Part shown: positions 1-64,000 of the stretch, piece by piece
How positions within the stretch are numbered: the first letter of the stretch is position 1
Layout of the letters: the number at the start of each line of letters is the position of its first letter
DNA from: a bacterium
Lineage (GTDB): Bacteria; Patescibacteriota; UBA1384; CAILIB01
Assembly (NCBI GenBank): GCA_037131105.1
Contig: JBAXRQ010000001.1
Coordinates: forward strand, 194,039-258,038
Reading direction: 5' to 3'
Length of the DNA: 64,000 bases
The notes under the pieces: model-generated
What the model saw: only the letters and a program-made list of their open reading frames with translations
What the model was told of the DNA's origin: nothing
The model's database searches: none
Translations under genes and position numbers: made by a program

Positions 1-273
1 TTCAGGGTTAAACTGGACAACATCGCCCAGGCTACCTTGGGGCTAGGCAAGTCCGGTGACGGTCTTAAGGCGGTCAGGCTCTATGCCGAGGGAAAGATGG
101 AAGAACTGCGCTCCTACTGCCTAGATGACGTAAAGATCACCCGGGATATCTTTGATCACGGAAAACAGTACGGCAAGCTCAGATACGGTGATCTGGCCGG
201 GGTGAAAGAGGTCGAAGTGGACTTCTTTCCAGAGGTGAGCAAGGACGCTACACTGAACCTCAGCCTGTTTTAA
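1..273 (+). CDS. 3' end of a gene truncated by the window edge; possibly a DEDDy-type 3'-5' exonuclease C-terminus (Y-x3-D motif 'YCLDDVKITRDIF')
   Basis: Open frame runs from base 1 to stop at 273; motif resemblance only. Confidence 0.25.
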   Translation, partial: FRVKLDNIAQATLGLGKSGDGLKAVRLYAEGKMEELRSYCLDDVKITRDIFDHGKQYGKLRYGDLAGVKEVEVDFFPEVSKDATLNLSLF

Positions 274-332
274 CATAAAAACGCCGCCACCTAGGTGACG
301 GGCGCTTTCAATTTGTAGTGGAGAGCTTTGGG

Positions 333-791
333 TTAATGCGTCGACAGTGTGGGAGTTGCCTTGGTGCTGACCTCGGGATTTGGGGGCACCCTTACGGTGA
401 CGATAACGTAGTCTTGCCCCTGGTATTTGACGACCTGGGTGTTCTCGCTGGGCGCCGGCCTTTTCTTGGGATTTGACTCCACCAGGTGTATCTTTACCAG
501 GTTGCCGGTCCCGTTAATGGCGATGGGCAGTGTTTTGTGGGCGGCGGCAACACTGTAAGGCACGTCGACCTCCACATAGTTTCGCTCACCTTCCACTTTC
601 ACGACTGGCTGCTGGGCGGCCGAAGTGATTAGTGTGACTGGTTGTACCGGTTTGGCTTTTACGACTTGAGGGGCAGTGCCGCCACGCAACTGGCTGGCGG
701 CAAATGTCAGAATACCCAAAAAGAGGCAAAAGCCTATCTGTGTCTTCTTGCTCATGTTCCTATTCCTTTCTTTTTCTGTTTTTGGCTCCAC
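333..791 (-). CDS. hypothetical secreted protein (N-terminal signal peptide/TM)
   Basis: ORF with hydrophobic N-terminus MSKKTQIGFCLFLGILTFAASQ; Pro/Val-rich. Confidence 0.4.
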   Translation of the reverse strand: MEPKTEKERNRNMSKKTQIGFCLFLGILTFAASQLRGGTAPQVVKAKPVQPVTLITSAAQQPVVKVEGERNYVEVDVPYSVAAAHKTLPIAINGTGNLVKIHLVESNPKKRPAPSENTQVVKYQGQDYVIVTVRVPPNPEVSTKATPTLSTH

Positions 792-812
792 TACCGGCTG
801 AGAATAGCGGGA

Positions 813-1190
813 TCAATGAGAACAGTCAACCTGGTAGTGGGCCAGCCGGATCGTCTCCAGTGGCAATAGCGCACATTTGAGCCGTATCGGAGAAAGCGGG
901 ATGCCGATAAGGCCGGTGATTTCTTCAACGGGGGTGGCTTGGATTTCTTTGAGTGACTTCCCGATCCAGGTTTCAGCCAGAAGATCAGCAGATGCGGTGC
1001 AGATAGCGCAGGACCTGCCGCTATGCCTGATTTCAGCGATCTTTCCAGCGTCGAGGCGCATATCAATGTGGATCTCGTCGCCGCAGACGGGATTGGCCCC
1101 GTCTACCCTGATGTCAGCCTGTTTAAGTGTGCCGCCAAAGAGAGGCTGCTTGTAGCGTTCGAAGATCAGTTCCTGGGCGAGGTTAAGCAT
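813..1190 (-). CDS. sufU: SufU/IscU-like Fe-S cluster scaffold / sulfur acceptor (NifU N-terminal domain)
   Basis: Motifs NPVCGD, GRSCAICTASA and KCALLPL match the SufU Cys/Asp ligand pattern; adjacent to sufS. Confidence 0.7.
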   Translation of the reverse strand: MLNLAQELIFERYKQPLFGGTLKQADIRVDGANPVCGDEIHIDMRLDAGKIAEIRHSGRSCAICTASADLLAETWIGKSLKEIQATPVEEITGLIGIPLSPIRLKCALLPLETIRLAHYQVDCSH

Positions 1191-2472
1191 TCTTGATATC
1201 CTCGATTATCTCTCGTAGTGCGGCTATGAACTTTTTGCAGTCCTCAGCCGTATTGTAGATCCCCAGGCTTGCCCGTACAGTGGCGGGGATTTCCAGCTCC
1301 TTGTGCAGTGGCTCTGCACAATGCTGGCCGGCCCGCACGCAGATGTTTTTCTGGCCCAGGAGATCAGCGATGTCATGCGGGTGGATGCCGTTTACAGAGA
1401 AGCTAATCAGGCCGCTTTCAGGGTCGGGATTGCCAAGAATGGTGACTCCCTCGATGGTTTCCAGGTCAGTGCGGAGCTGAGAAGCGAGCGGTGCGATCTC
1501 CTGGGTGACATTCGCCATACCGATTTCCTGAAGGTAGGTGACCGCAGCAGCCAGCCCGATAGCTCCTTCGATATTTGGCGTCCCGGCTTCGAACTTGGAG
1601 GGGAGGGTGTTCCAGGTGGAGCCTTCCAATGTGACGGTACTGATCATGTCGCCGCCGGTCTGGTAGGGGGGTATAGCCTCGAGCAGGTCTTCCCTCCCCC
1701 AAAGCACGCCTATACCCGATGGGCCGTAAAGCTTATGCCCCGATAAGACTAGGAAGTCGCAGCCCAGCGTCTGCACGTTAAGTGAGATGTGGGGAGCTGA
1801 CTGGCTGGCGTCTACAATAAACCGAATGCCACTCCCCTGCCGGTCCAGCATTTTTCTGACCGCATGTGCATCCAGAAAGCGGCCGAGAACGTTGGAGCAA
1901 TGGCTCAGTGAAACGATACGGGTACGGGGAGAAATGAACTTTTCTAGCTCTGATAAGTCAATATATCCATCTTTTAGTCCCACGAACGTTAGCTTCAGAT
2001 TACGGTGAGAGGCAAGCTGCTGCCAGGGCACCAGGTTGGCGTGGTGCTCGAGGACCGAGAGGATAATCTCATCCCCTTCCCCAAGGTCTTCACCAAGGCT
2101 GCTGGCCAGGAGGTTCAGTCCCTCTGTTGCAGACCTGGTAAAGATTATTTCCTTGGAAGAGCCTGCTCCGATGAAGTCGGCTATAGTCTGATGGGCGGCA
2201 TCATAGGCCTGGTCGGCGGAAACTGCCAGCGGATAGAGGCCCCTGTGCACGGAGGCGTAGTCCTTCCGGTAAAAGGCATCTACAGCCTTAATAACCGCCT
2301 CAGGTTTCTGGGCGGTGGCAGCCGAATCCAGGTAAACCAGATCAGGATGGGTGGCGAAGATGGGAAAGTCAGATCGGTAGGATGACATGAGGTCAGTATA
2401 GCAGGTGCGTAAAGGTGGCTCAGGCCGGACTCGTAGGACGAGTCCGGCCTGATGCGACGTGTCATGCAGCAA
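1183..2472 (-). CDS. sufS: cysteine desulfurase SufS (class V aminotransferase)
   Basis: PLP-lysine motif SGHKLYGPSGIGVLWG; C-terminal RAGQHCA active-site Cys loop; lies in the suf operon. Confidence 0.85.
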   Translation of the reverse strand: MLHDTSHQAGLVLRVRPEPPLRTCYTDLMSSYRSDFPIFATHPDLVYLDSAATAQKPEAVIKAVDAFYRKDYASVHRGLYPLAVSADQAYDAAHQTIADFIGAGSSKEIIFTRSATEGLNLLASSLGEDLGEGDEIILSVLEHHANLVPWQQLASHRNLKLTFVGLKDGYIDLSELEKFISPRTRIVSLSHCSNVLGRFLDAHAVRKMLDRQGSGIRFIVDASQSAPHISLNVQTLGCDFLVLSGHKLYGPSGIGVLWGREDLLEAIPPYQTGGDMISTVTLEGSTWNTLPSKFEAGTPNIEGAIGLAAAVTYLQEIGMANVTQEIAPLASQLRTDLETIEGVTILGNPDPESGLISFSVNGIHPHDIADLLGQKNICVRAGQHCAEPLHKELEIPATVRASLGIYNTAEDCKKFIAALREIIEDIKNA

Positions 2473-2815
2473 TTGACCATATTCTGTTGTTCTCGGGAGG
2501 CTGGGATAGCTCTGCGAAAGACGCTACTTCCGGCTTCTGAGCGGGATGCAATAGTCTGTCGATAGCTTCCTCAATATCCTCAGGTGTACAGGCAGTGTCT
2601 AGGACGGCGCATGGATCATCGAAGTCGGCGACGAAAGCGGCTAGACGCTGAGCGACAGTGCGGTCTCCAGGTGAGGCAGACGTAATGATGATTACGGCAG
2701 TCACCTGGTTGCTTGCAAGCCATTCCATTGCTGGTAAGGTTGCGAGCGGGAAATGCGTAACCGGTTCTTGAAGGGAACCAATGTTAGCGGGCGTACTACC
2801 GATTACAGCAATCAC
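2462..2815 (-). CDS. hypothetical protein in the suf operon
   Basis: ORF in operon context only; no recognisable motif. Confidence 0.3.
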   Translation of the reverse strand: MIAVIGSTPANIGSLQEPVTHFPLATLPAMEWLASNQVTAVIIITSASPGDRTVAQRLAAFVADFDDPCAVLDTACTPEDIEEAIDRLLHPAQKPEVASFAELSQPPENNRIWSIAA

Positions 2816-2871
2816 TTGTCTCCTCCTTAATCTCTCAATACCACTTCTATATCACGGAATTGTTTCTTTGT

Positions 2872-3456
2872 CTAGTCTACCGGCTGGCTGTAGGAGTTTG
2901 CAAATGCATCGATCAGCATCTTTTCGGCAGTGGCTTCGGAAATTCCGCGGCTCCTGGGATAGAACAGGTCTTCTTCATTGAGAGTACGAACCGTGGCGGC
3001 GTGTGAGCATTTCACCTGGTCGGCCAGTATTTCCAGTGAGGGGAGGGTCCAGCTGTGGCTGCCTTCGCCTAGCAAGAGGGAGTGGTGGGAGAGGTATGAC
3101 TCGCTCCCCTGGGCTGGCTTCTCGATCCGGATCAGGCCTTCGTAATGAGGCTGGGAATTGTCGTAGGCGACAGTTCTGATATCGGTCTCAGCCTGGGTGG
3201 CGGGGGCGTGATGAATGACCTCGGTCCGGAGACGGGGTGCCCACTCCCCCACCGCATTCACAATTCCTGAGAGCAGGAGCCGGGAGTCAGGATGGCGCAG
3301 GTGAAAGACGTAGTGGCGAGAGGAATCGTCCTCAACCTGAAAAATGTAGTGGCTCTCCCCTGCCGGCACCTCGATTTCACAGGTTTCCTCATCTGGATTC
3401 CAATCCAGTTCAGTCGCGGGCAGATCTTTCGAAAATGTGAGGTGATATGTTGCCAT
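2872..3456 (-). CDS. sufD: short SufD-like Fe-S assembly protein (SufB/SufD C-terminal family)
   Basis: C-terminal LFYPRSRGISEATAEKMLIDAF resembles the SufBD family C-terminus; position between sufS and sufB; much shorter than canonical SufD. Confidence 0.45.
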   Translation of the reverse strand: MATYHLTFSKDLPATELDWNPDEETCEIEVPAGESHYIFQVEDDSSRHYVFHLRHPDSRLLLSGIVNAVGEWAPRLRTEVIHHAPATQAETDIRTVAYDNSQPHYEGLIRIEKPAQGSESYLSHHSLLLGEGSHSWTLPSLEILADQVKCSHAATVRTLNEEDLFYPRSRGISEATAEKMLIDAFANSYSQPVD

Positions 3457-3543
3457 TGTTTTTCTTAGAGCGCTGGATGGAGGCTGTCCGGTCGACTTGC
3501 AGGATGGAATCCTGCGGAGAACGGAAGTCTCTGTCCAGTGTGA

Positions 3544-4944
3544 TTACCCGACACTGCCTGACATCTGGAGTTCAATCAAGCGGTTCATCTCCACCGCGTA
3601 CTCCATGGGCAGCTCCTTCACGATGGGTTCGATGAACCCGTTGACGATAAGTCCGGCCGCTTCCGCCTCGGAAAGCCCGCGGGACCTCAGGTAGAAGAGC
3701 TGCTCCTCGCCCAGCCGTGAGACCGTGGCCTCATGCTCGATCTTTACATCCCGCTGGTTGATGTCCATGGTCGGATAGGTGTCGGAGCGGGAGGCCTCGT
3801 CCAGGATCAGGGCATCGCAGGTTACCTTAGAAAAAGCTCCAGTAGCCTTTTTATTTGTTTTTACCAGCCCCCGGTAGGAGGTGCGGCCACCCCCGTGGGA
3901 GACCGATTTTGACGTGATGACCGAGGAGGTATTCGGCGCCAGGTGGACGGCCTTGGCGCCCGCGTCCTGGTGCTGGTTGGGTCCGGCCAAGGCTAATGAC
4001 AATATCTCGGCCCGGGCGCCTTCCCCTATCATAAAGACACTCGGATACTTCATGGTGACCCGGGAACCCAGGTTGCAGTCCACCCATTCCATGGTGGCGT
4101 TTTTGTGGGCGATCGCCCGCTTGGTGACCAGGTTGTAGACATTGTCCGACCAGTTCTGGATGGTACTGTAGCGGACCCGGGCGCCCGGCATGACGATGAC
4201 CTCGACCACAGCTGAGTGCAGGGAGTCGCTAGAATAGGTCGGGGCCGAGCAGCCTTCCACATAGTGCACGTAGGAGCCTTCCTCGGCGATGATTAGGGTC
4301 CGTTCGAACTGGCCGGCGTTCCTGGCATTGATCCGGAAGTAGGCCTGCAGGGGCACGTCGATATGCACCCCCTTGGGGACGTAGACATAGCTGCCGCCGC
4401 TCCAGACCGCGGTATTTAAGGCGGCGAACTTGTTGTCATGGGCGGGGATGACGGTGCCGAAGTGGGTTTTGATGATTTCCTCGTGCTCGCGCAGGGCAGT
4501 ATCGGTGTCCAGAAATACCACACCTTGGTCCTTCCACTTCTGCTGGAGGTTGTGGTAGATGACCTCGCTCTCATACTGGGCGCCCACTCCAGCCAGGAAC
4601 TTCTTCTCAGCCTCGGGCACACCCAGCTTGTCGAAGGTGTTTTTGATGGTATCGGAGACGTCATCCCAGGTACGAGACGGACGATCCTGTGACCTCATGA
4701 AGTAGGTCATCTCGTTGAAGTCGAGTCCGAACAGATCAGCTCCCCAGGTGGGAAGCGGCTTCTCAAGGAAAATCTCGTAGGCCTCCAGGCGCTTTTCCAG
4801 CATCCACAACGGCTCTTTCTTAAAGGCCGAGATAGCCCGCACCGTCTCCTCGGAAAGGCCCTTGGGAGTACGGGTCAGGTATTCCTCCGGGTCGGAGAAG
4901 CCATATGTATAGGGGCTGGCCTTGTAGTCAGTTGGGCTAGCCAT
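3544..4944 (-). CDS. sufB: Fe-S cluster assembly protein SufB
   Basis: Strong family resemblance along the full length; C-terminal FYLRSRGLSEAEA; start trimmed to the internal ATG at 4944 (MASPTDYKASPYTYGF) because the longer ORF overlaps the upstream gene. Confidence 0.9.
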   Translation of the reverse strand: MASPTDYKASPYTYGFSDPEEYLTRTPKGLSEETVRAISAFKKEPLWMLEKRLEAYEIFLEKPLPTWGADLFGLDFNEMTYFMRSQDRPSRTWDDVSDTIKNTFDKLGVPEAEKKFLAGVGAQYESEVIYHNLQQKWKDQGVVFLDTDTALREHEEIIKTHFGTVIPAHDNKFAALNTAVWSGGSYVYVPKGVHIDVPLQAYFRINARNAGQFERTLIIAEEGSYVHYVEGCSAPTYSSDSLHSAVVEVIVMPGARVRYSTIQNWSDNVYNLVTKRAIAHKNATMEWVDCNLGSRVTMKYPSVFMIGEGARAEILSLALAGPNQHQDAGAKAVHLAPNTSSVITSKSVSHGGGRTSYRGLVKTNKKATGAFSKVTCDALILDEASRSDTYPTMDINQRDVKIEHEATVSRLGEEQLFYLRSRGLSEAEAAGLIVNGFIEPIVKELPMEYAVEMNRLIELQMSGSVG

Positions 4945-5287
4945 GCAGGCGGGTGAGTTCGAACTCATGTCCCTCAGGGTCACGTAACACCATGCCCTGG
5001 ATGTTAGGATCACGCATGCCGTCCAGTACCAAGGTGGCGCCCAGTGAGATGGCCTTGTCGGCATAATGGCCAAGCTCGATCTCGTTGTACTCAAAGACTG
5101 GCACGGCACCCGATCCTGAGTAGGAGTCGCCGTCTTCTCCCTGCATCAGGGCGATGCGGGTGTCGTCAATCTTGCATTCGAAATAGGTCTCGGTCTTTTT
5201 CTCGAAAGTGCGGCCAAACAGCTTCTGCCAAAAGGCAAGCTCAGCTTCCATGTCGTTAACCTTGAAATACATAGCGCGAATCTTCAT
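4937..5287 (-). CDS. VOC/glyoxalase-bleomycin resistance family protein inserted between sufB and sufC
   Basis: About 116 aa with a betaalphabetabetabeta-like pattern; 8-nt overlap with the sufB start. Confidence 0.5.
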   Translation of the reverse strand: MKIRAMYFKVNDMEAELAFWQKLFGRTFEKKTETYFECKIDDTRIALMQGEDGDSYSGSGAVPVFEYNEIELGHYADKAISLGATLVLDGMRDPNIQGMVLRDPEGHEFELTRLHG

Positions 5288-6021
5288 GAGGTCCTCCCGT
5301 ATCCTTCGCGCTCCAGGTCTGTGGCTAGCTCGGGTCCGCCGGTGCGGGTGATCTGGCCGTCCTGTAGCACGAGGATGTTATCTGGTTTGATGTGTTCGAG
5401 AAGCCGCTGGTAATGGGTGATGACCAGGATAGCTCGCTCCTTAGTTCTGAGTGAGTTCACCGCCGCGGCCACTACCTTAATGGCGTCAATATCCAATCCT
5501 GAGTCTATCTCGTCTAGGATGATGCATTTCGGTTGCAATACCAGCATCTGCAACATCTCCATGCGCTTTTTCTCACCGCCTGAAAACCCATCGTTCAGAC
5601 TGCGCTCGGCAAAGCTCGTTGGGATATCCAGGGTCTTCATGTGGGTCCGTAGCAGCCTGATGAAGGGCGCGACGCCGGTGATCTCCTCACCTCGGGATTT
5701 CTCCTGGGCATTGAGGGCTTGGCGAATAAAGTGTGAGACGGAGACTCCGGGAAGGCTGGCCGGATATTGGAAGGCAAGGAAGAGTCCGGCCTGCGCCCGC
5801 TCTTCGGGTTTCATTTCTAAGAGATCCTTTTTGTCTAAGCTAACGGTACCTGATGTGGCGACGTAGGCCGGGTGACCAGCTAGGAGATTGGCAAGAGTGG
5901 ATTTGCCGGAGCCGTTGGGACCCATGAGGGCCGTAACCGTCCCAGCTTTCAGCGAAAAACTCACCCCCTTGAGGATATCGGCTTCCTGGCTCTTGGCATG
6001 GAGATTGGTGACGACAAGCAT
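5284..6021 (-). CDS. sufC: Fe-S cluster assembly ATPase SufC
   Basis: Walker A GPNGSGKST; ABC signature LSGGEKKR-like FSGGEKKR; Walker B ILDEIDSGLD. Confidence 0.9.
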   Translation of the reverse strand: MLVVTNLHAKSQEADILKGVSFSLKAGTVTALMGPNGSGKSTLANLLAGHPAYVATSGTVSLDKKDLLEMKPEERAQAGLFLAFQYPASLPGVSVSHFIRQALNAQEKSRGEEITGVAPFIRLLRTHMKTLDIPTSFAERSLNDGFSGGEKKRMEMLQMLVLQPKCIILDEIDSGLDIDAIKVVAAAVNSLRTKERAILVITHYQRLLEHIKPDNILVLQDGQITRTGGPELATDLEREGYGRTS

Positions 6022-6314
6022 CAGGCGGTCTGGTAAGGAAGTGGAATGGCGGGGGCCTCGTGGGTGACCGGCTCATCATTAACTGCAATGACGTCCTCGA
6101 TCTCGTCGATCTTGATCATCAGCATCTCCTTGAGGCCGTATTCGAGGGTGTAGTTGGCGGCGGCGCAGCCAATGCAGGTGCCTTTGAAGCGCAGCTCTAC
6201 TACCCGGTCAGGAGTAATCCTGACCACCTCGATACTGCCACCGTGCAGGCCCAGCATGGGCTGGACCTCGGCAATAGTCTCCTGAATTTTCTGCTCTAAT
6301 GTGAGGGTGGGCAT
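6021..6314 (-). CDS. NifU C-terminal domain (Nfu-type) Fe-S carrier protein
   Basis: GGSIEVV...GTCIGCAAANYTLEYGLKE matches the Nfu CxxC motif; start trimmed to MPTLTLEQ. Confidence 0.5.
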   Translation of the reverse strand: MPTLTLEQKIQETIAEVQPMLGLHGGSIEVVRITPDRVVELRFKGTCIGCAAANYTLEYGLKEMLMIKIDEIEDVIAVNDEPVTHEAPAIPLPYQTA

Positions 6315-6395
6315 GTAAAGGGATACTAGCATAGTTCCCAAGATCTGGCGACCTGATAGACCACCCGCTATACTGAAAAGTGAATAATACACAGT

Positions 6396-7313
6396 ATGCT
6401 CCTGGAAGGCTTTCTTAATGCTCGTCTCCGTGAACTGTCTGGCCCCTTGGCCGGTAGTGTTAGAGCTATCGAGGCCTTGCGTCAGCTGGCTGATCTGAAA
6501 ACAGTGGTTATCAGCTCGACTGATCTACTGTATGACGGTCCGCCTCGACTGAGCCAGTACTTTGGAGTAGAGGACCAGACTCTAAGAACTAAGCAACAAG
6601 TACTACAGATCGCCGCCAGCGTGGCAGCTGGCAGTCGATTGCCCATCTTCTCATCATTCGTGCAGGCTGCCCAGGAGGCAGGCTTACCCATCCGCGAGAT
6701 TGAGACGGACGCAGTGGGGCCGGCGGGCATCACCGGTAAGCTGGACCGTACCTGGTACGTGCTGGGAGACGAGTCAGCCATGCTCGCTGAACGGATAGAG
6801 CTAGGCACCACCAGTCAGGTCATGATGAAGAAGTTGGAGCTGGAAGGGAGCCAGATGTATTTCCTGGCCCAGAAGCAGCCGAAGCGTCTGCTCGGCATTT
6901 TTGCAGTAGAGCCGCGCTTAGTCACAGCCTCGATAGAGGAAGCCCACCGACTCACCGAGATGGGACTTGAGTTGATACTGCTTACTGTCGAAAAGACTCG
7001 GGTGGCAAAGGGAATTTCCCAGCAACTGGGGATCTCACTGGTACACAGCGAGCTCTCAGCTGAAAGCAGTGCTCAGCTCATGCTGTCGCTCCAGGGTGAC
7101 AGTAGGGTGGTGGCCACTGTCATAGGTAGGGAAAAGCTGCGCTATGCGTCGCGCCTGCATCTTCCCGTCTTTCTCTCCAGCGCCAAGGGGGCAGAGGTGC
7201 CGGTGCGAATCCAGCAGTTCTCAGACCTGTCTGATCTGGTGATATACTCCCGAGAGTTACTGGAAGCGGCTCGAAAAAAGCTATTTTGGTGTAAGATAGA
7301 GCCATACGAATAG
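6396..7313 (+). CDS. hypothetical protein
   Basis: 305-aa ORF with good coding periodicity; no motif recognised. Confidence 0.35.
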   Translation: MLLEGFLNARLRELSGPLAGSVRAIEALRQLADLKTVVISSTDLLYDGPPRLSQYFGVEDQTLRTKQQVLQIAASVAAGSRLPIFSSFVQAAQEAGLPIREIETDAVGPAGITGKLDRTWYVLGDESAMLAERIELGTTSQVMMKKLELEGSQMYFLAQKQPKRLLGIFAVEPRLVTASIEEAHRLTEMGLELILLTVEKTRVAKGISQQLGISLVHSELSAESSAQLMLSLQGDSRVVATVIGREKLRYASRLHLPVFLSSAKGAEVPVRIQQFSDLSDLVIYSRELLEAARKKLFWCKIEPYE

Positions 7314-7328
7314 AAGATAATCTTCCCT

Positions 7329-8693
7329 ATGTCGCTTACTCTCTCATTTCAGGATCTCTTTGCCTCAGGTGACTTCACCGCAAACGATTTGGCTTGGCTG
7401 GTAGGCGAGTCGCAGCCTTTGTATGAGCGGATACAGGGGGAGATCCGTGAGGGGAAGGTAGGATTCGCAGCTCTCCCCTATCAGTCTGATGAGGAGATTG
7501 GTGCCATTACTGAACTGGCCTTACGGGTACGTAACCAGTTCAAGAACCTGGTAGTTATCGGCATCGGCGGATCGGACTTGGGTGCGCGAGCCGTACAGCG
7601 GGCCTTAAACCATCAGTTTTATAATCTCAAGGCCCAGCCACACCTGTTCTTTGTAGGTGATACTACTGATCCCGTAGCTCTGCAGGAGGTTCTGGACGTT
7701 ACACCTCTTAAAGATACCGCCTTCGTAGTCATCTCTAAATCTGGCAATACTGTCGAGCAGATGAGTACCTTCGTGTATGTCCGTCAGCTGCTGCTGGATG
7801 CATTGGGGGTAGAAGAGACAAAGGAGCATATCATCATATTGACTGACGAGCATACCGGTACTCTGCGGGAGATCGTCAAGCGCGAGGGCTATCGAAGCCT
7901 GGTGATACCCGCTACTGTGGGGGGCCGCTTCTCAGTGCTGACCAGCGTAGGACTCTTTCCATTGGCTGTAGCCGGAGTGGATATCCGGGGGTTACTTGAG
8001 GGCGCCAAGGCCATGGCCGAGCATGATCGGACGCAAACGGGGATGGGAAATCTTCCTCTGATCTATGCCGTTTCCCAGATGCATTCATATCGTTCTGGCC
8101 GGCCTATCTCAGTACTCATGCCCTATGCTTACTCGTTACGTGAGATGGGCTTCTGGTTCCGTCAGCTCTGGGCAGAGAGTCTCGGTAAAAAAGTCGATCT
8201 AGAAGGAACTACTATTCATGTTGGCCCAACCCCAATAGCCGCTGTGGGGCCTACCGACCAGCACTCCCAGGTCCAGTTGTATATGGAGGGACCTGCCGAC
8301 AAGATCTTTACCTTTATTACGGTAGACGAGCCGGCCGTGAACCTGACCCTGCCTGGCGCCTATCCTGATCTTGAAGGAGTAAGCTATCTCAAAGGGCATG
8401 ATTTTGCTGAGATTCTGGCTGCTGAGCAGGCTAGTACCGCCTATGCCTTAGCTCAGGCCGGACGTCCTAGCTGCGTGATCCGTCTACCAAAGCTCGACGC
8501 CCATGCCATCGGAGAGCTGCTCTACTTCTTTGAGCTGGCAGTCACCTATGCCGGAGGCATCTTAAATATCAATCCCTTTGACCAGCCTGGTGTGGAGATC
8601 GGCAAGCAGTATATGTATGGTCTGCTGGGTCGTCCTGGGTTTGAGGATAAGCGGTTTGAACGAAATGACACTTCCCATAGTATTCATTCGTAA
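7329..8693 (+). CDS. pgi: glucose-6-phosphate isomerase
   Basis: Motifs SKSGNTVE, GGRFS, GPTDQHSQ typical of PGI. Confidence 0.9.
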   Translation: MSLTLSFQDLFASGDFTANDLAWLVGESQPLYERIQGEIREGKVGFAALPYQSDEEIGAITELALRVRNQFKNLVVIGIGGSDLGARAVQRALNHQFYNLKAQPHLFFVGDTTDPVALQEVLDVTPLKDTAFVVISKSGNTVEQMSTFVYVRQLLLDALGVEETKEHIIILTDEHTGTLREIVKREGYRSLVIPATVGGRFSVLTSVGLFPLAVAGVDIRGLLEGAKAMAEHDRTQTGMGNLPLIYAVSQMHSYRSGRPISVLMPYAYSLREMGFWFRQLWAESLGKKVDLEGTTIHVGPTPIAAVGPTDQHSQVQLYMEGPADKIFTFITVDEPAVNLTLPGAYPDLEGVSYLKGHDFAEILAAEQASTAYALAQAGRPSCVIRLPKLDAHAIGELLYFFELAVTYAGGILNINPFDQPGVEIGKQYMYGLLGRPGFEDKRFERNDTSHSIHS

Positions 8694-8702
8694 TATCAGA
8701 CT

Positions 8703-9053
8703 ATGTTGCTGCTTAGCTGGCTGATCAATGCGCTCGCTCTGATTCTGGTATCAAATTTTGTGCCGGGTTTTGAGGTAAATGGTATCTTTGCTGCCTTGGT
8801 GGCTGCCTTTATCCTGGGACTGGTCAACGCCGTCATCAGGCCGATACTGATCCTACTTACTCTGCCGATAAACTTACTTACCCTGGGTCTGTTCACCTTG
8901 GTGATCAATGCCCTCATGCTTGAGCTGGTAGCGAGCATCGTCAAGGGCTTTACTATCGAGACATTCTGGGCCGCCCTCTGGGGAGCTATCGTGCTGGCTC
9001 TTATCAGCTGGGCCACTAATTATTTTCTGAAGAGCAGTAACTCCGAGCAGTAA
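8703..9053 (+). CDS. DUF360 / phage-holin-4_2 family 4-TM membrane protein (YvlD-like)
   Basis: Four hydrophobic segments; RPILILLTLPINLLTLGLFTLVINALML pattern typical of the family. Confidence 0.55.
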   Translation: MLLLSWLINALALILVSNFVPGFEVNGIFAALVAAFILGLVNAVIRPILILLTLPINLLTLGLFTLVINALMLELVASIVKGFTIETFWAALWGAIVLALISWATNYFLKSSNSEQ

Positions 9054-9194
9054 GCGCTGCATGTAGTAGTCTGGGCGGTTTCAATCGGATGAGACGGGCT
9101 GGGTATGTGATACTCAGCTTTGCTCCACCTGACGTAGCTACTCTTCCTGGTGAGTCGTGCAAATGACTACCATGTCAACAGCGATGTAACTTGA

Positions 9195-10540
<1,346 letters not shown>

Positions 10541-10541
<1 letters not shown>

Positions 10542-12046
10542 TGAAGCCCCTGGCCCTTATCGTCCTGGACGGCTGGGGATACCGGGAGGAAGCCACCCAC
10601 AATGCCGTGGCCACTGCCAGCACCCCTGTCTTTGACAGAGTCTGGAAGGAGAACCCGCACACCCTACTGGAGGCCAGCGGGGAGCAGGTGGGACTTCCTG
10701 AGGGCCAGATAGGAAATAGTGAGATAGGCCATACCACTATCGGGGCTGGGAAGGTAATGGCCACCGACCTGGTGCGCATCACCAAGGCCGGTAAGAACGG
10801 TGAGTTCACCAGTAATCCGGTCTTTACCGAGCTGTTCGACCATGTGAAGTCCTACGGCACCGTGCTGCACGTGCTGGGACAGGTGAGTGCCGGAGGCGTG
10901 CATAGCCACCAGGATCACCTGTTCTATTTCCTGCGCGCTGCCAAGGAAGCGGGTGTCCAGAAGATAGCCATCCATGCCTATACTGACGGCCGCGACGTGC
11001 CGCCAAAGAGCGGGGCCGGCTACATGAAGGAGCTGGAGGCGCTGCTTGCTGAGCTGGGTATCGGCCATATTGCCACGGTCACCGGTCGCTACTATGCTAT
11101 GGACCGGGACAATAACTGGCACCGGCTGGCTAAGGCAGAGGCGGCTATGTTTGAGCACGCTGCTCCCACTTACTTGCAAAAGCCTTCGGCCGCTATGGAA
11201 GATGCCTATGGCCGCGGCAAGGTGGATGAGCACCTGGAGCCCATGGTGTTTGCCGACGAGAAGGGTAACTATTATCCTATCGCCAAGGATGACGCCGTCT
11301 TTGTCTTTAATTACCGTTCCGACCGGGTGCGTATGCTTACCCGTCGGCTTCTCGAGCGAGGTGCCGACCTCGGCCTGCTGATCGCCACCATGACCGAGTA
11401 TCATCCTGACTTCCAGGTGAAAGTCGCCTTCCCTCCGACTACCATCGAGACTACCCTGGGCGCCGAGGTGGCCAGAGCCGGGCTTACCCAGGCCCATATT
11501 GCCGAGACCGAGAAGTTTCCCCACGCTACCTACTTTTTAAATGGTGGCAAGCAGGAGCCCCATGAGGGCGAGGAGCATGTCATGCTGGACAGCCGCAAGG
11601 ACGTGGCTACCCATGACGAGGCGCCGGAGATGCGGGCCGAGGCCATCGCCGATGCTGCCGTAGACAGGCTGCAGAAGGGGGCCGACTTCATCTTTATTAA
11701 CTTTGCCAATCCTGACATGGTGGGCCATACCGCCAACGTCCCGGCCATCGTTACTGCTCTTGAAACGGTGGACCGTGAGCTTGCCAAGGTTCTGGCCGAG
11801 ATCAAGAACCAGGGTGGCGTAGCCCTGGTGACCGCTGATCATGGCAATGCCGAAATCAACATAGATCCGATGACCGGAGAGCGACATACCGCTCATACCC
11901 TGAGCCTGGTGCCGTTCATCGTAGTGGGCGCCGAGGTCAAACTGCGGGAGCTGGGTGGCCTTTCAGATATCGCCCCTACTGCCCTTGAGCTGCTGGGTAT
12001 CCAGAAGCCATCTTCAATGACCGGGGAGAGCCTTATTGTGAAATAG
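10541..12046 (+). CDS. gpmI: 2,3-bisphosphoglycerate-independent phosphoglycerate mutase
   Basis: N-terminal LIVLDGWG, metal-binding ADHGN; about 500 aa iPGM architecture. Confidence 0.9.
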
Positions 12047-12091
12047 GTCACAGGGGGATTGATTTTTTTCGCATTTCTGGTATGGTAAGTT

Positions 12092-12123
12092 CTTGATTCT
12101 GAAAGGAATCAAGTGTGTTTTTA
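12092..12123 (+). terminator. Rho-independent terminator after gpmI
   Basis: Stem cttgattc / gaatcaag with loop tgaaag, followed by tgtgttttt. Confidence 0.5.
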
Positions 12124-12134
12124 GTTTTTAAGGG

Positions 12135-12827
12135 GTGAGGGAATTGGTTGTCGAGACACAAGACGTAGTGGGTAGCGCAGGAAAAAAGGGCGGGTCAAAG
12201 GTTTGTCTTCGCGATACGTTGGGTCCGTTTAAACCGCCTACAGAAACGCCGATATTCTTTGTGACGGGTCCCTCGACGGCGGGCAAAGGGGAAACCCTTA
12301 AGGGGGTCATTGCCGACTGCCTGGCACGAGGAATCGTGGTTCGTAAGTTGAGGTCGATCACCGAACGTGACCGAAGAGACGATGACACGAACTATGATTT
12401 CATTACGCCCGCCGAGATGGATGAACTTATTGCGAGCGGCGATGTAATGACCAAGGCGACGATCAATGGTAAGCGTTACGTGTATACCTGGTCCAGCCTT
12501 TTTGAAGCCTGCTACCTTGAAGACGGGACAGTGGACACCAGGCCCATAATCCTGGAGTTTGATCTCCAGGACTGCATGCACTATATGCGCGAGCATATTC
12601 CTGGATGTCCGCACGTCCACATTCATGCGGATCGTGAGACGCGGTATCGCAGAATGGAATCCAGCCGCGCCTGTCTGCCGGAAGCACTCAAGAGTGAGCG
12701 GCTTGACCGTGGTTGTCAGGACTTCTCCATTGCGCACGCTCTCGGAGACCCATTCATCGTACATAACGATGACGGCTGTCTGGACGAGACGGTCGAAAGT
12801 GTGAGTGTTTACCTGAGACTGAGCTAA
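12135..12827 (+). CDS. guanylate-kinase-like P-loop protein (divergent)
   Basis: P-loop GPSTAGKGE; Gmk-like segment SITERDRRDDDTNYDFITPAEMDELIASGDV...NGKRYVY; canonical TTRxxRxGE residues are altered. Confidence 0.45.
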   Translation: MRELVVETQDVVGSAGKKGGSKVCLRDTLGPFKPPTETPIFFVTGPSTAGKGETLKGVIADCLARGIVVRKLRSITERDRRDDDTNYDFITPAEMDELIASGDVMTKATINGKRYVYTWSSLFEACYLEDGTVDTRPIILEFDLQDCMHYMREHIPGCPHVHIHADRETRYRRMESSRACLPEALKSERLDRGCQDFSIAHALGDPFIVHNDDGCLDETVESVSVYLRLS

Positions 12828-12852
12828 GAGTTAACTCGGATTCAGAATCTTT

Positions 12853-12882
12853 AAAAAGACGGCCCGGAGGTGCCGTCTTTTT
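12853..12882. terminator. bidirectional hairpin terminator between convergent genes
   Basis: aaaaagacggc-ccggaggt-gccgtcttttt, perfect stem with A and T runs. Confidence 0.6.
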
Positions 12883-12897
12883 CAATTCCCAGAAAAG

Positions 12898-12920
12898 AGA
12901 AAACCGCCCGGGGGCGGTTT
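12898..12920. terminator. second hairpin (aaaccgccc ggg ggcggttt)
   Basis: Perfect 9-bp GC stem flanked by A/T runs. Confidence 0.45.
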
Positions 12921-13082
12921 CAGAAAGGGCAGGCCAAGTGGCATGCTGGGAAAAAGGGGGAGAAGGGTTCGGAAAGGCCTGGTGGCCGGCGAGGGTTGGT
13001 GAGGGCACTGGCGTCTTCCTAACCCTTCTCTTAGATCATTACAACACTCTCTGAGTAGGGAGTCAATGTTTTTCAGCTATAG

Positions 13083-14114
13083 CTACTTGTATCCGTTCGT
13101 AGCCTCTTGGTAGGTAGTCTTGGAGATCTCCTGGATGGCCTTCTCAGCATTGGCCAGACTGCCGGTGCTTCGGGTCATGACACAGAGCAGGTAGCGCTTG
13201 TTTGGCGCATAGACGATACCGCAGTCTTGCAGCTCGCGTGCAGTCACCTTGCCGCCCTCGGTTTTGGTGTCGATACCGAACTTGTGAGCGACCTGGGTAC
13301 CGGCCGGCAGTCCCTTAGCCAGTCCGTCTGTAAAATCAACCTCGCCAAGTAGCTCCATGGCCTTCTCGGAGAGATCCCTGTCGATGTATGTTGCATTTAC
13401 AAGGACGCGTAGGAAATAGGAAAAGTCCTTAGCAGTCATATAGTCCTCAGGTTGACTGGAGTCCTCGCGTAGAGGCACCTTCAGATCCCTGAAGGCTTGC
13501 TGGAAGAGGGTGGGATCGACGTAGCTGGCCAGGGCGTAGAAGGCGTTATTGTCCGAGTACTTGATCATCTTCTCGATGGCCTCCTCCACCGTGTAGGTCT
13601 GGCCGACCTGGAGGCGTACTTTGGGCTGGATCTCAATACCGGCGTTGGTATCGCTGGAGCTATTCACGGTAATTTGGTGCTGGAGGACCGAAGGATCCTT
13701 CTCGGCCATCTTGTAGGCGGCGATCATGGTAGGGATCTTGTTCAAGCTTGCCGGGTAGTACTTCTGGTCGGGGTTGATGTTCGTGGTGGCGTTGACGCTG
13801 AAGTCGCGGAAGTAGATTGATGCTGAGTCAATGTCATGGCTGGCTACTTTGCTCGCTATGAGGTTGTTGAGCTTATTTTGGAGGGGCGCCAGGATAGGAG
13901 AGGCGTCCACGGTATTGTTGTCACAGAGAAGCAGCGGGTTTATATAGGTATAACCGCCAAGGCGGAGACACTGGTAGCCGATGATCTGGGGTGGGGCGGG
14001 CGCAGCCAGGGCGCCGTGCAGCCACCAGCCGCCGCCTAAGGCGAGCAGGATAAGAACTAGGGAAAGCAGAGAGGCTGTAAGGCTGCGAAAGATGCGTTTG
14101 GAAAAGGATTTCAT
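13083..14114 (-). CDS. class-A beta-lactamase-like serine hydrolase, secreted/membrane-anchored
   Basis: N-terminal TM; SxxK-type motif PASLNKIPT; length and layout consistent with PenP-like fold. Confidence 0.45.
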   Translation of the reverse strand: MKSFSKRIFRSLTASLLSLVLILLALGGGWWLHGALAAPAPPQIIGYQCLRLGGYTYINPLLLCDNNTVDASPILAPLQNKLNNLIASKVASHDIDSASIYFRDFSVNATTNINPDQKYYPASLNKIPTMIAAYKMAEKDPSVLQHQITVNSSSDTNAGIEIQPKVRLQVGQTYTVEEAIEKMIKYSDNNAFYALASYVDPTLFQQAFRDLKVPLREDSSQPEDYMTAKDFSYFLRVLVNATYIDRDLSEKAMELLGEVDFTDGLAKGLPAGTQVAHKFGIDTKTEGGKVTARELQDCGIVYAPNKRYLLCVMTRSTGSLANAEKAIQEISKTTYQEATNGYK

Positions 14115-14262
14115 GGCTCTAGTATAGAGGAATTAAGGGACAACAACTATGTTTAGGAGTGACCGGGAGTTCCGCTCCCATATATCTTTGGAGTCGCTAC
14201 ACGGCTTTCCGGACTTCGCCGGAAGCGCCAGCGAACCGCGGTTTCGAACCCGCACGATCCAA

Positions 14263-14303
14263 CCAGAGAAAAAGACCCATACAAGATGGGTCTTTTTCTC
14301 TGG
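14263..14303. terminator. 18-bp perfect hairpin (ccagagaaaaagacccat acaag atgggtctttttctctgg)
   Basis: Perfect inverted repeat with internal A/T runs; sits between divergent genes next to a 12-nt copy of the tRNA-Asp 3' end. Confidence 0.5.
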
Positions 14304-14391
14304 CGGGAGCGATGGGTCGATTTCCGAACTTCGTGTAATGTTGTTTCATACTTTGCTGATGGAGATATATACTTAGCTCATAATTAATATT

Positions 14392-15468
14392 ATGACTATG
14401 TTTTGCACTGAATGTGGTTGTGAACTCCGACATAAGGGGAAGTTTTGTCCAGAATGTGGTCACTTGGTTACTAAGGGGGGCGAAGGCCTATCGGCCTGTC
14501 ACATTAATCCGGAGACTAATCCCTTGAAACGTCAAATGAAGAGCAAATATCGCCAACCATGGCTTATTGCAGGTTGCTGTCTTATATCGATCGGGATAAT
14601 TTCAGGAGTAGTGTACATCTTCTATCAGAAAGGTTTTGGAAGTCGGAATAATGAGGCCAATATAACGAATCGGGCACGTTTAGATAGCCTGGAGGCAATG
14701 CTCCAGGACGGCGACAGTCTCGTTTCTATTTGGAACGATACTGCAGATAGGGCAAACGAAGACCGACTTCATGAGCAATCCATAATTGCTGATTTTAAAT
14801 CAAAGTCGCAAGATCAAGTCGAACCTGTGAAGTCGTTGTCGGCAAATTGGCTTTTCGAAGCCGCAGAAATACAGAATACTGCACCATGTGATTGTTTTGG
14901 TCCGTCTGTTACGGCGAGCAAAAGCGAGATTCAAGACGGACACAAAGCATTGAACAGAATTAAAGTAATCGATTCTCAACTTGCTATCCAGCATTCGCTC
15001 CTAAAAGGAGGAGCAGTTCCTTCTAATGAGCAGGTAACATCCGATCTTAAGTCTGATGCTAAGAATATTCAAACGAACTTCATAATTGAAGCCGTCATAT
15101 CAGATGCCTGGCAGCATAACAAGAATCACTCTTTTATTGGGGAGTGGGTTTCGTTAGCTCCGGCTGGGAAGGATCAAGTTGACTGGGCATCGATGGGACT
15201 GAATGCTAATGGGACAGATGTTGTTGGCAACTCTGGTGCGGATCTGGGGGCGTCGTTAAACGCCTCACAGTCTTACGAGAAATCTATTCTCGATCTCGGG
15301 AGGCTTACACAGGTTGCGGGTGGCTCTGTTCGGGATCTGACGAATAAAGTACTTGAGCAGTCCCTGATATTGTGGGATCACTCAGTTACTAATACGCTCT
15401 ACGGAGACGTTCTTGGCGTTTTCTCTAAACTTCAAGAGTTAGTCCTTGAGATTTCTGCCTTGAGCTAA
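14392..15468 (+). CDS. zinc-ribbon (CxxC...CxxC) single-pass membrane protein with extracytoplasmic domain
   Basis: N-terminal MTMFCTECGCELRHKGKFCPECGH, then a TM segment (WLIAGCCLISIGIISGVVYIF); AT-richer than its neighbours. Confidence 0.5.
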   Translation: MTMFCTECGCELRHKGKFCPECGHLVTKGGEGLSACHINPETNPLKRQMKSKYRQPWLIAGCCLISIGIISGVVYIFYQKGFGSRNNEANITNRARLDSLEAMLQDGDSLVSIWNDTADRANEDRLHEQSIIADFKSKSQDQVEPVKSLSANWLFEAAEIQNTAPCDCFGPSVTASKSEIQDGHKALNRIKVIDSQLAIQHSLLKGGAVPSNEQVTSDLKSDAKNIQTNFIIEAVISDAWQHNKNHSFIGEWVSLAPAGKDQVDWASMGLNANGTDVVGNSGADLGASLNASQSYEKSILDLGRLTQVAGGSVRDLTNKVLEQSLILWDHSVTNTLYGDVLGVFSKLQELVLEISALS

Positions 15469-15505
15469 AGTCTTTAGTGCCTTTTGGTGCGAAGGGTACG
15501 GGAAG

Positions 15506-16426
15506 TCAATGTACGGGACTAATTAAGGCAGCAGTATTATTGCGAGGATTCCCCACCTGTTCCGACACTGGATATGACTCCATGCTCTTCGCCTCATAGG
15601 GTATGAGCAATGATTGGAGGTGGGCTAGCGGCGCTTCAGGGTCCAGCCACACTGCCTCGTCCTTCCGATGAAGGATGACCGGCATCCGGTCGTGCACCTC
15701 AGCGGCCAGAGGGTTCGGCGCCGTCGTGATAATGGTATACGTCTGCAGCTCCTTACCTTCCTTGTTATGCCATTCCGCCGTGAGCCCCGCCAGGGCGAAG
15801 TACTCCTCTTCTCGCAGCCTGAAGTAATACGGCTGCTTGCCTGAGCCAACCTTCTTCCACTCGTAGTAGCCCGTGATGGGTACCAGGCACCGGCGCTTCT
15901 CGAACGACTTTTTGAAGGAGTTCTTCTCGTGCACCGTCTCAGCCCGGGCGTTTATCATCTTGTAGCCTATCTTCTCGTCTGACGCCCACACGGGGACGAG
16001 CCCCCACTTCATGAGCTCGAGGCGGTTGGGGCTGTTCTCCTCCATCGTCCTCACCTTCAGTATGGGTGTGCCGGTGAAGTCGATGACCGCCTCGTCGATG
16101 CTCTTGGGGGTCACGTCGGGGCTGTAGTCTCGGTAGATGCGGCAGAAGCGCTTGTGCACCTCACGGTAGAGGTTTGGATCGGGCGGGATGATGGCGATGT
16201 CGGGGGCGAGCATGCGGGCCTCGCGCACGTTGACGGCGGTCTTTATCCCCGCCTGCTTGGCCTCGTAGCTGGGGCTCACCACGCAGCCCCCGGGCCCCGT
16301 GTAGGCCGCAACGCCCACCGGCTTCCCCCTCAGAAGCGGCCAGGCCTGCTGCTCGGCACGCGCGAATGAGGCGTTCATGTCGATGTGCATGATCGTTGCG
16401 GGGTTGCGGTTAATCGGCAAGTCCAT
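15506..16426 (-). CDS. in-frame chimera: Y-family DNA polymerase N-terminal palm fragment fused to an SRAP (YedK/HMCES) C-terminal domain
   Basis: Residues ~1-125 carry IMHIDMNASFARAEQ and SIDEAVIDFTG, matching the DinB/UmuC catalytic motifs; residues ~135-306 (KWGLVPVWASD...INARAETV...RRCLVPITGYYEWKK...IHDRMPVIL...VSEQVGNPRNNTAALISPV) match SRAP; the SRAP N-terminal Cys2 nucleophile region and the polymerase fingers/thumb/little-finger are absent. Confidence 0.6.
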   Translation of the reverse strand: MDLPINRNPATIMHIDMNASFARAEQQAWPLLRGKPVGVAAYTGPGGCVVSPSYEAKQAGIKTAVNVREARMLAPDIAIIPPDPNLYREVHKRFCRIYRDYSPDVTPKSIDEAVIDFTGTPILKVRTMEENSPNRLELMKWGLVPVWASDEKIGYKMINARAETVHEKNSFKKSFEKRRCLVPITGYYEWKKVGSGKQPYYFRLREEEYFALAGLTAEWHNKEGKELQTYTIITTAPNPLAAEVHDRMPVILHRKDEAVWLDPEAPLAHLQSLLIPYEAKSMESYPVSEQVGNPRNNTAALISPVH

Positions 16427-16679
16427 CGGAGGCCTCGATTAGCGTTGCGTGCAGGGTGTCGCCGTCCACGTGGATGCGCATGTCCAGGGCGCCGACGTTG
16501 ACGCAGAAGACGTGCACCTGCTTGCGGCCGTCCCGCACGGTGTAGGCCATGCCGGTCTCCCGCACCAGGTAGTCCCGGCCCTGCCAGCGCACGCACAGCA
16601 GGGACGCGCGCTGAGCGACGGAGTCGATGTCGACGCGCACCTTCACCGCCTCGTTGATGGGTGTCCTCATGCTAGGCAC
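16410..16679 (-). CDS. small hypothetical protein upstream of the polymerase/SRAP chimera (possible UmuD/YolD-type accessory)
   Basis: 89-aa ORF overlapping the downstream start by 17 nt; GC-rich patch; function speculative. Confidence 0.25.
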   Translation of the reverse strand: MPSMRTPINEAVKVRVDIDSVAQRASLLCVRWQGRDYLVRETGMAYTVRDGRKQVHVFCVNVGALDMRIHVDGDTLHATLIEASDGLAD

Positions 16680-16769
16680 TATACACCAAACATATACCGA
16701 ACAGTCAAGGCAACAACCGACAGTCTAGAGGTCTCAGGTTCTAATTGAAACAAATTGGGAGGTCGATCG

Positions 16770-17093
16770 TCACGGTGTTTGGAGGGCGTCAGGATTGTAA
16801 GCGCACATTGTGTTTGCTATTGGAGCTGCGTTCCCCGTCCCTCTAGTATAGTCGTTGACGCGTCTGGGTACGCCATCAGAATACCTCCAGACTAGTGTTA
16901 CGAAGGCGGCCTCTCCTCTTAAGGCTCTCTCTAGCACCATGCTAACTAGAAGTTCCTTGTTGGTCTTCTCTTGTCCGGCAGGAATCTTTTCCAAGCATTG
17001 CCTCATGAGGTCTGCCATGGATTGGCCTTTTCTGGGTCTGCCGTTTGGGTTCCGTGTTTCCCCCTTGAGCATCGTTGTGGAGTTGCGGGGCAT
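16770..17093 (-). CDS. phage/plasmid-associated small protein (RNPNGRPRKG motif, DUF5681-like)
   Basis: N-terminal GETRNPNGRPRKG motif common in phage small proteins. Confidence 0.35.
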   Translation of the reverse strand: MPRNSTTMLKGETRNPNGRPRKGQSMADLMRQCLEKIPAGQEKTNKELLVSMVLERALRGEAAFVTLVWRYSDGVPRRVNDYTRGTGNAAPIANTMCAYNPDALQTP

Positions 17094-17189
17094 AGGCCTG
17101 TTAATTGCCTGTTTTTATAATCGCAATATACCCCTAAGTGGCCTCTGCATCCATCGGAGGACCTGGAGTTGGCAGCTTGTGAAGCAGAA

Positions 17190-18245
17190 TCACTTAGGAT
17201 TATTTGGATAAGCCACGCTCCTGATATAGTTCGAGCTCAGGGCATACCCGGTTCCTTCAGCGGGCACGTATGCGCTGCTCCACACCAGCTTCTCGGTATT
17301 CATGCCGACGACTCCACAAGCACTGACCAGCGGGCCACCTGAGTTCCCGGGGTTGATAGTTGCATCTGTCTGTAGCAGTTCACGACCGCTGTCTGTTACC
17401 CTTCGCGATAAGATCCCCTTGGTAATTGTAGCTTCGCCAGATGGGGAGTTAGGCCAACCTACGGTATAGACAGTCTCAGCATCCTTCAGCATATCTGAAT
17501 TGGAGAGCGACATGGTGAAATGGAATGAGTAGTCTACCTTGAGTATGGCTATGTCCTGGTCGGGGTAGGCTGCATAGACGGAAGCGTCCATATCCTTATT
17601 CCCGTCATAACCTATCCATACCCTAATAGTCTTAACTCCCTGGATCACATGGTAATTTGTTAGGACTAGGCCAGGGGTTGAGTCGGTCAGTGCCATACCC
17701 GATCCTGAGCCAATCAAGTTACCCCGGCTATCATAGTCTCTGACAAGATGGGCCGCCGCCTTAGCAGCATGGAGAGTGGCTTGCTCGTCGCACCCTGTTG
17801 GCATTGAGGATGCAACAACTGGAGAGGACGTGTAGCCGCCTATACTATTATTATAATTAGCTGTGGCAATAGCTTTCATGACTGACAAAACCAATACGAT
17901 AGCGAATATCCATATTGCTTTCCGTACTCGAGGGCTCATTCTTCTGATTCTCTTGTGGCAGTATCTGCAAACACGGGCATCCGCTTTTATCTTCTCGGCA
18001 CAGTGTGGGCAGATCTTGTGGCCAGGCTTGGGAGATAGGCTCCTCTCTCTGCCCTCTTTCTCAAGACGCTCGTATGCAGTGAAGAAATCCTCTTCTACCG
18101 GATGGTCTTGTTGCTTCGGTGGTATTCCTTCGTTTGTTTTCATCGTGTGAGATGTTTCCGTCAGGGGTAAGCCGAGGTTGTTCCATTTCTTCGTTATTGG
18201 GTAGCGGGTGGAAATACCCTCAAGAATACAATAAAGGCCAAGCAC
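17190..18245 (-). CDS. membrane-anchored trypsin-like (S1/HtrA-type) serine protease with N-terminal zinc ribbon
   Basis: CPHCAEK...CRYCHK zinc ribbon; TM; TNYHVIQG (His), D, and GNSGGPL (Ser) catalytic triad motifs. Confidence 0.6.
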   Translation of the reverse strand: MLGLYCILEGISTRYPITKKWNNLGLPLTETSHTMKTNEGIPPKQQDHPVEEDFFTAYERLEKEGRERSLSPKPGHKICPHCAEKIKADARVCRYCHKRIRRMSPRVRKAIWIFAIVLVLSVMKAIATANYNNSIGGYTSSPVVASSMPTGCDEQATLHAAKAAAHLVRDYDSRGNLIGSGSGMALTDSTPGLVLTNYHVIQGVKTIRVWIGYDGNKDMDASVYAAYPDQDIAILKVDYSFHFTMSLSNSDMLKDAETVYTVGWPNSPSGEATITKGILSRRVTDSGRELLQTDATINPGNSGGPLVSACGVVGMNTEKLVWSSAYVPAEGTGYALSSNYIRSVAYPNNPK

Positions 18246-18437
18246 CTAGGTTGCTTGGACCAACAGATGGCTTGCGCCTACTGCTTTTGGTGCTTGACCT
18301 GTTACCAGGCGCAAGCACCCCTTTGAAGGGAAGCTGTGATGTAAGCCAAACTGTTGATCCAAGCCACTAAATCATAGCCCGTTTAACCTTGAAATACAAC
18401 AAAAGCACCGGACGGCTGACGGAGTTCTAACTCGGTT

Positions 18438-18809
18438 CTATTTGATCCAGCCGAGGGCTTTGAAGGTAAGCTCTAGGTATTTAAGTCGTACCCGCTGGTC
18501 GGGTACTACTTCTACTGCGTACTTGCCGCGCACTTTCTCCCAGCCGTGGTCTGTCTTTCGGAAGATGGGTCTTATCTCTAGCTTGGTCGCCTCGAGGCCA
18601 TTACCTAGGCCCCAAACTTGGGACCGCGGCCCTAGGGCCTTGTGGAGCAAGTAGCTTACTCCAGGTTGGGCATGGATGGCACGACCTGGATTCCTGGCAG
18701 TGCTTGGGCTGTACCCTGCAAGACGGGCGGCGAGGCCCTTAGAATATCCTTCCGCAAGGAGCTGCGCATATCTATAAGCACGTGGGCTGGGTCTCTTGAG
18801 TATGGGCAT
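18438..18809 (-). CDS. small HTH protein, phage terminase-small-subunit-like
   Basis: N-terminal AQLLAEGYSKGLAARLAGYSPSTARNPGR HTH-like segment. Confidence 0.3.
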   Translation of the reverse strand: MPILKRPSPRAYRYAQLLAEGYSKGLAARLAGYSPSTARNPGRAIHAQPGVSYLLHKALGPRSQVWGLGNGLEATKLEIRPIFRKTDHGWEKVRGKYAVEVVPDQRVRLKYLELTFKALGWIK

Positions 18810-18935
18810 AACGGCAGTATTATAGCAGACCTAGGAAGTAACCTATCAGTAGTTTGCTCAGATAAGAATTTGAGAACAACACGTGGCGCTTGCTTTGGGA
18901 TCCTGCTATCCTCCAATCATAAGACTGACACGACT

Positions 18936-20102
18936 ATGACAATGAATGATAATGAACTTCTAGGTCATTTCCTTGAGAATGCCTTGGTGGCGAAGAAAGA
19001 CAGCCATTTATTTTTGGCTGTATCTGATTATGTGAACTACGTAGATTCCTCTGAGAGGTGGTCGGCAATAATGGTTGAGAAAGTGCTCTCTGAGCGAAGG
19101 GATCTTGAAAGTCGCCTCAGCGAGCTCGGTGCAGAAGTGATAGCGGAATCTGAACGATGCTTTGATGCAGTATCTGCAAAGCTGATTTCGCATGGCATAA
19201 AGGTGGACGGGGAGCTGACGTCAAGACTGGATGCATATCGCAACATTCTTTCAGGCTCATACCAGAGTTCAGAACCATATCCGAAATCTGTTTACGGTTC
19301 CGTCGGCCGTCTTCTTAGCGAGCTAAAGGATAGGGGACATGGAGATTTATTTGCCGACAGTATTTCGACAGATGACAAGACTACAAATTATGTCTGGACA
19401 TTCTCCAAGAAGTACAGAGAATACGAGGAGCTGCTTCAAGTCTTTGAACGAAGGCGACGTGACAGCGCATGGGGGTCTTGGGAGACCCTTGGCCATGTAT
19501 TCCACACAATTGCCCTTCGGGATCAGATTACTAAGAAACTCAGTCAACACGGCTATGAGTGGACGTTCATGAACTACTTATATATGGCCAGCGCGATGGA
19601 CAAGATTCTGGATTCGGGATCAGCTCTTGGGCAAACCGTATTCGATAGAGAAAGCACAGAATGGTCCCTTAGAAGGATCCACGCTCGGTTACTCTTGGCT
19701 GACGGTGGGGGCGTTACGGAATCTCAAAGCTCTCAAGTCGGTACTGATAATTCTGAATCTATAGGCCTAATGCCTAGTTATCAGGTGGGACCGTTAATTC
19801 TTGATCTGGAAAAGGGTCAACTAGTGGTACGGGGTCAGAAACCCTTAGACGTATCTACCAAGAGCCGCCCGATGATCATGTTGCGCTTGTTAATGCAGAA
19901 ACCGGGCGTCGTTGTTTCGCATTCCGAAATAGTTGACGCTTCCTCAAAAGAGGGCTCAGCCGCGAACAATGACGATATAGACGCAAACAAGCTTAGAGTA
20001 CAAATTGATTATCTCCTCATACGTGCTGGAATGGACAAACAGAAAGCAAAAGAGCTGATTAGGTCGGAGCGGGGAAAGGGGTATAAGATTTACCCCAACT
20101 AG
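18936..20102 (+). CDS. hypothetical protein with C-terminal OmpR/PhoB-type winged-helix DNA-binding domain
   Basis: C-terminal KSRPMIMLRLLMQKPGVVVSHSEIV...KLRVQIDYLLIR...RGKGYKIYPN matches the trans_reg_C pattern; start set to the ATG at 18936 to avoid overlap; AT-rich. Confidence 0.45.
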   Translation: MTMNDNELLGHFLENALVAKKDSHLFLAVSDYVNYVDSSERWSAIMVEKVLSERRDLESRLSELGAEVIAESERCFDAVSAKLISHGIKVDGELTSRLDAYRNILSGSYQSSEPYPKSVYGSVGRLLSELKDRGHGDLFADSISTDDKTTNYVWTFSKKYREYEELLQVFERRRRDSAWGSWETLGHVFHTIALRDQITKKLSQHGYEWTFMNYLYMASAMDKILDSGSALGQTVFDRESTEWSLRRIHARLLLADGGGVTESQSSQVGTDNSESIGLMPSYQVGPLILDLEKGQLVVRGQKPLDVSTKSRPMIMLRLLMQKPGVVVSHSEIVDASSKEGSAANNDDIDANKLRVQIDYLLIRAGMDKQKAKELIRSERGKGYKIYPN

Positions 20103-20220
20103 TCCGTCTTTAAAGGCAGGCTGTATTCTTCCATGATATTTCCGGAACTTTTCCGGATCTTTTTTTGAATGGTTTTGAGGCTCCCAGTGTAGTTATATTG
20201 AGGCAACAAAGCCTGACCTA

Positions 20221-20466
20221 ATGACTATTACCATGGATCCTTTTAGAACGAGCAACCTGCCTCTAGCTACCTGCCTTAGCCTTTATTACCCAGTAAGCAC
20301 AATAGACAGATCTGAACCTCGCGCCGTCTTCTACTTTGAGCGTGGAGAAGGCATGGATGACCTTGTCCAGATGTTTCACGCGCGGACTATGGCTGTTGAG
20401 CCGCAGGCCTATGCCGACGCGATGAGATCGCTTAAAGCCCGCCTGTATGCAAGGGAGGACCCTTGA
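20221..20466 (+). CDS. hypothetical small protein
   Basis: ORF only. Confidence 0.25.
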   Translation: MTITMDPFRTSNLPLATCLSLYYPVSTIDRSEPRAVFYFERGEGMDDLVQMFHARTMAVEPQAYADAMRSLKARLYAREDP

Positions 20467-20626
20467 TCTCCAAAGATGCGGCCTTACAGCTCAAGGTAAT
20501 TCTTGAGGAGGACTTTGATATAGCAGTGACATTGGAAGAGGCAACTTCTCTGGCAACTCTGTGGATCGGATATTTCGACCTTCTTAAGAGTAGCGGGGAA
20601 TCTACCGGTTCGTAACAGCATAAGGT

Positions 20627-20938
20627 ATGAATATGACCATAAATCGCAGCAAGAAGGGCGGAGGTACTAGGACGGATAAGCAAGGGCGGAAAGCTGGAAA
20701 GTTCAGAATCCTTATCAGTTGGGTCGGGGAAAGTGGCGTTCCTGAGCGCAGGCAGACCGACAATATTTCCAAAGCCCAGAATTGTCTAAGGGGCATAAGG
20801 AGAGGGCCAATAAAGGTGGCGTGCTCTTTCGTGAGTGCAGATAATACTGGGGTGTTTCCGACCAGGGAGTCTGCGCGTCATTTCCTTCAGAACAACTGGC
20901 AGGATTATCAGATATGGAGGAAGGATGGTGATGATTGA
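20627..20938 (+). CDS. hypothetical small basic protein
   Basis: ORF only. Confidence 0.25.
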   Translation: MNMTINRSKKGGGTRTDKQGRKAGKFRILISWVGESGVPERRQTDNISKAQNCLRGIRRGPIKVACSFVSADNTGVFPTRESARHFLQNNWQDYQIWRKDGDD

Positions 20939-21254
20939 TCCTGCAAAGTGCGAGATCGAGCTACGTCCAAAGGATGGGCAGGGCGCTCTTTTGGCCCTGG
21001 TATCCTTTACCCAGGACGGAACAAAGCTACGGGGATTCAGACTCAAGGACGGACCTTACGGCCTTTGGTTGGAAGAGCCAAAGATTAGGACCGGCAAGGG
21101 CTGGATCTCCATATACTTTGATGAGGACAAGGCCCGGTTCAAGGCCCTCCAAGATGCTGTTGTCGCACAGTACCAGAGGCAGAATATCGGCAGAGAAGGA
21201 ATGACGCTCAGTGAACTTGAGGAGGTGGAGAAGATCATGGAACAGCCATTCTAA
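20925..21254 (+). CDS. hypothetical protein
   Basis: ATG at 20925 preceded by GGAGGAAGG RBS. Confidence 0.4.
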   Translation: MVMIDPAKCEIELRPKDGQGALLALVSFTQDGTKLRGFRLKDGPYGLWLEEPKIRTGKGWISIYFDEDKARFKALQDAVVAQYQRQNIGREGMTLSELEEVEKIMEQPF

Positions 21255-21267
21255 GTGCCAGATCACA

Positions 21268-21313
21268 CCATATAGTAACTGTTACTATATGGTAACCGTA
21301 AATATATGGTTAC
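21268..21313. repeat. two adjacent perfect palindromes (ccatatagtaac-t-gttactatatgg; gtaacc-N10-ggttac) upstream of the recombinase gene
   Basis: Direct reading; 12-bp arms. Confidence 0.7.
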
Positions 21314-21410
21314 AGTGACCCTTCCTTTTAACAAGTGACTATGGGTGGTAAAGTTAGGGTGCTACCCAATCCGACAATACCAAGAGCTATTTGTTTGCTT
21401 GCTGCCTGAG

Positions 21411-21465
21411 AGGGCGGTTCAGCCAGAAAGCTATGCTCTTGCGTAGTCGGACTGGGTAGCCTGAA
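21411..21465. repeat. 12-bp inverted repeat agggcggttcag / ctgaaccgccct flanking a ~28-nt spacer, followed by TTTT (terminator or recombination site)
   Basis: Direct reading; 25 nt upstream of the recombinase start. Confidence 0.55.
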
Positions 21466-21489
21466 CCGCCCTTTTAGTAACCCTAAACT

Positions 21490-23061
21490 ATGAAAGCAGT
21501 GCTATTGTGTCGTGTCTCAAGCAGAGATCAGGAACTAAGCGGATACTCTCTTCCCGCTCAGGAGAAGCTCCTTTCTCAGTATGCAGAGAACAAGGGACTA
21601 AAGGTGGACAAGGTGTATGCAATATCGGAGTCGGCAAGTGGTAGCAGCACTAGAAAGACGTTCAATGAGATGATGTCCTATATCCAGAAGGAAAAGGTGG
21701 GGTGTATCATTGCCGAGAAAGTCGACCGACTGACCCGTGAACTTAAGACGGCGGTCGCAATGAATGAGTGGTTAGAGGGAGACGACGGGCGTCAGCTCCA
21801 TCTGGTTAAGGATTCCCTGATCCTCCACAAGAACTCCCGAAGCCAGGAGAAGTTAAACTGGGGACTTCGGGTTATTCTTGCTAAGAACTACACGGACAAC
21901 CTTTCGGAGGAAGTCAGAAAGGGCTGGCAGGAGAAGATATCGCAGGGCTGGTATCCGGGTCATGCAAAGTTCGGGTATCGGTCTGTGGATGAGGGCCGAC
22001 GCAAGGTTATCGAGGTGGACCCGGTAACGGCACAGTGGGTGGTTAAGATGTTCGAAGCATATGGAAGCGGAGAGTACTCGCTTAAGTCCCTTGAGCAGAA
22101 GCTGTTTGCAGAGGGCCTCAGAACGATGCGTGGCAAGAAGGTCTCTGACACCAATATCAGGACCTATCTATCTGACAAATTCTACATCGGGAAGTTTGAC
22201 TGGTGTGGAGTCACGTACGAAGGCAAGCACCGTCCGATCATCAGTAGGAGTACGTTTGAGTTTGTCCAGGCCCGACTTGCGGGAAAGAAGCCGCCGAAGC
22301 ACTCCAAGCACGAGCACCTGTTTGGCGGGACATTCATGTGCGGATATTGCCAGGGCACCATAAGCTGGGAGGCACACAAAGGATTCAAATACGGTCACTG
22401 CAACCATCACAGGGAGTGCCCCTCAAAGAAGTGGGCTCGTGAGGACGAGGTGGACGAGGTTGTTGCTACTATATTTGGCAGGCTAGTTGTTTCAAGCCCT
22501 AGGCTCCAAGCCTGGCTAAGCAGGTCCTTAAAGGAGGTGCATAGGGAGGACGAGGATACACGTACCTCAGATCTAGTAATTCTCAACAAGCGACACGACC
22601 AAGTCTGCGCCATGATCGACAGGCTTTATGACGACAAGTTAGAAGGGCTTATTGACCGTGATATGTATGATAGAAAGTTCAAGCAGCTTGCAGAAGAGAA
22701 AGAAGGGCTGGCAAGCTCGATTCACGAGAAGTCCACGATGGGAACAGAGGCCACTGCACGAGCCGCAGAAGTATTCGATATCTTCCAGCAGGGTGAGCTG
22801 ATATATCGCAAGTCAAACGTGGCTACGAAACGAAAGATGGTACGTACTGTGTTTGAGGTCCTGGAGATCAGGGATAAGCAGGTCTCAGTAAGGTTTCGTC
22901 CTGAGTTTGAGGTACTTGCTAAGGCCGTGCTGCACACCAATGGTTCGAAGGTGGAGGATTTAGAGCCGTGTAGGGATAATATTTTCGAACTTGATAAAGT
23001 AGGCTCCTATAAAAAAGAAATAGGCACACTAGTGCCTACTTACTCTTCTTGGCGGGAGTGA
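21490..23061 (+). CDS. large serine recombinase (resolvase N-domain + recombinase domain + zinc-ribbon + coiled coil)
   Basis: N-terminal ...CRVSSRDQ catalytic Ser region; central recombinase domain; C4 zinc ribbon FMCGYCQGT...YGHCNHH; stop overlaps the tRNA-Asp 3' end. Confidence 0.85.
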   Translation: MKAVLLCRVSSRDQELSGYSLPAQEKLLSQYAENKGLKVDKVYAISESASGSSTRKTFNEMMSYIQKEKVGCIIAEKVDRLTRELKTAVAMNEWLEGDDGRQLHLVKDSLILHKNSRSQEKLNWGLRVILAKNYTDNLSEEVRKGWQEKISQGWYPGHAKFGYRSVDEGRRKVIEVDPVTAQWVVKMFEAYGSGEYSLKSLEQKLFAEGLRTMRGKKVSDTNIRTYLSDKFYIGKFDWCGVTYEGKHRPIISRSTFEFVQARLAGKKPPKHSKHEHLFGGTFMCGYCQGTISWEAHKGFKYGHCNHHRECPSKKWAREDEVDEVVATIFGRLVVSSPRLQAWLSRSLKEVHREDEDTRTSDLVILNKRHDQVCAMIDRLYDDKLEGLIDRDMYDRKFKQLAEEKEGLASSIHEKSTMGTEATARAAEVFDIFQQGELIYRKSNVATKRKMVRTVFEVLEIRDKQVSVRFRPEFEVLAKAVLHTNGSKVEDLEPCRDNIFELDKVGSYKKEIGTLVPTYSSWRE

Positions 23062-23126
23062 CCGGGTTCGAACCGGCGACCTCCACAGTGACAGTGTGGC
23101 GCTCTAACCAGCTGAGCTACACCCCC
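23050..23126 (-). tRNA. tRNA-Asp (anticodon GTC)
   Basis: Hand-folded cloverleaf: acceptor GGGGGTG/CACTCCC, D-arm GCTCAGCTGGTTAGAGC, anticodon loop CTGTCAC, T-arm GCCGGTTCGAACCCGGT, encoded CCA. Confidence 0.8.
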
Positions 23127-23195
23127 GCGCTTCAACCACTATAGCCGAAAGCTGGCCCCAGGTCTAGATCCTCCGTCCGATGTGCCCGTAGCTTG

Positions 23196-24113
23196 CTACG
23201 ACCCCACATAGGTTCGGATGTGGCCGTCCTTGTGCAGCTTGGCTAGGTAGTCGTCTAGACTAAGATCTACGCTTCCCGTCCGCTTGGTGATCAGGAGTAG
23301 GTGCCAGCCCAGCTTGCTGCGCACCGGGTCGGACACCTGTCCCACCGGTAGGCTAAAGATTGCTTTCTCAAAGTCGGCTGAGAATGTCGTGCTGACATCC
23401 CCGCGGGTAGTGGTGCCTAGGTTACCACCCTTGTCTCGTGAGGCGGTATCCTCTGAGTGCTGCTTGACTGCGTCTCCAAAGCTGGCGGCATCGCTTATCT
23501 TTGAGCGTACGTCGCTGGCACGGGCTTTGGCGGCATTGACGTCAGCTTCAGAAGCTCCAGCTGGAACTGCAATGAGCAGGTGCTTTACATCTGCCTGTAC
23601 CAGGAGCTGCTTCTCGACGGCAGATTCGGCCAGGTATTCGCGTGTCAGTAGGCGGAAGTCGGCTAGATCCATCTGGTCGCCATACTGGTCAGTAAGAAAC
23701 TTTTCAAGATTAGCCTGTCCGCCGATCTGTTTGTACACGTTGTTAAGAGAAGTGTCGACATCAGAATCGGTGATGACGATGGTATGTGAAGTCAGGGCCT
23801 GTTGGTAAAGCTGGCCGTTGACCAGGCGCTCCATGACGCTTTTCTGGATAGCGGCATCAGTGGTATTCAGTTTGTTCTTTGCGACCAGATTCTTGCGGGC
23901 TGCCACTTCCTTGCGGTAACGCGACAGCGGGATCATGGTGCCGTTCACGTAGCCAGCTGGGTACGGAAAGATCCGCTCTATTGTAGTAGTCCACCGGTTG
24001 GTGGCATGGTAATGGCATATAGCCACGGCGGTACCTCCTATGGTTAGGAAGTAGAGGCAGCTCAAGGCGACGGCGATGATCCCTCCTTGGACCAGGATCC
24101 GGCGGGCGTACAT
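23196..24113 (-). CDS. parvulin-type peptidyl-prolyl isomerase (PrsA/SurA-like foldase), membrane-anchored
   Basis: N-terminal TM; PpiC domain motifs VKHLLIAV...GGNLG...GWHLL. Confidence 0.6.
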   Translation of the reverse strand: MYARRILVQGGIIAVALSCLYFLTIGGTAVAICHYHATNRWTTTIERIFPYPAGYVNGTMIPLSRYRKEVAARKNLVAKNKLNTTDAAIQKSVMERLVNGQLYQQALTSHTIVITDSDVDTSLNNVYKQIGGQANLEKFLTDQYGDQMDLADFRLLTREYLAESAVEKQLLVQADVKHLLIAVPAGASEADVNAAKARASDVRSKISDAASFGDAVKQHSEDTASRDKGGNLGTTTRGDVSTTFSADFEKAIFSLPVGQVSDPVRSKLGWHLLLITKRTGSVDLSLDDYLAKLHKDGHIRTYVGS

Positions 24114-24122
24114 GTGTGGGGG

Positions 24123-25544
24123 TTAGCTCTTGGAGCTGGCTACGTAGAGAACTTCGAAATTACTACCTGAAGAGAGAGGGGAGCCACTCTGTGAGGTGGT
24201 ATTGAAGAAGTTGGAAAGGTAATTGTGAGAAAACGGCTTGTTTCCGTTGGTATCGTAGAGGGCAGTCTGCCGGATGCTACCGCGGTATGGGGTGGTAGAA
24301 AGGCTGGCCTTGTATCCGTAGGTGCTTAGGGTGGTTACCAAGGCTTGGGCCTGCTTGACGGTAGTGCTTCCAGCTGGTGTCACGCTGATGGTCGCAGCTT
24401 CTTTGGCGATAAAGGGATCCGGGTTATTCTTCTGGAACCAGGTATGGATGGCGGAGTAGTTGCTCAGCCCCAAGACCGGATAGGAGATGTAACCGGCAGC
24501 GGTACCGGAACCGCTAGTGAGCAGACCTAGGGAGTCGGTGGTATCCAGGACACTGGTAGTGGTCTGGCTGGCGGGGATGTCTTTGTAGATACCCATGGCC
24601 TTCTGGATGTCCCCAGCCTGCATGTCGGTCCTGATGTGCTTGCCGAGGGTGGTAATGATGTTGGTCAGTTTGACTGGATTGGAAAGGGTGCCAAGCGAGA
24701 GGCCCTTCTGCTTGAGGGCGGCGATGACCAGTTGCTGCCGAGCAGAGCGGTCAAAGTCGCTGGTCGTCTCACGGGAGCGTGCATAGCGCAATGCGGTGGT
24801 ACCGTTCATGTGCTGCAGGCCGGCTGAAATATGGAAGGGACTGTAGCCGACGGTATTGTCATCAGGGAAGAACGGGTCAGTAATGGCCTTGGGTACGTTG
24901 ACGTCGATCCCACCCAGGGTATCTACCAGCTCCTTGGCTCCTGAGAAGTCAAGCAAGATGAAGTTTGAGACGTTGACGCCGAGTACGTTGCCTACAACCT
25001 GTCTTAGCAGATAGCCACCGTTTCCAGCCTTGGTCTGCTCGCCATCTCCGTATGCCTCGTTGATCTTGTGGGAGCCGAAACCGGGAATATTGACGTACAA
25101 GTCTCGGGGTATGGAGGTAATGCCCACCTTCTTGTTGATGGTGTCGATGGAAAGGACCTGGATAGAGTCGGTAAGTAGGGCGCCGGGATGGCCATCTCCG
25201 CCGATGCCTACCATTACCACATTGAAACGTCCGTCACCTGCCTGCTTGAACTGGCTGGCGCTAAGAGAAGAAAGTGACTGGCTGGGGTCGTAGGAAAGGA
25301 TGGAAGAACTGTCGCCCTGATGCTCGATGATGATCTCGCTTCTTACCCCGTTAAAGTAGGCATAGGCGTAGGTACCGCCTCCTGCAAGAAGTAGGAGAAG
25401 CGAGAGAGCAAACATGCGCCGCCAGGTAATGCGTGTGCGTTTTTTCTTGATAGGAGGCATGGCCATGACTCGCGGCAGAGGCCTGCGAACCTGATTGGCA
25501 CTATAAGGAGAGCTCTTGGAGTTGACGGGGGTCGGGTTGATCAT
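24123..25544 (-). CDS. LytR-CpsA-Psr (LCP) family cell-envelope phosphotransferase
   Basis: N-terminal TM and LCP core pattern (VMVGIGGDGH...TDSIQVLSID...SIPRDLYV...GFGSHKINEAY). Confidence 0.75.
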   Translation of the reverse strand: MINPTPVNSKSSPYSANQVRRPLPRVMAMPPIKKKRTRITWRRMFALSLLLLLAGGGTYAYAYFNGVRSEIIIEHQGDSSSILSYDPSQSLSSLSASQFKQAGDGRFNVVMVGIGGDGHPGALLTDSIQVLSIDTINKKVGITSIPRDLYVNIPGFGSHKINEAYGDGEQTKAGNGGYLLRQVVGNVLGVNVSNFILLDFSGAKELVDTLGGIDVNVPKAITDPFFPDDNTVGYSPFHISAGLQHMNGTTALRYARSRETTSDFDRSARQQLVIAALKQKGLSLGTLSNPVKLTNIITTLGKHIRTDMQAGDIQKAMGIYKDIPASQTTTSVLDTTDSLGLLTSGSGTAAGYISYPVLGLSNYSAIHTWFQKNNPDPFIAKEAATISVTPAGSTTVKQAQALVTTLSTYGYKASLSTTPYRGSIRQTALYDTNGNKPFSHNYLSNFFNTTSQSGSPLSSGSNFEVLYVASSKS

Positions 25545-25621
25545 GCCCCCTCACTATATCGGGAAACGGCCATTTATTCAATCCAATTAGGTCTGGGTTC
25601 TCCGGCAGTGGTTGGGAATAG

Positions 25622-25744
25622 TTTTGAGACGTATCCCGAATTAATCCTATAGGGGGTGAAATACTTTTGAGACGTATCCCGGAGGGATACAGGTATATGG
25701 AGATTTCCTTGAGTCGATCAGTATTTCACCCCCTATAGGATTAA
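25622..25744. repeat. structured intergenic repeat element, copy 1 (core flanked by a 24-bp inverted repeat) plus a truncated copy of the core 5' end
   Basis: Core ttttgagacgtatcccggagggatac...ttgagtcgatcag also at 36259-36312; flanking IR ttaatcctatagggggtgaaatac / gtatttcaccccctataggattaa; truncated copy ttttgagacgtatcccg at 25622-25638. Confidence 0.75.
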
Positions 25745-26821
25745 TAGTGCATCGCCGAACGAGAAGAACCGGTAGCGTTCTTTGATAGCCTCAGCGTAGA
25801 TGGTATGGAGCTGGGCAAGCATTGCCGACTCTGAGTCGACCACTCCCTTTCCTGGCCTGTTACCTAGGAACGCAGCTACCAGAAGTAGGAGTGAAGACTT
25901 GGGAAGGTGGAAGTTGGTGAGCAAAGCGTCTACTGCCTGAAAGCGATAGCCGGGATAGATGAACATATCAGTCTGGCTCCAGCCGGTCGTAATGTGATTC
26001 CCGGTTTCTATACGAGACTCGAGAGTACGGGTAGAAGTGGTCCCAACGGCCAACAGGGGGCGTCCCAAGCTGCGAGCAGCTTCAATCTCGGCGCCAGTAC
26101 CGGGACTGATATAGGTGGCTTCGTTGTGGAGTATATTTTCTTCGACTACTTCCTTGCGAAGCGGAAGGAAGGTGCCGATACCTACGTTCAGGGTTACTTC
26201 CGACCAGCTATGGCCTGCCTTTTCCAGTCTGGAAATGAGGCCAGGGGTGAAGTGCAGACCGGCAGTGGGGGCGGCTGCCGAACCTATCTCACCGGCAAAA
26301 ACCGTCTGGTACTGGTCAGAACGGGCCTGGGAGGTGGTTATGTAGGGAGGCAGGGGTACCTCTCCGAAGCGGGCAAAGACCTCCTCGAATGGCAGTTCTG
26401 ACGTAAGGCGGAGTAGAAAAGTGGTCATGGCCTCCTGCTCATCTCGTCCGACGATCTCAGCTTCCAACGGTATTTCAGTCGTTTCTTCCTTTCCTACCTG
26501 GAATCTCAGAAGATCTCTCCTCTGTAGGCCTTTGCCACGTAGGAGACAGCGGTAGGTGTCGGGACCTTCGGCGTTCAGGAAGAGTACCTCTACAGTCTTG
26601 CTCTGGTGAGAGGCGTAGAGTCGGCAGTGCCGTACCCGGGTATTGTTTGCCACTATCAAGGTCTGCGGCGCGAGCAGCGAAGGTAGGTTAGCTACTGTGG
26701 CATGCGAGATGCTGGAATCCTCGCGACGAAATACCAACAGACGGGCCTGGTCACGAGGCTCGACAGGATTCTGGGCGATGAGCTCAGCAGGAAGCGAGAA
26801 GTCTATGTCAGACAGGCGCAT
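25733..26821 (-). CDS. queA: S-adenosylmethionine:tRNA ribosyltransferase-isomerase
   Basis: QueA family signature motifs incl. GEVPLPPYI, TVFAGEIGSAAAPTAGLHFT. Confidence 0.85.
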   Translation of the reverse strand: MRLSDIDFSLPAELIAQNPVEPRDQARLLVFRREDSSISHATVANLPSLLAPQTLIVANNTRVRHCRLYASHQSKTVEVLFLNAEGPDTYRCLLRGKGLQRRDLLRFQVGKEETTEIPLEAEIVGRDEQEAMTTFLLRLTSELPFEEVFARFGEVPLPPYITTSQARSDQYQTVFAGEIGSAAAPTAGLHFTPGLISRLEKAGHSWSEVTLNVGIGTFLPLRKEVVEENILHNEATYISPGTGAEIEAARSLGRPLLAVGTTSTRTLESRIETGNHITTGWSQTDMFIYPGYRFQAVDALLTNFHLPKSSLLLLVAAFLGNRPGKGVVDSESAMLAQLHTIYAEAIKERYRFFSFGDALLIL

Positions 26822-27545
26822 TGGTCGGTGGGGTCTCTTCTGGCTGTACCGGAATGGCAGGTTGAATCGGCTGGACAGGCTGCGCTGGCTGCTCTCTGCG
26901 GGCGGCCTCAGTATGGAGAAGTGCCCCGATCTCTTCTAGTCCGTCAGCGGTCTTGATCGGATGGTTGTTGATGACTCCGACTACGGGAGCCAAGGGGAAT
27001 CGCTTGTTAACCTCCAGGTTGTCCTCCACCTGCTGCTTGAGGTCAAGTACGATGGCGGCAACTTCGCGAGGAAGGTAGATGTTCTCAATCATGAAGTTGT
27101 CCTTGGCGCCGGCAGTCTGCACCTCGACCTGGCCGTAATTGAATACGGTCTGGAATAGTCCGACTTCTTCAGAAGAGACATCCTCAACGTTTTCTAGGTC
27201 AAGCTCGGATATGCGACGGAAGAAAAGCATCTCTTGGCTGATTTCGACCAGGCGGCGGTCGGTGACTATTAAGATGTCCAGATAGAAGTCGAAAACGGCA
27301 ATAAAGAACACTAGTAGGGTCGCGAGCTGGAAGAGTCCAAGAAAGATAATACCAGCGTTCATAGAGAAGGGCGAAAGAGGCGTCAGCAGCTGGTTCTTTA
27401 CCACGTACTCTCCGAAGAAGGAGAAGGCCAGAATGGCAATGAAGATGGCGGCGGTAGGAACAAAAGCCAACGGATAGGGACGAGCAAAGACAAAGACCGG
27501 CTCGTTAGGCTGCTGATCGGGAAAGGAATGGCGGAGGTCATTCAT
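26808..27545 (-). CDS. bacterial PH-domain (YdbS/YdbT-like) membrane protein
   Basis: Two TM segments followed by a bPH_2-like segment (DRRLVEISQ...); start trimmed to MNDLRHSF. Confidence 0.4.
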   Translation of the reverse strand: MNDLRHSFPDQQPNEPVFVFARPYPLAFVPTAAIFIAILAFSFFGEYVVKNQLLTPLSPFSMNAGIIFLGLFQLATLLVFFIAVFDFYLDILIVTDRRLVEISQEMLFFRRISELDLENVEDVSSEEVGLFQTVFNYGQVEVQTAGAKDNFMIENIYLPREVAAIVLDLKQQVEDNLEVNKRFPLAPVVGVINNHPIKTADGLEEIGALLHTEAARREQPAQPVQPIQPAIPVQPEETPPTNAPV

Positions 27546-27546
27546 A

Positions 27547-27789
27547 TCAGAAGCTTTCGGGGACGACCTGGACGCTGTTTGCTGACAGGGCGCTGGTGTC
27601 CAGCAGGCCAATGGTATAAAAAACCGTCAGGAAGAACAGGATGACGAACAGGGTGAGGAGGATTACAGTGTGGTCGCCCTTGAACCGGTAGCGCAGGAAA
27701 CTGAGGATCATAACCAGTCCCAGCATAGCCAGGAGCACCACTACGGCAAAGTAGATGACCATGATACTCATGCGATCATGATAGCCCAT
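27547..27789 (-). CDS. small 2-TM membrane protein
   Basis: 80-aa hydrophobic ORF. Confidence 0.3.
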   Translation of the reverse strand: MGYHDRMSIMVIYFAVVVLLAMLGLVMILSFLRYRFKGDHTVILLTLFVILFFLTVFYTIGLLDTSALSANSVQVVPESF

Positions 27790-28786
27790 CCACTGCGAGG
27801 TGCCTAGTGGCGGCCTCAGTGAGAATTCTGCCTCTGGGGGTCCGGTCTAGTAGCCCTAGGCGGAGCAGGAACGGCTCGATGACATCCTCAATGGTGGCAG
27901 CCTCTTCGCCAGTAGCTGCGGCGAGGGTGTCCAGGCCTACTGGACCGCCCGAAAACTGGGTATGCATGATGGTGAGTAACTGCCGGTCGGTCTTGTCGAG
28001 GCCCAAGTGGTCTATCTGCAGCTGCCGGAGGGCTAGTTCGACTTCCTCAATACCGATATGGTCGTGGTTTTTTACCAGGGCAAAGTCGCGCAGCCTGCGA
28101 AGAAGACGGTTGGCCACCCGGGGTGTACGGCGGGCGCGTCCAGCCAGGTGCAGGAGGGCCGGCTGGGTTATGTCCATATTAAGAAGCCTGCTGCTACGAT
28201 CCAGGATGGCGGCAAGGTCTTCTTCCTCATAGTAGTCTAGTCGGTGTAGTAGGCCGAACCTCTCACGTAACGGCTGGGAAAGGGCGCCTGCACGGGTAGT
28301 AGCTCCTACTAGCGTAAAGGCCGGCAGATCCAGGCGAAGACTTCTGGCGCTGGGACCTTTGCCGAGCATGATATCTAGGCAGCCGTCTTCCATTGCCGGG
28401 TAGAGGATCTCCTCAATACTTCGCTGCATGCGGTGGATCTCGTCAATGAACAGGATGTCGCCTTCTTGTAAGTTGGTAAGGATGGCGGCTAGGTCGCCGG
28501 CCTTTGAGATGACCGGTCCTGAGGTAGTGCGAAGGTTGCCACCCATTTCCTTGGCGATAAGGTGGGCGAGGGAGGTCTTGCCTAGACCGGGCGGTCCGTA
28601 CAGGAGGACATGATCAACGGTAGTGTGGCGTTTTTTGGCTGACTCGATGGCAATGCGCAGGCTCTCTTTTACGCTGGACTGGCCGACGTAATCAGAGAAG
28701 GAGTCAGGGCGCAAGGACCTCTCAAGAGGCTCCTCTTCGCTGCCCGTAATTGGTGATAGGAGGGAATCTTCGGGATTCATATGCAC
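27776..28786 (-). CDS. ruvB: Holliday junction branch migration helicase RuvB
   Basis: Walker A GPPGLGKTS, Walker B DEIHR, RuvB-specific sensor motifs. Confidence 0.9.
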   Translation of the reverse strand: MHMNPEDSLLSPITGSEEEPLERSLRPDSFSDYVGQSSVKESLRIAIESAKKRHTTVDHVLLYGPPGLGKTSLAHLIAKEMGGNLRTTSGPVISKAGDLAAILTNLQEGDILFIDEIHRMQRSIEEILYPAMEDGCLDIMLGKGPSARSLRLDLPAFTLVGATTRAGALSQPLRERFGLLHRLDYYEEEDLAAILDRSSRLLNMDITQPALLHLAGRARRTPRVANRLLRRLRDFALVKNHDHIGIEEVELALRQLQIDHLGLDKTDRQLLTIMHTQFSGGPVGLDTLAAATGEEAATIEDVIEPFLLRLGLLDRTPRGRILTEAATRHLAVDGLS

Positions 28787-29159
28787 ATAGTATCACAAAA
28801 CCTTCTTAGGCGTTCGTATGAAATAGTATGAAGTTTGGGTACAAACTGGAAAAGTTGTTTATGATAGTTGACATCGACTCGGACGGTTCCCTATGCTGAA
28901 TACGTTGACCCGCATTTTCCGTTTTATCTTGACAGGACTTATCTGCCTGGATGTATTTCAAGGAAGGGCCGAGTATCTGCCTGAGGCGTACTTAAGGGTA
29001 CGTTGAGGAAGGAACGGAGGACCTGACGAAGAAAGGCGACAAGCAGGAGAGTCCTGAATGACGTATGCACCTATGCTATGGCTAGCCTGACCAGCATGGG
29101 GAGTCACCAGGCACCAGCCCAAAGAGGGGGTACACCAAATAATCCGTTAACAGCACGTT

Positions 29160-31325
29160 ATGCATGCGATTTCTCGTATGCGGACGGCGCTGAGTACTGC
29201 TACCGCCTTGCTCCTAGCCTTGCCTATGGTGAGCCTGGGTCTGCCGGCTGCTGCTCACGCTTCCGCGTCATCTCTCGTTATAAATGAGGTTAACTGGGCC
29301 GGCTCGTCCGTCTCAGCCAATGACCAGTGGGTCGAGCTCTATAACCCGGGCCCAGCTGTCGATTTCAGTCTGCATCCTTATACTATCTCAGTTGATGGCA
29401 CTGACCTGGTGACCCTTACCAGTGGCGCCGTCCTCAGTCATGGTGAATATATAGTAAGTCGCCTCGGCGCTGCCCAGTCTACCCAGCTTCTTGTTATCGG
29501 CAAGGTTGACTCAGCCCTGGTGTTGCCACATGTTGACCTCCAACTTCAGTTGAAGGACGAAAATGGTGACGTAGTGGACACTGCCGGTGACGGTACCGGA
29601 TCTCCTTTGGCCGGTTCTGACGGCATGACCGGTGTTAAAGTTGTTTCCAGCATGTCTCGTGTGGCAGGTACTACTGATGGTACCAAGGCCTCCAGCTGGT
29701 ATACCCCTGCCACGGTAGGTAAGTATATTGACAACGGAGTCATCCAGTATGGCACTCCCGGAACTGACAACCTTGAGGTTGCCGCTCCTGGTCAGCTAGC
29801 TCTTGACCCACATCCCGCCGCTAACCAGCCTACTATTACTGGTACCATCATCCCGGCTGTCGGACAGGCTATGCCTGGCTTGGTCCAGGTGCGGTTCACC
29901 CGTGTCTCTGATGGTACGGTTACCGGTGTGAATGGCTTTGTAAATGCCACTACCGGAAATTTCAGTGTCATCTACCCAGGAGTTATGGGTCCTGCCTTGT
30001 ATCGGATTACCGTTACCAGCCTAGATATCACTCCAAATGCCGGTCGCTCGGCTACCGTCGAGGTACCAATCGCTGGTTCCCCTCAGAATCTGTATCTGGT
30101 GAATCCAGCTTCTGTCACCGTTTCAGTTCCAACTTTGGACGCGTATCCGACCCTTACCAACCAGACCACTGTCACTCTGACTGGTACGGTTGATGCGGGC
30201 ACCGCTCTGGTTATCTCGGTAAATGGTACCGAATATGGTACTACGCCTATCGCTGCCGGACAGACAACCTTTTCCCGCACCGTTACTCTGCTGACCGACC
30301 AGGTCAACCAGATCGAGGTTCGGGCCCAGGATTCCGCTTTTAATGTAAGTGCTCCTGCCATCGCTACTATTACCCAGGACAGTATGGCTCCTAAGGCCGT
30401 TGTAGCTGGGCTAGTGAAGGTCAGCACCAATGCTCCCGGTACCCAGGACAGCGTCCAGGGAATGGCTGGAGCCGCCGAGGCAAATGCCTTTGTGGATGTG
30501 TATGCTGACGCATCGCTTACCACCAAGATCGCTACCGGCAGTGTGGCCGCCAACGGCTCATTCGGTCCTATCCTGGTCGGTGACAATACCAATACGACGC
30601 TGTACCTGGTGGTACGTGACGCCGCTGGTAATGTTAGCCCCGCTACCTTGTTTGAGAATCCGGTAGCCTTCGCTACCCAGACGATTACGATGAGTATCAC
30701 TGTTGGAAGTATCACCGGTACCCAGGCTACCGTCAGCTGGACCCCAATCAGCGGAGCTGCTGCCTACCGGATCAAGTACAAGCCTGAGGGTGGCTCGTTT
30801 AGCAGTCCAATGACCGTATGCGCCGGTGTTGCCACCTGCCAGAGTACGACCATCAACGGACTTTCCCCACTTACTTCGTACGTTGTCGCCGTTGCGGCAG
30901 TGGACGCAGCAGGCAATGAGAGTAATTATACTGAGAAGACCTTTGTCACCGGACCTCCTGCAAATGTGGGCGGAGGCAGCGGACCGCTTCCTGGCCTTAC
31001 CGTCGCTACCAAGAGCAGCGGAACCTCGGTTAAGACCCCGGTTACTGTAGTTACTCCTAGCCCAGCTCCTACGGTCAGTCCTACTGAGCAGGGTGAAGTG
31101 AAGAGTGAGAATACCACTTCCTCGACGAACTGGACGCCATGGATCATCCTGGCCATCCTGATTGCCCTGGCAGTACTTGCCACCGCCGGTTACTTCTACT
31201 GGTTCGGGGGTGAGGATGAGGATGCTGATGAGGCTGGCACAACTGGTTCTGGCAAGAACGAGCCTACTCCAGCTACTGATCAGAAGAATACCGCTAAGAA
31301 GGCGGATAAGGAAAAACGTTGGTAA
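29160..31325 (+). CDS. large cell-surface protein: signal peptide, Lamin-tail domain, Ig/Fn3-like repeats, C-terminal TM anchor with charged tail
   Basis: LTD motif LVINEVNWAGS...DQWVELYN; Fn3-like WTPISGAAAYRIKYKP...; C-terminal WIILAILIALAVLATAGYFYWF. Confidence 0.6.
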   Translation: MHAISRMRTALSTATALLLALPMVSLGLPAAAHASASSLVINEVNWAGSSVSANDQWVELYNPGPAVDFSLHPYTISVDGTDLVTLTSGAVLSHGEYIVSRLGAAQSTQLLVIGKVDSALVLPHVDLQLQLKDENGDVVDTAGDGTGSPLAGSDGMTGVKVVSSMSRVAGTTDGTKASSWYTPATVGKYIDNGVIQYGTPGTDNLEVAAPGQLALDPHPAANQPTITGTIIPAVGQAMPGLVQVRFTRVSDGTVTGVNGFVNATTGNFSVIYPGVMGPALYRITVTSLDITPNAGRSATVEVPIAGSPQNLYLVNPASVTVSVPTLDAYPTLTNQTTVTLTGTVDAGTALVISVNGTEYGTTPIAAGQTTFSRTVTLLTDQVNQIEVRAQDSAFNVSAPAIATITQDSMAPKAVVAGLVKVSTNAPGTQDSVQGMAGAAEANAFVDVYADASLTTKIATGSVAANGSFGPILVGDNTNTTLYLVVRDAAGNVSPATLFENPVAFATQTITMSITVGSITGTQATVSWTPISGAAAYRIKYKPEGGSFSSPMTVCAGVATCQSTTINGLSPLTSYVVAVAAVDAAGNESNYTEKTFVTGPPANVGGGSGPLPGLTVATKSSGTSVKTPVTVVTPSPAPTVSPTEQGEVKSENTTSSTNWTPWIILAILIALAVLATAGYFYWFGGEDEDADEAGTTGSGKNEPTPATDQKNTAKKADKEKRW

Positions 31326-31348
31326 GAAAGAGTTTCTAGGGAAATGAG

Positions 31349-31379
31349 AGAAGACCCCCGAAAGGGGGTCTTTCTTTTT
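31349..31379 (+). terminator. Rho-independent terminator of the surface-protein gene
   Basis: agaagaccccc gaaa gggggtctttct + T run. Confidence 0.6.
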
Positions 31380-31385
31380 GTTTCA

Positions 31386-31690
31386 TACGCGGAAGCTGGG
31401 GGAGTCGAACATCGTCCGCTTCCCGCTTCGGGTTGGAAACCCGCTTCGCCGCTTTCTCGTCTGCAGCGCTCCGCTTGCTTACGCGAGAAGCGCGAACGCT
31501 GGCGGACTCTCAGGAAACCCTCGGTTTCCTTGACGTTTGCTGCGCAAGCTACCTTCCGCCGCGGAGAAACTCCTGTTTCGGAAGACCTTCGCTGGTGCGG
31601 GACACGCACGGTGGAGCCACTCAGGTCCTAGCCGGTCCTTCCGGACCGCCGTCGCCTTCCGACGTTCAAATCCGCCCAGCGGCTCCAAAG
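31386..31690 (-). ncRNA. GC-rich structured non-coding RNA candidate (tmRNA or RNase P RNA; identity unresolved)
   Basis: About 300-nt gap between terminators with no credible ORF and many nested inverted repeats. The minus-strand frame ends ...PAFALLA-TAA, which is tag-peptide-like. Segments resemble the RNase P CR-I/CR-IV motifs (GGAAGGACCGGCU; GUGCG...CGCACCAGCG). Adjacent to tRNA-Thr. Confidence 0.3.
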
Positions 31691-31740
31691 AAAAGAACCC
31701 ACTAAAGTGGGTTCTTTTCTTTGGAGCCGCTGGGCGGAGT
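31664..31740. repeat. 33-bp perfect inverted repeat tccgcccagcggctccaaagaaaagaacccact / agtgggttcttttctttggagccgctgggcgga
   Basis: Right arm includes the 3' 17 nt of tRNA-Thr; left arm is an inverted copy of that tRNA 3' end preceded by a T-loop-like GTTCAAATCC. Confidence 0.8.
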
Positions 31741-31796
31741 CGGACCGCCGACCTCTACTTTACGAAAGTATTGCTCTACCAGCTGAGCTACAGCGG
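31721..31796 (-). tRNA. tRNA-Thr (anticodon CGT)
   Basis: Hand-folded: acceptor GCCGCTG/CAGCGGC, D-arm GCTCAGCTGGTAGAGC, anticodon loop TTCGTAA, T-arm GGCGGTCCGACTCCGCC, CCA encoded. Confidence 0.8.
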
Positions 31797-31845
31797 CTGG
31801 TTAACACCTTTGTACTGTAGCAGATGGCAGCGGCCCTCGCTACCT

Positions 31846-32121
31846 TTAGCCCTTATTACCGAAGACGTTAAACGCCTTGAGAATGGCGATAAGCACTACA
31901 GCCCCGGCAATGCCCCAGAACAGGCCTACAAGGCTGAATGAGCCGGCGTCGGCGGCGCCTCCGATGCCAAGCCAGGTACCGAAGATATAGCTTCCCAGGA
32001 ACGAGCCCACGATACCTATGATGATATTTGCTAATGCCCCCTGGCTCTGGTCAGTGTTCATGATCATACTGGCGACCCAGCCGATCAGCCCACCTACGAT
32101 GATTGCAATGATTATTCCCAT
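31846..32121 (-). CDS. GlsB/YeaQ/YmgE-family small membrane protein
   Basis: Gly-rich 3-TM pattern [16 protein letters not shown]...; start trimmed to MGIIIAII. Confidence 0.5.
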
Positions 32122-32190
32122 ACAACGGACAATTACAGATAAGTTACTTCTTATCCTACCACCCAAGCCTTAGCTCATCCGTGGGTTGGC

Positions 32191-34053
32191 TTACAGCTTA
32201 CCTAGCTTTTTGGCCAGCACCTCGGTCTCATCGAGAAGATGCTCGATCTCGCCAAGTCCCTTTGTCCAGAATGCCTCGTCGGTGATATTTATACCCAGTT
32301 TTTGGAAGATGGCCTGGGGACTGTCAGATAGGCCTGTGGAGAGGAAGGTCTCCACCTTCTTAATGAAGCTGGGGTCGGCCTTGACCTGTGACTGCAAGGA
32401 CTTTGAGATAAGTAGCCCGCTGGCGTACGAATAGACGTAGAAGTAATTGCGGATGTGCGACCAGTAGACCCACCAGTTCTGCGCCCCTTCTGATTGCTCG
32501 ACGCCGTCTCCCATATAGGCTGCCATATTCTTCTGGAAGATCTCACCTATCTCCTCCTTAGTGAGGTGGCTCTTGGCCCGGAAGGCCTCATGGAGTGCTT
32601 GTTCGAACCTGTAGCAGGCCACCTGTCTAAAGATGCTACTCACATCGTCGTTCAGCTTCATCATCAGTATGGCTAGGCGAAGCTCGTCATCGGCTTCCTT
32701 GAGAATCTCTTCGAGGACAAAGTCCTCCATGAAAGTGCTGGCCACTTCTGCTGTCGCCATCGGGGTGCCGAAATGGAGGGCGTTTTGCTTCTCCTTGATC
32801 AGCTCGTTATTGATGCCGTGACCCATTTCGTGGGCAAGGGTCAGCACGTCGTTCAGGATGTCGGTGTGGTTCAGGAGGATGTAGGTAGGCTGACCTGGGA
32901 GATCATGGGCGCAGAAGGCGCCGCTCTGCTTGTTCGGGCGCGGGTAGACGTCGATCTGGCCGTTTTCCAGATATTCGGAAAGTATCTCAGCGAAGCGGGG
33001 GTTCAGCTTCTGGAAGGTGCGGTGAACCAGCTCTACGGCATCCTCGTAGGGATACTTCTTAGTAATACTGCCGTACTGGACGTTTCTCTCGTGGTAGGCC
33101 AGCTTGTCCATGCCCATAAGTTTGGCCTTGAGGGCGTAATAGCGTTTTGAGAGGTCAAAGCGGCTTTCAACAGTCTTTAATAGCGTGTCCACAGCCTCAC
33201 TGTCTATGTCGTCGCTCAGATGCCGGGCTAGATCGGGACGGGGAAGACCGCGCAGCTCGTCGTTGGTCTTCTTGTCAGCCAGAATTGAGTTCAGCTCTGC
33301 CTCGGCCAACTCGACGTTGTCTACCAGAATGGAGTTCAGTGCCTTGGCTGATTCGTCACGAACCGGCTTCTGCTGGCTCTGCAGCAGAGACATGATCTCG
33401 GAAAGTCCCTTCTTGGCTTGCTTCCCGTCCTCCAGCAGAATGTTACGCTCTGCCTTGGCCAGCGCCCCCGAGGTGAGCTGCACCCAGTTGTGGTGGGAAG
33501 TCAGCGACTTGAGGTTAAGGATTCTCTCCTCGGGCTCAGTCAGTAGGTAGGGTGCCTCAGCTTGTAGACGTTCCAGGAAATGCCGGTAGGCTTCAATGTC
33601 CGGCTCGGCCTTGATCATTTCTTCCAGTTTTTCTGGGGTGACCTTGGCGAGTTTCAGGGCATAGAACTGGACCTGGTTATAGATCTTGGTGGCCCGGTCA
33701 TGGGAGGAACGGTAGCCTGCCTTTATGGTAGCGTCGTTCTCATCCTGGGAGCTGCGCAGCTGGAAGTAGTAGCCAATGCTTCCGCTGGTGCCCTGGGTAC
33801 GCTCCAGCAGCTCGTAGTCGTCCAGGGACTCCTTCAGGGCTGAGGGGTCAGTCAGGTAGTCCTCGCGAGCCTGCCACTTGGTGACAAAGGCGGCATTGGC
33901 CTTCTCCACCTCTTGCCAGAGCTTTTCGATGTTTGGGTCCGTGTCGGAAGTTAGTAAGGGGGAGAGATTCCAGACGGTGTGCGAGAGGTCGAGGGGCATA
34001 TAAAAAATTAGGGGAGTCACCCCTACGGTACTTGGTTTCCGATAAGGGGACAA
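32191..34053 (-). CDS. pepF: oligoendopeptidase F (M3 family metallopeptidase)
   Basis: HEMGHGI zinc motif; about 600-aa M3B architecture. Confidence 0.85.
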   Translation of the reverse strand: MSPYRKPSTVGVTPLIFYMPLDLSHTVWNLSPLLTSDTDPNIEKLWQEVEKANAAFVTKWQAREDYLTDPSALKESLDDYELLERTQGTSGSIGYYFQLRSSQDENDATIKAGYRSSHDRATKIYNQVQFYALKLAKVTPEKLEEMIKAEPDIEAYRHFLERLQAEAPYLLTEPEERILNLKSLTSHHNWVQLTSGALAKAERNILLEDGKQAKKGLSEIMSLLQSQQKPVRDESAKALNSILVDNVELAEAELNSILADKKTNDELRGLPRPDLARHLSDDIDSEAVDTLLKTVESRFDLSKRYYALKAKLMGMDKLAYHERNVQYGSITKKYPYEDAVELVHRTFQKLNPRFAEILSEYLENGQIDVYPRPNKQSGAFCAHDLPGQPTYILLNHTDILNDVLTLAHEMGHGINNELIKEKQNALHFGTPMATAEVASTFMEDFVLEEILKEADDELRLAILMMKLNDDVSSIFRQVACYRFEQALHEAFRAKSHLTKEEIGEIFQKNMAAYMGDGVEQSEGAQNWWVYWSHIRNYFYVYSYASGLLISKSLQSQVKADPSFIKKVETFLSTGLSDSPQAIFQKLGINITDEAFWTKGLGEIEHLLDETEVLAKKLGKL

Positions 34054-34060
34054 CCTGGTA

Positions 34061-34324
34061 TTAGACAGCTAGAAGGGCGGCTTTTTCCTCTTCGATAATG
34101 GCTCCCCACATAGCCTCGTTCTGGGTGGCCAGGGCGCGGACCTTGCGCAGGCTTAAGGTAAGGACGGTGTGGCCGGCCTTGGGATCTTCAGCAAGCAGAC
34201 GGGCCAGCTCGATGAGCTGTTCGTCGGTGGAGACGGATAGGAGTTCCTTGGCCCGCCAGATGTCGTTCTGGGGGATCATGGCATTTTCTACCAGGGACTC
34301 GATCAGGGCGCGACGCTCATCCAT
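34061..34324 (-). CDS. hypothetical protein
   Basis: ORF; first of three co-oriented overlapping hypotheticals. Confidence 0.3.
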   Translation of the reverse strand: MDERRALIESLVENAMIPQNDIWRAKELLSVSTDEQLIELARLLAEDPKAGHTVLTLSLRKVRALATQNEAMWGAIIEEEKAALLAV

Positions 34325-34772
34325 GGGGGTCTTCTAAATCCTCATTGAAACCCATCGCGACTTTTCCTGCCAAAACACCTCCAATATCGAAGGCCTGGCG
34401 CATATTCTGCCGGTCGACGCCTCCTTCAGGTACTTCTGCAAGTGTCCGCTCGGCCTTTTTAAAGAAACGAACTACGGCACCTGGATGGGTTGATGCCGGT
34501 GTCTCCACCTGAGACGATATGACCGGTTCTGATTCTGGACCGTCTATGGCAAGACGGCGTCCAGCAGTGGGCTGGTATGGTAGTTCGGAGAATTGTGGGC
34601 CGAATAGTGGCATGGAGAATATTACTACTGTTCCATTGTACGAAAAGAGGGGGTCAATTTGCAATGTATAATCTGGAAATTGGTAAGAGAAAGACAAAGA
34701 AAAAGGGCCGGGGAGATCCCCGACCCGTTGACGTGCCGCAGCTAGTACGGGCTTAGACGATTTCCCATTCAT
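34317..34772 (-). CDS. hypothetical protein
   Basis: ORF in operon. Confidence 0.3.
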   Translation of the reverse strand: MNGKSSKPVLAAARQRVGDLPGPFSLSFSYQFPDYTLQIDPLFSYNGTVVIFSMPLFGPQFSELPYQPTAGRRLAIDGPESEPVISSQVETPASTHPGAVVRFFKKAERTLAEVPEGGVDRQNMRQAFDIGGVLAGKVAMGFNEDLEDPHG

Positions 34773-35181
34773 ACTTCTGAGCCAGCGCGCACAGGGCGGC
34801 GTAGGCTACCGTACGCTCCTCTGAGAACCGTTCGCGACTCTCGCCGTCCGGAAGCTTTTCAACGACTCTCTGCGGGTTGACTGAAGCGGAAACCAGTCTT
34901 CCGTTGACTACTAGCCTCAAGGTGCGCGTGGAGCGGTCGAAGCCTTCCTTCCGGATGAGCTGGGAGCCCAGTCCTAGCATCATGCAGAGGAGTCCGATCT
35001 CACCGCAGTATGCCGGTGAGGCGGGGCAGGAACTGGCGACCACAGTGCCATTGACGGCGATTTGCAGTTCGAATACCGGCGCAGTCTCGGGCTTCGTGTC
35101 CCACGAAGGCGATTTTCTGGCTACGTTCAGACTGATCCTGCTGCCCGGGCTGGGCGGCTTGGAAAGATAGGTGCAGCTCAT
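34753..35181 (-). CDS. hypothetical protein
   Basis: ORF; start trimmed to MSCTYLSK. Confidence 0.3.
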   Translation of the reverse strand: MSCTYLSKPPSPGSRISLNVARKSPSWDTKPETAPVFELQIAVNGTVVASSCPASPAYCGEIGLLCMMLGLGSQLIRKEGFDRSTRTLRLVVNGRLVSASVNPQRVVEKLPDGESRERFSEERTVAYAALCALAQKYEWEIV

Positions 35182-35404
35182 GGCAAACTCCTCGTTGTGC
35201 AAGGTTCCTTTTCGGTACCTTAGAAAGCTCAGGTGGGATTTGAGCCTTCCCTTGGGACTGAAAATAAAAAATCCGCTCTCAGGGAGCGGATGACAGGCAG
35301 ACAACTAAATGCTACTCAATCAAAAGCCGCTCCCAGAGGGGGAGTGATAGTTGAAAAAGCGCTTGGAAGACTGCTGTGATTGCATGGATGTACTATAGCG
35401 GAAA

Positions 35405-36097
35405 CTATTCTTTCTTGGCAACTATCACTGCATAGTTCATGTACTCCCACGATGCCTGTACTTTGGTAAATCCTGCTTGCTGAAGCCAGGAGATTTGTCT
35501 GGTCACCGAACTGGGAAGGTCTTCTTCCAGATGATTTTCAAACCAGTACTTGCCTTGTTCTTCCCCCAGGTTTTTCATCAAGTGCTGCTTCCACTCCTCA
35601 AGCCTGAGGGCGGCAATTCCAGGATTATCGAAGGTGACAATGTCACCGATGACCAAAATCCCTCCGGGCATAAGGCAGTCGGACAAGATTTTGAAAAGGA
35701 CTTGCTTCTGGGGTTCGTTAAGATGATGTACTGAGAGAACGGCCACGCAGACATCATAATGATCACTGACAGTAAGGCTAGCGATATCCTGTTCTTCAAG
35801 TGTTACCCTGCTCCTTACTTTTTCAAGTCGGCTTTCTGCCTGCGAGAGCATATGGCTGGAGATGTCGACACCATGGAGGGTGGCCTGGGGAAACTTGGTA
35901 AGAAGTGCCAGGCCGGTCTGGCCGGTTCCCACCCCAAGGTCGAGGATAGTTAAGGGGATATTGGTTGGATAATCTATTTGTCTCACTACCTCCTCATGTA
36001 GCTCTTCATAGCGGGGGATGAGCCGACGAATAAGCTGGTCGTAGTCAGCATATTTAATGTCGAAGTGCTCTTTGACTAGGGTGGTATGAGAATCCAT
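35405..36097 (-). CDS. class I SAM-dependent methyltransferase
   Basis: Motif I ILDLGVGTGQTG; motif post-I LHGVDIS. Confidence 0.65.
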   Translation of the reverse strand: MDSHTTLVKEHFDIKYADYDQLIRRLIPRYEELHEEVVRQIDYPTNIPLTILDLGVGTGQTGLALLTKFPQATLHGVDISSHMLSQAESRLEKVRSRVTLEEQDIASLTVSDHYDVCVAVLSVHHLNEPQKQVLFKILSDCLMPGGILVIGDIVTFDNPGIAALRLEEWKQHLMKNLGEEQGKYWFENHLEEDLPSSVTRQISWLQQAGFTKVQASWEYMNYAVIVAKKE

Positions 36098-36233
36098 GGA
36101 GATACTTCTATTGCTTATTTATACGCTAACACAATGAAAGGTAACGGGGAATTTTCGCTTCGCTCAACGCTTTCTGCCCGAGCGAAGAAGCACGATCGAA
36201 CCCCCTTCGGGGTCCATTCCATGTATCTACATT

Positions 36234-36336
36234 AAAAGCATGCAGGGGCCAAGAAAACTTTTGAGACGTATCCCGGAGGGATACTGTAGATAGACTCCAT
36301 TGAGTCGATCAGTTTTCTTGGCCGCTGCATGCTTTT
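36234..36336. repeat. structured intergenic repeat element, copy 2 (same core as 25665-25721, different flanking 25-bp inverted repeat), abutting the tRNA-Gly 3' end
   Basis: Core ttttgagacgtatcccggagggatac...ttgagtcgatcag; IR aaaagcatgcaggggccaagaaaac / gttttcttggccgctgcatgctttt. Confidence 0.75.
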
Positions 36337-36409
36337 GGTGCGGGTAAGGGGAATCGGACCCCTTTCTCATCCTTGGGAAGGACGCGTTCTACCAGTGAAC
36401 TATACCCGC
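36336..36409 (-). tRNA. tRNA-Gly (anticodon CCC)
   Basis: Hand-folded: acceptor GCGGGTA/TACCCGC, D-arm GTTCACTGGTAGAAC, anticodon loop TTCCCAA, T-arm GGGGTCCGATTCCCC, CCA encoded. Confidence 0.8.
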
Positions 36410-36462
36410 CGGGCACCGGTTCGACAGCACTTACTCTACCAAAAACCCATCAGACTAGAAAG

Positions 36463-38151
36463 CTACTTGAAATCTCCCGGCTGTACCCGGTAGAAGAATG
36501 TGTTGTTCTGGATGGTTGCCACGGGAGTTTTGTCCCGCAGGCCTTGGTACAGGGTGCCGGAGAGGTCGGTAGCGGTGACGGCGACCAGGCTTCCTACAGG
36601 GGCACCTTCCTCGCTGACTTTCTGCACAGGTACCTGGTAGTACCCGAGTGTGTACGGGTTCCACCGATAAGTGATATGGAGCGTCTCGCCAGGGAACTGC
36701 TCGTGCATGACGTCGGCGATGTCCTTGGCCTGCTGGCCCCAGTCGATGTTGCTGTCACTGAAGTAGTAGTAGCTGTCAGAAGAAGGATGGATGAGAGTAT
36801 TGCCGTAGCCTAGGTAGTTGGGAAACGTGAGAAGGGCGGGGGCGATGTAAAGTGCGAGTGCTCCAGGAGCTACCCACGCCTTTTTAAAGCGTGTTACCAG
36901 CCAGTCCAACGACAGGGCCATGACCAGTGAGGCTAGCCCCATTAGCGGTAGTACGTGGCGGACGCCGATGTTGATCTTATTCTCCAGTGAGAAAAACAGG
37001 TAGATGCCGGCGGCTATGAGCAGCAGGATAGTGAGTGGCTTCTTGTGCCAGCCCTTTGCGTTGCGAATTCCTATCACTAGCCCAAGCACCAGGAGGGCAA
37101 GACCGGCCAGCTGGGTCTTAAGGGCGTAGATGACCGGGAAGTAGGCCCAGACGTGTGTACCGGTAGGGTACAGATGGCCGAGCAGGTAGGTGGGGCGCCC
37201 GGCTACGGAGCCGCCGACGATAAGCAGTACCCCCTTTATGTAATCCACCGGTAGGAAATAGCGGATATACAGGAATCGGTGGAAGATGACCGGGTTGACC
37301 GGGATGAAGGGTGGCAGGTCTCTGCCGCCTTTCAGTTGGAAGATGGTGCCGTTGATGAGGTTAAGAGGGCCCAGGTAAGCCAGCCAGATAAGTATCCAGG
37401 TCACCAGGAGCACTAGGAGGAAGTCGGTACCTACCCGCTTCCAGTCCTTTCGGGTGATGGCCAGATAGACCATCCATACCAGTAGGATGGGGGCAAGGGT
37501 AAGCAATGAGAACTTGGTGAGCTCAGCCGCTGCAAATACCAGCCCTAGAAGTGCTGCCCGGTGCAGGCCAGGTCGCTCACCGTAGTACCAGAGGGCCCAG
37601 ACGGTGCCCAGAAAGGCCAGGGCAGCGGCCACGTCGTTGCCGGTCAGGTGGCCGTGGGCGATGACGGTGGGATTGAAGACCGTAAACACCAGGGCAAAGA
37701 GCCCTACCCGCGGCGAGAACCAGAGTCGTCCTAGGTAGTACGCCAGCCAGCAGAAGGCAAGGGTAATCAGTACCGAGGGGATGCGGGAGAGGAAGACCAT
37801 CAGGTCGGCGTTATTGCCGCTCTGGTAGTACCATTCATCAGCCCATTCCCGGGCCATGGGCCACGAGTCGTCGACGGTGCGATAGGCGCCGTCCCAGAGC
37901 TCCTGGTCACGAGGAGGCATGTTCAGATGAACGGCAAGGAGGGGCAGGGCGGTAAGCACCTTGTAGAGATAGGGATGCTCAGGGTCGAACCTAAACTCAT
38001 GACGGGTTAGTACCAGATACGCCGAGGCTACATGGATGCCCTCGTCGGTGGTCATGCTGTCCCGGTAAGACAGGTAGAGTCCTAGTGAGAGGGAGAACAG
38101 GAAGAGTAGGGCGACCACTACCTTGTGGGCGCGTGAAACAGTAGTCTTCAT
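36463..38151 (-). CDS. polytopic membrane glycosyltransferase (GT39/PMT/ArnT-like, lipid-carrier dependent)
   Basis: About 11 TM helices; N-terminal loop with DE-like motif; start trimmed to MKTTVSRAHK. Confidence 0.55.
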   Translation of the reverse strand: MKTTVSRAHKVVVALLFLFSLSLGLYLSYRDSMTTDEGIHVASAYLVLTRHEFRFDPEHPYLYKVLTALPLLAVHLNMPPRDQELWDGAYRTVDDSWPMAREWADEWYYQSGNNADLMVFLSRIPSVLITLAFCWLAYYLGRLWFSPRVGLFALVFTVFNPTVIAHGHLTGNDVAAALAFLGTVWALWYYGERPGLHRAALLGLVFAAAELTKFSLLTLAPILLVWMVYLAITRKDWKRVGTDFLLVLLVTWILIWLAYLGPLNLINGTIFQLKGGRDLPPFIPVNPVIFHRFLYIRYFLPVDYIKGVLLIVGGSVAGRPTYLLGHLYPTGTHVWAYFPVIYALKTQLAGLALLVLGLVIGIRNAKGWHKKPLTILLLIAAGIYLFFSLENKINIGVRHVLPLMGLASLVMALSLDWLVTRFKKAWVAPGALALYIAPALLTFPNYLGYGNTLIHPSSDSYYYFSDSNIDWGQQAKDIADVMHEQFPGETLHITYRWNPYTLGYYQVPVQKVSEEGAPVGSLVAVTATDLSGTLYQGLRDKTPVATIQNNTFFYRVQPGDFK

Positions 38152-38153
38152 GG

Positions 38154-39719
38154 CTAGTGGCGAGTCTTTTCGGTCACGCGAAAGCCGATGTATTTGCCGA
38201 GCATCAGGCGTGTCTGGGCATCGAGTCCCGGGATGGAGCCGAAAAAGATGCCAAACATCGGCACCAGTATCCATTGGAGGGCCATGGTTGAGACGGTCAG
38301 GGGCTTCTTCTTGTAGGGGACGATTGAAAGCACACGCAGAGTAAGGATGCTGGAGATGATCAGACCGATCCAGGTAAGGCTGAGGAGCTCCTTGGTGACG
38401 AAGATGAAGTTGCTGACCACCACTTGGTCTCTGAAACTGTCATTGACCAAGATTGGGATCCAGCCGACGAAGGTGATGAAGAAGGACGAGGTGGCCCAGG
38501 AGAAGGAGCCAACGAAGGCGCGCCATACCAGCATGAACCGGTCTAAGAAGGGGATCTCCCGGTGGTAGAAGCATTCAAGGACGATGTAGGGGAAATGCTC
38601 TACGCCGTAGGCCCAGCGCTGCTGCTGGAAGTACAGGTTCTTAAGAGTGCTCCACAGGTTGTACGAGTGCACGGCGTCCATGTAGATAGGCATAAAGAGC
38701 GGTACCACCCGGAACTTGCCCTCATAATGGAAAAAGGCGCGGAAGTACTGGCGCGAGTCCTCATTGACGATGGAGGTGCACCAGTAGTCGATGTCCACCA
38801 GAGTTTTCAAAGATACGGCATGGGTGGCAAAGGTGATGAGGCGGTAGTCGCGTACTGACTCAATTAGCTGCCAGAAGGTGGTACCGAAGGCTAGTACCCG
38901 GGACATCATCGGGGCTTCCCAGATGTTATTGAAGTAGGTAGCCACCGGCTGGAAGCCGCAGCGGGTGCGGTCAGGAAGCACGGCGTAGGCATAGGTTAGA
39001 CAGAGGAAGTATTTCTCATCGAAACGGGAGTCGGCGTCCGCGCAGGAGACGATCACCTTGTCCATGGCGATGTGGGCCTCTTTCATCTGGCGGACCAGCT
39101 CTTTGGCCGCCCAGGTCGCGTTGGCACCCTTTGCCTTCACCTCTCCTACGATGTCGTCGGGATGCTCGGTGACGATAAACCTGAAGAAGCGCTTGCCATA
39201 CTTCTTCTCAAGACTCTTGGCGATAGGGCGGGCATTTTCAGCGTCACGGCCCTCGGTGGCCAGTACAAAGATAAGGTGGTCCTCCGGGAAGTGTGCGTTC
39301 AGCACCGACTGGATCGAGGCCTCAAGGATGGGCTCCTCTTCCTTGTAGGTAGGCATGATGATGGCGTGGTAGAGCTCGCGCCAGTCCAAGATGTCGCGCT
39401 CTTCGCGCTCGGCAGGGGAGAGGGCGGTGATATCGTCCAACCGTGCCTGCCAGTTCAGTCCCAAGTGGTATTTCAGGCGGCGGTACCCCCGGATGAGCAT
39501 GAAGCTGTAGTTGAAGGTCTGTACCAGCCAGTACACATCGAAGACCAGAATGAAGAGAGTGACGGTAAGGGGATAGTAAAAGGAAAGGAAGAAAGGAGCT
39601 AGCAGAAAAGCCCAGACTACGGCGCCAGGCAGAATCTCCAAGGCCCGGAACCAGAAGGGCGAGTAGCGTCTTGGTGAAACGTTGGGGTTGGCGACTATCT
39701 CGAAGGAGTCGGTATGCAT
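38154..39719 (-). CDS. processive family-2 glycosyltransferase (cellulose/chitin-synthase-like) membrane protein
   Basis: N-terminal TMs, DAD/D.D motifs, QQQRW (QxxRW) motif. Confidence 0.7.
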   Translation of the reverse strand: MHTDSFEIVANPNVSPRRYSPFWFRALEILPGAVVWAFLLAPFFLSFYYPLTVTLFILVFDVYWLVQTFNYSFMLIRGYRRLKYHLGLNWQARLDDITALSPAEREERDILDWRELYHAIIMPTYKEEEPILEASIQSVLNAHFPEDHLIFVLATEGRDAENARPIAKSLEKKYGKRFFRFIVTEHPDDIVGEVKAKGANATWAAKELVRQMKEAHIAMDKVIVSCADADSRFDEKYFLCLTYAYAVLPDRTRCGFQPVATYFNNIWEAPMMSRVLAFGTTFWQLIESVRDYRLITFATHAVSLKTLVDIDYWCTSIVNEDSRQYFRAFFHYEGKFRVVPLFMPIYMDAVHSYNLWSTLKNLYFQQQRWAYGVEHFPYIVLECFYHREIPFLDRFMLVWRAFVGSFSWATSSFFITFVGWIPILVNDSFRDQVVVSNFIFVTKELLSLTWIGLIISSILTLRVLSIVPYKKKPLTVSTMALQWILVPMFGIFFGSIPGLDAQTRLMLGKYIGFRVTEKTRH

Positions 39720-40861
39720 TAGTTGGGGTTGAAAGCGCGGTTGGCAGATAGATAGGCATCGACGGGCTGGCCGTTGACGGTCTTGATCGAGGAACGGATA
39801 GCATCAAGAACTACTCCGCTATCTGGTAGGATACCCTTTTGTACCTTCGGATAATAGGCCGCATTTATATTTTTGAAGACAGTAGGATCGTTCTCATAGA
39901 GCTGCCACCAAGCCATACCGATGAGCTGGTAGATCTCGGATACCTGGGGACTTTCGTAGAGCGCCTGGTTGTCCTTGGGCACGTGGAGCGTGGCATTCCA
40001 GTTCTTGTACTGGTCAGCCGTACCGGCCAGGTAGAGATGACTGAAGTGAGGGAGCTTGCCGTCCTGGGTCATCTGCTCCATCACTGCATCGGTGGTGGCC
40101 ACCGTCATGCCCTCTTCAAGGGCTGAGCTTTGAAAAACGGCTACTCCGTGGAACCCGTGCACCATCTCGTGGATAAGGGTGTTGGTATCTTCGAAGTTTG
40201 TCTTGTCGAAGTCCTTGAGGTGGATGTTCACCTTGATGCCGGTGCTGCTGTTCTCGATGATGATCTCACCTGAAGACCCAGGAATACTGAACTCGTCGAC
40301 GAAGGTGATGACGATACTGTTCAGCAGGTAGGGCTGCCCGTACGTCTTCTGGATATAATCGTAGGCGTCGGAGACCACCTGCTTGACCTCGGCCTCCTTG
40401 GCGCTGACATTGCTGATATGCGAGGTGTTCTGGAAGCTGAAGAGCGGGGGTCGGGCGCGCAGCTGGGTGAGTTCGTCAGCATTCTTGCTCAGCTGGTCCT
40501 GTTGTGACTTGAGCTGGGCCTGTGAGGTGCTAAGCTGCGCTGACTTGGCATCCTGCTGCTTCTGGATGTCGGTAAGCTGCTTGGTGACCTGGTCTACCTT
40601 GGTAGTCTGCAGGCTCAGCTGGGACTTGTCCTGACGCAGGTCGGACTGCAGCTTTTCAATCTGGTCACGCATAGCCTGCTCCTGCTGGTCCACCGTGGCA
40701 TAACTGGCAAGCTTGATCTGGTCCACCTGCCAGGCGTACAGGAGAATGGAGCAGTTGATCGCCAGGATCAACGAGAATATGGGATAGAGCCGGGAGACCC
40801 GGTTTGGCAGGGAGGGAAGCCGCATGGATATAGTATAGCCTAGGCGGTAGGCGGGCGCCAC
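39719..40861 (-). CDS. membrane-anchored coiled-coil protein with HExxH zinc-peptidase-like motif
   Basis: N-terminal TM; Q-rich coiled coil; HEMVHGFH. Confidence 0.4.
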   Translation of the reverse strand: MAPAYRLGYTISMRLPSLPNRVSRLYPIFSLILAINCSILLYAWQVDQIKLASYATVDQQEQAMRDQIEKLQSDLRQDKSQLSLQTTKVDQVTKQLTDIQKQQDAKSAQLSTSQAQLKSQQDQLSKNADELTQLRARPPLFSFQNTSHISNVSAKEAEVKQVVSDAYDYIQKTYGQPYLLNSIVITFVDEFSIPGSSGEIIIENSSTGIKVNIHLKDFDKTNFEDTNTLIHEMVHGFHGVAVFQSSALEEGMTVATTDAVMEQMTQDGKLPHFSHLYLAGTADQYKNWNATLHVPKDNQALYESPQVSEIYQLIGMAWWQLYENDPTVFKNINAAYYPKVQKGILPDSGVVLDAIRSSIKTVNGQPVDAYLSANRAFNPN

Positions 40862-40936
40862 AGGAGGGTTCCGGTAGGGCTGCCAGAACTGCTAGAATGG
40901 AAAAGAAATAGGAATATTACCCACGCAGACCCTTGC

Positions 40937-41329
40937 ATGACTCGCGATGCCCTTAAGTTCGGACTGGTCGGAGGCATCAGTACCGCCATCGACTTCCTGT
41001 TCCTGAACTTCTTTACCTTTCTCGGGCTGAATATCTTTTGGGCCATCTTTTTCTCCTACCTGCTAGGCTCGGTGAACGGCTATCTCCTGAACAACAAGTG
41101 GACCTACGGACACCTTGAGATGCCCAGTACTGTCAGCGGCTTCCTGCAGTACGCTACGGTAAGCTTTATCGGTCTGGGTCTGACCGAGCTTATCGTCTAC
41201 GCGTTCTATAGTGAGCTGCACCTGGGAGTCAACGCTTCCAAGCTGCTGGCGGTAGCAATAGTATTCTTCTGGAACTTCCTAGCTAACCGGATGTTCACTT
41301 TCAAGGTGAAGCCGCCGCTGGTAGTCTGA
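40937..41329 (+). CDS. GtrA-family membrane protein (glycan translocation accessory)
   Basis: 4 TM segments; FGLVGGISTAIDFLFLN...NNKWTY pattern. Confidence 0.6.
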   Translation: MTRDALKFGLVGGISTAIDFLFLNFFTFLGLNIFWAIFFSYLLGSVNGYLLNNKWTYGHLEMPSTVSGFLQYATVSFIGLGLTELIVYAFYSELHLGVNASKLLAVAIVFFWNFLANRMFTFKVKPPLVV

Positions 41330-41334
41330 GCGAT

Positions 41335-42549
41335 TTAGTACGAAATTGTGCTATTAGACTCGACAAGCTGTATCCAGGTGTTGCCGCGGACAAACTTCAC
41401 TTCGGCGCCGGCAGCGTCGTAGAAATGAGTGCGCTGGTCTGAGGCGGCTTTCTTCCAGGTGCCTTTTACTGCCTGTCCGTTCTGTATGATCACGGCGGCA
41501 CCGGTCCCGGTAAGGGCGTAGCGGCTGATCGGCTTGACTATGCTGCCATAGCGCTCGGTGTCATTGGTGCGCACAGCGGTCTGGAGGATGACGTTCTTGG
41601 CGGTGATCTGTGCCCCGGTGCCGGCATCAGTGTGGGCTACTCCGGCCATGACCCGCTTATATGAGTTGGTGGTGGGGTCGTAGGTCCACTGCACGGCGAA
41701 TGAAGCGCTGGTCACGCTGACTTTGACGGGGGCCTCGGAGGCGGGACGTGAGGCGACGGCGATATCGTCCTGAAAGAGCCAGGGGGCGAAGTCGGCGGTC
41801 TTGGGCCAGCCCTTGGTACCGGTGGCGTACTGCCAGAGCTGGTCGGTGGAGGAGTAAAGGGTATGCTCGCTGCTTACCTTGCGGGTGGTGTCGCGGTGGA
41901 AAAGAGACCCTAATACCAGTCCGTCTAGATCGTAGGCGCCGGTCTTCTTGATCTCGGACAGGCCGTCCTGGCTGCCGCCGGCGTGGGCGAAGAAGGCCTT
42001 CACTTCATTGGATAGGTCTACATAGTAGGGGCGGGCGCTCCTGACCGGCTCTACCCGGACTGCCTTGGTGGGATCGGCGAAGATTGCATAGAAGCGGGTG
42101 ATACCTCCCTCGGCGATAGCTTCATATACAAGGTCGGCTTGGCCGAGGCCGTACTGGGGGCGGGCGTCGGGTGTATTTTCGATCATAACGCCAAGGGGAT
42201 GCAGGTTTTCGGTGCCAGCTGGGACCATGAGGCCGGTAAGGAGGGAGGTAGCCAGGGCCGGCGTGGGGGTGGGAGCTGGTGTGGCTGGGGCAGAAGGTGC
42301 TGAGGTGGCTCCTGGCGTAGCAATGATGACAACGGGGACGTCCTTTTGCTTGGAATGCCAGTAAGCAAAGCCAAGAGCGGGCACTAGTATGACCAGGCCG
42401 GCTAGTGCGAGGAAAAGGGCGATTCTTTTCTTGGGCTTGAGAGGGATCTGGGGATTCTCGGGAGAGTTCTCCTGATTTGTATCCGAGCTGATCTTCTTGA
42501 AGAATGATGACATGTGCCCATTGTAATGGAAGAAGGGGGGCGGTGCCAA
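41335..42549 (-). CDS. DUF3048 (YerB-like) secreted/lipoprotein
   Basis: N-terminal TM; Ala/Pro-rich linker; IENTPDARPQYGLGQADLVYEAIAEGGITRF pattern. Confidence 0.5.
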   Translation of the reverse strand: MAPPPFFHYNGHMSSFFKKISSDTNQENSPENPQIPLKPKKRIALFLALAGLVILVPALGFAYWHSKQKDVPVVIIATPGATSAPSAPATPAPTPTPALATSLLTGLMVPAGTENLHPLGVMIENTPDARPQYGLGQADLVYEAIAEGGITRFYAIFADPTKAVRVEPVRSARPYYVDLSNEVKAFFAHAGGSQDGLSEIKKTGAYDLDGLVLGSLFHRDTTRKVSSEHTLYSSTDQLWQYATGTKGWPKTADFAPWLFQDDIAVASRPASEAPVKVSVTSASFAVQWTYDPTTNSYKRVMAGVAHTDAGTGAQITAKNVILQTAVRTNDTERYGSIVKPISRYALTGTGAAVIIQNGQAVKGTWKKAASDQRTHFYDAAGAEVKFVRGNTWIQLVESNSTISY

Positions 42550-42621
42550 GCCGAAGGGCTGAATGTTGCCTGCGAATGTGCGATTATGGGATCACAACTA
42601 CCAGGACCTAATTGTAAGAAC

Positions 42622-42915
42622 ATGCAGACAGCTGAAGAACGTCTGGACGCACTGGAGAACCGCAACAAGCGGGTGGAGGCTGACAAGCAGTGGGAGGGAA
42701 GCCTGGAAAGAAGGGCGTCCATTATGCTTATGACCTATGTCATCATCGGCATCTTCCTGACCCTTATCGGCACCGCCCATGCCTGGATCAATGCCGTTGT
42801 TCCTAGTATCGGCTTTCTTTTGTCTACACTTACCTTGGGTTTTCTGAAGCGAGCCTGGGTGGACAGGCGCCTGGGTGAAGTAGAAATAAAAAAAGACCCT
42901 GCTGAGGTCGAGTGA
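42622..42915 (+). CDS. small membrane protein
   Basis: ORF with 2 TM; start trimmed to MQTAEERL. Confidence 0.3.
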   Translation: MQTAEERLDALENRNKRVEADKQWEGSLERRASIMLMTYVIIGIFLTLIGTAHAWINAVVPSIGFLLSTLTLGFLKRAWVDRRLGEVEIKKDPAEVE

Positions 42916-43498
42916 TAAAAAGCAGAAGGGACGGAGAACGTGGTGTACGTCTCCGCCCCCTTTGGTACGGTGGCGCCTTGTTAGGGCAAGATTTCGGGTG
43001 GCAGATGGGATCTACCGGTTTCCCTAAGGCGTTACGGAGGCCTCTAGATTCTCCGCCCGGTTTATATGGCCTCGGGAGGCCATCTGGGTTGGCATAGACG
43101 ACTGAATTCAAAACGGGGCATCCAAAGCCCGGGCGTTTCTAGGTCGTTTGAGGCGGGCTCGTAGATACGAGGTGCCTCATCGAACCAGTCAATAACTATG
43201 TCAGCAGACCACAACTCGGGAGCTTGCAGGATCGCTTCTAGCTGTTCCTGCGCGCGGCGAGCCCAGTACTTACTGATCGCCAGATGCTCCCAGCTCAGCC
43301 AGCTATGGCTGAACAGACTGATGTGTGTGTGCAAACGGTTACCTCCTTCATCTCTCTAGTACGTTGCATAGGTGAGAGATAGATCTTTATATCACTTGGA
43401 ACTCTGTTTGTCAAGACAATTAGCTCTGGTAATTGAATATTTGGTACTTATCTGGTACAAAGAACGAGCTTAGAATCTGGATTGAAAGGGGAGGGAGC

Positions 43499-44542
43499 AT
43501 GAATAGCTTGATAACCGTACTGGGTTTGCCGGTGCTGGGGAATTGGAGTGCTGAGTGCCGGCTTTTCGTACCACTTGGCCATGAGGCCTTCTGCCGTGAG
43601 ATTCTTCACGAGGATGAAGACGATAGTTCCAATGCTCCGTTAGGACAGCTCGAGGAGCTGCTTGGACTCATTGATACGTTGCATCGCGCCAGACAGAAGC
43701 CCTTTCTGCTGCTGACCCACATGAATCGGTTCCCCGGAGTTGTATTCAAGGAGCTGTATGACAGCGGCGTGCGGCAGTTTCCTATTCGTAAGCTTGATAG
43801 GAGGGCGCTGCTCAGCGGCTTTCCTCGGGACTTGGCCGTGGCGGTACCCGAGACCATGACATTGCTGGTTAGTACCAGGTATCGGGGGAGGGTTAAGCCC
43901 CGGTACGATGGCTGGAGGGTCATAAGGTCGAACTGGGGTGAAGGCGGACGCATACATGTCTCAGGGACGACGGCAGTAGTGGCAGAGCGGGAAGGACCGA
44001 TCTTTGGCCGCCAAGACCATCGGGCACTGAGAGAGGCTGGCATAGAGAAGATAGTGACACTGCCCCAGGGCGGGGCGTTGGTTGAGGAGCATGACGGGAG
44101 TAAAGTCTATGCCCGTATCGGCCATGTCGATGTCTTCGCCGGCCTCTGCACTGCCAATGACGGGAGCCTGCATCTTTTCCTGGATCCGCAGTACCCTTCC
44201 TTTGATAAGGATGTTCGTACAGCGATTCGGGAGTATGCCTTGCGGATGTGCGAGAAGGCAGATATCACTCTCCATGTCCCCGAGACCGACCTGCTGGTTC
44301 CCTATTCGCCCGGCTTTGTGCAGCTGCACGGCGGGAGGGTGATACTGACCGGGGGTGAGCCTTGGCTGAAGGATGAGCTGGTCAAGCTGCTCGGCCCTAT
44401 GAAGGTGTTCTGCATGAAGCAGCCGTTTAAGAGGATTCCCTGTTATCTTCGGGCCGGCATCCACTGTCTGGTCAATGAGTTGCCAGGGAACTTCCTGATA
44501 GATCTATTGGAGGAAACATATCGGAAAAACGCCACGGGCTAG
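43499..44542 (+). CDS. guanidino-group-modifying enzyme superfamily protein (agmatine deiminase/PAD/amidinotransferase-like)
   Basis: C-terminal RAGIHCLVNELP resembles the GGxIHCxTQQxP catalytic-Cys motif; ATG at 43499 preceded by GGGGAGGGAG RBS. Confidence 0.4.
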   Translation: MNSLITVLGLPVLGNWSAECRLFVPLGHEAFCREILHEDEDDSSNAPLGQLEELLGLIDTLHRARQKPFLLLTHMNRFPGVVFKELYDSGVRQFPIRKLDRRALLSGFPRDLAVAVPETMTLLVSTRYRGRVKPRYDGWRVIRSNWGEGGRIHVSGTTAVVAEREGPIFGRQDHRALREAGIEKIVTLPQGGALVEEHDGSKVYARIGHVDVFAGLCTANDGSLHLFLDPQYPSFDKDVRTAIREYALRMCEKADITLHVPETDLLVPYSPGFVQLHGGRVILTGGEPWLKDELVKLLGPMKVFCMKQPFKRIPCYLRAGIHCLVNELPGNFLIDLLEETYRKNATG

Positions 44543-44619
44543 CTGCCCGTGGCGTTTTGCTTTATGTACGGCTTATTTCCAGACGTGTGATCTGACAATA
44601 AGGTAGTTGCGTTGATAGG

Positions 44620-45306
44620 TCATCTCATTCCGACCTCGCCTACAAAGGGTCGCATCGCCGCCTGGCAGGCGGTCAGCTTCTGGCTACTGAAGGGTGCGAG
44701 ATCAGTGCCGTCGATACTCTTCGTGTCCTGGTAATTCTGCAGAAAGTATCGTTTCGCTCCTGTGATCATCCGTCCCATTACATGAAAATCCGAAATATCT
44801 AGCAGTGGATCGGCTACGGTGGTTCGAAACTCGTAGTCAATGCCGCTTTCCATAATGAGCCTAATGCTCTCGCTGATGTGCTTGGTCATGCTAGCGGGGA
44901 ATCCACAGATCAGGGGGTATTTTTCCAGAGGCCCCTTGATGTCCATGGCGACATAGTCCACCGTACCTTCGGCAAGGATGGCTCCCAGCTGCTTGGGACG
45001 GGATCCGTTACTGTCCAGCTTCACCAGAAAGCCTAGGTCCTTAATGCGACGGATGAATCCGCTGAGGTCCGGCTGTACGGTTGGCTCGCCACCGGTAATG
45101 CAGACCGCCTCCAGCTTTCCCACCCGCGTCGCCAGGAAGTCGAAGAACTCCTCGACGTCTAGTACCGGTTCAAATCGCTCCGGCAGTACCAGCTCAGGGT
45201 TATGACAGTAGGGGCAGCGGAAGGTGCAGCCCTGGGTGAAGACCGTGGCGGCGACCTTGCCAGGGTAGTCGACGAGAGTGATTTTCTGTAGGCCGCCTAT
45301 CCTCAT
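44620..45306 (-). CDS. nrdG: anaerobic ribonucleoside-triphosphate reductase activating protein (radical SAM)
   Basis: CTFRCPYCHN radical-SAM cluster motif; 4-nt overlap with nrdD. Confidence 0.85.
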   Translation of the reverse strand: MRIGGLQKITLVDYPGKVAATVFTQGCTFRCPYCHNPELVLPERFEPVLDVEEFFDFLATRVGKLEAVCITGGEPTVQPDLSGFIRRIKDLGFLVKLDSNGSRPKQLGAILAEGTVDYVAMDIKGPLEKYPLICGFPASMTKHISESIRLIMESGIDYEFRTTVADPLLDISDFHVMGRMITGAKRYFLQNYQDTKSIDGTDLAPFSSQKLTACQAAMRPFVGEVGMR

Positions 45307-47447
45307 GCGCCCACTTTCTCCCGGGTCTGTTTCGAAGGCCTGCTTGCGGGTACTGTGCCGGGCATGCGGTAGGTGGAACGGGCGGAAAACTCAGCCTTCT
45401 TTCCAGGATTCCACTGCTTGACCGGGCGCAGGTAGCCGACGATGCGCGAGTATACGTTGTTCTCGGCTCCGCACGTCTCGCATACCGGTACCTTCCCAGC
45501 CACATAGCCGTGCTCGGGACAGACCGAGAAGGTCGGGGTAAGGGTGAAGTAGGGCAGATGGTACTTGGTGCAGATGGTCCTGACCAGTGCCTTTACCGCC
45601 GAGGTGTCGGAAATCTCCTCTCCGATGAAGAGGTGGACGACAGTCCCCCCGGTGTACTTGGTCTGTAGGTCGTCCTGAAGGTCGAGCAGCTCGAACATGT
45701 CGTCGGTGAAATTGACGGGCAGGTGGGAGGAGTTGGTGTAGAAGGGTGGCTGTCCTAGTAGGTGCTCTGCCTCGTTGGCCACAGCAATGTCAGGGTAGAG
45801 CTCCTTGTCCTTGCTGGCGAAGCGGAAGGCGGTCGCCTCGGCCGGGGTAGCCTCCAGGTTGTAATAGTTGTCGGTCTCTTTCTGGTAGTTCTGGATCCGG
45901 TTGCGCATGAAGTCCAGTACCTTGGTGGCGAACTTCCTGCCTTTCACGGAGCCTACATCCTCTCGCAATAAGTTCAAGCAGGCCTCGTTCATACCGACCA
46001 GGCCGATGGTGGAGAAGTGGTTGGTCCAATAGGTGCCGTTATGGGCCTTGATATCGCGAAGGTAGAACTTGCTGTAGGGGTAGAGGCCGGCGTCAGTCAG
46101 CTTTTCCAGGAGTTTTCGCTTTATCTCCAGACTTTCCTTAGCTACGTCCATCAGGTCTCCCAGGCGGTTCAGGAACTCCTTTTGGCTTTTGGCCAGGTAG
46201 CCGATGCGGGGAAGGTTGATGGTGACTACTCCAATGGAACCGGTCAGGGGGTTGGCGCCAAAGAGTCCGCCGCCGCGCTTCCTTAGTTCTCGGTTGTCCA
46301 GGCGAAGACGGCAGCACATGCTGCGCGCGTCCTCAGGGTCCATGTCCGAGTTTACGAAGTTCGAGAAGTAGGGGATGCCGTACTTGGCAGTCATCTTCCA
46401 GAGTCCTTCCAGCTTGGGGTTATCCCAGTCGAAGTCCTTGGAGATGTTGTAGGTAGGGATAGGAAAAGTGAAGACCCGTCCCTTGGCGTCACCCTCGGCG
46501 ATAACCTTAGTAAAGGCGGCGTTGAACATGTCCATTTCCTTTTGAAACTCTCCGTAGGTCTCCTTCATGGGTTCGCCACCAATCAGCACGGCCTCGCGAG
46601 TCAAGGTGCTGGGGGCAATGAGGTCGAGGGTGACGTTGGTGAAGGGAGTCTGGAACCCGACCCTGGTAGGTACGTTCATATTGAAGACGAACTCCTGAAG
46701 TGCCTGCTCCACTTCCTCCTGGGTGAGCTTGTCATAGCGTATAAAGGGTGCGAGCAGGGTGTCGAAGCTGGAAAAAGCCTGGGCGCCGGCCGACTCACCT
46801 TGGAGAGTATAGAAAAAGTTGACGATCTGTCCGAGCACCACTTTGAAGTGCTTGGCTGGCTTGGACTCGATCTTGTCCTGGGTGCCCTTGAACCCCACCC
46901 GGAGCAAGTCCTGAAGGTCCCATCCTACGCAGTAGGTGGAAAGGGTGTTCAGATCATGGATGTGGAGATCACCGTTCTCAGCCGGCTGACAGACCTCGGG
47001 AGGGTATACCTTGTGCAGCCAGTAGGTCTTGGATATTTCTGAGGAGACGTAGTTGTTAAGGCCTTGCAGGGAGTAGGCCATGTTCGAGTTCTCTGATACC
47101 TGCCAGTCAAGGTTCTGAAGGTACTGGTCCATCAACTCTACCCGATGGGTCTGGGAGAGGGTGCGGAGCTGGGCATGCTGCTCACGGTAGAGGATATAGG
47201 CCTTGGCAGTCTTTTGGTAAGGGGAGGCCAGGAGCACCTGCTCCACTACGTTCTGCACCTCCTCCACGTTTGGGACCTTATAGCGGATAGCTTTAGGGAG
47301 TAGTTTTACTACCTGGCGGGTAAGTAGCTTGGAAACGCCTTCCCCAAATTCATCGGTAGCGGTACCAGCTTTCTCGAGGGCGGCGGCGATTTTAGACGAA
47401 TCAAACCTAGCGAGTCTTCCGTCTCGCTTGCGGATCGTGGTGTACAT
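45303..47447 (-). CDS. nrdD: anaerobic ribonucleoside-triphosphate reductase (class III) with ATP-cone
   Basis: N-terminal ATP-cone; C-terminal zinc ribbon CPEHGY...CETCG and glycine-radical motif RIVGYLRP. Confidence 0.9.
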   Translation of the reverse strand: MYTTIRKRDGRLARFDSSKIAAALEKAGTATDEFGEGVSKLLTRQVVKLLPKAIRYKVPNVEEVQNVVEQVLLASPYQKTAKAYILYREQHAQLRTLSQTHRVELMDQYLQNLDWQVSENSNMAYSLQGLNNYVSSEISKTYWLHKVYPPEVCQPAENGDLHIHDLNTLSTYCVGWDLQDLLRVGFKGTQDKIESKPAKHFKVVLGQIVNFFYTLQGESAGAQAFSSFDTLLAPFIRYDKLTQEEVEQALQEFVFNMNVPTRVGFQTPFTNVTLDLIAPSTLTREAVLIGGEPMKETYGEFQKEMDMFNAAFTKVIAEGDAKGRVFTFPIPTYNISKDFDWDNPKLEGLWKMTAKYGIPYFSNFVNSDMDPEDARSMCCRLRLDNRELRKRGGGLFGANPLTGSIGVVTINLPRIGYLAKSQKEFLNRLGDLMDVAKESLEIKRKLLEKLTDAGLYPYSKFYLRDIKAHNGTYWTNHFSTIGLVGMNEACLNLLREDVGSVKGRKFATKVLDFMRNRIQNYQKETDNYYNLEATPAEATAFRFASKDKELYPDIAVANEAEHLLGQPPFYTNSSHLPVNFTDDMFELLDLQDDLQTKYTGGTVVHLFIGEEISDTSAVKALVRTICTKYHLPYFTLTPTFSVCPEHGYVAGKVPVCETCGAENNVYSRIVGYLRPVKQWNPGKKAEFSARSTYRMPGTVPASRPSKQTREKVGA

Positions 47448-47779
47448 GGGGCCTCCCGGCGATTAGTGGGTCAGATGCTGATAGTGAGCGGATGCATGTA
47501 GTTAAGTAGTTTCGATATAATGAAACCATGTCACTGTGTGTGCGTCTATGTCTCTGACCTAGAAATAGCAAAAAAATAACACGAATATAAAAATAAAAGG
47601 CTGTGGTAATTGGTTATTTTATACTTTTCTAAATTATCGGATCATTCTTCACGGTAATGGCTTATGGTAGCTACTATATTTTGTAATGGCTTGTATTGCG
47701 GCTATGGTGGGCCAGACCTTTTTCTTTGTGAAGAGGAAGCGTATGGTGATCCTGACATCGAACCCTGACAAACAAGGAG

Positions 47780-49210
47780 TTGAGGATAATGACTAATGAT
47801 AAGGAGGGCCTCCCCCGCCTGATTCAGGCGGGAATGGGGGTACATGTTTCAAGTGCTAGGTTGGCGAATGCAACTTCCAGACTGGGAGCCCTCGGAATGG
47901 TCTCTGGCGCTGGACTGCGACACGTAGTAGTGGAGGAAGTTCGTAGCGGGAATCCTGCGGTAATCGCTGTTGCCAATACTTTTCCAGTGCAACGACATGT
48001 CGACGAGTTGCTCGCTTATGCACCGGGAGGCGCTAAGCATGGTCACGCAGTGCCCATTGATGTGCCGGATCCGTTTCGCAGCGGGCTGCCGCGTCGCTTG
48101 AGTATCATTGCCGCCTACGTCGAAGTGAAGCGGGCAATGATGGGACATAAGGGCAAAGTAGGTATTAACGTCATGTGGAAGTGCGCGCTTACGGCGCTAC
48201 CCTCCATCTATGGCGCGATGCTTGCCGGCGTTGATGCTCTGCTCTGCGGTGCTGGCGTTCCTATGGAGCTGCCCAGCATCGTAAGCCAGATCCGAAACGG
48301 AAAAGACCTTGCCTATTTGCCCCTTACCGGTACTGGAACCCATGCCAGGCTGGATATTTCCGGAGACGGTACGGCTGCCTTCCTGCAGACACTGCCGCTG
48401 CCGCACATGCTGCCGATCATCTCAAACTATGCATTCTGCAGGCGACTGCTTGACGTATGGCAAAAGGAGTATGACGGTGCACGGCCTTTTGGCTTCGTGC
48501 TGGAGAACCATGCTGCTGGCGGCCATAATGCGCCGCCGCGCAACAAGACGGAATTTACCGAGACTGACGATATCGAGGCGTATTTCGATAAAGTGTTGGC
48601 ACTCGGTCTGCCGATCTATGTGGCGGGCGCCTTCCCCGAAGGGGGAAGCCGTAACGACTACCTCTATTGGCTTGGACGGGGTGCCTATGGTATCCAGGTC
48701 GGTTCCCGGTTTGCCCTCAGTGAGGAGTCGGGCATGCGACGTGACCTGCAGGAGCGGATCATTGCCAGTACCCGAGAAGGACGTGGAGTAGAGACCAGTA
48801 TGATAATGTCGCCGACTGGCTACCCAATCAAGGTTATGCCAGTGCCCGGCAGCGTAGCTGATCCTGCTATTTACGAGGGTCGTGTGCGTATCTGTAACCG
48901 GCTCTATCTGGCCCAGTCCCATTTCGAGACGTTGCCTGACGGCAGTGTGCGAGAGACGTACATCTGTCCGGCTATGCCGGAGAAGCAGTTTGCGCGGCTA
49001 GGAGGGGATCCTGCCGAGACAGAGGGCCGTGTCTGCCTGTGTAATGGGCTCTTGTCGACAGCAGGGTTCTACAACGACATCGAGCCGCCCATTCTGACGG
49101 CGGGACTCAGTGTTGAGCGGGTAGAATCTATCGTGCCTGCTCGAGAGATTGTTGAAGAGATATTGACTCCTGAGTGGGTCGAGGGGCGAGAAAAGGAGCT
49201 TGCCCTATGA
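47780..49210 (+). CDS. nitronate monooxygenase (NMO/2-nitropropane dioxygenase) family FMN oxidoreductase
   Basis: N-terminal LIQAGMGVHVSSARLANATSRLGALGMVSGAGL pattern. Confidence 0.55.
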   Translation: MRIMTNDKEGLPRLIQAGMGVHVSSARLANATSRLGALGMVSGAGLRHVVVEEVRSGNPAVIAVANTFPVQRHVDELLAYAPGGAKHGHAVPIDVPDPFRSGLPRRLSIIAAYVEVKRAMMGHKGKVGINVMWKCALTALPSIYGAMLAGVDALLCGAGVPMELPSIVSQIRNGKDLAYLPLTGTGTHARLDISGDGTAAFLQTLPLPHMLPIISNYAFCRRLLDVWQKEYDGARPFGFVLENHAAGGHNAPPRNKTEFTETDDIEAYFDKVLALGLPIYVAGAFPEGGSRNDYLYWLGRGAYGIQVGSRFALSEESGMRRDLQERIIASTREGRGVETSMIMSPTGYPIKVMPVPGSVADPAIYEGRVRICNRLYLAQSHFETLPDGSVRETYICPAMPEKQFARLGGDPAETEGRVCLCNGLLSTAGFYNDIEPPILTAGLSVERVESIVPAREIVEEILTPEWVEGREKELAL

Positions 49211-49313
49211 TTACTGTTGGATGTTTCAGAGCTCGTTCCCCGAAAGGGGGGCGGGCTCTTTGCATGCCCAGCGAGGGGGAGTATACTCTAAAAAGACCAG
49301 TAAATTCGAAACT

Positions 49314-49652
49314 ATGAAATCACCCTTCCCCAAGGCGGTCTACAATCGAAACGCTGAGATCTATAAGATTCTTTCCAATCCGATCCGCTTGGAGATCCTT
49401 AATACTATCAAGTATCAGGAGGCCTCGGTGGAGCAGTTGGTTGGTATTCTGGGCCTGCGAAAAGCAAATGTTTCCCAGCATCTAGCCATGCTCCGCCACG
49501 CTCGTCTAGTCACTACTAGGCGCGAGGGACTAAATATCTATTATCAGATTGTCGATCCTCGTATCATTGAGCCTTGTCGCATCCTTAAGGAGGTCTGGGA
49601 GGATACCCCGGCGCTTCCTCCTCATATCTCCTTAAAGAAAGAATATGTATAA
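49314..49652 (+). CDS. ArsR/SmtB-family transcriptional regulator
   Basis: wHTH pattern ILSNPIRLEILNTIKYQEASVEQLVGILGLRKANVSQHLAMLRHARLV; overlaps the gpmA start by 8 nt. Confidence 0.6.
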   Translation: MKSPFPKAVYNRNAEIYKILSNPIRLEILNTIKYQEASVEQLVGILGLRKANVSQHLAMLRHARLVTTRREGLNIYYQIVDPRIIEPCRILKEVWEDTPALPPHISLKKEYV

Positions 49653-50412
49653 GGTCGTTCTACTTCGTCACGGGGAGAGTGAGTGGAACCGGGAGAACCT
49701 TTTCACCGGTTGGACGGACGTAGATCTTGATGACTACGGTCGTGAACAGGCTAAAAAGGCCGGCCGGCTGATCAAGAAGGCGGGAATTGAAGTAGACCTG
49801 GCTTTTACTTCGTTTCTTAAGAGGGCCATTCACACTCTCTGGCTTTCTCTTGATGAGATGGATCTGGCCTGGATACCCGAATACAAGAGCTGGCGTCTGA
49901 ATGAACGGCACTATGGTGCTCTGCAGGGTCTTAATAAGTCCGATACGGCGGCTGAATTTGGAGAGGAACAGGTCAAGTTGTGGCGTCGCTGCTATGACGT
50001 AGAACCACCCGCTCTCACCATGGAAGACCATAGAGATCCTTCTCATGACCCCCGCTATGAAGGCATAGACCCTTCTGTCCTGCCGCACACCGAATCTTTG
50101 GAAGATACTATAGCTCGGGTGATGCCCTACTGGGCCGACCAGATCGTACCCCAGATTAAGTCTGGAAAGGTAGTGTTCATCGTCGCTCATGGCAATACCC
50201 TGAGGGCGTTGGCAAAGCACCTGGACGGCCTGACCAATGAACAGGTAATGGAGCTGAACATTCCCATTGGTGAACCGTTGGTCTATGAACTTGACGATGA
50301 GCTGCGTCCCACTAACCATTACTATCTGAATTCGCCAGAAGAAATCGAAAAGGGCATTCAGTTTCAGATCCAGATGGGCAAGGCACCGGCCCAAGAGAAC
50401 CCTATCGGCTAA
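49645..50412 (+). CDS. gpmA: 2,3-bisphosphoglycerate-dependent phosphoglycerate mutase
   Basis: LLRHGESEWN phosphohistidine motif; about 250 aa. Confidence 0.85.
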   Translation: MYKVVLLRHGESEWNRENLFTGWTDVDLDDYGREQAKKAGRLIKKAGIEVDLAFTSFLKRAIHTLWLSLDEMDLAWIPEYKSWRLNERHYGALQGLNKSDTAAEFGEEQVKLWRRCYDVEPPALTMEDHRDPSHDPRYEGIDPSVLPHTESLEDTIARVMPYWADQIVPQIKSGKVVFIVAHGNTLRALAKHLDGLTNEQVMELNIPIGEPLVYELDDELRPTNHYYLNSPEEIEKGIQFQIQMGKAPAQENPIG

Positions 50413-50421
50413 GCAGTACGC

Positions 50422-51543
50422 ATGGACGCCTACGTCAAGCTGCGCAACGGGGTCATCCATGCCGCGTACGGAGGTGTGCTTAAGCCGATCTTCTTCAAAC
50501 AGGATCCGGAGGCAGTACATAATCAGGTTGGCTTGGCAGGTGCCCGTCTAGGGAACATGCGAATTACTCGAGCTCTTACCTCACTTCTGTTCAACTACAC
50601 TAATCCGGTGCTGCGCCAGCGCATCCACGGCATCGACTTTAACAACCCCATAGGACTGGCGGCTGGCTTCGACAAGAACGCCCGCCTGACCTCAATCCTT
50701 CCCCATGTCGGATTCGGCTGGATGGAAGTGGGCTCCATCACCGCCCGTCCCTGCAAGGGGAATCCCGGCAAGCGGCTGCACCGTCTGCCTGAATCCAAGT
50801 CGCTTCTGGTGAACTACGGCCTGATGAACGACGGCAGCGACCGGATCTATGAGCGCCTGCATGGCCGTCACTTTTCACTGCCGGTAGGGACCAGTCTCGC
50901 ACCTACCAACGACGAGTCAACCATGGACTACCGTGACGCCATCAAGGACTATGTCTACTCCTGCACGAAGCTGGCTGAAGTTGGTAGTTATACTACCCTC
51001 AATCTCAGTTGTCCCAACACTTGTAATGACCAGCCCTTTACTGACCCACGCAAGCTGGATGAACTGCTTTCCGCCATAGAGAAGGTGAAGACCCGTAAAC
51101 CGATCTTTCTGAAGCTGTCACCCGACCTGTCGATGGATAAGTTGGACTCCCTGCTGACTGTAGCCAAGAAGCACGGAGTGGCCGGCGTCATTTGCGCCAA
51201 TCTGACTAAAAACCATAGCCATCCTTTGGTAAAAGAGCAGAACCTGCCGGAGAAGGGGGGCTTTAGCGGTAAGGTGGTGAAACAGCAGTCTGACGAGATG
51301 ATCGCCCACGTCTTCCGTCGTTGGGGGACCACCTTTACCATTGTCGGCTGCGGCGGGGTATTTACCGCTCAGGATGCTTACCGTAAGATCAGGCTAGGCG
51401 CCTCGCTCATCCAGCTGATCACCGGTATGATTTATGAGGGACCTCAGGTCATCAGTAGTATTAATCAAGGACTGGCTGAGCTATTGAAGACTGACAGGTT
51501 CAGCTCGATCAGCGAGGCGGTAGGAAAAGACATAGGTCAGTAA
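50422..51543 (+). CDS. pyrD: dihydroorotate dehydrogenase (quinone-type, class 2)
   Basis: Family motifs NPIGLAAGFDKN, LNLSCPNT, GVFTAQDAYRKIRLGASLIQL. Confidence 0.8.
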   Translation: MDAYVKLRNGVIHAAYGGVLKPIFFKQDPEAVHNQVGLAGARLGNMRITRALTSLLFNYTNPVLRQRIHGIDFNNPIGLAAGFDKNARLTSILPHVGFGWMEVGSITARPCKGNPGKRLHRLPESKSLLVNYGLMNDGSDRIYERLHGRHFSLPVGTSLAPTNDESTMDYRDAIKDYVYSCTKLAEVGSYTTLNLSCPNTCNDQPFTDPRKLDELLSAIEKVKTRKPIFLKLSPDLSMDKLDSLLTVAKKHGVAGVICANLTKNHSHPLVKEQNLPEKGGFSGKVVKQQSDEMIAHVFRRWGTTFTIVGCGGVFTAQDAYRKIRLGASLIQLITGMIYEGPQVISSINQGLAELLKTDRFSSISEAVGKDIGQ

Positions 51544-51558
51544 TCAAAGGAGGGGCAC

Positions 51559-52596
51559 ATGGGTGAAGTATTGCGTACCAAGGTCATCGCCAGTCTGGGA
51601 CCGGCTAGCTATCCGTCTGAGGTGATGGAAGAGTTGATGAAGGCTGGCGTGTATATGTTCCGGAACAACTTTTCCCACATGCCCTATGACGAGTACCGGC
51701 GGCAGCGGGAGCTGGTGAGAGGACTGAATGAGAAGCTAGGCACTTCGGTACTGATGCAGGCCGATCTCCAAGGGCCGCATATCCGCATCGGGAAGATCGC
51801 CGATGAAGGCATTCTGCTGCAGGAGCGGCAGACCTACTGGTTCAGTACCACGGCTGGCCAGCCGGAGGAGTTCGACATCCCCATCAATGACGCCACCATC
51901 CATCAGTTCGTACAGGTGGGCCAGCCCATCTCCTTTTTGAACGGGTTTATCGAGGGTGAAGTGACCGAGGTGCAGGGCCATCGCATCGCTGTGCGTATGA
52001 CCAACAGCGGCACCCTGAAGTCAAACAAGGCCATCAACTTGCCCGAGACCCAGCTGGACTCCTGCCTTACCGAGAAGGACCTGGCTGATCTGCAGTTCCT
52101 GGTGGAGGAGGGGGTGGACTGGATCGCCCTGTCCTTCGTCTCTCGCAAAGAGGAGGTGGAGAAGGTGCGGGAGATCATCGGCGACCGGCCGATCAAGATC
52201 ATGAGCAAGATCGAGCGGCAGAGTGCCCTGGGTAACGCTGAGGAGATCATCGCTGCCAGTGACGCCATTATGGTAGCTCGCGGTGACCTGGGGATCGAGA
52301 TTCCCATGGAAGAAGTGCCCTTCGTGCAGAAGGACCTGATCGACCTTTCTCACTACGTAAAGAAGCCCGCCGTCGTGGCCACCCAGATGCTCTATTCGCT
52401 GGTGCACTCGCAGCGCCCGACCCGGGCCGAGGTGTCGGATGTGTCGGGAGCAGTGTTGGAACGTGCGGACGCGTTGCTGCTATCGGATGAGACCACGGAA
52501 GGGGTGGATCCGGTCAATGCAGTGAAGACGATGATGACTATCATTGAGCGGGCCGAGCAGCACATGTATGGAGAAAAGGATTATTTTTCAGTCTGA
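51559..52596 (+). CDS. pyk: pyruvate kinase, short form lacking the C-terminal regulatory domain
   Basis: N-terminal TKVIASLGPAS; MVARGDLGIEIP; only 345 aa. Confidence 0.8.
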   Translation: MGEVLRTKVIASLGPASYPSEVMEELMKAGVYMFRNNFSHMPYDEYRRQRELVRGLNEKLGTSVLMQADLQGPHIRIGKIADEGILLQERQTYWFSTTAGQPEEFDIPINDATIHQFVQVGQPISFLNGFIEGEVTEVQGHRIAVRMTNSGTLKSNKAINLPETQLDSCLTEKDLADLQFLVEEGVDWIALSFVSRKEEVEKVREIIGDRPIKIMSKIERQSALGNAEEIIAASDAIMVARGDLGIEIPMEEVPFVQKDLIDLSHYVKKPAVVATQMLYSLVHSQRPTRAEVSDVSGAVLERADALLLSDETTEGVDPVNAVKTMMTIIERAEQHMYGEKDYFSV

Positions 52597-52627
52597 ACTG
52601 CCAGACCTACACGGCTAGAGCTATAGT

Positions 52628-52936
52628 ATGGCGATTCTAGAAGAATTTCAGGCTATCTTAATGAATATAAATAGGCTTCCAGAGCCTAAGGATATTGATG
52701 ATCTCACGGAGCAGATGGCACTAGTCTCTCAGGCTATAGAGAAATGTGAGAAGCTGTTGCTGTATCTGATTACGAGTCAGGAAGGGCGTGACGAAATGGT
52801 TACGCACTTCTTTGAATATAAGCAGTTGCTGCGCCTTGAGCAGACTTTACATAAGCTGAAGCAGCCACTCCTACTCGAGCGATACCATCAGGAGCAAAAG
52901 GCGGTTGCAAAGAACAAGCGTTGGTGGCAGTGGTAG
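52628..52936 (+). CDS. hypothetical protein
   Basis: ORF only. Confidence 0.3.
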   Translation: MAILEEFQAILMNINRLPEPKDIDDLTEQMALVSQAIEKCEKLLLYLITSQEGRDEMVTHFFEYKQLLRLEQTLHKLKQPLLLERYHQEQKAVAKNKRWWQW

Positions 52937-52978
52937 TCACGGTAATGACTTATTTCTCTACCTTGGTAGTATAGTGAT

Positions 52979-53311
52979 ATGCCCACTACAACTCTCAAAC
53001 AAATAGAAGAGCGTCTCTCTGAGCTTGAGGAGCGAGAGACTAAGATTGAGCAGGATGAAGCTGAAATTCTCAGCGTCGACCAGTATATTCTTGAAGAGGT
53101 GGAGAAGACTCAGAAGGACTCGGGTCTGGCCCGCTCGATTTACCGGTTTAGGTTTTTGATATCAATATTACTTACGGTGGGAGTTGCCTTGGTTTGGCAA
53201 GGAGTCGGCCAAATATCTGCTACTCTGCCCCTTGTTTCTAGTGCGGCCGGGGCGTTGGCGGTGGGGCTACTAATATTGGTTGTTATCAGTTGGATTACTA
53301 AGGCGAAATAA
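52979..53311 (+). CDS. hypothetical coiled-coil / C-terminal TM protein
   Basis: ORF only. Confidence 0.3.
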   Translation: MPTTTLKQIEERLSELEERETKIEQDEAEILSVDQYILEEVEKTQKDSGLARSIYRFRFLISILLTVGVALVWQGVGQISATLPLVSSAAGALAVGLLILVVISWITKAK

Positions 53312-54121
53312 CTAGGATTTTTCTAGTTCCTCTGCCAGCTCTTTCACGATCCGCTTATCCGTCTCCGCCTTATCCCAGTCAACGGTTCCTGAAGTGTTTT
53401 GGTTGAATTGGATACCGTTCTCACAGCTCCAGGAGATCCTATTTAGTAGGGCGTATACCGTCACTATTTTTCTTTGCTCTGGACTGAGAACTTCGGCGTC
53501 CATAACGGCGTTGGTGTAGGCCTCTCCGTGACGGGTGCCATACCAACTGGCCTTGATGCGTCCGATGGTCTCCAACGGGTCGCCTTGGGCCAGAGCATCG
53601 AGGTCCACTAGTCCGCTGAACTCTCCCTCATGGACCATTACGTTTTTGCTGGACATGTCGTCGAAGTAGGTGGTTGCCTCCACATGGTTGAAGTAGTCGC
53701 GGTAGCGGTCGAAGACTTCATTAAGAAGCGATTCGAGATCGCCGTCCATTACTCCTGTCTGAAGGCCTCGCTCCTTGGCATTGTTGACCAGTTCCTCCAT
53801 GCAATCTGTCCAAGACTCGAGTAGCTTGCTGTCGTCTCCTAGCTTGTCGCCGAACCTCCCGTTGTTGGGTATCTCTCGGAGCTGTTTGAATATATGGGAG
53901 ATCTCACGGGCGATGGCTGTCAGCTCATCGTCACTAAGCGTATCAATGACGTTGGTGATGTCGGTGCCGGGAAGTTTGGAAAGCACCTGGTAGGCATAGG
54001 GAACGAGCTGGCGGGAGTAGTCCTCGCTCAGGATGCCGTCATCGCTGCAAGTTACTGAATGGCGGCTACCTGCCTCGAAGTCATTGCCGCCCGGGGAATA
54101 CCGTTGGAAAGTGAATGTCAT
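53312..54121 (-). CDS. phosphotransferase (APH/choline-kinase-like) family protein, catalytic motif degenerate
   Basis: Segment NVMVHEGEFSGLVDLDALAQGDPLETIG resembles the APH Brenner/DFG region but lacks the canonical HGD. Confidence 0.35.
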   Translation of the reverse strand: MTFTFQRYSPGGNDFEAGSRHSVTCSDDGILSEDYSRQLVPYAYQVLSKLPGTDITNVIDTLSDDELTAIAREISHIFKQLREIPNNGRFGDKLGDDSKLLESWTDCMEELVNNAKERGLQTGVMDGDLESLLNEVFDRYRDYFNHVEATTYFDDMSSKNVMVHEGEFSGLVDLDALAQGDPLETIGRIKASWYGTRHGEAYTNAVMDAEVLSPEQRKIVTVYALLNRISWSCENGIQFNQNTSGTVDWDKAETDKRIVKELAEELEKS

Positions 54122-54881
54122 AGGCCGTGGGGAGAGTGCTTGGACCGGCGCGTATTTCCGTGTCGCGCAGCCTACGGAGGCCAGAGAAGCAGCTGAAGCT
54201 GAGCGACGCTTCGCGGGCGACGATGAAGCTTTAGTTGCGGTCTACCTCAAGCATGGGCTACTCATAGATACCTATCCGGCGCTCAAGCGCCTCTACGAGC
54301 GGACCGACGATCCCCAGCGCAAACAGCGACTTCAGTATTACCTGCAGGCCGCCGGCCTTCTGAATTGCGCGACCTGCGGATTCCGAGTGACCGCCGAAAA
54401 GTCGAAGGGCCATATCTACTACCATTGCAACAATCGCACTGGAACCTGTACCAAGCGGGGCATCCGTGAGGAAGTTCTGGAGGGGCGGATCGACGCTTTG
54501 TTGGAGGACATTACCGTGTATCCCGAATATGAGCGGCTCGCTTTGGAGATTCTCGATGACATGCGACAGGAGGCATTGAGTAGCCGCCAGGCCATCTTTG
54601 AGTCGCGGCAGCAGGCTTTGGCCGATCTGAAGCGTCAGAAGGACGCCTTGCTGGGTATTTTCCTACAGGGTCACATTACTGACGACGAGTTCGCTGCCAA
54701 GAAGACTGAACTTGTGAAGCTGGACGGAGCAGTCAACCTCAAGGGCGAAGATTCGGAGGAAGAACTGAACGGGGTCTGGCAGACCGCCGCCAGCGCCGTG
54801 AGCTTCATGGCGCAGACAAGGATCCAGTTCCACACGGGGGGATGTGGCCAGCAAGCGCTATGTGGCGGCACACTTGGGTGA
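54120..54881 (+). pseudogene. 5'-truncated remnant of a large serine recombinase (zinc-ribbon + coiled-coil C-terminal part only)
   Basis: CATCGFRVTAEKSKGHIYYHCNNRTGTCTKRG zinc ribbon and downstream coiled coil are paralogous to the C-terminus of the 21490-23061 recombinase; the catalytic resolvase domain is absent. Confidence 0.5.
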
Positions 54882-55069
54882 ATACGTGCTGAATAACGGC
54901 GAACTCACCATCGAACTGAACCCGTTGTTCCAGCAGGTTCGATCTCAGTTCAAAAACCTCGCGGTGGAATCTTGAAAGATCGAACCGCTGGAAATAGGCT
55001 CTGGCAAACTGAAGTCCCGTCGCTTTGGTTTAAGAAATGAAGTTTGGTAGAGCAGCACGGTCTGGCGTA

Positions 55070-55192
55070 AAGTGAGACACTTTGGCACCTCCATAAAGAG
55101 TGTCTCATTCCACATGCACTCCGGTCATAGTTCGAACCTGATAGTGAGACAAATGAGACACTATAAAAAGGAAAAGACGAATTGTCTCATTT
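55070..55192. promoter_or_regulatory. cluster of five TGAGACA / TGTCTCA motifs (operator-like array) upstream of the DGR target gene
   Basis: gtgagacac (55072), gtgtctcat (55100), gtgagaca (55144), tgagacac (55154), ttgtctcat (55182); the first pair forms a 12-bp inverted repeat. Confidence 0.4.
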
Positions 55193-55340
55193 AATGAAAA
55201 ATAGATAATCTGTTCGGTACATTGTCGGCTGCTAGATTGACAAAGAGGCTAAAATATGGTACCCTTGGCGCGATCTATTGAGATCCTTACACCTGATTGG
55301 CGCTTGGCGTCAAAATCAAACAGGTGTCTGCAAGGAAAAC

Positions 55341-56315
55341 ATGAACGAACTGATGACACAAGGCCAGCTCGATGAAGTCGGCCGCCTCTTCGCCCAACCG
55401 TTTGTCGATCACGGCATCACCGTGGACGACTACCAAATCGTCCGCCAGGACCCCGCCTTCAAGGCGCTCCTGCAAGGACCGGGCGAATACGTCCGGAAAT
55501 TCATCGTCCGCCGTGATTCGGTATCTTCCTATCTCTTCGTCGATGCCCTCCCAGAGAGCGGCTACACGAAGGCGAACACTACGCTCACCTACGACTGGTC
55601 GAAGCGTGGCAGTGAGGACGACCGGCTCGGCAATATCGCCAAGGCAGTGAAAGCTGCATTCGGCATCAACGATGTTGTCCTTACCAATTCGGTGGTTGCA
55701 ATGCCGGCCTGGCAGACCTGCCTCGTGGTTTCTCCGGTTGATCTTCTGCTCCAGATGGGTCTTGACCCTGCGAGCGTGAAGAATACGGACTACTGCAAGC
55801 TGGTCGCCAGCCTGATGAACCAGTTGGCTGGCGTCAAGCCTACCGACTACGTCAATACGTGCCTGGCAACCGAAGCCGCCCGCCTCGAAGCGGAAACGCT
55901 CAAAGCATGGCTTGCCGTTCCGACTACCCAGGAGAAAGGGCAGCCGCTCATCGTCCGCCGCATGGCCGTTAATCCGGCAATCTGGCTTGACCATGAAGGC
56001 ACCGCCTATTCTTTCGCCCCCTTGCACACTCCAGCCCTGTTCGCCAACCTTCCGGTTTCGAACAAGGTGAAGAAAGTGCTCCCGGGTGACATGGTCGTCG
56101 CAGCGAGCCTCCTCATCGGAGAGCCTCACTTGGTTGACCAGATCAAGGCTGGAGCCTGCCCACGTATCGATGTTCCGGGAACGGAATTGCGCGACGACGG
56201 GTCGTGGTCTGGCCGCCCGTGCGTGGACAGGGACGGCTCAGAGGCGTGGATCGACTTCTACTTTGCCGTCGCTGCCGTTGACTTCTTCGGTTCGCTCGGC
56301 TGCGCCTGGGAGTAA
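55341..56315 (+). CDS. DGR target protein with C-terminal C-type-lectin/FGE-like variable domain
   Basis: C-terminal LRDDGSWSGRPCVDR...FGSLGCAWE follows the RGGSWNN...GFRCA CLec-VR pattern; contains the VR; ATG at 55341 has an AAGGA RBS (the longer ORF from 55278 lacks an RBS). Confidence 0.75.
   Translation: MNELMTQGQLDEVGRLFAQPFVDHGITVDDYQIVRQDPAFKALLQGPGEYVRKFIVRRDSVSSYLFVDALPESGYTKANTTLTYDWSKRGSEDDRLGNIAKAVKAAFGINDVVLTNSVVAMPAWQTCLVVSPVDLLLQMGLDPASVKNTDYCKLVASLMNQLAGVKPTDYVNTCLATEAARLEAETLKAWLAVPTTQEKGQPLIVRRMAVNPAIWLDHEGTAYSFAPLHTPALFANLPVSNKVKKVLPGDMVVAASLLIGEPHLVDQIKAGACPRIDVPGTELRDDGSWSGRPCVDRDGSEAWIDFYFAVAAVDFFGSLGCAWE
56187..56311 (+). repeat. DGR variable repeat (VR)
   Basis: 125 bp colinear with TR; 17 mismatches, all at TR adenines. 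Confidence 0.85.
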
Positions 56316-56368
56316 CTGGGCATTTGAATTTCGGCACTTTGGTCTTCTTGACCATTTGCCATTTGACT

Positions 56369-56403
56369 CACGGTATCTGCTTGCAGATACCGTGTTTTAT
56401 TTT
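56369..56403 (+). terminator. hairpin + T-run downstream of VR (target-gene terminator and/or DGR homing-associated hairpin)
   Basis: cacggtatctgc tt gcagataccgtg followed by ttttatttt. Confidence 0.55.
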
Positions 56404-56538
56404 CGTCAGAAAATAAATAACTGGTTTGCTGCTGCGAGGGGGAGTGTGGTATCTTCTGAGTTGAAATGGGGAATGGGAATGCTCGAGCCCTATTTTTAAA
56501 TTTCCAAAACTGGCTAGAATAAGGAGGAAATTAGGTTC

Positions 56539-56772
56539 ATGAACGGCCGTTCACGGATTGCCGTCACCGAAATCACGCTTCTGCCACCGGTAGAGTTGGG
56601 AGCATCTACGGATCTCCCAAGCGTCCAGGCAGCAAGGGTACTCCGTGCCTTGTCCAAGATGGGGAAGACCCGCATGAAATACAGGGATTGTTATTTTCTA
56701 ACACCCGGTGACTTGGATAGGATGAGGCACTTTTGCGCAACGACGGGTCGTGGTCTAACCGCCCGAACGTGA
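56539..56772 (+). CDS. small DGR-associated ORF with strong Shine-Dalgarno, 3' end overlapping the TR
   Basis: AAGGAGG 10 nt upstream of the ATG; 77 aa; function unknown. Confidence 0.35.
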   Translation: MNGRSRIAVTEITLLPPVELGASTDLPSVQAARVLRALSKMGKTRMKYRDCYFLTPGDLDRMRHFCATTGRGLTART

Positions 56773-56857
56773 ACAGGGACGACTCAGAGGCGTGGATCGA
56801 CAACAACTTTGCCGACAATGCCAATGACAACTTCGGTTCGCTCGGCTGCGCCTGGGA
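56733..56857 (+). repeat. DGR template repeat (TR)
   Basis: Nine AAY codons in the VR reading frame; the identical 3' ~40 bp is shared with VR (IMH-like region). Confidence 0.85.
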
Positions 56858-56862
56858 CTGCC

Positions 56863-57183
56863 CTAGCTGAGACTACGTATCCACCCTCCTAGCATCTTTC
56901 CAATTTCTTGGAGGAAGCTCTGGAGGGTGAGGTACTTTTTATCGTCTACGCACTTGGTCTCAAGGGCGAGTCGCACCAACATTTTTAACACATCGAGCTT
57001 GGCGCTGAGCGCCACGAGGGCATTCCTCTTCAGGCTGTTCGGTAGCTGGTTTGCGTGGAGCAACCCTTCAAGCAGTTCCAGCGCCGCATCCTCAAGCCGA
57101 GCTCCTAGCGAAAATCGCTCAACCTTCGGAAATAAATGGATCCATACATGCAGCTGGCAGTAGAAATTAAAAGTTTTCCCCAC
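56863..57183 (-). CDS. avd: Avd-like accessory variability determinant (four-helix-bundle protein)
   Basis: About 106 aa; ERFSLGARLEDAALELLEGL...IGKMLGGWIRS resembles the Bordetella-phage Avd / 23S-rRNA-IVS four-helix family; annotated start is GTG. Confidence 0.65.
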   Translation of the reverse strand: MGKTFNFYCQLHVWIHLFPKVERFSLGARLEDAALELLEGLLHANQLPNSLKRNALVALSAKLDVLKMLVRLALETKCVDDKKYLTLQSFLQEIGKMLGGWIRSLS

Positions 57184-57184
57184 G

Positions 57185-58237
57185 ATGGGGAGGGAACTGG
57201 GCGATTCTCGGGGGGGGAGTTATGGGCATAGTTATCCACAGATAAAGTTTGGCGACATCGTTTCGCTGGAAAACCTGGTAAAGGCCTGGTACGAGTTCCG
57301 CAACGGCAAGCGGTCTAAGCGGGACGTCCAGGAGTTTGAGTTCACCCTTGAGGATAGCATATTTGAACTCGCTGAGGAACTAAAAAACGGCTCCTACAAG
57401 CCACAAAGGTATCACCAGTTCCGCATCAACGACCCCAAGCCGCGCCTCATCAGCAAGGCTGCCGTCCGGGATAGGCTAGTGCACCACGCCATCTATCGCA
57501 TCTTGTACCCCCACTTTGATACCAGCTTCATCTTCGACTCGTACTCATGCCGGGTGAACAAGGGTACCCACAAGGCCTTTGACCGTCTGCAGGATATGAT
57601 TGGGGTGGTAAGCCGGAATTACACGAAGCCCTGCTTCGCCCTGAAGATGGACATCCGCCGCTTCTTCGACAGCATCGACCACGGCATCCTGCTAGAACTA
57701 CTCAAGTACCGCATAGAAGATGAAAAAGTTATTAACTTGCTCCACGAAATCATCGAGAGCTTTGAGGTGAAGCCGGGCAAGGGCATGCCGATAGGCAACC
57801 TCACCTCTCAGCTCTTCGCCAACGTCTATATGGACCCGCTGGACAAGTTCGTGAAGCACAAGCTTAAGGCGAGGTACTACCTGCGCTATGCCGATGACTT
57901 CCTTATCCTGGCCAGTTCCGAGTCGGAGCTGATGGGATGCTTCGTTGAAATAAACGTGTTTCTTAAAGAAACATTAAAACTTGAGCTGCACCCGAACAAG
58001 ATCTCGTTACGGAAATTAAGCTGGGGAATCGACTTCGTCGGCTACGTCGCCCGCCCGCACTATTCCGTTCCCAGGAACGGCACCGCCAAGCGGATGCTGC
58101 GGAATATTGGCAAAGTCGCCGATCCGGAGAAGGTACCGGCCACGCTTGATTCCTATCTGGGATACTTAAGCCATGTCAGCGCCAGGAAAATCGAGGACGA
58201 GCTGCGGCAGAAGGCGGCAGATATTTTGGGGCACTAA
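57185..58237 (+). CDS. DGR reverse transcriptase
   Basis: RT motifs 1-7, including DIRRFFDSIDH, RYADDF, and the DGR-diagnostic IGNLTSQLFANVYM (SQ instead of the group-II SP); 350 aa. Confidence 0.85.
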   Translation: MGRELGDSRGGSYGHSYPQIKFGDIVSLENLVKAWYEFRNGKRSKRDVQEFEFTLEDSIFELAEELKNGSYKPQRYHQFRINDPKPRLISKAAVRDRLVHHAIYRILYPHFDTSFIFDSYSCRVNKGTHKAFDRLQDMIGVVSRNYTKPCFALKMDIRRFFDSIDHGILLELLKYRIEDEKVINLLHEIIESFEVKPGKGMPIGNLTSQLFANVYMDPLDKFVKHKLKARYYLRYADDFLILASSESELMGCFVEINVFLKETLKLELHPNKISLRKLSWGIDFVGYVARPHYSVPRNGTAKRMLRNIGKVADPEKVPATLDSYLGYLSHVSARKIEDELRQKAADILGH

Positions 58238-58477
58238 AGCAGTATCTCGTCTCCGTTCTCATTGAACACCTTCTCTGGGGCAGGCTCCCTGTGCATGGAA
58301 ACGGGAATCGGGGGAAACCTTTTGGGCGGCTACCCCGTCAGGTTAGGAGGCGAATTGAAGCACCACGGTCAGATGCAACCTATGGGACAAAATGGGGCTT
58401 TCAGGACTCCGGTCTGCAACCTTTCCACGCCCCCATTTTTGGCACGGAAATGAGGTATTTATCAGAGTAAAACAAAA

Positions 58478-58505
58478 AATCAGCCGAAGCTGATTCCTTG
58501 TCCTG
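58478..58505 (+). terminator. possible terminator after the RT gene
   Basis: aatcagc cgaa gctgatt followed by ccttgtcctgttttt. Confidence 0.35.
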
Positions 58506-58548
58506 TTTTTGGTGATAGCACCACGGTCAGGGTCCTAGATTCGAGTTT

Positions 58549-58625
58549 TGGTAGCGCCAGCGGGATTCGAACCCGCGATTTCCGGGATGAAAACCCGGCG
58601 TCCTAGGCCTCTAGACGATGGCGCC
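58549..58625 (-). tRNA. tRNA-Glu (anticodon TTC)
   Basis: Hand-folded: acceptor GGCGCCA/TGGCGCT, D-arm GTCTAGAGGCCTAGGAC, anticodon loop TTTTCAT, T-arm GCGGGTTCGAATCCCGC, CCA encoded. Confidence 0.8.
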
Positions 58626-58876
58626 CTACGACTCGCCCTACAATACAGAAAATAGACTGATCTGTACAGCGTCCGGGGGAGTCTCACGTCGCTCCGCTCC
58701 TCGGAACCCCACGGGTTCCGACGCTCACTTCGCTCGTTGCCTCCTTCCACGGGGAAACTCCCGTTTCTCACTGTCCGCCTTCGGCGGACAAGCAGGTATG
58801 CACATGGTAGAAGCAGTATCCCCCGGATACTGCTTATCCCTCCCCCTTCACTGTTCGATTCCCACCACTCTTCAGG

Positions 58877-58915
58877 CCAGAAAAATAGACACCCAGTGGG
58901 TGTCTATTTTTCTGG
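58877..58915. terminator. 18-bp perfect hairpin ccagaaaaatagacaccc agt gggtgtctatttttctgg abutting the tRNA-Lys 3' end
   Basis: Direct reading; right arm ends in the encoded CCA of tRNA-Lys. Confidence 0.6.
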
Positions 58916-58987
58916 TGGGTCCGGTGGGAATCGAACCCACAACCAATGGCTTAAGAGGCCACTGCTCTACCGTTGAGCTACAGACCC
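58913..58987 (-). tRNA. tRNA-Lys (anticodon CTT)
   Basis: Hand-folded: acceptor GGGTCTG/CGGACCC, D-arm GCTCAACGGTAGAGC, anticodon loop CTCTTAA, T-arm GTGGGTTCGATTCCCAC, CCA encoded. Confidence 0.8.
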
Positions 58988-59135
58988 TCGAGTGAGGAGA
59001 ATGGAAACGTGCTTGCACGGGGACATTCGACGAACGACACGGTCAGGACGAAGTACAGACCCTCGAGTGAGGCAAGCGCAGACCTGCTTGCAGGGATGCA
59101 TTTGCCGAGCGACTGGGTCAGCACGAGCAGCGTAG
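58977..59135. repeat. degenerate ~80-bp tandem duplication starting inside the tRNA-Lys 5' end
   Basis: tacagaccctcgagtgagg occurs at 58978 and 59057; the following ~55 nt are ~65% similar (tgcttgcaNggga core). Confidence 0.5.
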
Positions 59136-59338
59136 CTGCGAGTACGACCCATGAGAGAGTGGCAGAACGCATAATCTGCATCTCCATCACGCTTCTAACG
59201 GATTGAATATAGCAGATCTGGACGAGATGGTAAACCTTTTGTGGGTAGAAACGTGAACCCTCGGGTGCAAGCATTGCTTAATGACGGTACCATTTCAAAA
59301 GAGTATTCTAAGTTTTGTAATTACTAACCCCAGCCCCT

Positions 59339-59713
59339 ATGTTGAATGCATTCCCTGCCAGTGCCATTTTGGTCGCCCAAGATCTGGACCGCGCTATACA
59401 GTTTTACCAGGAATCCCTAGGACTTACTCTGTTCCCTGGACCGCAAGGCATTGCAATGTTTGAGGCTGGAGATGGCACTATGATTGTAATGTATGAGAAG
59501 GAAGGCGGCAGCAAGGCCACTCATACCGTGTTGGGATTTCGTGTGAAGGATCTAGATGGCCTACTTGCCGAACTGAAGGCAAAAGGTGTAACCCAAGACA
59601 TGCGGGATCTTCCAGAAGGGGCTGATGTGAACGGCATCGTCAGCTATGGCCCGGTGCGTAGTGCCTGGATTAACGACTCAGAAGGAAATATCATCGCATT
59701 GAACGAAATGTAA
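59339..59713 (+). CDS. VOC/glyoxalase family protein
   Basis: 124 aa; glyoxalase-like betaalphabetabetabeta modules. Confidence 0.55.
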   Translation: MLNAFPASAILVAQDLDRAIQFYQESLGLTLFPGPQGIAMFEAGDGTMIVMYEKEGGSKATHTVLGFRVKDLDGLLAELKAKGVTQDMRDLPEGADVNGIVSYGPVRSAWINDSEGNIIALNEM

Positions 59714-60117
59714 TGGGATTTGAGGAATATCAGCGCGAGGCTGAGCCACTATACGAGTATGAGGATGTAGTCGTCTTGTTAAAGCCGGGTGCGACTGAGC
59801 TACGATCCTGGCTCCAAGAGGTTTTGGCAGACCATCAGTTGGAGGTAGTGGATACCAAGGAAATTAGCTTTGACAAGGAGGCTATTCGCGCTTTTTATCC
59901 TCATGCCGAGCCACAGTACCTGCCAGGAATGGTTGAACATTTCTCCCGTGAGCCGGTAGTTGCCGTGCATGTGCGTGGTTTGGACGCTTTACGTGCCTGC
60001 AGTGAGATCAAGCAGGAAGTCAGGGCAATACTTGAGGTGAAGCCTCCTGCAGACGCCATACATGCATCAGATAGCATTGAAGAGGCTAAACGGGAGCTTG
60101 AAGTCACAGGGTTTTGA
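59713..60117 (+). CDS. nucleoside-diphosphate-kinase-like protein (divergent)
   Basis: VVLLKPG...PVVAVHVRG...IHASDSIEEAKRELE aligns with the NDK VMIKPDG...PVVAMVWEG...IHGSDSVESAEKEI pattern, including the catalytic His. Confidence 0.45.
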   Translation: MGFEEYQREAEPLYEYEDVVVLLKPGATELRSWLQEVLADHQLEVVDTKEISFDKEAIRAFYPHAEPQYLPGMVEHFSREPVVAVHVRGLDALRACSEIKQEVRAILEVKPPADAIHASDSIEEAKRELEVTGF

Positions 60118-60173
60118 CAATAAATACAGGATGGCCGGCGGTGGCCATCCTGTTAGTCAAAGCGCCGGAGCCG

Positions 60174-60806
60174 TTAGGCCTGCGCGGAAAGAGGGTTGTC
60201 GATTCCCAGTAGTTCACTTCGTGCTATAGTATTGGACTGCCTCCTGCAGCACTCCTGAATCAAGGGCCAGAAGGTCGTTCCTTCCATGCCGCTGTCCAGT
60301 GACTCACGGAGATACTCCAAGGCGAGGTGGTAGATCGGCTGCAGGCTGTCGCCTCCCGGGCAGTCCCACATAAAGTTGGTAATGGCCTCAAGCTGGTTGC
60401 CTAGTAGAAGCCTTCTCACGAACTGTGCCCCTGTAATGTCGTCTTCGTCCACCATCTCATTGACTAGAACTCCGGGTATGCCCCCTTTGAGGGCGGCCCC
60501 GTAGGCGAGCAGGCCGAGTGGCGGCACTGGCTGGAAATCAGTGGGAAGTCCCAGGGACTGGCCTTCTCGATTCAGGTAGCGCTGCATCTTTTGAAAGCGC
60601 CAGCCACCATCCCCGGAGGCGTTTTCGCTAAGGTACGAGGTGCCGACCATCAGCCAGTCTACTACGTCACTTTCAATGCGTCGGAGAGTGCTCTCCAGGC
60701 ATTCTGACGTCTGGACCTCGTGGCCGAGTTGCCGAAGCGTCTCCTCCGCCCACTGTACTCCCATGGAGTTACCTGAGCTCGTCCCATATGCAAGAAGTAT
60801 CCTCAT
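60174..60806 (-). CDS. hypothetical protein with flavodoxin-like N-terminus
   Basis: MRILLAYGTSSGNS... ; start trimmed. Confidence 0.3.
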   Translation of the reverse strand: MRILLAYGTSSGNSMGVQWAEETLRQLGHEVQTSECLESTLRRIESDVVDWLMVGTSYLSENASGDGGWRFQKMQRYLNREGQSLGLPTDFQPVPPLGLLAYGAALKGGIPGVLVNEMVDEDDITGAQFVRRLLLGNQLEAITNFMWDCPGGDSLQPIYHLALEYLRESLDSGMEGTTFWPLIQECCRRQSNTIARSELLGIDNPLSAQA

Positions 60807-60961
60807 CTGAGCCTCCTCTAAATCTCGTATTCTGTAAGACAGAATAATACGCTCCAGTACCATACATCTTTTTTCAGGCCATGAAAAGAGTGGGCATACT
60901 AAAACAAGGTAGAGGCCTTACCGGCTTCTACCTTGCTTTGATGTCCTACTAATCTACTTAC

Positions 60962-61267
60962 TCAGCCTTGTCCCCATTCCTTCAAAGCATTCCAGGGACG
61001 AGAGGCCATGATCCATAGGGGTGTTACCACCTGGGAGAACGCGGCGATCGCCTTTACGTAAAGCCAGGCCTTTTCTATTTCCCTTTCCTGCATGTTAACG
61101 GGACCTCCGTATATGGACAGCTTGTTCGCTACCAGCATGCAGACGCAGTAGGCCAATAGAACCAGGCCTGACATGATCCATATGGCGAATACCAGCTTAC
61201 ACGTCCCAAATATAAAACCTCTCACTATGCACTCTCTTTCCCCTTTCGGGAGTCGTAACTGATCCAT
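60962..61267 (-). CDS. small membrane protein
   Basis: ORF with 2 TM. Confidence 0.3.
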   Translation of the reverse strand: MDQLRLPKGERECIVRGFIFGTCKLVFAIWIMSGLVLLAYCVCMLVANKLSIYGGPVNMQEREIEKAWLYVKAIAAFSQVVTPLWIMASRPWNALKEWGQG

Positions 61268-61425
61268 GGTTATACCATGAATTGATCAAAAAGTCAAGGA
61301 TCTTGATCTGGTAGGGGAGGGTAATATGCCAGAAGGCCCGGATCGGATGATCCAGGCCTTCTGTGGTTGGCTAGACGTGAATATACTCATCACGCTTCGC
61401 GAGGAACTCGGATGAAGCAGTTCTC

Positions 61426-62358
61426 TCAGTTAAGCCAGTCCAGTCCACGTGGACCGAGAATGGCGCGCTCCAGATGCGAGAGCGACTCGTGGACGACGTC
61501 ACCCGAAATGGGGACTGCCATGCCGTTGGGGTCGAAGCCACCCTCCCGCTTACAGGGGAACATCAGGGGACTGCATCCTCTGCGTTCGAACATGGCGACG
61601 AACGGCCGGTTCAGGGCCCTGTCTCCACTCAGCTCGCCGTCGCGCAGCATCCAATTTCCGACAGGGGTTAAATCCAGGGCTGCGAACGAAAGCAGGGCAA
61701 GATCGCCGACCGGCCCGCAGGAGATGACCCCGGACCTGCCGTCGAGGGTGTCCCTGCCGATGTCGTGTAAGGCTATGTCGACTTCATATTTCTGAGGAAA
61801 GTCCGGGCGGACAATGCTCCAGATGTGATGAAGCTCCTCGTCAACTCGCTGCTGGTGATGGGCCAGCTTGTCCGGAAGCCGAACCCGCGCCCAGCCGTCA
61901 TCCTGGAAGACGAGGCATTCGCCGATTCCTTCCATGAGCTGCTCGAGTTCGAACTCCGTGGATGTGGCCATACCGCCGAACGGGGCTGCCACAAACTGCT
62001 CGGCGGGAGCGCCTGCATTGCGGATGGCAGCGACATGGACTATTCGGGTGTTGGGCTCTCCCACCCGGCCCAAAAGGCGCTGGTCCCACTTTTCACTGCC
62101 GAACATACGTAGCGCCGCCAGGGGAACCATCATGGAGATGGCGCCACCGATGTGGGTGTTGGTTTTGTAAACACCCGACGTCCTCTGGCTGATGCCGTTG
62201 AAATCGTAGTCGGTTACCCGTGATTCGACTGAACTGCTGGGCTTCGGACTGAACTGGGGCACATGGTCGAACGAGTTCAGGTGAATCGTTCCATCGTCTT
62301 CGACCGTGCCAGTCACCGTTGAAAGCACCCAGCCTGCAGGCTGTTTCGTATCGCTCAT
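61426..62358 (-). CDS. hypothetical protein (GC-rich)
   Basis: 310-aa ORF with clear third-position GC bias; no motif recognised. Confidence 0.35.
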   Translation of the reverse strand: MSDTKQPAGWVLSTVTGTVEDDGTIHLNSFDHVPQFSPKPSSSVESRVTDYDFNGISQRTSGVYKTNTHIGGAISMMVPLAALRMFGSEKWDQRLLGRVGEPNTRIVHVAAIRNAGAPAEQFVAAPFGGMATSTEFELEQLMEGIGECLVFQDDGWARVRLPDKLAHHQQRVDEELHHIWSIVRPDFPQKYEVDIALHDIGRDTLDGRSGVISCGPVGDLALLSFAALDLTPVGNWMLRDGELSGDRALNRPFVAMFERRGCSPLMFPCKREGGFDPNGMAVPISGDVVHESLSHLERAILGPRGLDWLN

Positions 62359-62528
62359 CGTCTCTACCTTCTTTCAATTGGGAATGTCCGTCCTTGGGCC
62401 GTATGGCTCAAGATCAGGCTTGCGACTGATCCAGCACGATACCATTACCAGGGTAAAGTGTCAAGGCTAGACAGGTGTGATGATGGAGGATCTCGATTCT
62501 TTTCTAATAAAGGTGCTACGATTATTAC

Positions 62529-63926
62529 ATGAGAAAGCTAGAGGAGAAATGCGCGGTATTTGGCGCTTACGGAGTGGATTTTGAGGCAGCCCGGCTGGCC
62601 TTTTTCGGTCTGTATACCTTGCAGCACCGGGGGCAGGAGGGATCCGGTATTGTGACGTCCGACGGCCACAGACTGCATGCCCACCGCCAGGCCGGTCTGG
62701 TAAACCAGGTCTACACTGAAGAGATCATCCACGGACTTCCCGGGCATATCGGTATCGGTCATAATCGTTACTCCACATCGAAGGGTAGCGACAGTGAGCA
62801 TCTGCAGCCGGTGATCGGCCGCGATAGATCTGTCGCCCTCGCCCATAATGGCAATCTACCTTCTACGGTGGCGCTGGAGAAATTCTTAAAGAAACATGGC
62901 ATTGCCACTCAGAACTGCAACGACTCAGAGCTGATGACCGAGGCCATCAAATATTACCTCACTCATGGAAAGAGCCTTCCCAATGCCGTTGCCGCGGCAT
63001 TTCCGCTGTTTACGGGGGCATTCTCACTAGTCATCATGACGACTGACACCCTGGTAGCGGTACGTGACAGCAAGGGGATCCGGCCGCTGTGTTTGGGTAA
63101 GCTGAACGGGGGATATATAGTGGCCTCAGAGACCTGCGCGTTGGATACGGTACATGCCACCTTCATCCGAGAGATCCTTCCCGGGGAAATGATCATTATC
63201 AACGAAAAGGGCCTGAAGAGCCGCACCTTGGCTGAGCCCGATCAGAAGCTCGACATCTTCGAGTTCATCTATTTCTCTCGTCCGGACAGCCATCTGCTTG
63301 GCAAGAGTGTGGACGCCGTACGCCGGGAAATGGGGGCGCAGCTGGCCCGGGAGACGAGCATCAAGGCTGACCTGGTGGTGCCGGTGCCTGACTCGGGAGT
63401 CTCGGCTGCCCAGGGCTTTTCCGAGACTTCAGGGATCCCGTATTACACCGCCATCGTCAAGAACCGCTACATCGGCAGGAGCTTTATCGCGCCGGAACAG
63501 CATATGCGGGATTGGATGGTGCGTATGAAGCTAAACCCGATCCGTGAGGCAGTTGAGGGCAAGCGGGTCATACTTATCGACGACTCCATCGTGAGGGGCA
63601 CCACCTCTCCGTCCATCGTTGGGCTGCTAAAGGAGGCGGGGGCTAAGGAGGTACATTTCCTGTCCAGCTCGCCGCCGTACCGATACCCCGATTTTTATGG
63701 GATGGATGTGCCGCACCAGGACAAGCTGATTGCCTTCGACAAGAGCAATGAGGAGATCAGGAGTTTTCTGGGAGCCGACTCGCTACATTATCTGACCTAT
63801 AAAGGGCTAATCAAGGCCACCTGCTTGCCTGAGAGTATGTTCTGTACCTCATGCTTTAGCGGGGTGTATCCTATCGACATTCTGGAGCGGGCCAAAGATG
63901 TGCGGGTGCCGAAGAAGTGGAAGTAA
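62529..63926 (+). CDS. purF: amidophosphoribosyltransferase
   Basis: N-terminal Ntn Cys (EKCAVFGAYG); PRTase motif VILIDDSIVRGTT; C-terminal Cys-rich segment. Confidence 0.85.
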   Translation: MRKLEEKCAVFGAYGVDFEAARLAFFGLYTLQHRGQEGSGIVTSDGHRLHAHRQAGLVNQVYTEEIIHGLPGHIGIGHNRYSTSKGSDSEHLQPVIGRDRSVALAHNGNLPSTVALEKFLKKHGIATQNCNDSELMTEAIKYYLTHGKSLPNAVAAAFPLFTGAFSLVIMTTDTLVAVRDSKGIRPLCLGKLNGGYIVASETCALDTVHATFIREILPGEMIIINEKGLKSRTLAEPDQKLDIFEFIYFSRPDSHLLGKSVDAVRREMGAQLARETSIKADLVVPVPDSGVSAAQGFSETSGIPYYTAIVKNRYIGRSFIAPEQHMRDWMVRMKLNPIREAVEGKRVILIDDSIVRGTTSPSIVGLLKEAGAKEVHFLSSSPPYRYPDFYGMDVPHQDKLIAFDKSNEEIRSFLGADSLHYLTYKGLIKATCLPESMFCTSCFSGVYPIDILERAKDVRVPKKWK

Positions 63927-64000
63927 TACGGTTGTAACTGAGATTACGGTGCGGAAGGGCGGAACAGGATACTATATGGATGAGTTCCATCATGAGGTAT

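Follow-up and report, generated by a model that had tools for sequence, protein, structure and literature searches.

Integration at tRNA genes has been ascribed to tyrosine integrases. The signature of a tRNA island used by Islander consists of a tRNA gene (tDNA), an island carrying an int gene and a displaced fragment of the tDNA, and the enzyme involved is a tyrosine integrase. Serine integrases recombine attP with attB on short sites by means of a 2-bp staggered crossover and need a directionality factor for excision. In 2014, serine integrases were stated as not known to target tRNA genes (PMC4383910). In the "suicidal" integrases of the SSV type, tyrosine recombinases of archaeal viruses and plasmids that are described as confined to archaea, the att site lies in the int gene and integration yields inactive parts (PMC8371274). 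In mycobacteriophage BPs and its relatives, attP lies in the 3' coding end of the repressor gene and integration truncates the repressor C-terminus (PMC4557955).

The window analyzed here is a 64,000-nt stretch of a Berkelbacteria-like (Patescibacteria/CPR) chromosome. An 8.7 kb segment of it (approximately bp 14310-23049; Table 1) is very probably an integrative element that encodes a large serine recombinase (LSR) and was inserted by this enzyme at the very 3' end of a tRNA-Asp gene. The preliminary description of this DNA had proposed an element integrated at the tRNA-Asp 3' end whose recombinase is of the serine and not the tyrosine type. This proposal is supported, with a different left boundary.

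Table 1. Features of the island, its junctions and its flanks (window coordinates).
Coordinates	Strand	Feature	Basis
13083-14114	-	Class-A beta-lactamase-like serine hydrolase, left host flank	
14156-14167	.	12-mer of the preliminary description: direct, incomplete copy of the tRNA-Asp 3' end (last 5 nt missing)	Exact match
14237-14265	+	Inverted piece resembling the tRNA-Asp 3' end (T-arm, acceptor, CCA-like), next to the native terminator; host trailer module	
14263-14303	-	Native tRNA-Asp trailer/terminator hairpin, 18-bp perfect stem with CCA/TGG; host DNA outside the island	
14301-14309	.	attL core TGGCGGGAG, displaced tRNA-Asp 3' end with CCA	Alignment; local alignment to the tRNA 3' end
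14310-14387	+	P arm of the former attP: severed recombinase 3' end (RWVDFRTSCNVVSYFADGDIYLAHN, stop TAA at 14385-14387)	In frame with the core
14392-15468	+	Zinc-ribbon membrane protein, 358 aa, island gene	
15506-16426	-	Y-family polymerase N-terminal fragment/SRAP chimera, 306 aa, island gene	Pfam
16770-17093	-	DUF5681-like small protein, island gene	Pfam E = 1.7e-4, weaker than the cut-off
17190-18245	-	Zinc-ribbon/TM trypsin-like (HtrA-type) protease, island gene	Pfam Trypsin_2 5.9e-23; NCBIfam and PADLOC protease-domain matches
18672-20102	+	476-aa protein with C-terminal OmpR-type winged helix, island gene	Pfam Trans_reg_C 2.7e-7
20221-20466	+	DUF5659 protein, 81 aa, island gene	Pfam
20925-21254	+	Small ORF upstream of the recombinase, island gene	Gene call; conserved in L061 (tblastn)
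21490-23061	+	LSR gene; the integrated form encodes 523 aa	Pfam Resolvase 1.1e-18, Recombinase 2.3e-13; phrog_95 integrase 3.4e-70
23018-23041	-	Element-borne hairpin and T-run directly 3' of tRNA-Asp, terminator-like	Minus-strand site
23050-23058	.	attR core TGGCGGGAG (CTCCCGCCA, final 9 nt of the tRNA); also recombinase codons W-R-E	Identical to 14301-14309
23050-23126	-	tRNA-Asp (GTC), intact, CCA encoded, attB-bearing gene	ARAGORN; Rfam tRNA 69.1 bits
23196-24113	-	PpiC/SurA-type rotamase, right host flank	

At the right end of the island, ARAGORN and Rfam agree on the tRNA-Asp gene that had been read from the sequence, and CCA is encoded by all five tRNAs of the window. As previously noted, the recombinase ORF stops inside the 3' end of this gene: the final 12 nt of the ORF, stop included, overlap the tRNA. 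The last four codons (TGG CGG GAG TGA) therefore lie within the tRNA-Asp 3' end, and the TGA (bp 23059-23061) is tRNA-derived sequence. The hairpin directly 3' of the tRNA is antisense to the final codons of the recombinase and is likely a replacement terminator for tRNA-Asp. Many members of the family have a similar hairpin at the equivalent position, with a mean MFE of -13.6 kcal/mol versus -7.7 kcal/mol for control segments.

The LSR has an N-terminal, resolvase-type catalytic domain (PF00239, E = 1.1e-18, residues 4-153) followed by a Recombinase domain (PF07508, E = 2.3e-13, residues 178-265). R8, V9 and S10 are invariant across a 35-sequence LSR alignment, as are the cysteines of a putative zinc ribbon, C284, C287, C304 and C310, and the window LSR keeps every invariant residue of this alignment. 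PF13408, the four-Cys zinc-ribbon domain that in serine integrases carries the coiled-coil motif, is precomputed for many homologues; the window LSR itself has no match to it at E ≤ 0.01. Among solved structures, the closest is the catalytic domain of TP901-1 integrase, matched by the LSR profile at 8.4e-10. Similarity to CcrB, XisF and CcrA (NCBIfam) is below the family cut-offs, and identity to any of the homologues listed is at most 48%. Pfam identified no tyrosine recombinase or Phage_integrase domain in the island, and the sole recombinase there is of the serine family (Pfam, PHROGs).

At the left end, the 9-nt core is repeated exactly and the match extends to 13 of 17 nt over the tRNA end; in local alignment, only 1 of 2000 shuffles scored as high, a test that covers this locus alone. 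Over 12 nt, the two junctions (bp 23050-23061 and bp 14301-14312) are identical at 11 positions, with one mismatch, and bp 14301-14312 are identical to the final 12 nt of tRNA-Asp in the Berkelbacteria locus L007. When the LSR is joined to the sequence past this copy, the ORF continues for 25 codons (RWVDFRT...). The reconstructed tail has a W-x-[DE]-F-R-T motif at the same offset as in four homologues (P0001, P0005, P0009 and L049), and a BLASTP alignment of the composite protein with P0005 crosses the junction and reaches residue 530. A search of 15 billion proteins did not find the composite 548-aa protein, and viral contigs do not contain the attP junction. No dyad symmetry around the core is obvious in the reconstructed attP or attB upon reading of the junction sequences. 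The conserved DFRT motif may represent a DNA half-site rather than a protein function, as GATTTCCGAAC resembles the T-loop GATTCGAAC.

We propose the following model. In the free circle, attP would lie within the terminal part of the LSR gene, the full-length product of which would be 548 aa in length and end in ...SSWRE-RWVDFRTSCNVVSYFADGDIYLAHN, and the zinc-ribbon membrane gene would start 4 nt past the LSR stop codon. Recombination, probably catalyzed by this LSR, would take place inside the 9-bp core TGGCGGGAG (the CTCCCGCCA of the tRNA), with the exact crossover dinucleotide presumably among these base pairs. Integration would leave the tRNA-Asp sequence unaltered while moving its native terminator 8.7 kb away, and the element-borne hairpin would take the place of this terminator. 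The LSR would lose 25 C-terminal residues and obtain its stop codon from the tRNA. The element may at present be able to excise. The 9-bp core is not general, because no far-end repeat of at least 9 nt was found in two other integrated members of the family.

Relatives of the LSR are numerous: over 1000 proteins match it at E ≤ 1e-10, and over 500 JGI metagenome loci encode one. Of 64 related metagenome loci in which the stop is resolved, 42 have an LSR gene that ends inside an antisense tRNA gene with an overlap of 13-63 nt, and six more have a T-loop-like motif. The targets include tRNAs for Asn, Gln, Ser, Asp and others (at least nine isoacceptor families), and the LSR tails at these loci (WLPREDSNLEP and similar) are translated antisense tRNA. 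In two near-identical pairs of loci (L084/L085 and L053/L052), divergence starts exactly at the tRNA 3' end. Homologues with a tail like the reconstructed one have element genes on either side on their contig, including those for HTH repressors, Phage_rep_O and TraG/TrwB. We take this to be the unintegrated arrangement, which would put attP in the 3'-terminal part of the LSR coding sequence. Serine integrases of candidate-phyla-radiation bacteria apparently integrate at tRNA genes routinely. It is a speculative and rather doubtful extension that these enzymes form a large, apparently undescribed, mostly Patescibacteria LSR clade with attB at tRNA 3' ends and attP in its own 3' coding end, in which tail exchange serves as a sensor of the integration state. 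It is equally conjectural that the swap of a native tail of 25-35 aa for a tRNA-antisense stub alters activity or directionality.

The gene content that had been described for the island (zinc-ribbon membrane, IMS/SRAP, small DUF, protease, winged-helix and recombinase proteins) is borne out by Pfam. Its GC content is indeed mosaic (0.43-0.65, versus 0.53-0.59 in the flanks). The chimera gene is in a high-GC patch (0.57-0.65), and its product covers positions 1-108 of 148 of the IMS profile and 41-214 of 214 of the SRAP profile (Pfam). Relatives of the winged-helix protein are encoded upstream of related recombinases in L052, L053 and L109 (tblastn). In 18 related loci, a DUF5659 gene precedes that of the recombinase by 1-3 kb (tblastn), and L171 has one too; the DUF5659 protein is a candidate accessory or directionality factor. 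Two palindromes suggested as attP-like (bp 21268-21313 and 21411-21462) are intergenic, upstream of the recombinase gene; nothing connects them with the junctions, and a role as attP is not supported. Comparison with PHROGs revealed no virion structural or packaging genes (capsid, portal, large terminase or tail) in the island; the only matches were to the integrase and, weakly, to small-terminase-like proteins and proteins of unknown function. Replication and transfer genes were likewise not found with Pfam or PHROGs. Because the polymerase/SRAP fusion is truncated and replication and transfer genes are lacking, the content suggests a reduced, possibly immobile element.

Berkelbacteria-like relatives conserve the gene order PpiC, tRNA-Asp, and in two loci (L005 and L007) the syntenic tRNA-Asp has a native-type trailer but no island beside it. 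These are the nearest island-free relatives and are distant (PpiC 54% and 40% identical, with other genes past the trailer). Neither a close relative with an empty site nor an excised circle was found. The island is present in all three assemblies that have the locus, and these are 100% identical. In both L005 and L007, tRNA-Asp is followed by a CCA-containing hairpin of like design, and AAAAAGAC...GTCTTTTT is common to the window and L007.

This comparison also accounts for a 12-mer, GGAGTGACCGGG, that had been interpreted as the att repeat and left boundary of the island. The 12-mer does have exactly two copies in the window (bp 14156-14167 and 23055-23066). The 18-bp hairpin described as lying next to the left copy is real and perfect (bp 14263-14280 and 14286-14303), but the two are approximately 95 nt apart. 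The displaced tRNA end is instead that at bp 14301-14309, and it is across that junction that the ORF continues. The 12-mer closes a trailer module of approximately 145 nt that has counterparts behind tRNA-Asp in L005 and L007, where each locus has, 95-120 nt past the terminator, an equivalent partial copy that matches the tRNA-Asp of that locus (0 of 2000 shuffles as high in L005 and 8 of 2000 in L007). In L005, tRNA, hairpin, module and partial copy are contiguous in that order. We thus take the 12-mer to be part of an older tRNA-trailer module, also present in island-free relatives, and not an island boundary. Within the module, the inverted tRNA-like piece is 72% complementary to bp 23050-23078. 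Inverted copies of tRNA ends also follow tRNA-Thr and tRNA-Lys, in these cases without significant direct copies.

Three other explanations were considered. The first, which we regard as unlikely but as the most probable of the three, is that of nested or tandem events: the 12-mer would be the distal end of an older decayed or miniature element (bp 14168-14300, CIME-like), the 8.7 kb element would have later entered the regenerated tRNA end, and both repeats would be att scars. The two tRNA-like copies are direct ones and each is non-random, the module between them consists of the inverted piece and hairpins with no genes, and similar modules follow tRNA-Asp in L005 and L007. However, the copies co-vary with their own tRNA in lineages with PpiC proteins just 40-54% identical, and independent events of similar size or selection would therefore be required. 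Furthermore, the window copy of the 12-mer lacks the tRNA terminus, the inverted copies after tRNA-Thr and tRNA-Lys suggest a general trailer architecture rather than scars, and the module has no Rfam family match.

The second explanation, that the island is not (or is no longer) mobile, is improbable. Here, the LSR/tRNA overlap would be fixed and domesticated and the copy at bp 14301 would be a by-product of the palindromic trailer. The lack of polymorphism in the three assemblies, the decayed appearance of the cargo (truncated IMS/SRAP fusion; no replication, transfer or structural genes) and the copies of tRNA ends in other tRNA trailers here are consistent with this view. Against it, continuity of a conserved-tail ORF over the junction would not be expected of a trailer by-product, all invariant LSR residues are kept, dozens of relatives are found at various tRNA genes with near-identical elements both integrated and unintegrated, and the island is absent at the syntenic tRNA-Asp of L005 and L007.

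The third, the original placement of the island at bp 14156-23066 with GGAGTGACCGGG as the att core and the hairpin and tRNA-like pieces of bp 14168-14310 inside the element, is very improbable: although the 12-mer is exact, confined to two places, longer than the best direct matches of the other four window tRNAs (9-11 nt), equaled by only 23 of 2000 shuffles in the 263-nt region searched and, upon reading of the sequences, extended by GAA across a 2-nt gap, its left copy is missing the terminal 5 nt CGCCA of tRNA-Asp, which a displaced host fragment should retain, no similarity extends beyond the 12 nt in either flank, equivalent partial copies stand behind the terminator in island-free L005 and L007, and the LSR ORF continuation and native-type terminator indicate bp 14301-14309. 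The chance expectation of less than 0.01 given for this repeat holds for a pre-specified 12-mer only; for any 12-mer of the last 40 nt of the tRNA, approximately 0.11 matches are expected in the whole window. Exact repeats of 12-15 nt unconnected with tRNAs are common in the 13-kb region.

Integration of the 8.7 kb element by its LSR at the tRNA-Asp 3' end would represent a compact design, with the att site in the final codons of the enzyme and a hairpin on the opposite strand that probably replaces the tRNA terminator. Island finders based on tRNA genes would overlook such elements if they demand a tyrosine integrase or long repeats. The elements also matter for the mobilome of a region of the bacterial tree with almost no cultured members. 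Serine integrases need short sites only and tRNA 3' ends are highly conserved, so a use in genome engineering is possible. Should activity depend on the tail exchange, a serine integrase would thereby sense its integration state in a novel manner.

Like the integrases of phiC31, Bxb1, TP901-1 and A118 and like CcrAB and XisF, the window LSR combines a resolvase domain bearing the conserved Ser with a Recombinase domain and a putative Cys4 zinc-ribbon region, and, as in known serine integrases, the identity between its junctions is short (here 9 bp). Unlike these enzymes, it apparently targets the 3' end of a tRNA gene, and attP would lie within its own 3' coding end so that integration exchanges the last 25 residues. 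As with phage BPs, a protein is C-terminally shortened by integration, but in BPs a tyrosine integrase acts, the shortened protein is that of the repressor gene and a functional switch is demonstrated, whereas here the protein would be the recombinase itself. The reconstructed attP within the integrase ORF, the compact int/att module and the change of the int gene by integration resemble the SSV-type integrases; in contrast to these, the window LSR belongs to another superfamily, is bacterial and would lose only a 25-aa tail beyond its conserved domains. Finally, like the tRNA islands found by Islander, this island has an intact tRNA and adjoining integrase gene at one end and a displaced, direct-oriented 3' fragment at the other (bp 14301-14309), and tRNA function is preserved. 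It differs from them in that the shared block is the last 9 nt only, with the trailer and terminator, and essentially not the tRNA body, being exchanged, and in that the enzyme belongs to the serine, not the tyrosine, recombinases.

The island in this window is a serine-integrase element targeted to the 3' end of a tRNA gene and carrying attP within its integrase gene; it represents a large Patescibacteria clade. Its recombinase contains Resolvase and Recombinase domains (Pfam, PHROGs) and matches large serine recombinases in sequence; its identity to the homologues listed does not exceed 48%. ARAGORN and Rfam agree on a tRNA-Asp(GTC) gene on the opposite strand and, as the preliminary description had stated, the recombinase stop codon lies inside the 3' end of this gene. 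Specifically, the final codons of the recombinase are TCT TCT TGG CGG GAG TGA, and its last 12 nt, including the stop, are the reverse complement of tRNA-Asp ...TCACTCCCGCCA. The gene content reported for the island was recovered with Pfam and PHROGs, as was its mosaic GC content (0.43-0.65, vs 0.53-0.59 in the flanks). The earlier reading of an integrated element thus holds in the main; its left boundary and att repeat, however, were wrong, as the copy of the tRNA end is located elsewhere.

Features of the island and of tRNA trailers in the window
Feature	Position	Strand	Remarks
Integrated island	~14310-23049
12-mer, left copy	14156-14167
12-mer, right copy	23055-23066
Inverted tRNA-Asp-like T-arm/acceptor piece	14237-14265
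Native terminator hairpin	14263-14280 / 14286-14303		perfect, 18 bp
Left-hand core (attL)	14301-14309
Stop codon of joined ORF	14385-14387
Polymerase/SRAP ORF	15506-16426	-	306 aa
Zinc-ribbon/TM trypsin-like protein	17190-18245	-
DUF5659 protein	20221-20466	+	~80 aa
AT-rich palindrome	21267-21293		perfect, 13+13 nt, ACCATATAGTAAC G GTTACTATATGGT
Inverted repeat	21406-21477		17 nt, 38-nt spacer
Recombinase	21490-23061	+	523 aa
Replacement hairpin and T-run	23018-23041	-	predicted terminator
Right-hand core (attR)	23050-23058
tRNA-Asp(GTC)	23050-23126	-
tRNA-Thr 3' end and trailer	31671-31738
tRNA-Lys trailer	58850-58940

When the distal island end was aligned to the tRNA and to L005, an island-free Berkelbacteria-like relative, a second copy of the tRNA-Asp 3' end was located, TGGCGGGAG (CTCCCGCCA on the tRNA strand). 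This copy is exact over 9 nt, matches at 11/12 and 13/17 positions over the tRNA end and includes the CCA; its score was equalled in just 1 of 2000 shuffles. Directly after it on the tRNA strand is an 18-bp hairpin whose stem is opened by the CCA. Because the same hairpin design directly follows the intact tRNA-Asp of L005 and of a second island-free relative, L007, we interpret it as the native tRNA-Asp trailer, displaced by the insertion; L007 and the window have in common TCGCTCCCGCCA and the stem AAAAAGAC...GTCTTTTT. This perfect hairpin had been noted before as adjoining the 12-mer, but it lies ~95 nt away. The reconstructed (synthetic) junctions are ...CCTACTTACTCTTCT-TGGCGGGAG-CGATGGGTCGATTTCCGAACT... 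for attP and ...ATGGGTCTTTTTCTC-TGGCGGGAG-TGACCGGGTTCGAACCGG... for attB. The attL reconstruction covers the window locus only: in L170 and L171, two integrated relatives whose unusual target tRNAs are not called by ARAGORN, no tRNA-end repeat of at least 9 nt was found within 10 kb upstream.

The 12-mer originally proposed as the att repeat, GGAGTGACCGGG, does occur exactly twice in the window. The accompanying chance estimate (below 0.01) was too strong, as ~0.11 matches are expected by chance for any 12-mer from the last 40 nt of the tRNA. Other window tRNAs have best direct matches of 9-11 nt, and the same 13-kb region contains many exact repeats of 12-15 nt with no relation to a tRNA. Neither flank of the left copy resembles the tRNA, and the copy is without the final five bases, CGCCA; CCA is encoded by all five window tRNAs. 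Rather than being the att repeat of this island, the left copy forms the end of a ~145-nt host trailer module that also holds an inverted tRNA-Asp-like piece. In L005 and L007, comparable partial copies in direct orientation, each corresponding to the genome's own tRNA, follow the terminators at a distance of 95-120 nt; their scores were equalled in 0/2000 and 8/2000 shuffles, respectively. Similarly, tRNA-Thr and tRNA-Lys in the window are followed by a CCA-containing hairpin terminator and at once by an inverted copy of each tRNA's own acceptor/T-arm. Based on these parallels, the 12-mer is probably not a chance match, yet it is independent of the island. Possible origins are a former att scar, a miniature element, growth of a palindrome, and an RNA of no Rfam family. 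Rfam gave the five tRNAs alone for the window and no credible hit for the trailer module or L005, and a plus-strand tmRNA- or tRNA-like RNA was rejected because the 5' and 3' ends of the module are unpaired and ARAGORN makes no call. The inverted copies are TGGAGCCGCTGGGCGG behind tRNA-Thr, within a ~68-nt near-perfect palindrome, and GGTGGGAATCGAAC behind tRNA-Lys, with 70-220 nt of GC-rich hairpins beyond them. The native tRNA-Asp trailer and that of L005 have the same layout.

When the window recombinase was aligned with 34 homologues, two kinds of C-terminus were observed. The first, ...RPxWLPR(E/Q/L)DSNLxP or a short stub such as WLRG*, is translated antisense tRNA, in which TGG corresponds to CCA and GAT TCG AAC to the T-loop. 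The second, ...W-R-x-x-W-x-[DE]-F-R-T-..., runs 25-35 residues further. The window protein ends in SSWRE*. If the right-hand core is joined to the sequence following the left-hand core, the recombinase ORF stays in frame: the continuation, CGA TGG GTC GAT TTC CGA ACT ..., translates to RWVDFRTSCNVVSYFADGDIYLAHN*, and the ATG of the next gene follows 4 nt after its stop. In this composite, W-x-[DE]-F-R-T has the same offset as in the homologues P0001, P0005, P0009 and L049, and a BLASTP alignment with P0005 crosses the junction and reaches residue 530. In contigs encoding long tails, the recombinase is flanked on either side by element genes (HTH repressors, Phage_rep_O, TraG/TrwB coupling proteins); this is the unintegrated attP arrangement. 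Conservation of the tail ends after FRT. As DNA, GATTTCCGAAC is similar to the T-loop GATTCGAAC plus two additional bases, so the W-x-[DE]-F-R-T motif may reflect the P half-site instead of a role in the protein. The contigs carrying P0009 in unintegrated form (L163-L166) are ~23-kb elements that encode a cI/Cro-like HTH pair, Phage_rep_O, two TraG/TrwB-type coupling proteins, a 983-aa M23 peptidase and a NosD/beta-helix protein, and resemble CPR plasmid-like elements that can conjugate or be mobilised.

The overlap with a tRNA recurs across the family. Among 80 related JGI metagenome loci (L048-L127), the stop codon was resolved in 64, and in 42 of these it lies inside an opposite-strand tRNA gene, with an overlap of 13-63 nt. 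The tRNAs are Asn (23), Gln (8), Ser (3), Asp (2), Tyr (2), and Arg, Val, His and Trp (1 each); six further loci have a T-loop-like motif. Within each of the near-identical pairs L084/L085 and L053/L052, the sequences agree completely as far as the tRNA 3' end and then part, one member entering the tRNA and the other unrelated sequence, which suggests that crossover occurs at or very near the CCA end. A large share of the 80 contigs stop ~15-110 nt past the recombinase stop or within its last codons, consistent with assembly graphs branching at polymorphic integrated/empty/circular junctions. Distant relatives (28-37% identity) on IMG/VR viral contigs of 35-57 kb (L128, L132, L139-L142, L146, L148, L150) likewise end in tails encoded by antisense tRNA, such as GMKRLELP, GVEPTS and RDSNPR; ARAGORN confirmed the overlap in two, one with tRNA-Leu and one with tRNA-Asp. 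This habit therefore reaches beyond the Patescibacteria clade. In L069 (~4575-4690), L096 (~4587-4700), L171 (~11575-11690) and L170 (~11600-11700), the recombinase tail runs into what is clearly the 3' half of a tRNA (T-arm, acceptor, CCA), although ARAGORN calls no tRNA. Their upstream parts have a common GATAGTCCA motif plus extra sequence, and these targets may be tRNA fragments, or CPR tRNAs that are unusual through an intron or in some other way.

In the proposed mechanism, attP inside the recombinase 3' end would recombine with the tRNA-Asp 3' end through the common core TGGCGGGAG. Integration would leave the tRNA sequence unaltered and swap its native terminator for a predicted one, a hairpin and T-run antisense within the final codons of the recombinase. 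Comparable hairpins are found in many relatives (mean MFE -13.6 kcal/mol vs -7.7 in controls). A simple hairpin detector proved too permissive (18/41 test segments vs 16/41 controls), so only the MFE difference is usable.

The element appears reduced, as suggested by a truncated polymerase/SRAP fusion and by the absence of replication, transfer or virion genes. The fusion joins the first ~108 positions of the IMS profile (Y-family polymerase) to SRAP positions 41-214, so that most of the polymerase and the N-terminal SRAP profile positions are missing; the fused ORF sits within a patch of GC 0.57-0.65, the rest of the island being lower, and looks like a product of deletion. The trypsin-like protein has a protease domain similar to that of the PADLOC RT-Protease_XI models (E = 1e-15). 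A defence system was rejected because only this domain resembles the RT-protease models and no RT is nearby. Of the 80 JGI loci, 18 retain the DUF5659 protein 1-3 kb upstream of the recombinase and on its strand (L052, L053, L060, L062, L084-L086, L091, L093, L096, L099, L106, L107, L109, L113, L117, L123, L126), and the protein is also present in L171, outside this set. The protein is a candidate accessory or directionality factor for these integrases. The palindromes between a small ORF and the recombinase start, once proposed as attP-like, have no relation to either junction and may serve as operators or terminators in the promoter region of the recombinase.

The window sequence is carried by metagenome contig ENA ERZ27300165 k141_264546, the recombinase protein also by a 949-kb NCBI MAG contig, and the island is present, 100% identical, in Logan SRR7053528 and ENA ERZ27300174. 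An apparently truncated recombinase in the latter (L002, k141_407172) is no evidence of a variant, because the last 36 nt of the contig (1960-1995) are the Nextera adapter CTGTCTCTTATACACATCTCCGAGCCC fused within the gene, an assembly artefact. No excised form was found: the composite 548-aa protein is absent from a 15-billion-protein collection and the attP junction 22-mer from IMG/VR. The order PpiC then tRNA-Asp is kept in L005 (PpiC 54% identical), L006 and L007, none with a recombinase there. No closer empty site was identified through PpiC, whose homologues, the same strain aside, are at most 54% identical, or through the left-flank hydrolase, whose homologues are at most 49% identical and in unrelated contexts. 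Among GTDB species genomes, the closest are only two Candidatus Berkelbacteria (PpiC 40-41% identical).

The Islander paper states that no serine integrase is known to target tRNA genes (PMC4383910), and a literature search of incomplete coverage found no later description of such enzymes. Archaeal SSV-type tyrosine integrases are known to have an att site within their own gene (PMC8371274), and integration truncates the C-terminus of the BPs repressor (PMC4557955). Both systems involve tyrosine recombinases, whereas the window locus encodes a serine recombinase. The locus has the same anatomy as known tRNA-borne genomic islands and differs from them in enzyme family.

Follow-up and report, generated by a model that had tools for sequence, protein, structure and literature searches.

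The 64,000-nucleotide stretch of DNA analysed here (hereafter the window; contig JBAXRQ010000001.1 of assembly GCA_037131105.1) carries on its minus strand an open reading frame of 306 amino acids with an ATG start (15506-16426), in which the N-terminal part of a Y-family polymerase is joined in frame to the C-terminal part of an SRAP protein. Pfam searches recovered both parts, with PF00817 (IMS) matching residues 15-122 (profile positions 1-108 of 148, E = 3.5e-27) and PF02586 (SRAP) matching residues 122-294 (profile positions 41-214 of 214, E = 3.3e-64, best score 216.8 bits); PF11799 (IMS_C) was also looked for in this protein and was not matched. The reading frame and these matches bear out the chimera proposed in an earlier note on this DNA, and every motif quoted there was found (HIDMNA, SIDEAVIDFTG, WGLVPVW, INARAET, YYEWK, and GNPRNN). 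The sizes of the two parts, first estimated at about 125 and 175 amino acids, were corrected to 130 and 176: alignments with Pfam profiles, homologs, and Dpo4 assign codons 1-130 (16037..16426, minus strand) to the polymerase, and Pfam and homolog alignments assign codons 131-306 plus the stop codon (15506..16036, minus strand) to an SRAP remnant. In the NCBI annotation, the protein is named "SOS response-associated peptidase family protein".

Residues 12-118 of the fusion align with residues 3-112 of Dpo4, including HIDMNA and SIDEA, and the catalytic carboxylates of Dpo4 (D7, D105, and E106) have equivalents in D16 and D111/E112, so that the catalytic Asp and Asp-Glu of Dpo4 and DinB (Pol IV) are present. 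Because this alignment covers the fingers of Dpo4, which we take to be residues 11-77, the fingers are retained along with the first two-thirds of the palm, contrary to the earlier view that they had been lost. That view was correct for the thumb and the little finger (PF11799), which, unlike in Dpo4 and DinB, are absent along with the final third of the palm; the polymerase part ends near Dpo4 residue 124. Intact polymerases of 417-433 amino acids share 85-90% identity with this fragment over their residues 1-130, and homology to them stops at fusion residue 130.

The SRAP part was aligned with its closest homolog (P0002), YedK, HMCES, and 2f20. It begins at the equivalent of P0002 residue 44 and, like YedK and HMCES themselves, runs on through the domain, aligning along YedK residues ~50-221 and HMCES residues 64-269. 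Unlike in those proteins, the SRAP domain is internal and lacks about 43 N-terminal residues in P0002 numbering (not ~60, as first thought), among them the YN[IV]AP motif and the MCGR motif with Cys2, whose loss had been recognised correctly. All 24 aligned SRAP homologs begin with MCGR, where the fusion has polymerase sequence. The motifs INARAET, YYEWK, and VHDRMP align with LINARVET, FEWKK, and IHDRRP of YedK, the equivalents of YedK N75, E105, and H160 are kept, and so are all near-invariant SRAP positions within the fusion part; roles of these active-site Asn, Glu, and His residues are described in PMC9436759 and PMC6821365. In the AF2 model, pLDDT exceeds 90 for residues ~160-306, and the polymerase-derived residues 124-129 are positioned where the lost SRAP strand would be. 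Model confidence is low for the polymerase fragment, which may merely reflect a shallow, noisy alignment.

Upstream on the same strand lies an intact gene of 86 amino acids (16410..16670), which shares its last 17 nt with the beginning of the fusion ORF. An overlapping ORF of 89 amino acids had been noted earlier; the overlap stands, but the GTG at 16679 is the less likely start, and an 86-amino-acid product from the ATG at 16670 is preferred. In all complete loci that were inspected, the small gene immediately precedes the polymerase gene; this order holds in the window, L005, L006-L011, L096, L098, L099, and the P0004 contig. The two are separate in L005 but share 17-20 nt in the window, L006-L011, L098, L099/L100, and the P0004 contig. 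The family of the small protein comprises 53 members of 86-88 amino acids, none of them annotated, and it is found almost only in metagenomes, Patescibacteria MAGs among them; it was not found in 185,579 species genomes and IMG/VR, and a scan of JGI metagenomes added one short locus.

Neither Pfam nor PHROGs assigned the small ORF to a family. The UmuD- or YolD-like role suggested for it earlier was not borne out, as PF00717 (Peptidase_S24) and PF08863 (YolD) were unmatched at E values up to 10 in 7 members and up to 1 in 47 members, and hhalign instead indicated similarity to a putative ImuB-C protein. The family profile matched the protein encoded between lexA and polY on Geobacter anodireducens pSD with a probability of 95.9% (E = 5e-9, 80 columns), the ImuB-C identity of that protein resting on synteny with GSU0042. 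Sub-threshold matches to PF20114 (DUF6504), which may correspond to ImuB-C, came from 14 of the 47 members; a search of the literature for DUF6504 or PF20114 found nothing. AF2 predicted an all-beta protein of seven strands (pLDDT 86), for which Foldseek found no match in the PDB (best E = 0.2, TM <0.45), and a profile built from the 47-member alignment matched PDB sequences at chance level only. Standalone ImuB-C proteins are described in PMC3765255 and PMC12926913 as beta-rich, about 80 amino acids long, and without a close PDB relative, and the size, predicted fold, and PDB result of the present family agree with those descriptions. Taken from the family alignment, the model, and the profile comparison, the small gene appears to encode a homologous, standalone ImuB-C-like protein.

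Ahead of the small gene, a promoter-like region (16678..16708, minus strand) consists of TTGACT (16708-16703), a 19-nt spacer, and TATAGT (16683-16678); a consensus promoter scan left it uncalled because of the 19-nt spacer. Since TATAGT sits only 7 nt ahead of the ATG, the layout suggests that the operon transcript would be leaderless. Within the spacer, a tandem 11-mer, GTTCGGTATAT/GTTTGGTGTAT (16702-16681), fits the pattern GTTC-N7-GTTY and resembles an operator. L005, L006, L096, and L098 keep this layout ahead of their small ORF, as does L011 in weaker form; these loci span 40% to 65% GC, and the conservation suggests a promoter and operator function for the region.

The cassette lies in a region of ~9 kb (14156..23126, boundaries approximate) set apart by its GC content (42-50% vs 54% for the window), an integrase, a tRNA gene, and a repeat. 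A large serine recombinase (21490-23061, plus strand; PHROG integrase, E = 3.4e-70) abuts a tRNA-Asp gene (23050-23126, minus strand). A 12-bp repeat, GGAGTGACCGGG, by itself statistically non-significant, is present at both 14156 and 23055, and a fragment resembling a tRNA 3′ end is located near 14333. The region also encodes a trypsin-like protease, a Trans_reg_C protein, a DUF5681 protein, and a zinc-ribbon protein. Genes at 14392-15468 and 16770-17093 flank the cassette. Probably, the cassette resides on a serine-recombinase island integrated beside tRNA-Asp in a Patescibacteria genome.

Within the fusion ORF, protein alignments and blastn place the junction at 16036/16037 (minus strand), between codon 130 (GAG, Glu) and codon 131 (AAC, Asn), ...KVRTMEE|NSPNRLELMKWG... 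In blastn, homologies to the polymerase relative and to SRAP relatives meet at this one base, and window position 16036 is where the DNA homology to L006 (79.7%) stops. The source is a metagenome-assembled genome and the cassette lies in a local GC island, features that an assembly or binning chimera could share, and an error of assembly at the junction had been raised earlier as an objection. The same junction and flanks are nevertheless present in four further contigs from other assemblies (two MEGAHIT k141, one Logan, and one JGI), which derive from no fewer than three pipelines and four sample or analysis accessions and match the window at 100% identity over 1.3-12.9 kb. The flanks of the cassette run on for kilobases on both sides, GC3 is 0.90-0.95 on either side of the junction with no compositional step there, and the relatives lack the long direct repeat between polymerase and SRAP that an assembler would require to collapse 1.1 kb. 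The junction is real and not an assembly artefact, a chimera of assembly or binning being extremely improbable.

Nor did the searches reveal a widespread natural two-domain architecture, the other objection raised in advance. Among the best 120 matches in a word-indexed search of 5.8 billion proteins, IMS and SRAP occurred together only in P0001, which is the window protein, and in an exhaustive phmmer search of 1.84 billion representative proteins the fusion scored 705 bits and the runner-up 205 bits, all 149 matches besides the fusion covering the SRAP half only. Long SRAP matches considered as further fusions were rejected as mis-called starts with an internal MCGR. With no second case among the matches of either search, the combination of IMS and SRAP is judged to be no natural architecture and the fusion a one-off protein.

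Intact polymerase-SRAP neighbors, which the earlier note had proposed to look for, were found in two relatives. L005 has the small ORF, a 421-amino-acid polymerase, and a 206-amino-acid SRAP on a single strand, and the P0004 contig has an 86-amino-acid gene, a 417-amino-acid polymerase, a 48-amino-acid ORF, a 231-amino-acid SRAP, and a serine recombinase. These parental arrangements, the shared homology breakpoint, and the even GC3 support the proposal that an in-frame deletion joined two neighboring genes. The ancestral operon would have comprised the ImuB-C-like small gene, a DinB-type Y-family polymerase, and SRAP. One deletion of about 1.1 kb would then have taken out the polymerase gene from codon 131 onward, the spacer between the genes, and the first 43 SRAP codons, and, being in frame by chance, would have left a single 306-amino-acid ORF behind the operon promoter and the intact small gene. 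We infer that the deletion occurred in a single step and is of recent origin.

Illegitimate recombination between separate molecules or distant loci, for example between an incoming ImuB-C/polymerase cassette and a resident SRAP gene, could also join the two halves. It would accommodate the lower identity of the SRAP half to its closest relatives (only 56-68%, against 85-90% for the polymerase half), the absence of SRAP beside the polymerase in L006, L011, L096, and L099 and its divergence in L093, and the drop of GC3 to 0.5-0.65 over the last ~40 SRAP codons. Separate origins argued from unequal identity were rejected, however, since the polymerase N-terminus evolves slowly and is 85-90% identical even between loci of 40% and 65% GC. 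The GC3 of 0.90-0.95 flanking the junction, far from the composition of the surrounding island (42-50% GC), argues for a common origin of the two halves, and same-strand pairs of polymerase followed by SRAP exist in the two relatives described above. Recombination of this kind is therefore considered quite unlikely, and the deletion within one operon is preferred.

As for what the deletion left behind, the thiazolidine crosslink to abasic sites depends on the free alpha-amine and the thiol of Cys2 together, and a Y-family polymerase needs its thumb, little finger, and complete palm to hold DNA. The fusion is predicted to have no polymerase activity because its palm is cut short and it has neither thumb nor little finger, and the thiazolidine crosslink would be ruled out because the N-terminal Cys2 is gone and the SRAP domain is internal; the Cys2 requirement is set out in structural and biochemical papers on YedK and HMCES (PMC6821365 and PMC9436759). 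The incompleteness of both catalytic cores and the loss of Cys2 agree with the two outcomes envisaged earlier, a dead relic or a protein with altered abasic-site chemistry. Judged by its sequence, the fusion has probably lost function and is most likely a dead, non-functional relic. Other copies of the module are damaged in different ways: an IS splits the polymerase of L093 and its SRAP is frameshifted, the polymerase of L098 is cut to 66 amino acids, and that of Geobacter pSD is in two ORFs. The module appears to decay often.

Still, the ORF, the promoter, and the upstream gene are intact and neither half of the fusion carries degenerative substitutions, which fits a very recent deletion and also fits selective retention. 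Each half resembles its family to the degree seen among intact members, showing no decay yet. Relatives differ by up to 25 GC points, so that synonymous sites are saturated. A functional new protein could be envisaged, in which a Cys-less SRAP with non-covalent binding to ssDNA or abasic sites, together with the polymerase fragment, would act as a decoy, a regulator, or a dominant-negative factor with the ImuB-C-like partner. Such a protein would make sense of the intact ORF behind a conserved promoter and its translational coupling to the small gene, of the retained Asn, Glu, and His equivalents and near-invariant positions, of the lack of excess divergence in either half, of the confidently modelled SRAP part with its replacement strand, and of the presence of the genotype in four further assemblies. 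However, the fusion is a singleton among billions of proteins, a third of random deletions are in frame, both catalytic cores are incomplete, and sister loci were destroyed in unrelated ways. All five fusion copies are identical in DNA and may stem from one lake population, so that they are uninformative on selection and demonstrate no persistence over evolutionary time. We regard a functional fusion as quite unlikely, and its more specific form, retention as a damage sensor, decoy, or regulator in which a non-crosslinking SRAP body recognises abasic sites or ssDNA, is joined to the fingers and partial palm, and is expressed alongside the ImuB-C-like subunit by a Patescibacteria host of reduced genome, as very doubtful. 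The preferred reading, to which we assign a probability of roughly 85%, is that the locus is a copy of a three-gene damage-tolerance operon that decayed by a single in-frame deletion and retains neither parental activity.

Operons combining SRAP, LexA, ImuB-C, and DinB have been described, for example GSU0040-GSU0043 of Geobacter sulfurreducens (Aravind et al. 2013, PMC3765255; Timinskas and Venclovas 2019, PMC6511836). The cassette resembles them in having a gene for a small beta-rich ImuB-C-like protein directly ahead of and overlapping an active-looking DinB-type polymerase gene, with SRAP in the operon. Unlike them, it lacks lexA, has the order ImuB-C-like gene, polymerase, SRAP, is borne by a serine-recombinase island of what is probably a Patescibacteria genome, and encodes a small protein too divergent for any Pfam model, and its polymerase and SRAP are fused by deletion. 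A mobile-element small gene upstream of a Y-family polymerase is likewise seen in yolD–uvrX with yoqW (SRAP) of Bacillus subtilis SPβ (PMC6511836 and PMC3765255), and E. coli umuDC also pairs a small accessory gene with a Y-family polymerase; the present small protein has no detectable relation to YolD (PF08863) or UmuD (PF00717).

The fusion can be regarded as a decayed member of this known operon type. It offers a clean, datable example of the decay of a mobile-element translesion-synthesis module and warns that an automated annotation such as that of NCBI may mislead. Its context adds modestly to this: a previously unannotated family of 86-88 amino acids as the ImuB-C-like partner of a distinct clade of DinB-type polymerases, a conserved and apparently leaderless promoter bearing a putative operator, and SRAP as a recurrent third gene of the module. 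If the fusion were functional after all, it would be the first SRAP domain to work without its N-terminal cysteine.

The fusion ORF (window 15506-16426, minus strand, ATG start) encodes a 306-aa protein on which Pfam places PF00817 (IMS), the N-terminal domain of Y-family polymerases, at residues 15-122 (profile 1-108 of 148, E 3.5e-27) and PF02586 (SRAP) at residues 122-294 (profile 41-214 of 214, E 3.3e-64). PHROGs split the protein likewise, into phrog_1268 (DNA polymerase) and phrog_1599. The chimera of a Y-family polymerase N-terminus and a SRAP C-terminus that the earlier note described from the sequence is thus real, far beyond chance. Alignment to solved structures, which the note had suggested for mapping the breakpoint, equates fusion residues 12-118 with Dpo4 3-112 and residue 131 with HMCES 64 or about YedK 50. 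The limits of the Dpo4 domains are 11-77 for the fingers, 1-10 and 78-166 for the palm, 167-233 for the thumb and 244-341 for the little finger; the fragment retains the fingers and the palm to about Dpo4 residue 124, with all three catalytic carboxylates, whereas the thumb, the little finger and the remaining palm are absent; the note was wrong to count the fingers as missing. The SRAP part retains the equivalents of YedK Asn75 (INARAET), Glu105 (YYEWK) and His160 (VHDRMP), and lacks the YN[IV]AP segment and, as the note had stated, Cys2. Judged from these alignments, essential parts of both enzymes are gone.

In BLASTP comparison with intact relatives, polymerase homology is ungapped up to Glu130 (...GTPILKVRTMEE), past which the intact polymerases run on as IGQEIK.... 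SRAP homology starts at Asn131 (NSPNRLELMKWGLVPVW), which is residue 44 of the closest SRAP protein, P0002 (MCGRYTL...YNIAPGQAMPVVTR|NSPNRLE). At the DNA level, the blastn match to L006, the locus with the best polymerase relative (79.7%), spans window 16709 to 16036, and homology to the SRAP relatives at L093 and L094 (~70%) starts at the same base where this match ends. The junction was therefore placed at 16036/16037, and any ambiguity or microhomology there would amount to about one base at most. GC3 is 0.90-0.95 in 20-codon windows on either side of the junction, unlike the surrounding island of 42-50% GC; both halves therefore derive from one compositionally foreign cassette. This favors an internal deletion over a joining of unrelated DNAs, and recombination between non-adjacent DNAs is accordingly an unlikely origin of the join.

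Four more contigs encode an identical protein, two from ENA (ERZ27300165, 120 kb; ERZ27299960, 2.2 kb), one from Logan (SRR7053528, 17.8 kb) and one from JGI (3300021601, 1.3 kb), and all match the window at 100% DNA identity over 1.3-12.9 kb. Since different assemblers agree on this junction and on the long unique flanks around it, an assembly artefact, which the earlier note had named as a possible refutation, is very unlikely indeed. The full identity among the copies also means that they represent one genotype and are uninformative on selection. The other possible refutation, a widespread natural two-domain architecture, did not emerge from either of two database searches. In a word-indexed search of 5.8 billion proteins, both Pfam domains occurred only in the window protein among the best 120 matches, the others being polymerases of 401-433 aa (37-56% of the query) or SRAP proteins of ~220 aa. 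When 1.84 billion cluster representatives were searched exhaustively with phmmer, the self-hit scored 705.6 bits versus 205 bits for the next match, and all 149 other matches listed align to the query no earlier than about residue 103. The fusion is a singleton. The few long SRAP matches (P0189, P0198) are mis-called starts: they contain an internal ...MCGR..., consistent with the rule that SRAP proteins start with Met-Cys.

The intact arrangement of neighboring polymerase and SRAP genes is present in two relatives, in which SRAP lies downstream of the polymerase on the same strand. At L005, the small ORF (7725-7985), the polymerase (8001-9266) and SRAP (9389-10009) follow one another on one strand; on the P0004 contig, the order is an 86-aa ORF, the polymerase (417 aa), a 48-aa ORF and SRAP (231 aa), with a serine recombinase further on. 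By calculation from these two loci, a deletion from polymerase codon 131 through the SRAP codon equivalent to 43 would remove about 1.13 kb. Members of the clade to which the polymerase half belongs share 85-90% identity at the N-terminus, on contigs with a GC of 40-65%, and each of the complete loci inspected has a gene of 86-88 aa ahead of the polymerase. This pair of genes shares 17-20 nt in the window, at L006-L011, L098 and L099/L100, and on the P0004 contig; the polymerase start at L096 looks mis-called.

Over its 130 polymerase residues, the fusion has a mean identity of 0.84 to ten intact relatives, whose own means are 0.70 to 0.85; over its 176 SRAP residues, the mean is 0.56 versus 0.50-0.57 for the others, in a comparison set that consists of the fusion's best hits and so works in its favor. 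None of the near-invariant SRAP positions has been lost. With identity at family level and these positions kept, there is no sign of erosion after the deletion; at the level of sequence, either the deletion would be recent or the ORF constrained, and the data fit both alike. One in three random deletions stays in frame, and a reading from sequence alone could notice only the in-frame case. An AF2 model built on a noisy 35-sequence alignment has pLDDT >90 at residues ~160-306 and 29-77 for the polymerase fragment (<50 at 1-20 and 107-122). In this model, polymerase-derived residues 124-129 (KVRTME) form a strand paired with SRAP strand 135-141 (window ~16004-16057 for residues 124-141); it is suggestive only that they may replace the SRAP strand lost in the deletion, which reads MPVVTR in homologues. 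Elsewhere, an IS (DUF772/DDE_Tnp_1_6) interrupts the polymerase at L093 (2739-6714), where SRAP is both frameshifted and in divergent orientation, the polymerase at L098 (4001-4445) is shortened to 66 aa, and that of Geobacter anodireducens plasmid pSD (L095, 2998-4226) is broken into two ORFs of 288 and 128 aa. Copies of the module on mobile elements thus appear often to decay, by independent routes. We consider the fusion to be a non-functional relic, with a probability of roughly 85%; that it is a functional neo-protein is quite unlikely.

The ORF listing gives the small upstream ORF as 89 aa from a GTG (16410-16679, minus strand), overlapping the fusion start; because the conserved upstream promoter and the family alignment agree, we place its start at the ATG at 16670 (86 aa). 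Searching with the single sequence yielded 6 relatives and searching with a profile 53, all of 86-88 aa save a few longer ones from mis-called starts. None of the family members has a Pfam annotation. Nearly all are metagenomic, two named MAGs belonging to Armatimonadota and Saccharimonadales. In a Saccharimonadales MAG (L099), the pair of small ORF and polymerase is intact. Y34, H53 and S81-D82-G83 are invariant, and W29, G40, G48 and R65 nearly so. AF2 predicts a seven-stranded, all-beta fold (pLDDT 86), for which Foldseek found no significant match in the PDB. A UmuD- or YolD-like accessory role had been suggested, and the ORF carries no signal of either family; by far the commonest weak match is PF20114 (DUF6504), sub-threshold in 14 of 47 members. 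Among plasmid-borne relatives, the best match to the polymerase is on pSD, in the order lexA, 84-aa ORF, polymerase, and hhalign matched the small-ORF family profile to the 84-aa protein with 95.9% probability (E 5e-9, 80 columns). In G. sulfurreducens the order is lexA-imuB-C-polY (PMC6511836), and PMC3765255 gives SRAP→LexA→ImuBC→DinB, with the prototype standalone ImuB-C at the pSD-equivalent position. ImuB-C is described in PMC3765255 and PMC12926913 as a beta-rich protein of about 80 residues, a beta-barrel without close PDB relatives. Because of the pSD match, the Geobacter gene position and this description, we interpret the small ORF as encoding a diverged accessory subunit of the ImuB-C type, with synteny as the basis for equating the pSD protein with ImuB-C.

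Upstream of the small ORF, the minus strand reads TTGACT-GTTCGGTATATGTTTGGTG-TATAGT-GCCTAGC-ATG, with the promoter-like element at 16678-16708. In this layout, the tandem 11-mer GTTCGGTNTAY (GTTC-N7-GTTY) stands between hexamers resembling −35 and −10 elements, the latter 6-7 nt ahead of the ATG. It recurs in L005 (~7685-7724), L006 (~4717-4756), L096 and L098 (~3960-4000), and more weakly in L011, despite a locus GC of 40-65%. This suggests a repressor-controlled, leaderless transcript, with the tandem 11-mer as a putative repressor operator. The direct repeat resembles the alphaproteobacterial LexA box, GTTC-N7-GTTC, a likeness that serves as a lead only. Where the small ORF ends, the 17 nt that it shares with the polymerase gene (ATGGACTTGCCGATTAA) have the same DNA sequence in the window (16410-16426), L006 (5001-5017) and L011 (2226-2242), although these loci are distant from one another. 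They encode both the final DGLAD* of the small protein and the initial MDLPIN of the polymerase. In L005 (7969-8020) this segment is duplicated, so that the two genes are separate there.

The cassette of small ORF and fusion (about 16709-15506) forms an islet of 60-69% GC within a 42-50% GC stretch at about 14.2-23.1 kb. Across the last ~40 SRAP codons (15506-15650), GC3 drops from ~0.9 to 0.5-0.65, which may mark a downstream recombination edge of the cassette within the island. Also encoded in the low-GC stretch are a large serine recombinase (21490-23061), which matches a PHROG integrase at E 3.4e-70, a trypsin-like protease, and one Trans_reg_C, one DUF5681 and one zinc-ribbon protein. At its end, the recombinase gene abuts a tRNA-Asp gene (23050-23126), whose 3′ end recurs as a 12-bp repeat at 14156; the interval ~14250-14345 holds tRNA-like fragments, one of which, near 14333, resembles a tRNA 3′ end. 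We regard the ~9-kb region ~14156-23126 as a probable integrative element, with the repeat and these fragments placing its left boundary tentatively. Two opposite-strand ORFs overlap by ~170 nt: a 123-aa ORF (18438-18809, minus strand) weakly matches a terminase small subunit/HTH, and a 486-aa ORF (18642-20102, plus strand; 476 aa in other assemblies) weakly matches Trans_reg_C; one of the two starts is probably mis-set. The housekeeping genes at 9255-12046, for enolase and iPGM, have their nearest counterparts in Patescibacteria/CPR MAGs, the enolase at 71-76% in Berkelbacteria ELA105 (best), Vogelbacteria, Saccharibacteria and Paceibacteria. Of the contigs that encode the fusion, the longest measures 949 kb. 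A CPR bacterium is the probable host. To our knowledge, CPR bacteria are not usually discussed as carriers of translesion or SRAP modules.

The junction, the parent arrangement and the GC3 profile support the main interpretation of the earlier note, an in-frame deletion between neighboring genes. On this evidence, the deletion would have joined the polymerase and SRAP genes of an ImuB-C/DinB/SRAP damage-tolerance operon carried on a small integrative element. The fusion itself is an in-frame deletion, probably recent, and a decayed singleton within a known operon type; the ImuB-C-like family, which lacks annotation, and the conserved putative operator that goes with it are the more reusable by-products.

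Follow-up and report, generated by a model that had tools for sequence, protein, structure and literature searches.

Small hairpin repeats with a conserved interior and variable mirrored arms in a Patescibacteria genome: a candidate mobile family

The window, by which we mean the whole 64,000-nt stretch that was analysed, comes from an uncultured bacterium and carries two full copies, W1 and W2, of a small structured unit. W1 overlaps the end of queA, with a LytR-family gene as neighbour, and W2 follows a tRNA-Gly gene. A truncated copy adjoins W1 and a possible relic lies further along the window. The features concerned are the following.

24123-25544, minus strand: LytR-family gene, neighbour of W1
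25605-25639, minus strand: truncated older copy, directly after W1, with loop, 3' half of the hairpin, second motif (M2) and a degenerate right flank
25640-25745, minus strand: W1, full unit (arm 25722-25745, core 25665-25721, arm 25640-25663)
25733-25745, minus strand: end of queA inside the W1 arm, which takes in the final three codons (TTA ATC CTA) and the TAG stop
25733-26821, minus strand: queA, open reading frame with PF02547
36234-36336, minus strand: W2, full unit (arm 36313-36336, core 36259-36312, arm 36234-36257)
36336-36409, minus strand: tRNA-Gly(ccc), its final base being the first base of the W2 arm
58806-58840, minus strand: possible core relic downstream of tRNA-Lys, with linker and hairpin GCAGTATCC-CCC-GGATACTGC kept and no M2

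Since the genes flanking W1 and W2 are all on the minus strand, the natural reading of the element is the reverse complement of that used in the first-pass annotation. In this gene sense the core of 54-57 nt is built from a pair of invariant direct motifs (CGACTCAAGG and CGTCTCAA), a linker that varies and a hairpin of 7 bp. The order is (CTGA/TCGT)TCGACTCAAGG, here called M1, followed by a linker of 13-16 variable nt that often includes CYATATAC, the 7-bp hairpin with its 3-nt loop, and M2, which has the form CGTCTCAA(GG/AA), also written ACGTCTCAAGG/AAAA. M1 and M2, about 40 nt apart, repeat CGWCTCAA in direct orientation and are nearly invariant over a 10-nt motif, and the core alignment contains 23 invariant columns. 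In W1 the core reads CTGATCGACTCAAGG, linker, GTATCCC-TCC-GGGATAC and GTCTCAAAA. The hairpin occurs as GTATCCC/GGGATAC, GTACTCC/GGAGTAC and ATATCCT/AGGATAT; 94.6% of cells are paired and four of the seven pairs have changed on both sides, values which shuffles and slid registers fall far below. As judged from the aligned copies, the core hairpin retains its pairing by way of double changes.

Several known kinds of small functional sequence were compared with the core and rejected. By eye, CUGAUCGA is not the hammerhead core (CUGAUGA...GAAA...GUC) and is absent from the TCGTT variant, and the twister, pistol and hatchet cores did not withstand the same comparison. A promoter module was dismissed because its hexamers, TTGAGA and TATATG, are 21 nt apart and too distant, and a small open reading frame after the hairpin GGAGG (plus strand) because the reading frames vary between copies. 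M1 GTTCGACTC looks like a tRNA T-loop but lacks a stem.

The earlier observation of a core repeated at two places, with a half copy in addition, is confirmed by exact matches. The cores lie precisely at 25665-25721 and 36259-36312, the plus-strand 26-mer TTTTGAGACGTATCCCGGAGGGATAC occurs exactly twice (25665-25690 and 36259-36284) and in none of 100 shuffles, TTGAGTCGATCAG is exact at 25709 and 36300, and the half copy ttttgagacgtatcccga lies at 25622-25639. A covariance model (R1) built from eight cores recovers exactly the eight known copies and three partial ones in the ~101 kb read. It scores W1 at 73.4 bits (E = 1e-14) and W2 at 74.5 bits, and it matches the truncated copy over 25622-25652, equivalent to model positions 24-54. 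In that copy M2 is TCGGGATACGTCTCAAAA at 25622-25639, and the degenerate right flank, which can still be aligned, starts CTATTCCCAACC. Folding energies of the whole units in the window are -56 to -64 kcal/mol (z = -8 to -11 relative to shuffles), W1 being at -56 kcal/mol with z = -10.6. The possible relic at 58806-58840 is missed by R1 and gives a weak local alignment with the core of copy C described below (12.5, shuffle maximum 10.5); a palindrome (inverted repeat I10) covers the place where M2 would be expected. Two further weak 13-mer matches (17678 and 38288), both inside coding sequence, were discarded as chance.

Two other contigs carry further copies. One, L013, is identical to the window across 11,472 nt and runs 9.4 kb beyond the window end. 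The other, L008, is a 284-kb ENA contig from the same samples as the window and contains the single JGI metagenome contig found. The common samples and an identical 22-mer suggest that L008 and the window derive from one genome, and the ~101 kb with copies appears to belong to one organism.

L013, past the window: G, full copy, directly after tRNA-Arg(tct)
L013, past the window: H, full copy, directly after the ...GCGCACCA end of an unclassified structured repeat, the end preceding H being ...CACCA
L008, upstream of dnaA: F, A, B and C, full copies, and D and E, partial copies

The family total is therefore eight full and three partial copies at five or more unrelated loci in the ~101 kb covered, roughly a tenth of a genome estimated at 1 Mb or more. 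The units measure 101-106 nt and contain no conserved open reading frame, the short reading frames differing among copies. Chance similarity or a single local duplication might have been considered with just two full copies in the window; zero matches are expected by chance and six more full copies lie on other contigs, which leaves this explanation a practically negligible probability. The first-pass annotation had judged the pattern not to be chance and had proposed a search for further copies, with a local duplication only as the contrary outcome, and the six copies outside the window bear out that judgement.

A pattern scan of 185,579 species or reference genomes returned four matches only, all without hairpin or arms; since about seven are expected for 21 fixed bases, these are chance matches. 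The JGI metagenome scan with the 22-mer found one contig, from the same organism as the window, and no match was obtained in two scans of viral contigs or among plasmids and phages. R1 detected no copies in ~66 kb around dnaA of six relatives (DnaA 65-74% identical). No Rfam family matched the core or the element at gathering or permissive thresholds, even at E <= 10, the sole Rfam matches being weak chance ones to microRNAs that are due to the long stem. As far as these searches reach, the family is restricted to one lineage. The closest relative of the QueA of the window is only 58% identical, the named relatives being Patescibacteria, and such relatives are too distant for an orthologous nucleotide comparison of empty sites. 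No presence/absence polymorphism was seen among the contigs of the organism, which are identical across three or four samples.

The arms that embrace the cores are as follows.

W1: 25640-25663 / 25722-25745, 24 bp, 0 mismatches (26/26 with two core nt on each side)
W2: 36234-36257 / 36313-36336, 24 bp, 1 mismatch (23/24)
F: 25 bp, 0 mismatches
C: 23 bp, 2 mismatches
G: 26 bp, 4 mismatches
H: 26 bp, 0 mismatches
B: about 11 bp, mismatches not scored
A: none

Arm lengths span 23-26 bp in six copies (W1, W2, F, C, G and H), and the 24-25 bp given in the first-pass annotation is 24 nt in both W1 and W2. The same annotation described a different and perfect inverted repeat around each copy. Perfection is true of W1 and falls one pair short in W2, and difference is half true: homology is evident among the arms of W2, G and C together with the right flanks of A, B and D. 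Ungapped alignment of the W2, G, C and H arms gives 15-16 identical positions of 24, the right flanks of A, B and D resemble one another as well as these arms, and the inner 12 arm nt are alike in W1, W2, G and H. Overall, arm identity between copies ranges from 17 to 75% with a mean of ~0.45, and a loose inner motif CCWGAAAA is found in most.

The pairing of the arms is far stricter than their sequence. In the six copies both members have changed in every one of the 24 pairs, 95.1% of cells are paired, and G-U pairs make up 1 of 144 cells. The covariation of the outer stems claimed earlier is thus real, but with G-U pairs this rare it offers no evidence for a selected RNA structure. The arms are better regarded as DNA palindromes made or maintained by copying than as drifted RNA stems, since G-U is so scarce despite full covariation, and their complementarity points to mirroring at the DNA level rather than RNA covariation.

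Part of the arm sequence appears to come from the host. In W1 the 13 outermost arm nt are coding sequence for the usual Leu-Ile-Leu-stop end of QueA, and the C-terminus GDALLIL* is equal in length to the usual GDAMLIL* in 39 of the 40 homologues listed. The TAG stop codon at 25733-25735 lies within the arm, as the first-pass annotation had it, and the opposite arm is a mirror image of the final queA codons and stop. In L013, a core-less hairpin (P) lies 130 nt upstream of H as its positional paralogue and has the outer arm sequence in common with it. As the outer arm of W1 is native queA coding sequence and that of H is like P, some arm sequence is evidently host-derived; together with the core-less palindromes described below, these two cases suggest that host hairpins are involved in the arms.

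The dispersed copies occupy a very uniform position. W1, W2, G and H each adjoin a gene, tRNA or tRNA-like end on its 3' side and are co-oriented with the upstream gene; they either overlap a stop codon or begin 0 nt past the CCA of a tRNA-type end, and the contact between W2 and the tRNA-Gly end reported earlier consists of the shared base 36336. By GC skew the plus strand of the window is leading, and the four copies read on the opposite strand, whereas F, A and B in the array read with the leading strand. Copy orientation follows the upstream gene and not replication, at n=4 events, which is below significance; a replication-linked orientation is contradicted by the GC skew and was rejected. 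In terms of intrinsic terminators the four dispersed copies are rightly placed, a U-rich tract follows W2, G and C and is missing after W1 and F, and a simple terminator scanner does not call the units because of the 54-nt loop. A promoter-like site for the LytR gene is found downstream of W1.

Such a position invites the explanation that the unit is a host RNA module, forming the 3' trailer of the transcript of the tRNA or mRNA upstream. Its 24-bp stem would then serve as terminator, 3'-end protector or RNase III substrate, and single-stranded M1 and M2 together with the small loop hairpin would bind a protein or guide processing. The four dispersed copies, co-oriented with their upstream neighbours even though the genes are on the lagging strand, fit this explanation, as do the U-rich tracts behind the stem in W2, G and C, the covarying inner hairpin, the promoter-like site for the next gene after W1, and the core-less hairpins that take the same place after other tRNAs. 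It is nevertheless difficult to reconcile with the near lack of G-U pairs, unlike RNA stems under selection, with the missing U tract in W1 and F, and with the lack of an Rfam match and of copies in relatives. Copy C is moreover inverted within a unit, and the array lies upstream of genes by DnaA boxes, an arrangement that makes no sense for a 3' module. We regard a host RNA module as unlikely.

The array in L008 is a tandem repeat with a 101-nt period, composed of the 54-nt core and a 47-nt spacer, which agrees with the length of the dispersed units. Its four full and two partial units take up ~550 bp of a 600-nt region upstream of dnaA, directly after two TTATCCACA DnaA boxes and at the minimum of the cumulative GC skew of L008. 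Within it, the removal of L008 9780-9880 (101 nt: core C and both arms) leaves flanks that align end to end with unit B. The target site of C has no palindrome, and C is inverted inside its host unit. A 101-nt unit cleanly nested in another unit implies that the whole hairpin moves, and arms would then travel with the core, as indicated also by the arm homology and by the uniform 101-106-nt length of the units. This restoration of an interrupted neighbouring unit gives direct support to the MITE-like reading put forward in the first-pass annotation. The two half copies both begin in the hairpin loop, and no consistent direct repeat that could be a target-site duplication was seen at the unit junctions.

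The most plausible interpretation, to which we assign a probability of about one half, is a lineage-specific family of small, non-coding and non-autonomous MITE-like mobile hairpin repeats. On this best reading the family is previously undescribed, and a mobile repeat rather than a proven functional RNA. The sequences themselves display a family with near-invariant M1 and M2, a covarying hairpin, the nested insertion of a whole unit and tandem amplification. Speaking against it, conservation is much lower in the arms than in the interior, where a classical MITE has the reverse, part of the arm sequence is host-derived, no target-site duplication could be defined, and no transposase or candidate enzyme was linked to any copy in the 101 kb read.

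The array may alternatively be seen as an origin-associated, iteron-like set of DNA-binding sites to which the dispersed copies are secondary, given that its units stand beside two DnaA boxes upstream of dnaA at the GC-skew minimum and contain M1 and M2 as direct repeats ~40 bp apart. The relatives keep paired DnaA boxes and have no units, the motif G[AT]CTCAAGG is at chance level in six of them (2 matches in 133 kb on both strands, ~1 expected), and the dispersed copies are distant from the origin. A conserved origin function was rejected on the grounds that relatives retain the boxes and not the motif, and the origin-array explanation as a whole is very improbable.

The origin region shows some further features. 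The DnaA-box pair (TTATCCACA), 20 nt apart, lies within AAGAGTTATCCACA at L008 9397-9430, and a pair upstream of dnaA is kept in four of the five relatives scanned (L015, L017, L020 and L023; none reported for L021). Between rpmH and dnaA, L008 has a toxin-antitoxin pair (PIN, RHH) and an AAA_33 kinase gene. Relatives have core-less hairpins of the same geometry, with 23-24-bp near-perfect arms and a 29-nt centre, at L015 1674-1750 (DnaA 74% identical) and L017 3153-3227 (68%). The L015 hairpin adjoins the paired DnaA boxes and its centre motif occurs again 127 nt away with short arms. The L015 and L017 hairpins may represent a second family of a similar kind.

One may also propose that the core alone, with ~10 nt of its own inverted ends, is mobile and inserts at the apex of existing palindromic terminators, so that the outer arms are host sequence. 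Perfect 12-19-bp core-less palindromes are common after CCA and at stop codons, H with its core and P without are positional paralogues with a common outer arm, and the outer arm of W1 is queA coding sequence. The similarity of the inner 12 arm nt in W1, W2, G and H would agree with ends belonging to the core, and there are known insertion sequences whose target is a palindromic REP element (PMC1525189). Copy C speaks against this, having carried both its 23-bp arms into a palindrome-free site. So does the fact that W2, G and C have, at unrelated loci, outer arms homologous to each other and to the flanks of A, B and D; arm length is also uniform at 23-26 bp, half of the 47-nt array spacer. 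Insertion of the core at an apex is, on balance, unlikely.

Mirror symmetry is not confined to the units. In five to six of eight tRNA genes the gene's own T-arm and acceptor 3' strand recur as an exact inverted copy of 13-17 nt, placed just past a palindromic hairpin that starts 0-2 nt after CCA. These inverted copies score 13-17 with a shuffle maximum of 10-12, and each such tRNA 3' half forms part of a palindrome of ~80-130 nt. At W2 a weaker mirror symmetry (76%) reaches 36209-36361, into the tRNA T-arm, and the cores of W2 and G are centred in symmetric regions. The perfect core-less palindromes of 12-19 bp, which are situated directly after CCA or overlap stop codons, are listed together with the mirror sites.

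31664-31745, window: mirror site at tRNA-Thr
36209-36361, window: mirror site at tRNA-Gly
58853-58936, window: mirror site at tRNA-Lys
L013 12120-12340: mirror site at tRNA-Arg
L008 12967-13047 and L018 18017-18160: mirror sites at tRNA-Ser
31688-31721, 44526-44558 and 58877-58915, window, and L008 12987-13026: core-less palindromes

Since the inverted copies are present with or without a core, mirror symmetry around 3'-end hairpins is a general feature of this genome. We know of no described equivalent of such mirror palindromes at tRNA 3' ends.

Several tRNA-like sequences were encountered in passing. Two repeats of ~145-200 nt, U and V (L013 16520-16665 and 16200-16405, minus strand), have a cloverleaf-like fold, and U ends ...GCGCACCA, a tRNA-like 3' end. 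Each starts with an apparent reverse-complement T-arm; neither is called a tRNA by ARAGORN or matched in Rfam, and partial relatives occur in the window at 36100-36222 and 58684-58723. A palindrome CCAGAGAAAAAGACCCAT...ATGGGTCTTTTTCTCTGG at 14255-14311 of the window has tRNA-3'-end-like sequence on both sides (...CGATCCAACCA on the plus strand and ...CGCTCCCGCCA on the minus strand), where ARAGORN and Rfam again call no tRNA.

On the MITE-like reading, M1, M2 and the hairpin, not the arms, would be what a putative trans-acting enzyme recognises. The arms would be kept or remade as perfect DNA palindromes with one arm copied from the other, either by template switching or by gene conversion, and the same copying would mirror tRNA 3' ends over the core-less hairpins of the genome. 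Copies may then persist at 3'-end and terminator positions, where a long hairpin would be harmless or useful.

One may speculate further that the arms are re-templated and not inherited, an active process extending perfect palindromes outward from whatever hairpin nucleus is present, one flank being copied onto the other. Replication template switching or a resident reverse transcriptase self-primed on hairpin-ended transcripts could be candidates, and the core would be a mobile nucleus recognised by its motifs and by arm structure, not arm sequence. We hold this to be quite unlikely and decidedly speculative. If true, it would explain both the inverted copies at tRNA 3' ends and the hairpins of relatives with the same geometry and another centre.

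Small intergenic repeats of bacteria, among them MITEs, Correia, RUP, ERIC and BOX elements, have been reviewed (PMC3184786, PMC2229807). The family resembles these in being ~100 nt long, non-coding, multi-copy and an intergenic long hairpin, and in that such repeats insert into each other and often lie near gene 3' ends. Unlike in a MITE, the conserved part is the interior (M1, M2 and hairpin), the arms differ and yet are complementary, the conserved end motifs are direct and not inverted, and neither a target duplication nor, in the 101 kb, a parent transposase was found.

REP, BIME and REPIN elements, which are mobilised by RAYT (Y1) transposases (PMC3116915, PMC3333891), are likewise extragenic hairpins at gene 3' ends; they are found single, in inverted pairs or clustered, and their action depends on DNA or RNA secondary structure. 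A REPIN has conserved REP arms and a variable loop, the reverse of what is described here. A REP is a conserved 20-40-nt imperfect palindrome accompanied by a RAYT; here the conserved core is non-palindromic and the arms are variable, the annotated neighbours in the 101 kb include no RAYT/Y1 transposase gene, and there is no conserved GTAG-type head. IS1397, ISKpn1, IS621 and ISPpu9/10 target REP palindromes (PMC1525189), and in these too a mobile sequence lies within a hairpin-forming host palindrome. They are complete insertion sequences that encode transposases, and what they recognise is one conserved REP, whereas the present element is 54-106 nt and copy C, at least, brings its own arms.

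The family shares with the attC sites of integrons a folded hairpin whose sequence varies between copies with the structure kept. In attC the conserved R''/L'' and L'/R' boxes are at the base of the stem, the apex is variable and the context is one of cassettes with intI. In our family the apex is conserved and the base varies, there is no cassette context, and no attC-type integrase was seen among the annotated neighbours of the copies. A CRISPR-like array was rejected, as the units differ internally, the 47-nt spacers are mutually homologous and cas genes are absent from the vicinity.

Quasipalindrome correction by template switching is an established mechanism of replication error. It would account for the perfect arms, for the missing G-U intermediates and for the mirrored queA codons and tRNA 3' ends; being a mutational process it is not an element family, and its operation in the present organism is conjectural.

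The neighbourhood contains large serine recombinases and a DGR reverse transcriptase as its only recombination or retro-element genes, none of them tied to the element. Two large serine recombinases and one fragment are found in about 75 kb (window 21490-23061 and 54033-54881, plus strand; L013 16827-18392, minus strand; the fragment has a zinc-ribbon domain only), and these loci are probably integrated elements. That at 21490-23061 runs into the 3' end of tRNA-Asp (23050-23126, minus strand), and that of L013 lies ~300 nt upstream of copy H. The DGR core, at 56863-58237 of the window, comprises an Avd-like gene (56863-57183, minus strand) and the reverse transcriptase (57185-58237, plus strand; PF00078). 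Elsewhere, an open reading frame at 15506-16426 (minus strand) joins an N-terminal impB/mucB/samB (Y-family polymerase) segment to a C-terminal SRAP (abasic-site sensing) domain and may be a fusion or a frameshifted gene pair.

Few descriptions of small repeats in reduced Patescibacteria (CPR) genomes turned up in the literature searched in full text, and a genome of ~1 Mb is here seen still to host a proliferating non-coding element, one that breaks short-read assemblies around its copies. Compared with MITEs and REPINs its design is inverted: the interior, which contains direct motifs, is conserved, and the arms vary freely in sequence but pair perfectly. This suggests recognition through structure and internal motifs. 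Should the element be simply a selfish repeat, its value would lie chiefly in annotation and in marking strains. The apparent palindrome-growing behaviour of the genome is the more unusual lead, and the exact placement after CCA, taken with the mirrored tRNA 3' ends, suggests that this organism makes or maintains its 3'-end hairpins by an uncommon route.

Follow-up and report, generated by a model that had tools for sequence, protein, structure and literature searches.

CPR genomes are enriched in diversity-generating retroelements (DGRs). In 90% of the CPR DGRs, the components are arranged as TR-(avd)-RT, avd being encoded on the opposite strand, a layout referred to as architecture B3 (Wu et al. 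2018, NAR, PMC5758913). The DGR of Bordetella phages BPP-1/BIP-1 has the order mtd-avd-TR-brt instead, which is architecture B1. [quoted passage not shown]

Here, we describe a locus at 55341-58237 of the window, that is, the whole 64-kb stretch of DNA that was analysed. It is a genuine and complete DGR, with a target gene carrying the variable region (VR), a TR, Avd, and a DGR-type reverse transcriptase (RT), all four lying where the initial annotation had placed them (Table 1). Our estimate is that with about 90% probability it is a chromosomal, architecture-B3 (CPR-type) DGR, which would work by the TR-RNA mechanism proposed below.

Table 1. Coordinates of the DGR components and of the associated RNA and DNA features in the window.
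Feature	Position	Strand	Remarks
DGR target gene	55341..56315	+	324 aa; identical to NCBI MAG protein
VR	56187..56311	+	last 42 codons of the target; 125 nt
Hairpin and T-run	56369..56404	+	11-bp stem (hairpin 56369-56394); 54 nt past target stop
-10-like hexamer TAGAAT, putative TR-RNA promoter	56515..56520	+	~7 nt before the conserved RNA block
Conserved structured RNA element	56526..56732	+	~200 nt directly 5' of TR; proposed 5' domain of the DGR RNA
Long-range duplex, 5' strand	56617..56644	+	RNAalifold; contains invariant CAGCAAGGGTACTCC and clade-wide ACTYC motif
Helix 8, internal loop and hairpin	56645..56730	+	56645-56655 pairs with 56720-56730; covariation
TR	56733..56857	+	125 nt, 29 adenines
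Long-range duplex, 3' strand	56854..56881	+	last TR bases and downstream flank; antisense to avd stop and last codons
avd	56863..57183	-	106 aa, GTG start; antiparallel, head-to-head with RT
DGR RT	57185..58237	+	350 aa; IGNLTSQ at residue 203, YADD at residue 235

The TR and VR are 86% identical over 125 nt, and every one of the 17 mismatches falls on a TR adenine (8 to G, 8 to T, and 1 to C). With 29 adenines among 125 bases, the hypergeometric probability of this outcome is P = 1.3e-13. Read in the frame of the target, all 17 mismatches also affect the first or second codon position, and the TR contains seven AAC and two AAT codons in this frame. The last 27 nt of the VR (56285-56311) are the same as in the TR, 70% GC, and nearly A-free (IMH-like), and the flanks beyond them diverge. 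The distance from VR end to TR start, given earlier as 420 bp, measures 421 nt, and the VR is single, with no further copies in the window.

The DGR is probably active, judging from its sequence. The alternative, which we consider unlikely, is that the cassette descends from a DGR but has become an inactive relic whose target is no longer diversified. It would agree with the integrase remnant beside the cassette, which suggests an old insertion, and with a VR that is identical in both assemblies: the second (L041, the only other one) is identical over 7053 bp, VR included. Decay, however, would add non-adenine mismatches, and there are 0 of these in 125 nt, and 17 of the 29 TR adenines are substituted. 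The YADD and SQ motifs of the RT, avd, and the target ORF are likewise intact, and the flanking RNA element is conserved to the same degree as in the relatives.

The target gene was confirmed as an ORF with the VR at its 3' end. In the predicted model, the protein consists of N-terminal helices, an alpha/beta domain, and a putative, divergent C-terminal C-type-lectin-like (CLec-like) domain that appears similar to the folds of the DGR variable proteins TvpA (2y3c), Mtd (1yu0), and TaqVP (5vf4); a Foldseek search of the target against the PDB gave no significant match. Neither a TM segment nor a signal peptide was found in the protein. The family is rare (16 cluster representatives), and the 90% cluster of the target has a single member. 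A rare protein, lacking a recognisable domain and apparently a membrane anchor, and ending in a very divergent CLec-like tip, is one more case to consider when asking which functions CPR DGRs diversify and what these are directed against. The hairpin downstream of the gene starts 57 nt past the VR and looks like an ordinary terminator, though it could alternatively be a DGR target-site hairpin; comparable hairpins are found downstream of the VR in relatives.

HMM profile searches agree with the initial calls for Avd and the RT. Avd, a protein of the size and on the strand expected, passes the cutoffs of both Pfam bAvd (PF22296; 3.1e-17, 63.4 bits, cutoff 40) and the NCBIfam equivalog DivGenRetAVD (NF033474; 80.8 bits, cutoff 80), and the RT matches Pfam RVT_1 (5.9e-24). 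The best PDB match of the RT is 8ub7_A (328 aa, containing IGSLTSQLFANVY; 9e-45, 156 bits), which its length, motif, and matching span suggest to be the Bordetella bRT. In the same comparison, the best group II RT reached 81 bits; a score against bRT about twice that of any group II RT and the IGNLTSQ motif, in which motif 4 ends in SQ rather than SP, bear out the assignment to the DGR type. The RT is also 34-38% identical to the RTs of DGR phages ANMV-1 and Bordetella BIP-1, and its homologs in Patescibacteria number in the thousands.

Some of the database names attached to RT homologs read "retron-type" or "maturase", and the top NCBIfam match is a group II RT/maturase model (147.9 bits), with weak matches to Drt3a and the retron St85 RT. 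Taken at face value, they would speak for an RT from another system (a group II intron, a retron, or a DRT/Abi defence RT) next to an incidental repeat pair, a reading to which we give practically no credence. The 147.9 bits against TIGR04416 (group II RT/maturase) are far under its cutoff of 300, and the same is true of Drt3a (74.1 vs. 200), retron St85 (56.7 vs. 235), and Drt2 (51.1 vs. 390). The twofold higher bRT score, the dedicated Avd adjoining the RT, and an adenine-only repeat pattern that is not incidental also argue against it, as do Rfam scans, which found no group II intron RNA and no retron RNA at the locus. Two specific identities were rejected: a group II intron, with the RT under the family cutoff and no intron RNA domains in Rfam, and a retron or DRT defence RT, with the RT under the family cutoffs and no Rfam match.

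The layout had been called unusual in the initial annotation, and this does not hold. The order is TR-(avd)-RT with avd reversed and, once the small ORF discussed below is rejected, there is no other accessory gene, which is the published architecture B3. Among 32 related loci, 31 carry the antiparallel avd in the same position and on the same strand between TR and RT, and at least 15 combine the same gene order with adenine-only mismatches. The cassette was already present, and partly annotated, in the public MAG; its three ORFs (target, avd, and RT) are all intact, and an integrase remnant adjoins it.

Annotators should be cautious with small ORFs in the spacer upstream of the TR. The initial annotation included an extra ORF with its own Shine–Dalgarno sequence, and an open frame of 77 codons preceded by AAGGAGG is indeed present at 56539-56772, but by comparison with relatives it is not a gene and overlies the conserved structured RNA 5' of the TR. 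That it encodes a real small accessory protein of the present DGR is very improbable, even though gene callers annotate it, the perfect Shine–Dalgarno sequence lies 8 nt before the ATG, and a tblastn match in locus L001 covers 57 aa at 67% identity. This similarity is at the nucleotide level. The aligned ATG of L001 is in a different frame, L021 and L009 have stops at codon 21 (in frame) and codon 45, respectively, and AAGGAGG is absent from all three. Variable columns are spread over the codon positions as 33/29/31, that is, with no codon-position bias, and the helices into which this segment folds carry compensatory changes. We rejected the ORF as a gene because its frame is disrupted in relatives and codon bias is lacking; its product has no Pfam or NCBIfam match, and the spacers of 14 other B3 loci contain no conserved ORF. 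Small ORFs annotated in this spacer are spurious.

Comparison of relatives revealed instead a conserved, covarying RNA domain 5' of the TR, with helices that delimit the template. In the nearest loci, the element is found by nhmmer at 1e-48 to 1e-65, and the covariance model R1 has matches in 19 loci. Each of these matches lies on the plus strand and ends where the TR begins; the weaker ones (E 1e-3 to 3e-2) are in part circular as evidence. In the model-fitted alignment, 92.6% of the cells are paired, as opposed to 34-44% in slid controls, and 42 of the 48 pairs show double-sided changes; a separate MAFFT/RNAalifold run recovered helix 8 and the inner hairpin. The structure is specific to the plus strand, which is the TR sense strand, because of its G-U pairs. 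An Rfam scan of 56300-57250 at E<=1 found no family for the element; the two hits obtained, CRISPR-DR8 and Xist, are at chance level. Rfam 15 includes the RT-associated motifs RT-1 to RT-19 (Weinberg et al. 2017). A pattern search of metagenomes for more copies of the element returned only duplicates of L001 and L009.

Two helices are of particular interest for the copying of the TR. The 3' end of helix 8 abuts the TR start, and TR-VR homology begins 0-6 nt past the last helix-8 base in 10/10 loci (masked in L015 by a 3-nt indel), which makes helix 8 a candidate reverse-transcription stop. The second is the long-range duplex, whose 5' strand (56617-56644) covaries with the TR 3' flank. An RNAduplex comparison of the 260 nt upstream with the TR 3' end gave z-scores of z ~0, which is uninformative because long arms always form some duplex; this test was replaced by one of cognate versus non-cognate pairing on short, defined strands, in which cognate strands pair at -17.8 kcal/mol and non-cognate strands at -11.1 kcal/mol (permutation P 0.00065). 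The invariant GGCAGCAAGGG stretch has a competing local pairing partner. Upstream of the domain, the hexamer TAGAAT reads TATAGT, TACAAT, or TACAGT in relatives, with T, A, A, and T invariant in the four-locus alignment, and it may be the promoter of the TR-containing RNA. A sigma-70 promoter scan found no canonical promoter for the TR RNA and none that is convincing for the head-to-head avd and RT genes.

One might ask whether the element belongs to the template RNA at all. It could be a site acting at the DNA level, or a leader or regulatory RNA in its own right, perhaps for antisense control of avd or for termination of target-gene transcription; antisense regulation is conceivable, as the 3' strand of the duplex overlaps the avd 3' end. 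We judge such a separate element improbable. The G-U pairs make the structure specific to the plus strand, the end of the element invariably adjoins the TR start, helix 8 coincides with the 5' limit of TR-VR homology, and covariation links the 5' strand to the flank 3' of the TR. This geometry fits the TR-bracketing duplexes needed for Bordetella DGR cDNA synthesis.

For an element that is part of the template RNA, we propose the following mechanism. Transcription of the plus strand would start near 56526 and yield an RNA made up of the structured 5' domain (~200 nt), the TR (125 nt), and ~25 nt or more of downstream flank antisense to the avd 3' end. Helix 8, at the 5' edge of the TR, and the long-range duplex, in which the 5' domain pairs with the flank 3' of the TR, would hold the TR in a closed loop. 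Reverse transcription of the TR would be carried out by the RT and pentameric Avd, with misincorporation opposite adenines and with helix 8 setting the 5' limit of copying. The mutagenised cDNA would then replace the VR in the 3'-terminal part of the target gene and recode up to ~14 AAY/GAC-type codons in the divergent C-type-lectin-like, ligand-binding domain. Of this scheme, the components, the adenine-only mismatches, the family memberships, and the conserved RNA structure with its geometry around the TR were observed; we infer where transcription starts and where priming occurs, that helix 8 acts as a stop, that the system is currently active, and that the target binds a ligand.

The RNA allows a broader, tentative suggestion, toward which we lean less than away from it: the RNA of B3-type DGRs may be a circular permutation of the Bordetella type, with the scaffold that lies 3' of the TR in Bordetella shifted 5' of the TR. 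The permuted scaffold may take over the functions of Sp, namely the primer strand, the stop-duplex strand, and the protein-binding stem-loops, with helix 8 as the stop and the ACTYC strand pairing with the TR 3' end, thereby supplying the primer or setting its position. Such a permutation would account for avd lying inverted immediately behind the TR. B3-type DGRs form the majority of CPR DGRs and are also found in Verrucomicrobia, Chlamydiae, and Bacteroidota. The conserved RNA domain 5' of the TR, if it holds up, would give a testable model for how cDNA is primed and terminated in the commonest CPR architecture, which has no downstream Sp. As far as we found, the RNA family is absent from Rfam and lies outside the 40-nt upstream window of the only published DGR-RNA survey, beyond which the partner of the TR 3' flank falls (Handa et al., 10.1101/2023.10.23.563531).

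Set against the known systems, the locus is an ordinary further DGR of an established type, and its RNA architecture alone is mildly novel; with thousands of CPR DGRs already catalogued, it is one more and changes nothing alone. The B3 DGRs of CPR genomes likewise consist of target-VR, TR, reverse-strand avd, and RT on the chromosome of a Patescibacteria-type genome (PMC5758913), and their targets in the literature lack a recognisable domain or TM segment, as the present one does. The present locus does not differ from these B3 DGRs in any essential respect; in the classification of Roux et al. 2021 (PMC8144416), B3 corresponds to DGR clade 2.

With the Bordetella BPP-1/BIP-1 DGR, the locus shares an RT that is 34% identical over residues 24-327 and has the common motif IG(S/N)LTSQLFANVY, a homologous Avd, adenine-specific TR-to-VR differences, AAY codons, and a VR that encodes the C-terminal end of a protein whose fold is CLec (in our case, putatively so and divergent). 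It differs in that avd is inverted and placed between TR and RT, in that there is no sense-strand TR-RT spacer (Sp) except antisense avd, and in that the cassette is cellular rather than phage-borne, with a target that is not a tail fibre. At the level of RNA, the Bordetella core and the RT-10 motif of Weinberg (PMC5737381) resemble the present element in that paired segments bracket the TR, and the Bordetella core also has a duplex on the 5' border of the copied region, next to a strand that pairs with the TR 3' end or flank. Unlike in the Bordetella core, most of the structured RNA (~200 nt) lies here 5' of the TR and not 3', the 5'-edge helix 8 is built wholly from upstream sequence, and the partner of the TR 3' flank is located ~90-115 nt upstream of the TR.

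The locus is a genuine, complete diversity-generating retroelement (DGR). It belongs to B3, the standard CPR type, and is already in public data: an NCBI MAG encodes a reverse transcriptase (RT) and a target protein identical to those found here. The component calls of the initial annotation (target with variable repeat, VR; template repeat, TR; accessory variability determinant, Avd; and RT) proved accurate when the repeats, Avd and RT were tested.

Features of the DGR locus and its surroundings, with predicted long-range pairings here and at three related loci
Feature	Position	Strand	Description
APH-like phosphotransferase gene	53312-54121	-	
Serine-recombinase-like ORF	54033-54881	+	282 aa
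Target	55341-56315	+	324-aa ORF; VR at 3' end
VR	56187-56311	+	
-10-like hexamer	56515-56520		TAGAAT
Conserved spacer block	56526-56732		~200 nt
Small ORF	56539-56772		
TR	56733-56857		
Avd	56863-57183	-	106 aa; Pfam bAvd 3e-17; NCBIfam DGR-Avd equivalog 80.8 bits (cutoff 80)
Possible hairpin	56881-56929		antisense to avd C-terminal codons
avd-RT start junction	57181-57187		
RT	57185-58237	+	350 aa; RVT_1 reverse transcriptase; IGNLTSQ at residue 203, YADD at residue 235
tRNA-Lys(CTT)	58913-58987	-	
Tandem units	58979-59126		two, ~73 nt each
Long-range pairing, this locus	56617-56644 / 56854-56881		CAGC.AGGGTA.TCC with GGA.TGCCCT.GCTG
Long-range pairing, L008			GAGAATTAG with CTAATTTTC
Long-range pairing, L010			TAGCAGAG with CTCTGCTA
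Long-range pairing, L012			GACACTCC with GGAGTGTC

The direct repeat pair consists of two 125-nt copies with 86% identity, the VR forming the last 42 codons of the target ORF. VR and TR differ at 17 positions; the TR base is A in all 17, replaced in the VR by G (8), T (8) or C (1), and every difference falls at target codon position 1 or 2. As 29 of the 125 TR bases are A, 17 differences would all hit adenines by chance with a probability of 1.3e-13. In the target frame, the TR holds seven AAC and two AAT codons. The 3' 27 nt are the same in both copies, 70% GC and almost A-free, and the flanks diverge from the target stop codon on; no further copy was found within the 64-kb window. This is the textbook TR/VR signature. 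The lack of any non-adenine difference in 125 nt, the substitution of 17 of 29 TR adenines and the intact genes suggest that the DGR works or did so until recently. The only other assembly with the locus carries the same sequence over 7 kb.

The best solved relative of the RT is 8ub7_A (a 328-aa RT with IGSLTSQLFANVY), at 156 bits versus 81 bits for the best group II intron RT, and the DGR-type call made from the IGNLTSQ motif holds. Searches with tblastn matched Bordetella phage BIP-1 over residues 24-327 (34% identity), as well as other DGR-bearing viruses such as ANMV-1 and Faecalibacterium and crAss-like phages. Because the BIP-1 match covers exactly the same RT residues as the 8ub7_A match, 8ub7 is taken here to be the Bordetella bRT. 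Against the models for group II, retron and DRT enzymes, the RT scores far under each cutoff, and Rfam searches returned no intron or retron RNA. The opposite-strand Avd-like gene reaches its NCBIfam equivalog cutoff, as expected from the initial call.

The antiparallel avd had been described as an unusual layout; it is in fact normal. In 31 of 32 related loci (30 of 31 distinct), the RT is directly preceded by an Avd homolog encoded on the other strand. The set covers CPR, Verrucomicrobia, Chlamydiae and Bacteroidota, and the sole exception is the most distant RT (35% identity). The full order of target-VR, 280-420 nt spacer, TR, avd(-) and RT(+) recurs, with adenine-biased mismatches, in at least 15 loci, and corresponds to architecture B3, "TR-(avd)-RT", of Wu et al. 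2018 (PMC5758913), which accounts for 90% of CPR DGRs.

At the avd-RT junction, the GTG of avd and the ATG of the RT stand head to head, 1 base apart, and relatives show the same tight spacing. Neither start has an obvious Shine-Dalgarno sequence or sigma-70 promoter, so the promoters of each gene must, from the sequence, lie within the coding region of the other.

RT homologs number in the thousands, the named ones belonging to Patescibacteria, Berkelbacteria, Kazan and Saccharibacteria, and the neighbouring pyruvate kinase has named relatives solely in Patescibacteria. The genes around the locus (NrdD, DHODH, pyruvate kinase, NDK) have ordinary housekeeping roles. Together, these relatives and neighbours show that the DGR is chromosomal and resides in a CPR-type genome. 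CPR DGRs form part of a dedicated cellular clade, and DGRs are significantly enriched in CPR (Roux et al. 2021, PMC8144416). The DGR adjoins a serine-recombinase remnant and two tRNA genes. Of a large serine recombinase, the recombinase-like ORF retains just the zinc ribbon and coiled coil; it lacks the catalytic resolvase domain, overlaps the 5' end of the phosphotransferase gene and looks like an integrase remnant. With this on one side and tRNA-Glu and tRNA-Lys on the other, the neighbourhood may be an old integration site. Directly abutting the 5' end of tRNA-Lys are two tandem units with 77% similarity to each other. Both form imperfect plus-strand palindromes (dG -20 and -34 kcal/mol), and Rfam gave no match.

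The target matches no Pfam, NCBIfam or PDB sequence, and the claim that a CLec/FGE pattern can be read in it is not borne out. Just seven close relatives were found, and an exhaustive profile search yielded 16 cluster representatives among 1.84 billion. An AlphaFold model from 21 sequences is confident (pLDDT 91.8, pTM 0.81), and Foldseek returned nothing significant with it. The domain that bears the VR is probably CLec-like but highly divergent, as anticipated for CPR targets by Roux et al. 2021 (PMC8144416), who also describe such targets as generally devoid of recognisable domains, transmembrane ones included; neither a TM segment nor a signal-like N-terminus was found here. A 48% identical homolog with a VR-like C-terminus (P0007; contig L004, 985-1815) lies between amino-acid kinase and arginyl-tRNA synthetase genes on a 3.6-kb contig with no RT, avd or TR. 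It would be a fossil, or else a DGR target that is orphaned or remote from its cassette.

The SD-driven ORF reported between target and avd was a misreading. Gene callers do predict it, AAGGAGG precedes its ATG, its 3' part runs into the TR, and a tblastn match to the related locus L001 (67% over 57 aa) initially hinted at conservation. In nucleotide alignment, AAGGAGG is missing from L001 and from two further relatives, L009 and L021; a 1-nt indel after the aligned ATG puts L001 in another frame, and the ORF is closed by an in-frame stop at codon 21 in L021 and finishes at codon 45 in L009. The three codon positions contribute evenly to the variable columns (33/29/31), the peptide matches no Pfam or NCBIfam model, and the spacers of other B3 loci share no ORF. 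We therefore reject it as a gene.

The spacer instead holds a conserved block whose conservation exceeds that of the TR among the nearest loci, with a conserved -10-like hexamer ~7 nt ahead of it. In RNAalifold predictions, the block forms several helices that show compensatory changes. A four-sequence covariance model gave 19 matches among 38 sources, with loci from Verrucomicrobia, Parachlamydiales and Bacteroidota among them; all lie on the TR-sense strand and end at the TR start. Rfam families gave no match. In the resulting alignment, which is fitted to the model, 92.6% of cells are paired versus 34-44% with slid partners, and 42 of 48 pairs show double-sided changes. An independent MAFFT/RNAalifold analysis of ten loci recovered helix 8 (double-sided changes in 7 of 8 pairs) and an inner hairpin. 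TR-VR homology starts 0-6 nt past the last helix-8 base in 10 of 10 loci with a mapped VR, a coincidence masked in related locus L015 by a 3-nt indel.

Directly 5' of helix 8, a 28-nt strand can base-pair with the 3' boundary of the TR and its flank, with sequences that differ by lineage (see table); cognate duplexes are the more stable, at -17.8 versus -11.1 kcal/mol for non-cognate ones (permutation P 0.00065). The position of helix 8 and this complementarity tie the RNA element to the template. An invariant GGCAGCAAGGG stretch also has a competing local pairing; the two may be alternative conformations, or one prediction may be wrong. Five B3 loci (L006, L007, L014, L017, L019) are unmatched by the model at E<=1, and at least four of the group L006, L007, L016, L019 and L025 carry a strong GC-rich hairpin directly after the TR, so the RNA that flanks the TR may be of several types among B3 DGRs.

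Just downstream of the TR at the present locus, a possible hairpin was seen by eye, with arms CACCCTCC...GGAGGGTG and CCTCC(T)AG...CTTGGAGG; L010 shows matching changes (CATCCTCC...GGAGGATG). It may correspond to the Avd-binding stem-loop that other DGRs are reported to have 3' of the TR, or else be a by-product of conserved Avd codons.

The 5' RNA domain with its template-delimiting geometry is the sole part of the locus with some novelty, and the part worth closer attention. In Bordetella, the Sp RNA that follows the TR pairs with the TR 3' end as a template:primer duplex and, in an adjacent duplex, with a segment just upstream of the TR; this second duplex is the "cPRT Stop", at which cDNA synthesis ends. 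A survey that took in 40 nt before and 100 nt after the TR found similar distal pairings in many DGRs, including those of CPR (bioRxiv 10.1101/2023.10.23.563531). Here too the TR is predicted to be closed into a loop, with a helix at the 5' limit of copying and a neighbouring strand that pairs with the TR 3' end. Unlike in Bordetella, most of the structure precedes the TR, nothing but antisense avd lies downstream, and the long-range strand, ~90-115 nt upstream of the TR, falls outside the 40-nt surveyed window. From this arrangement, we propose that the RNA core known from Bordetella would occur in permuted form in B3 DGRs.
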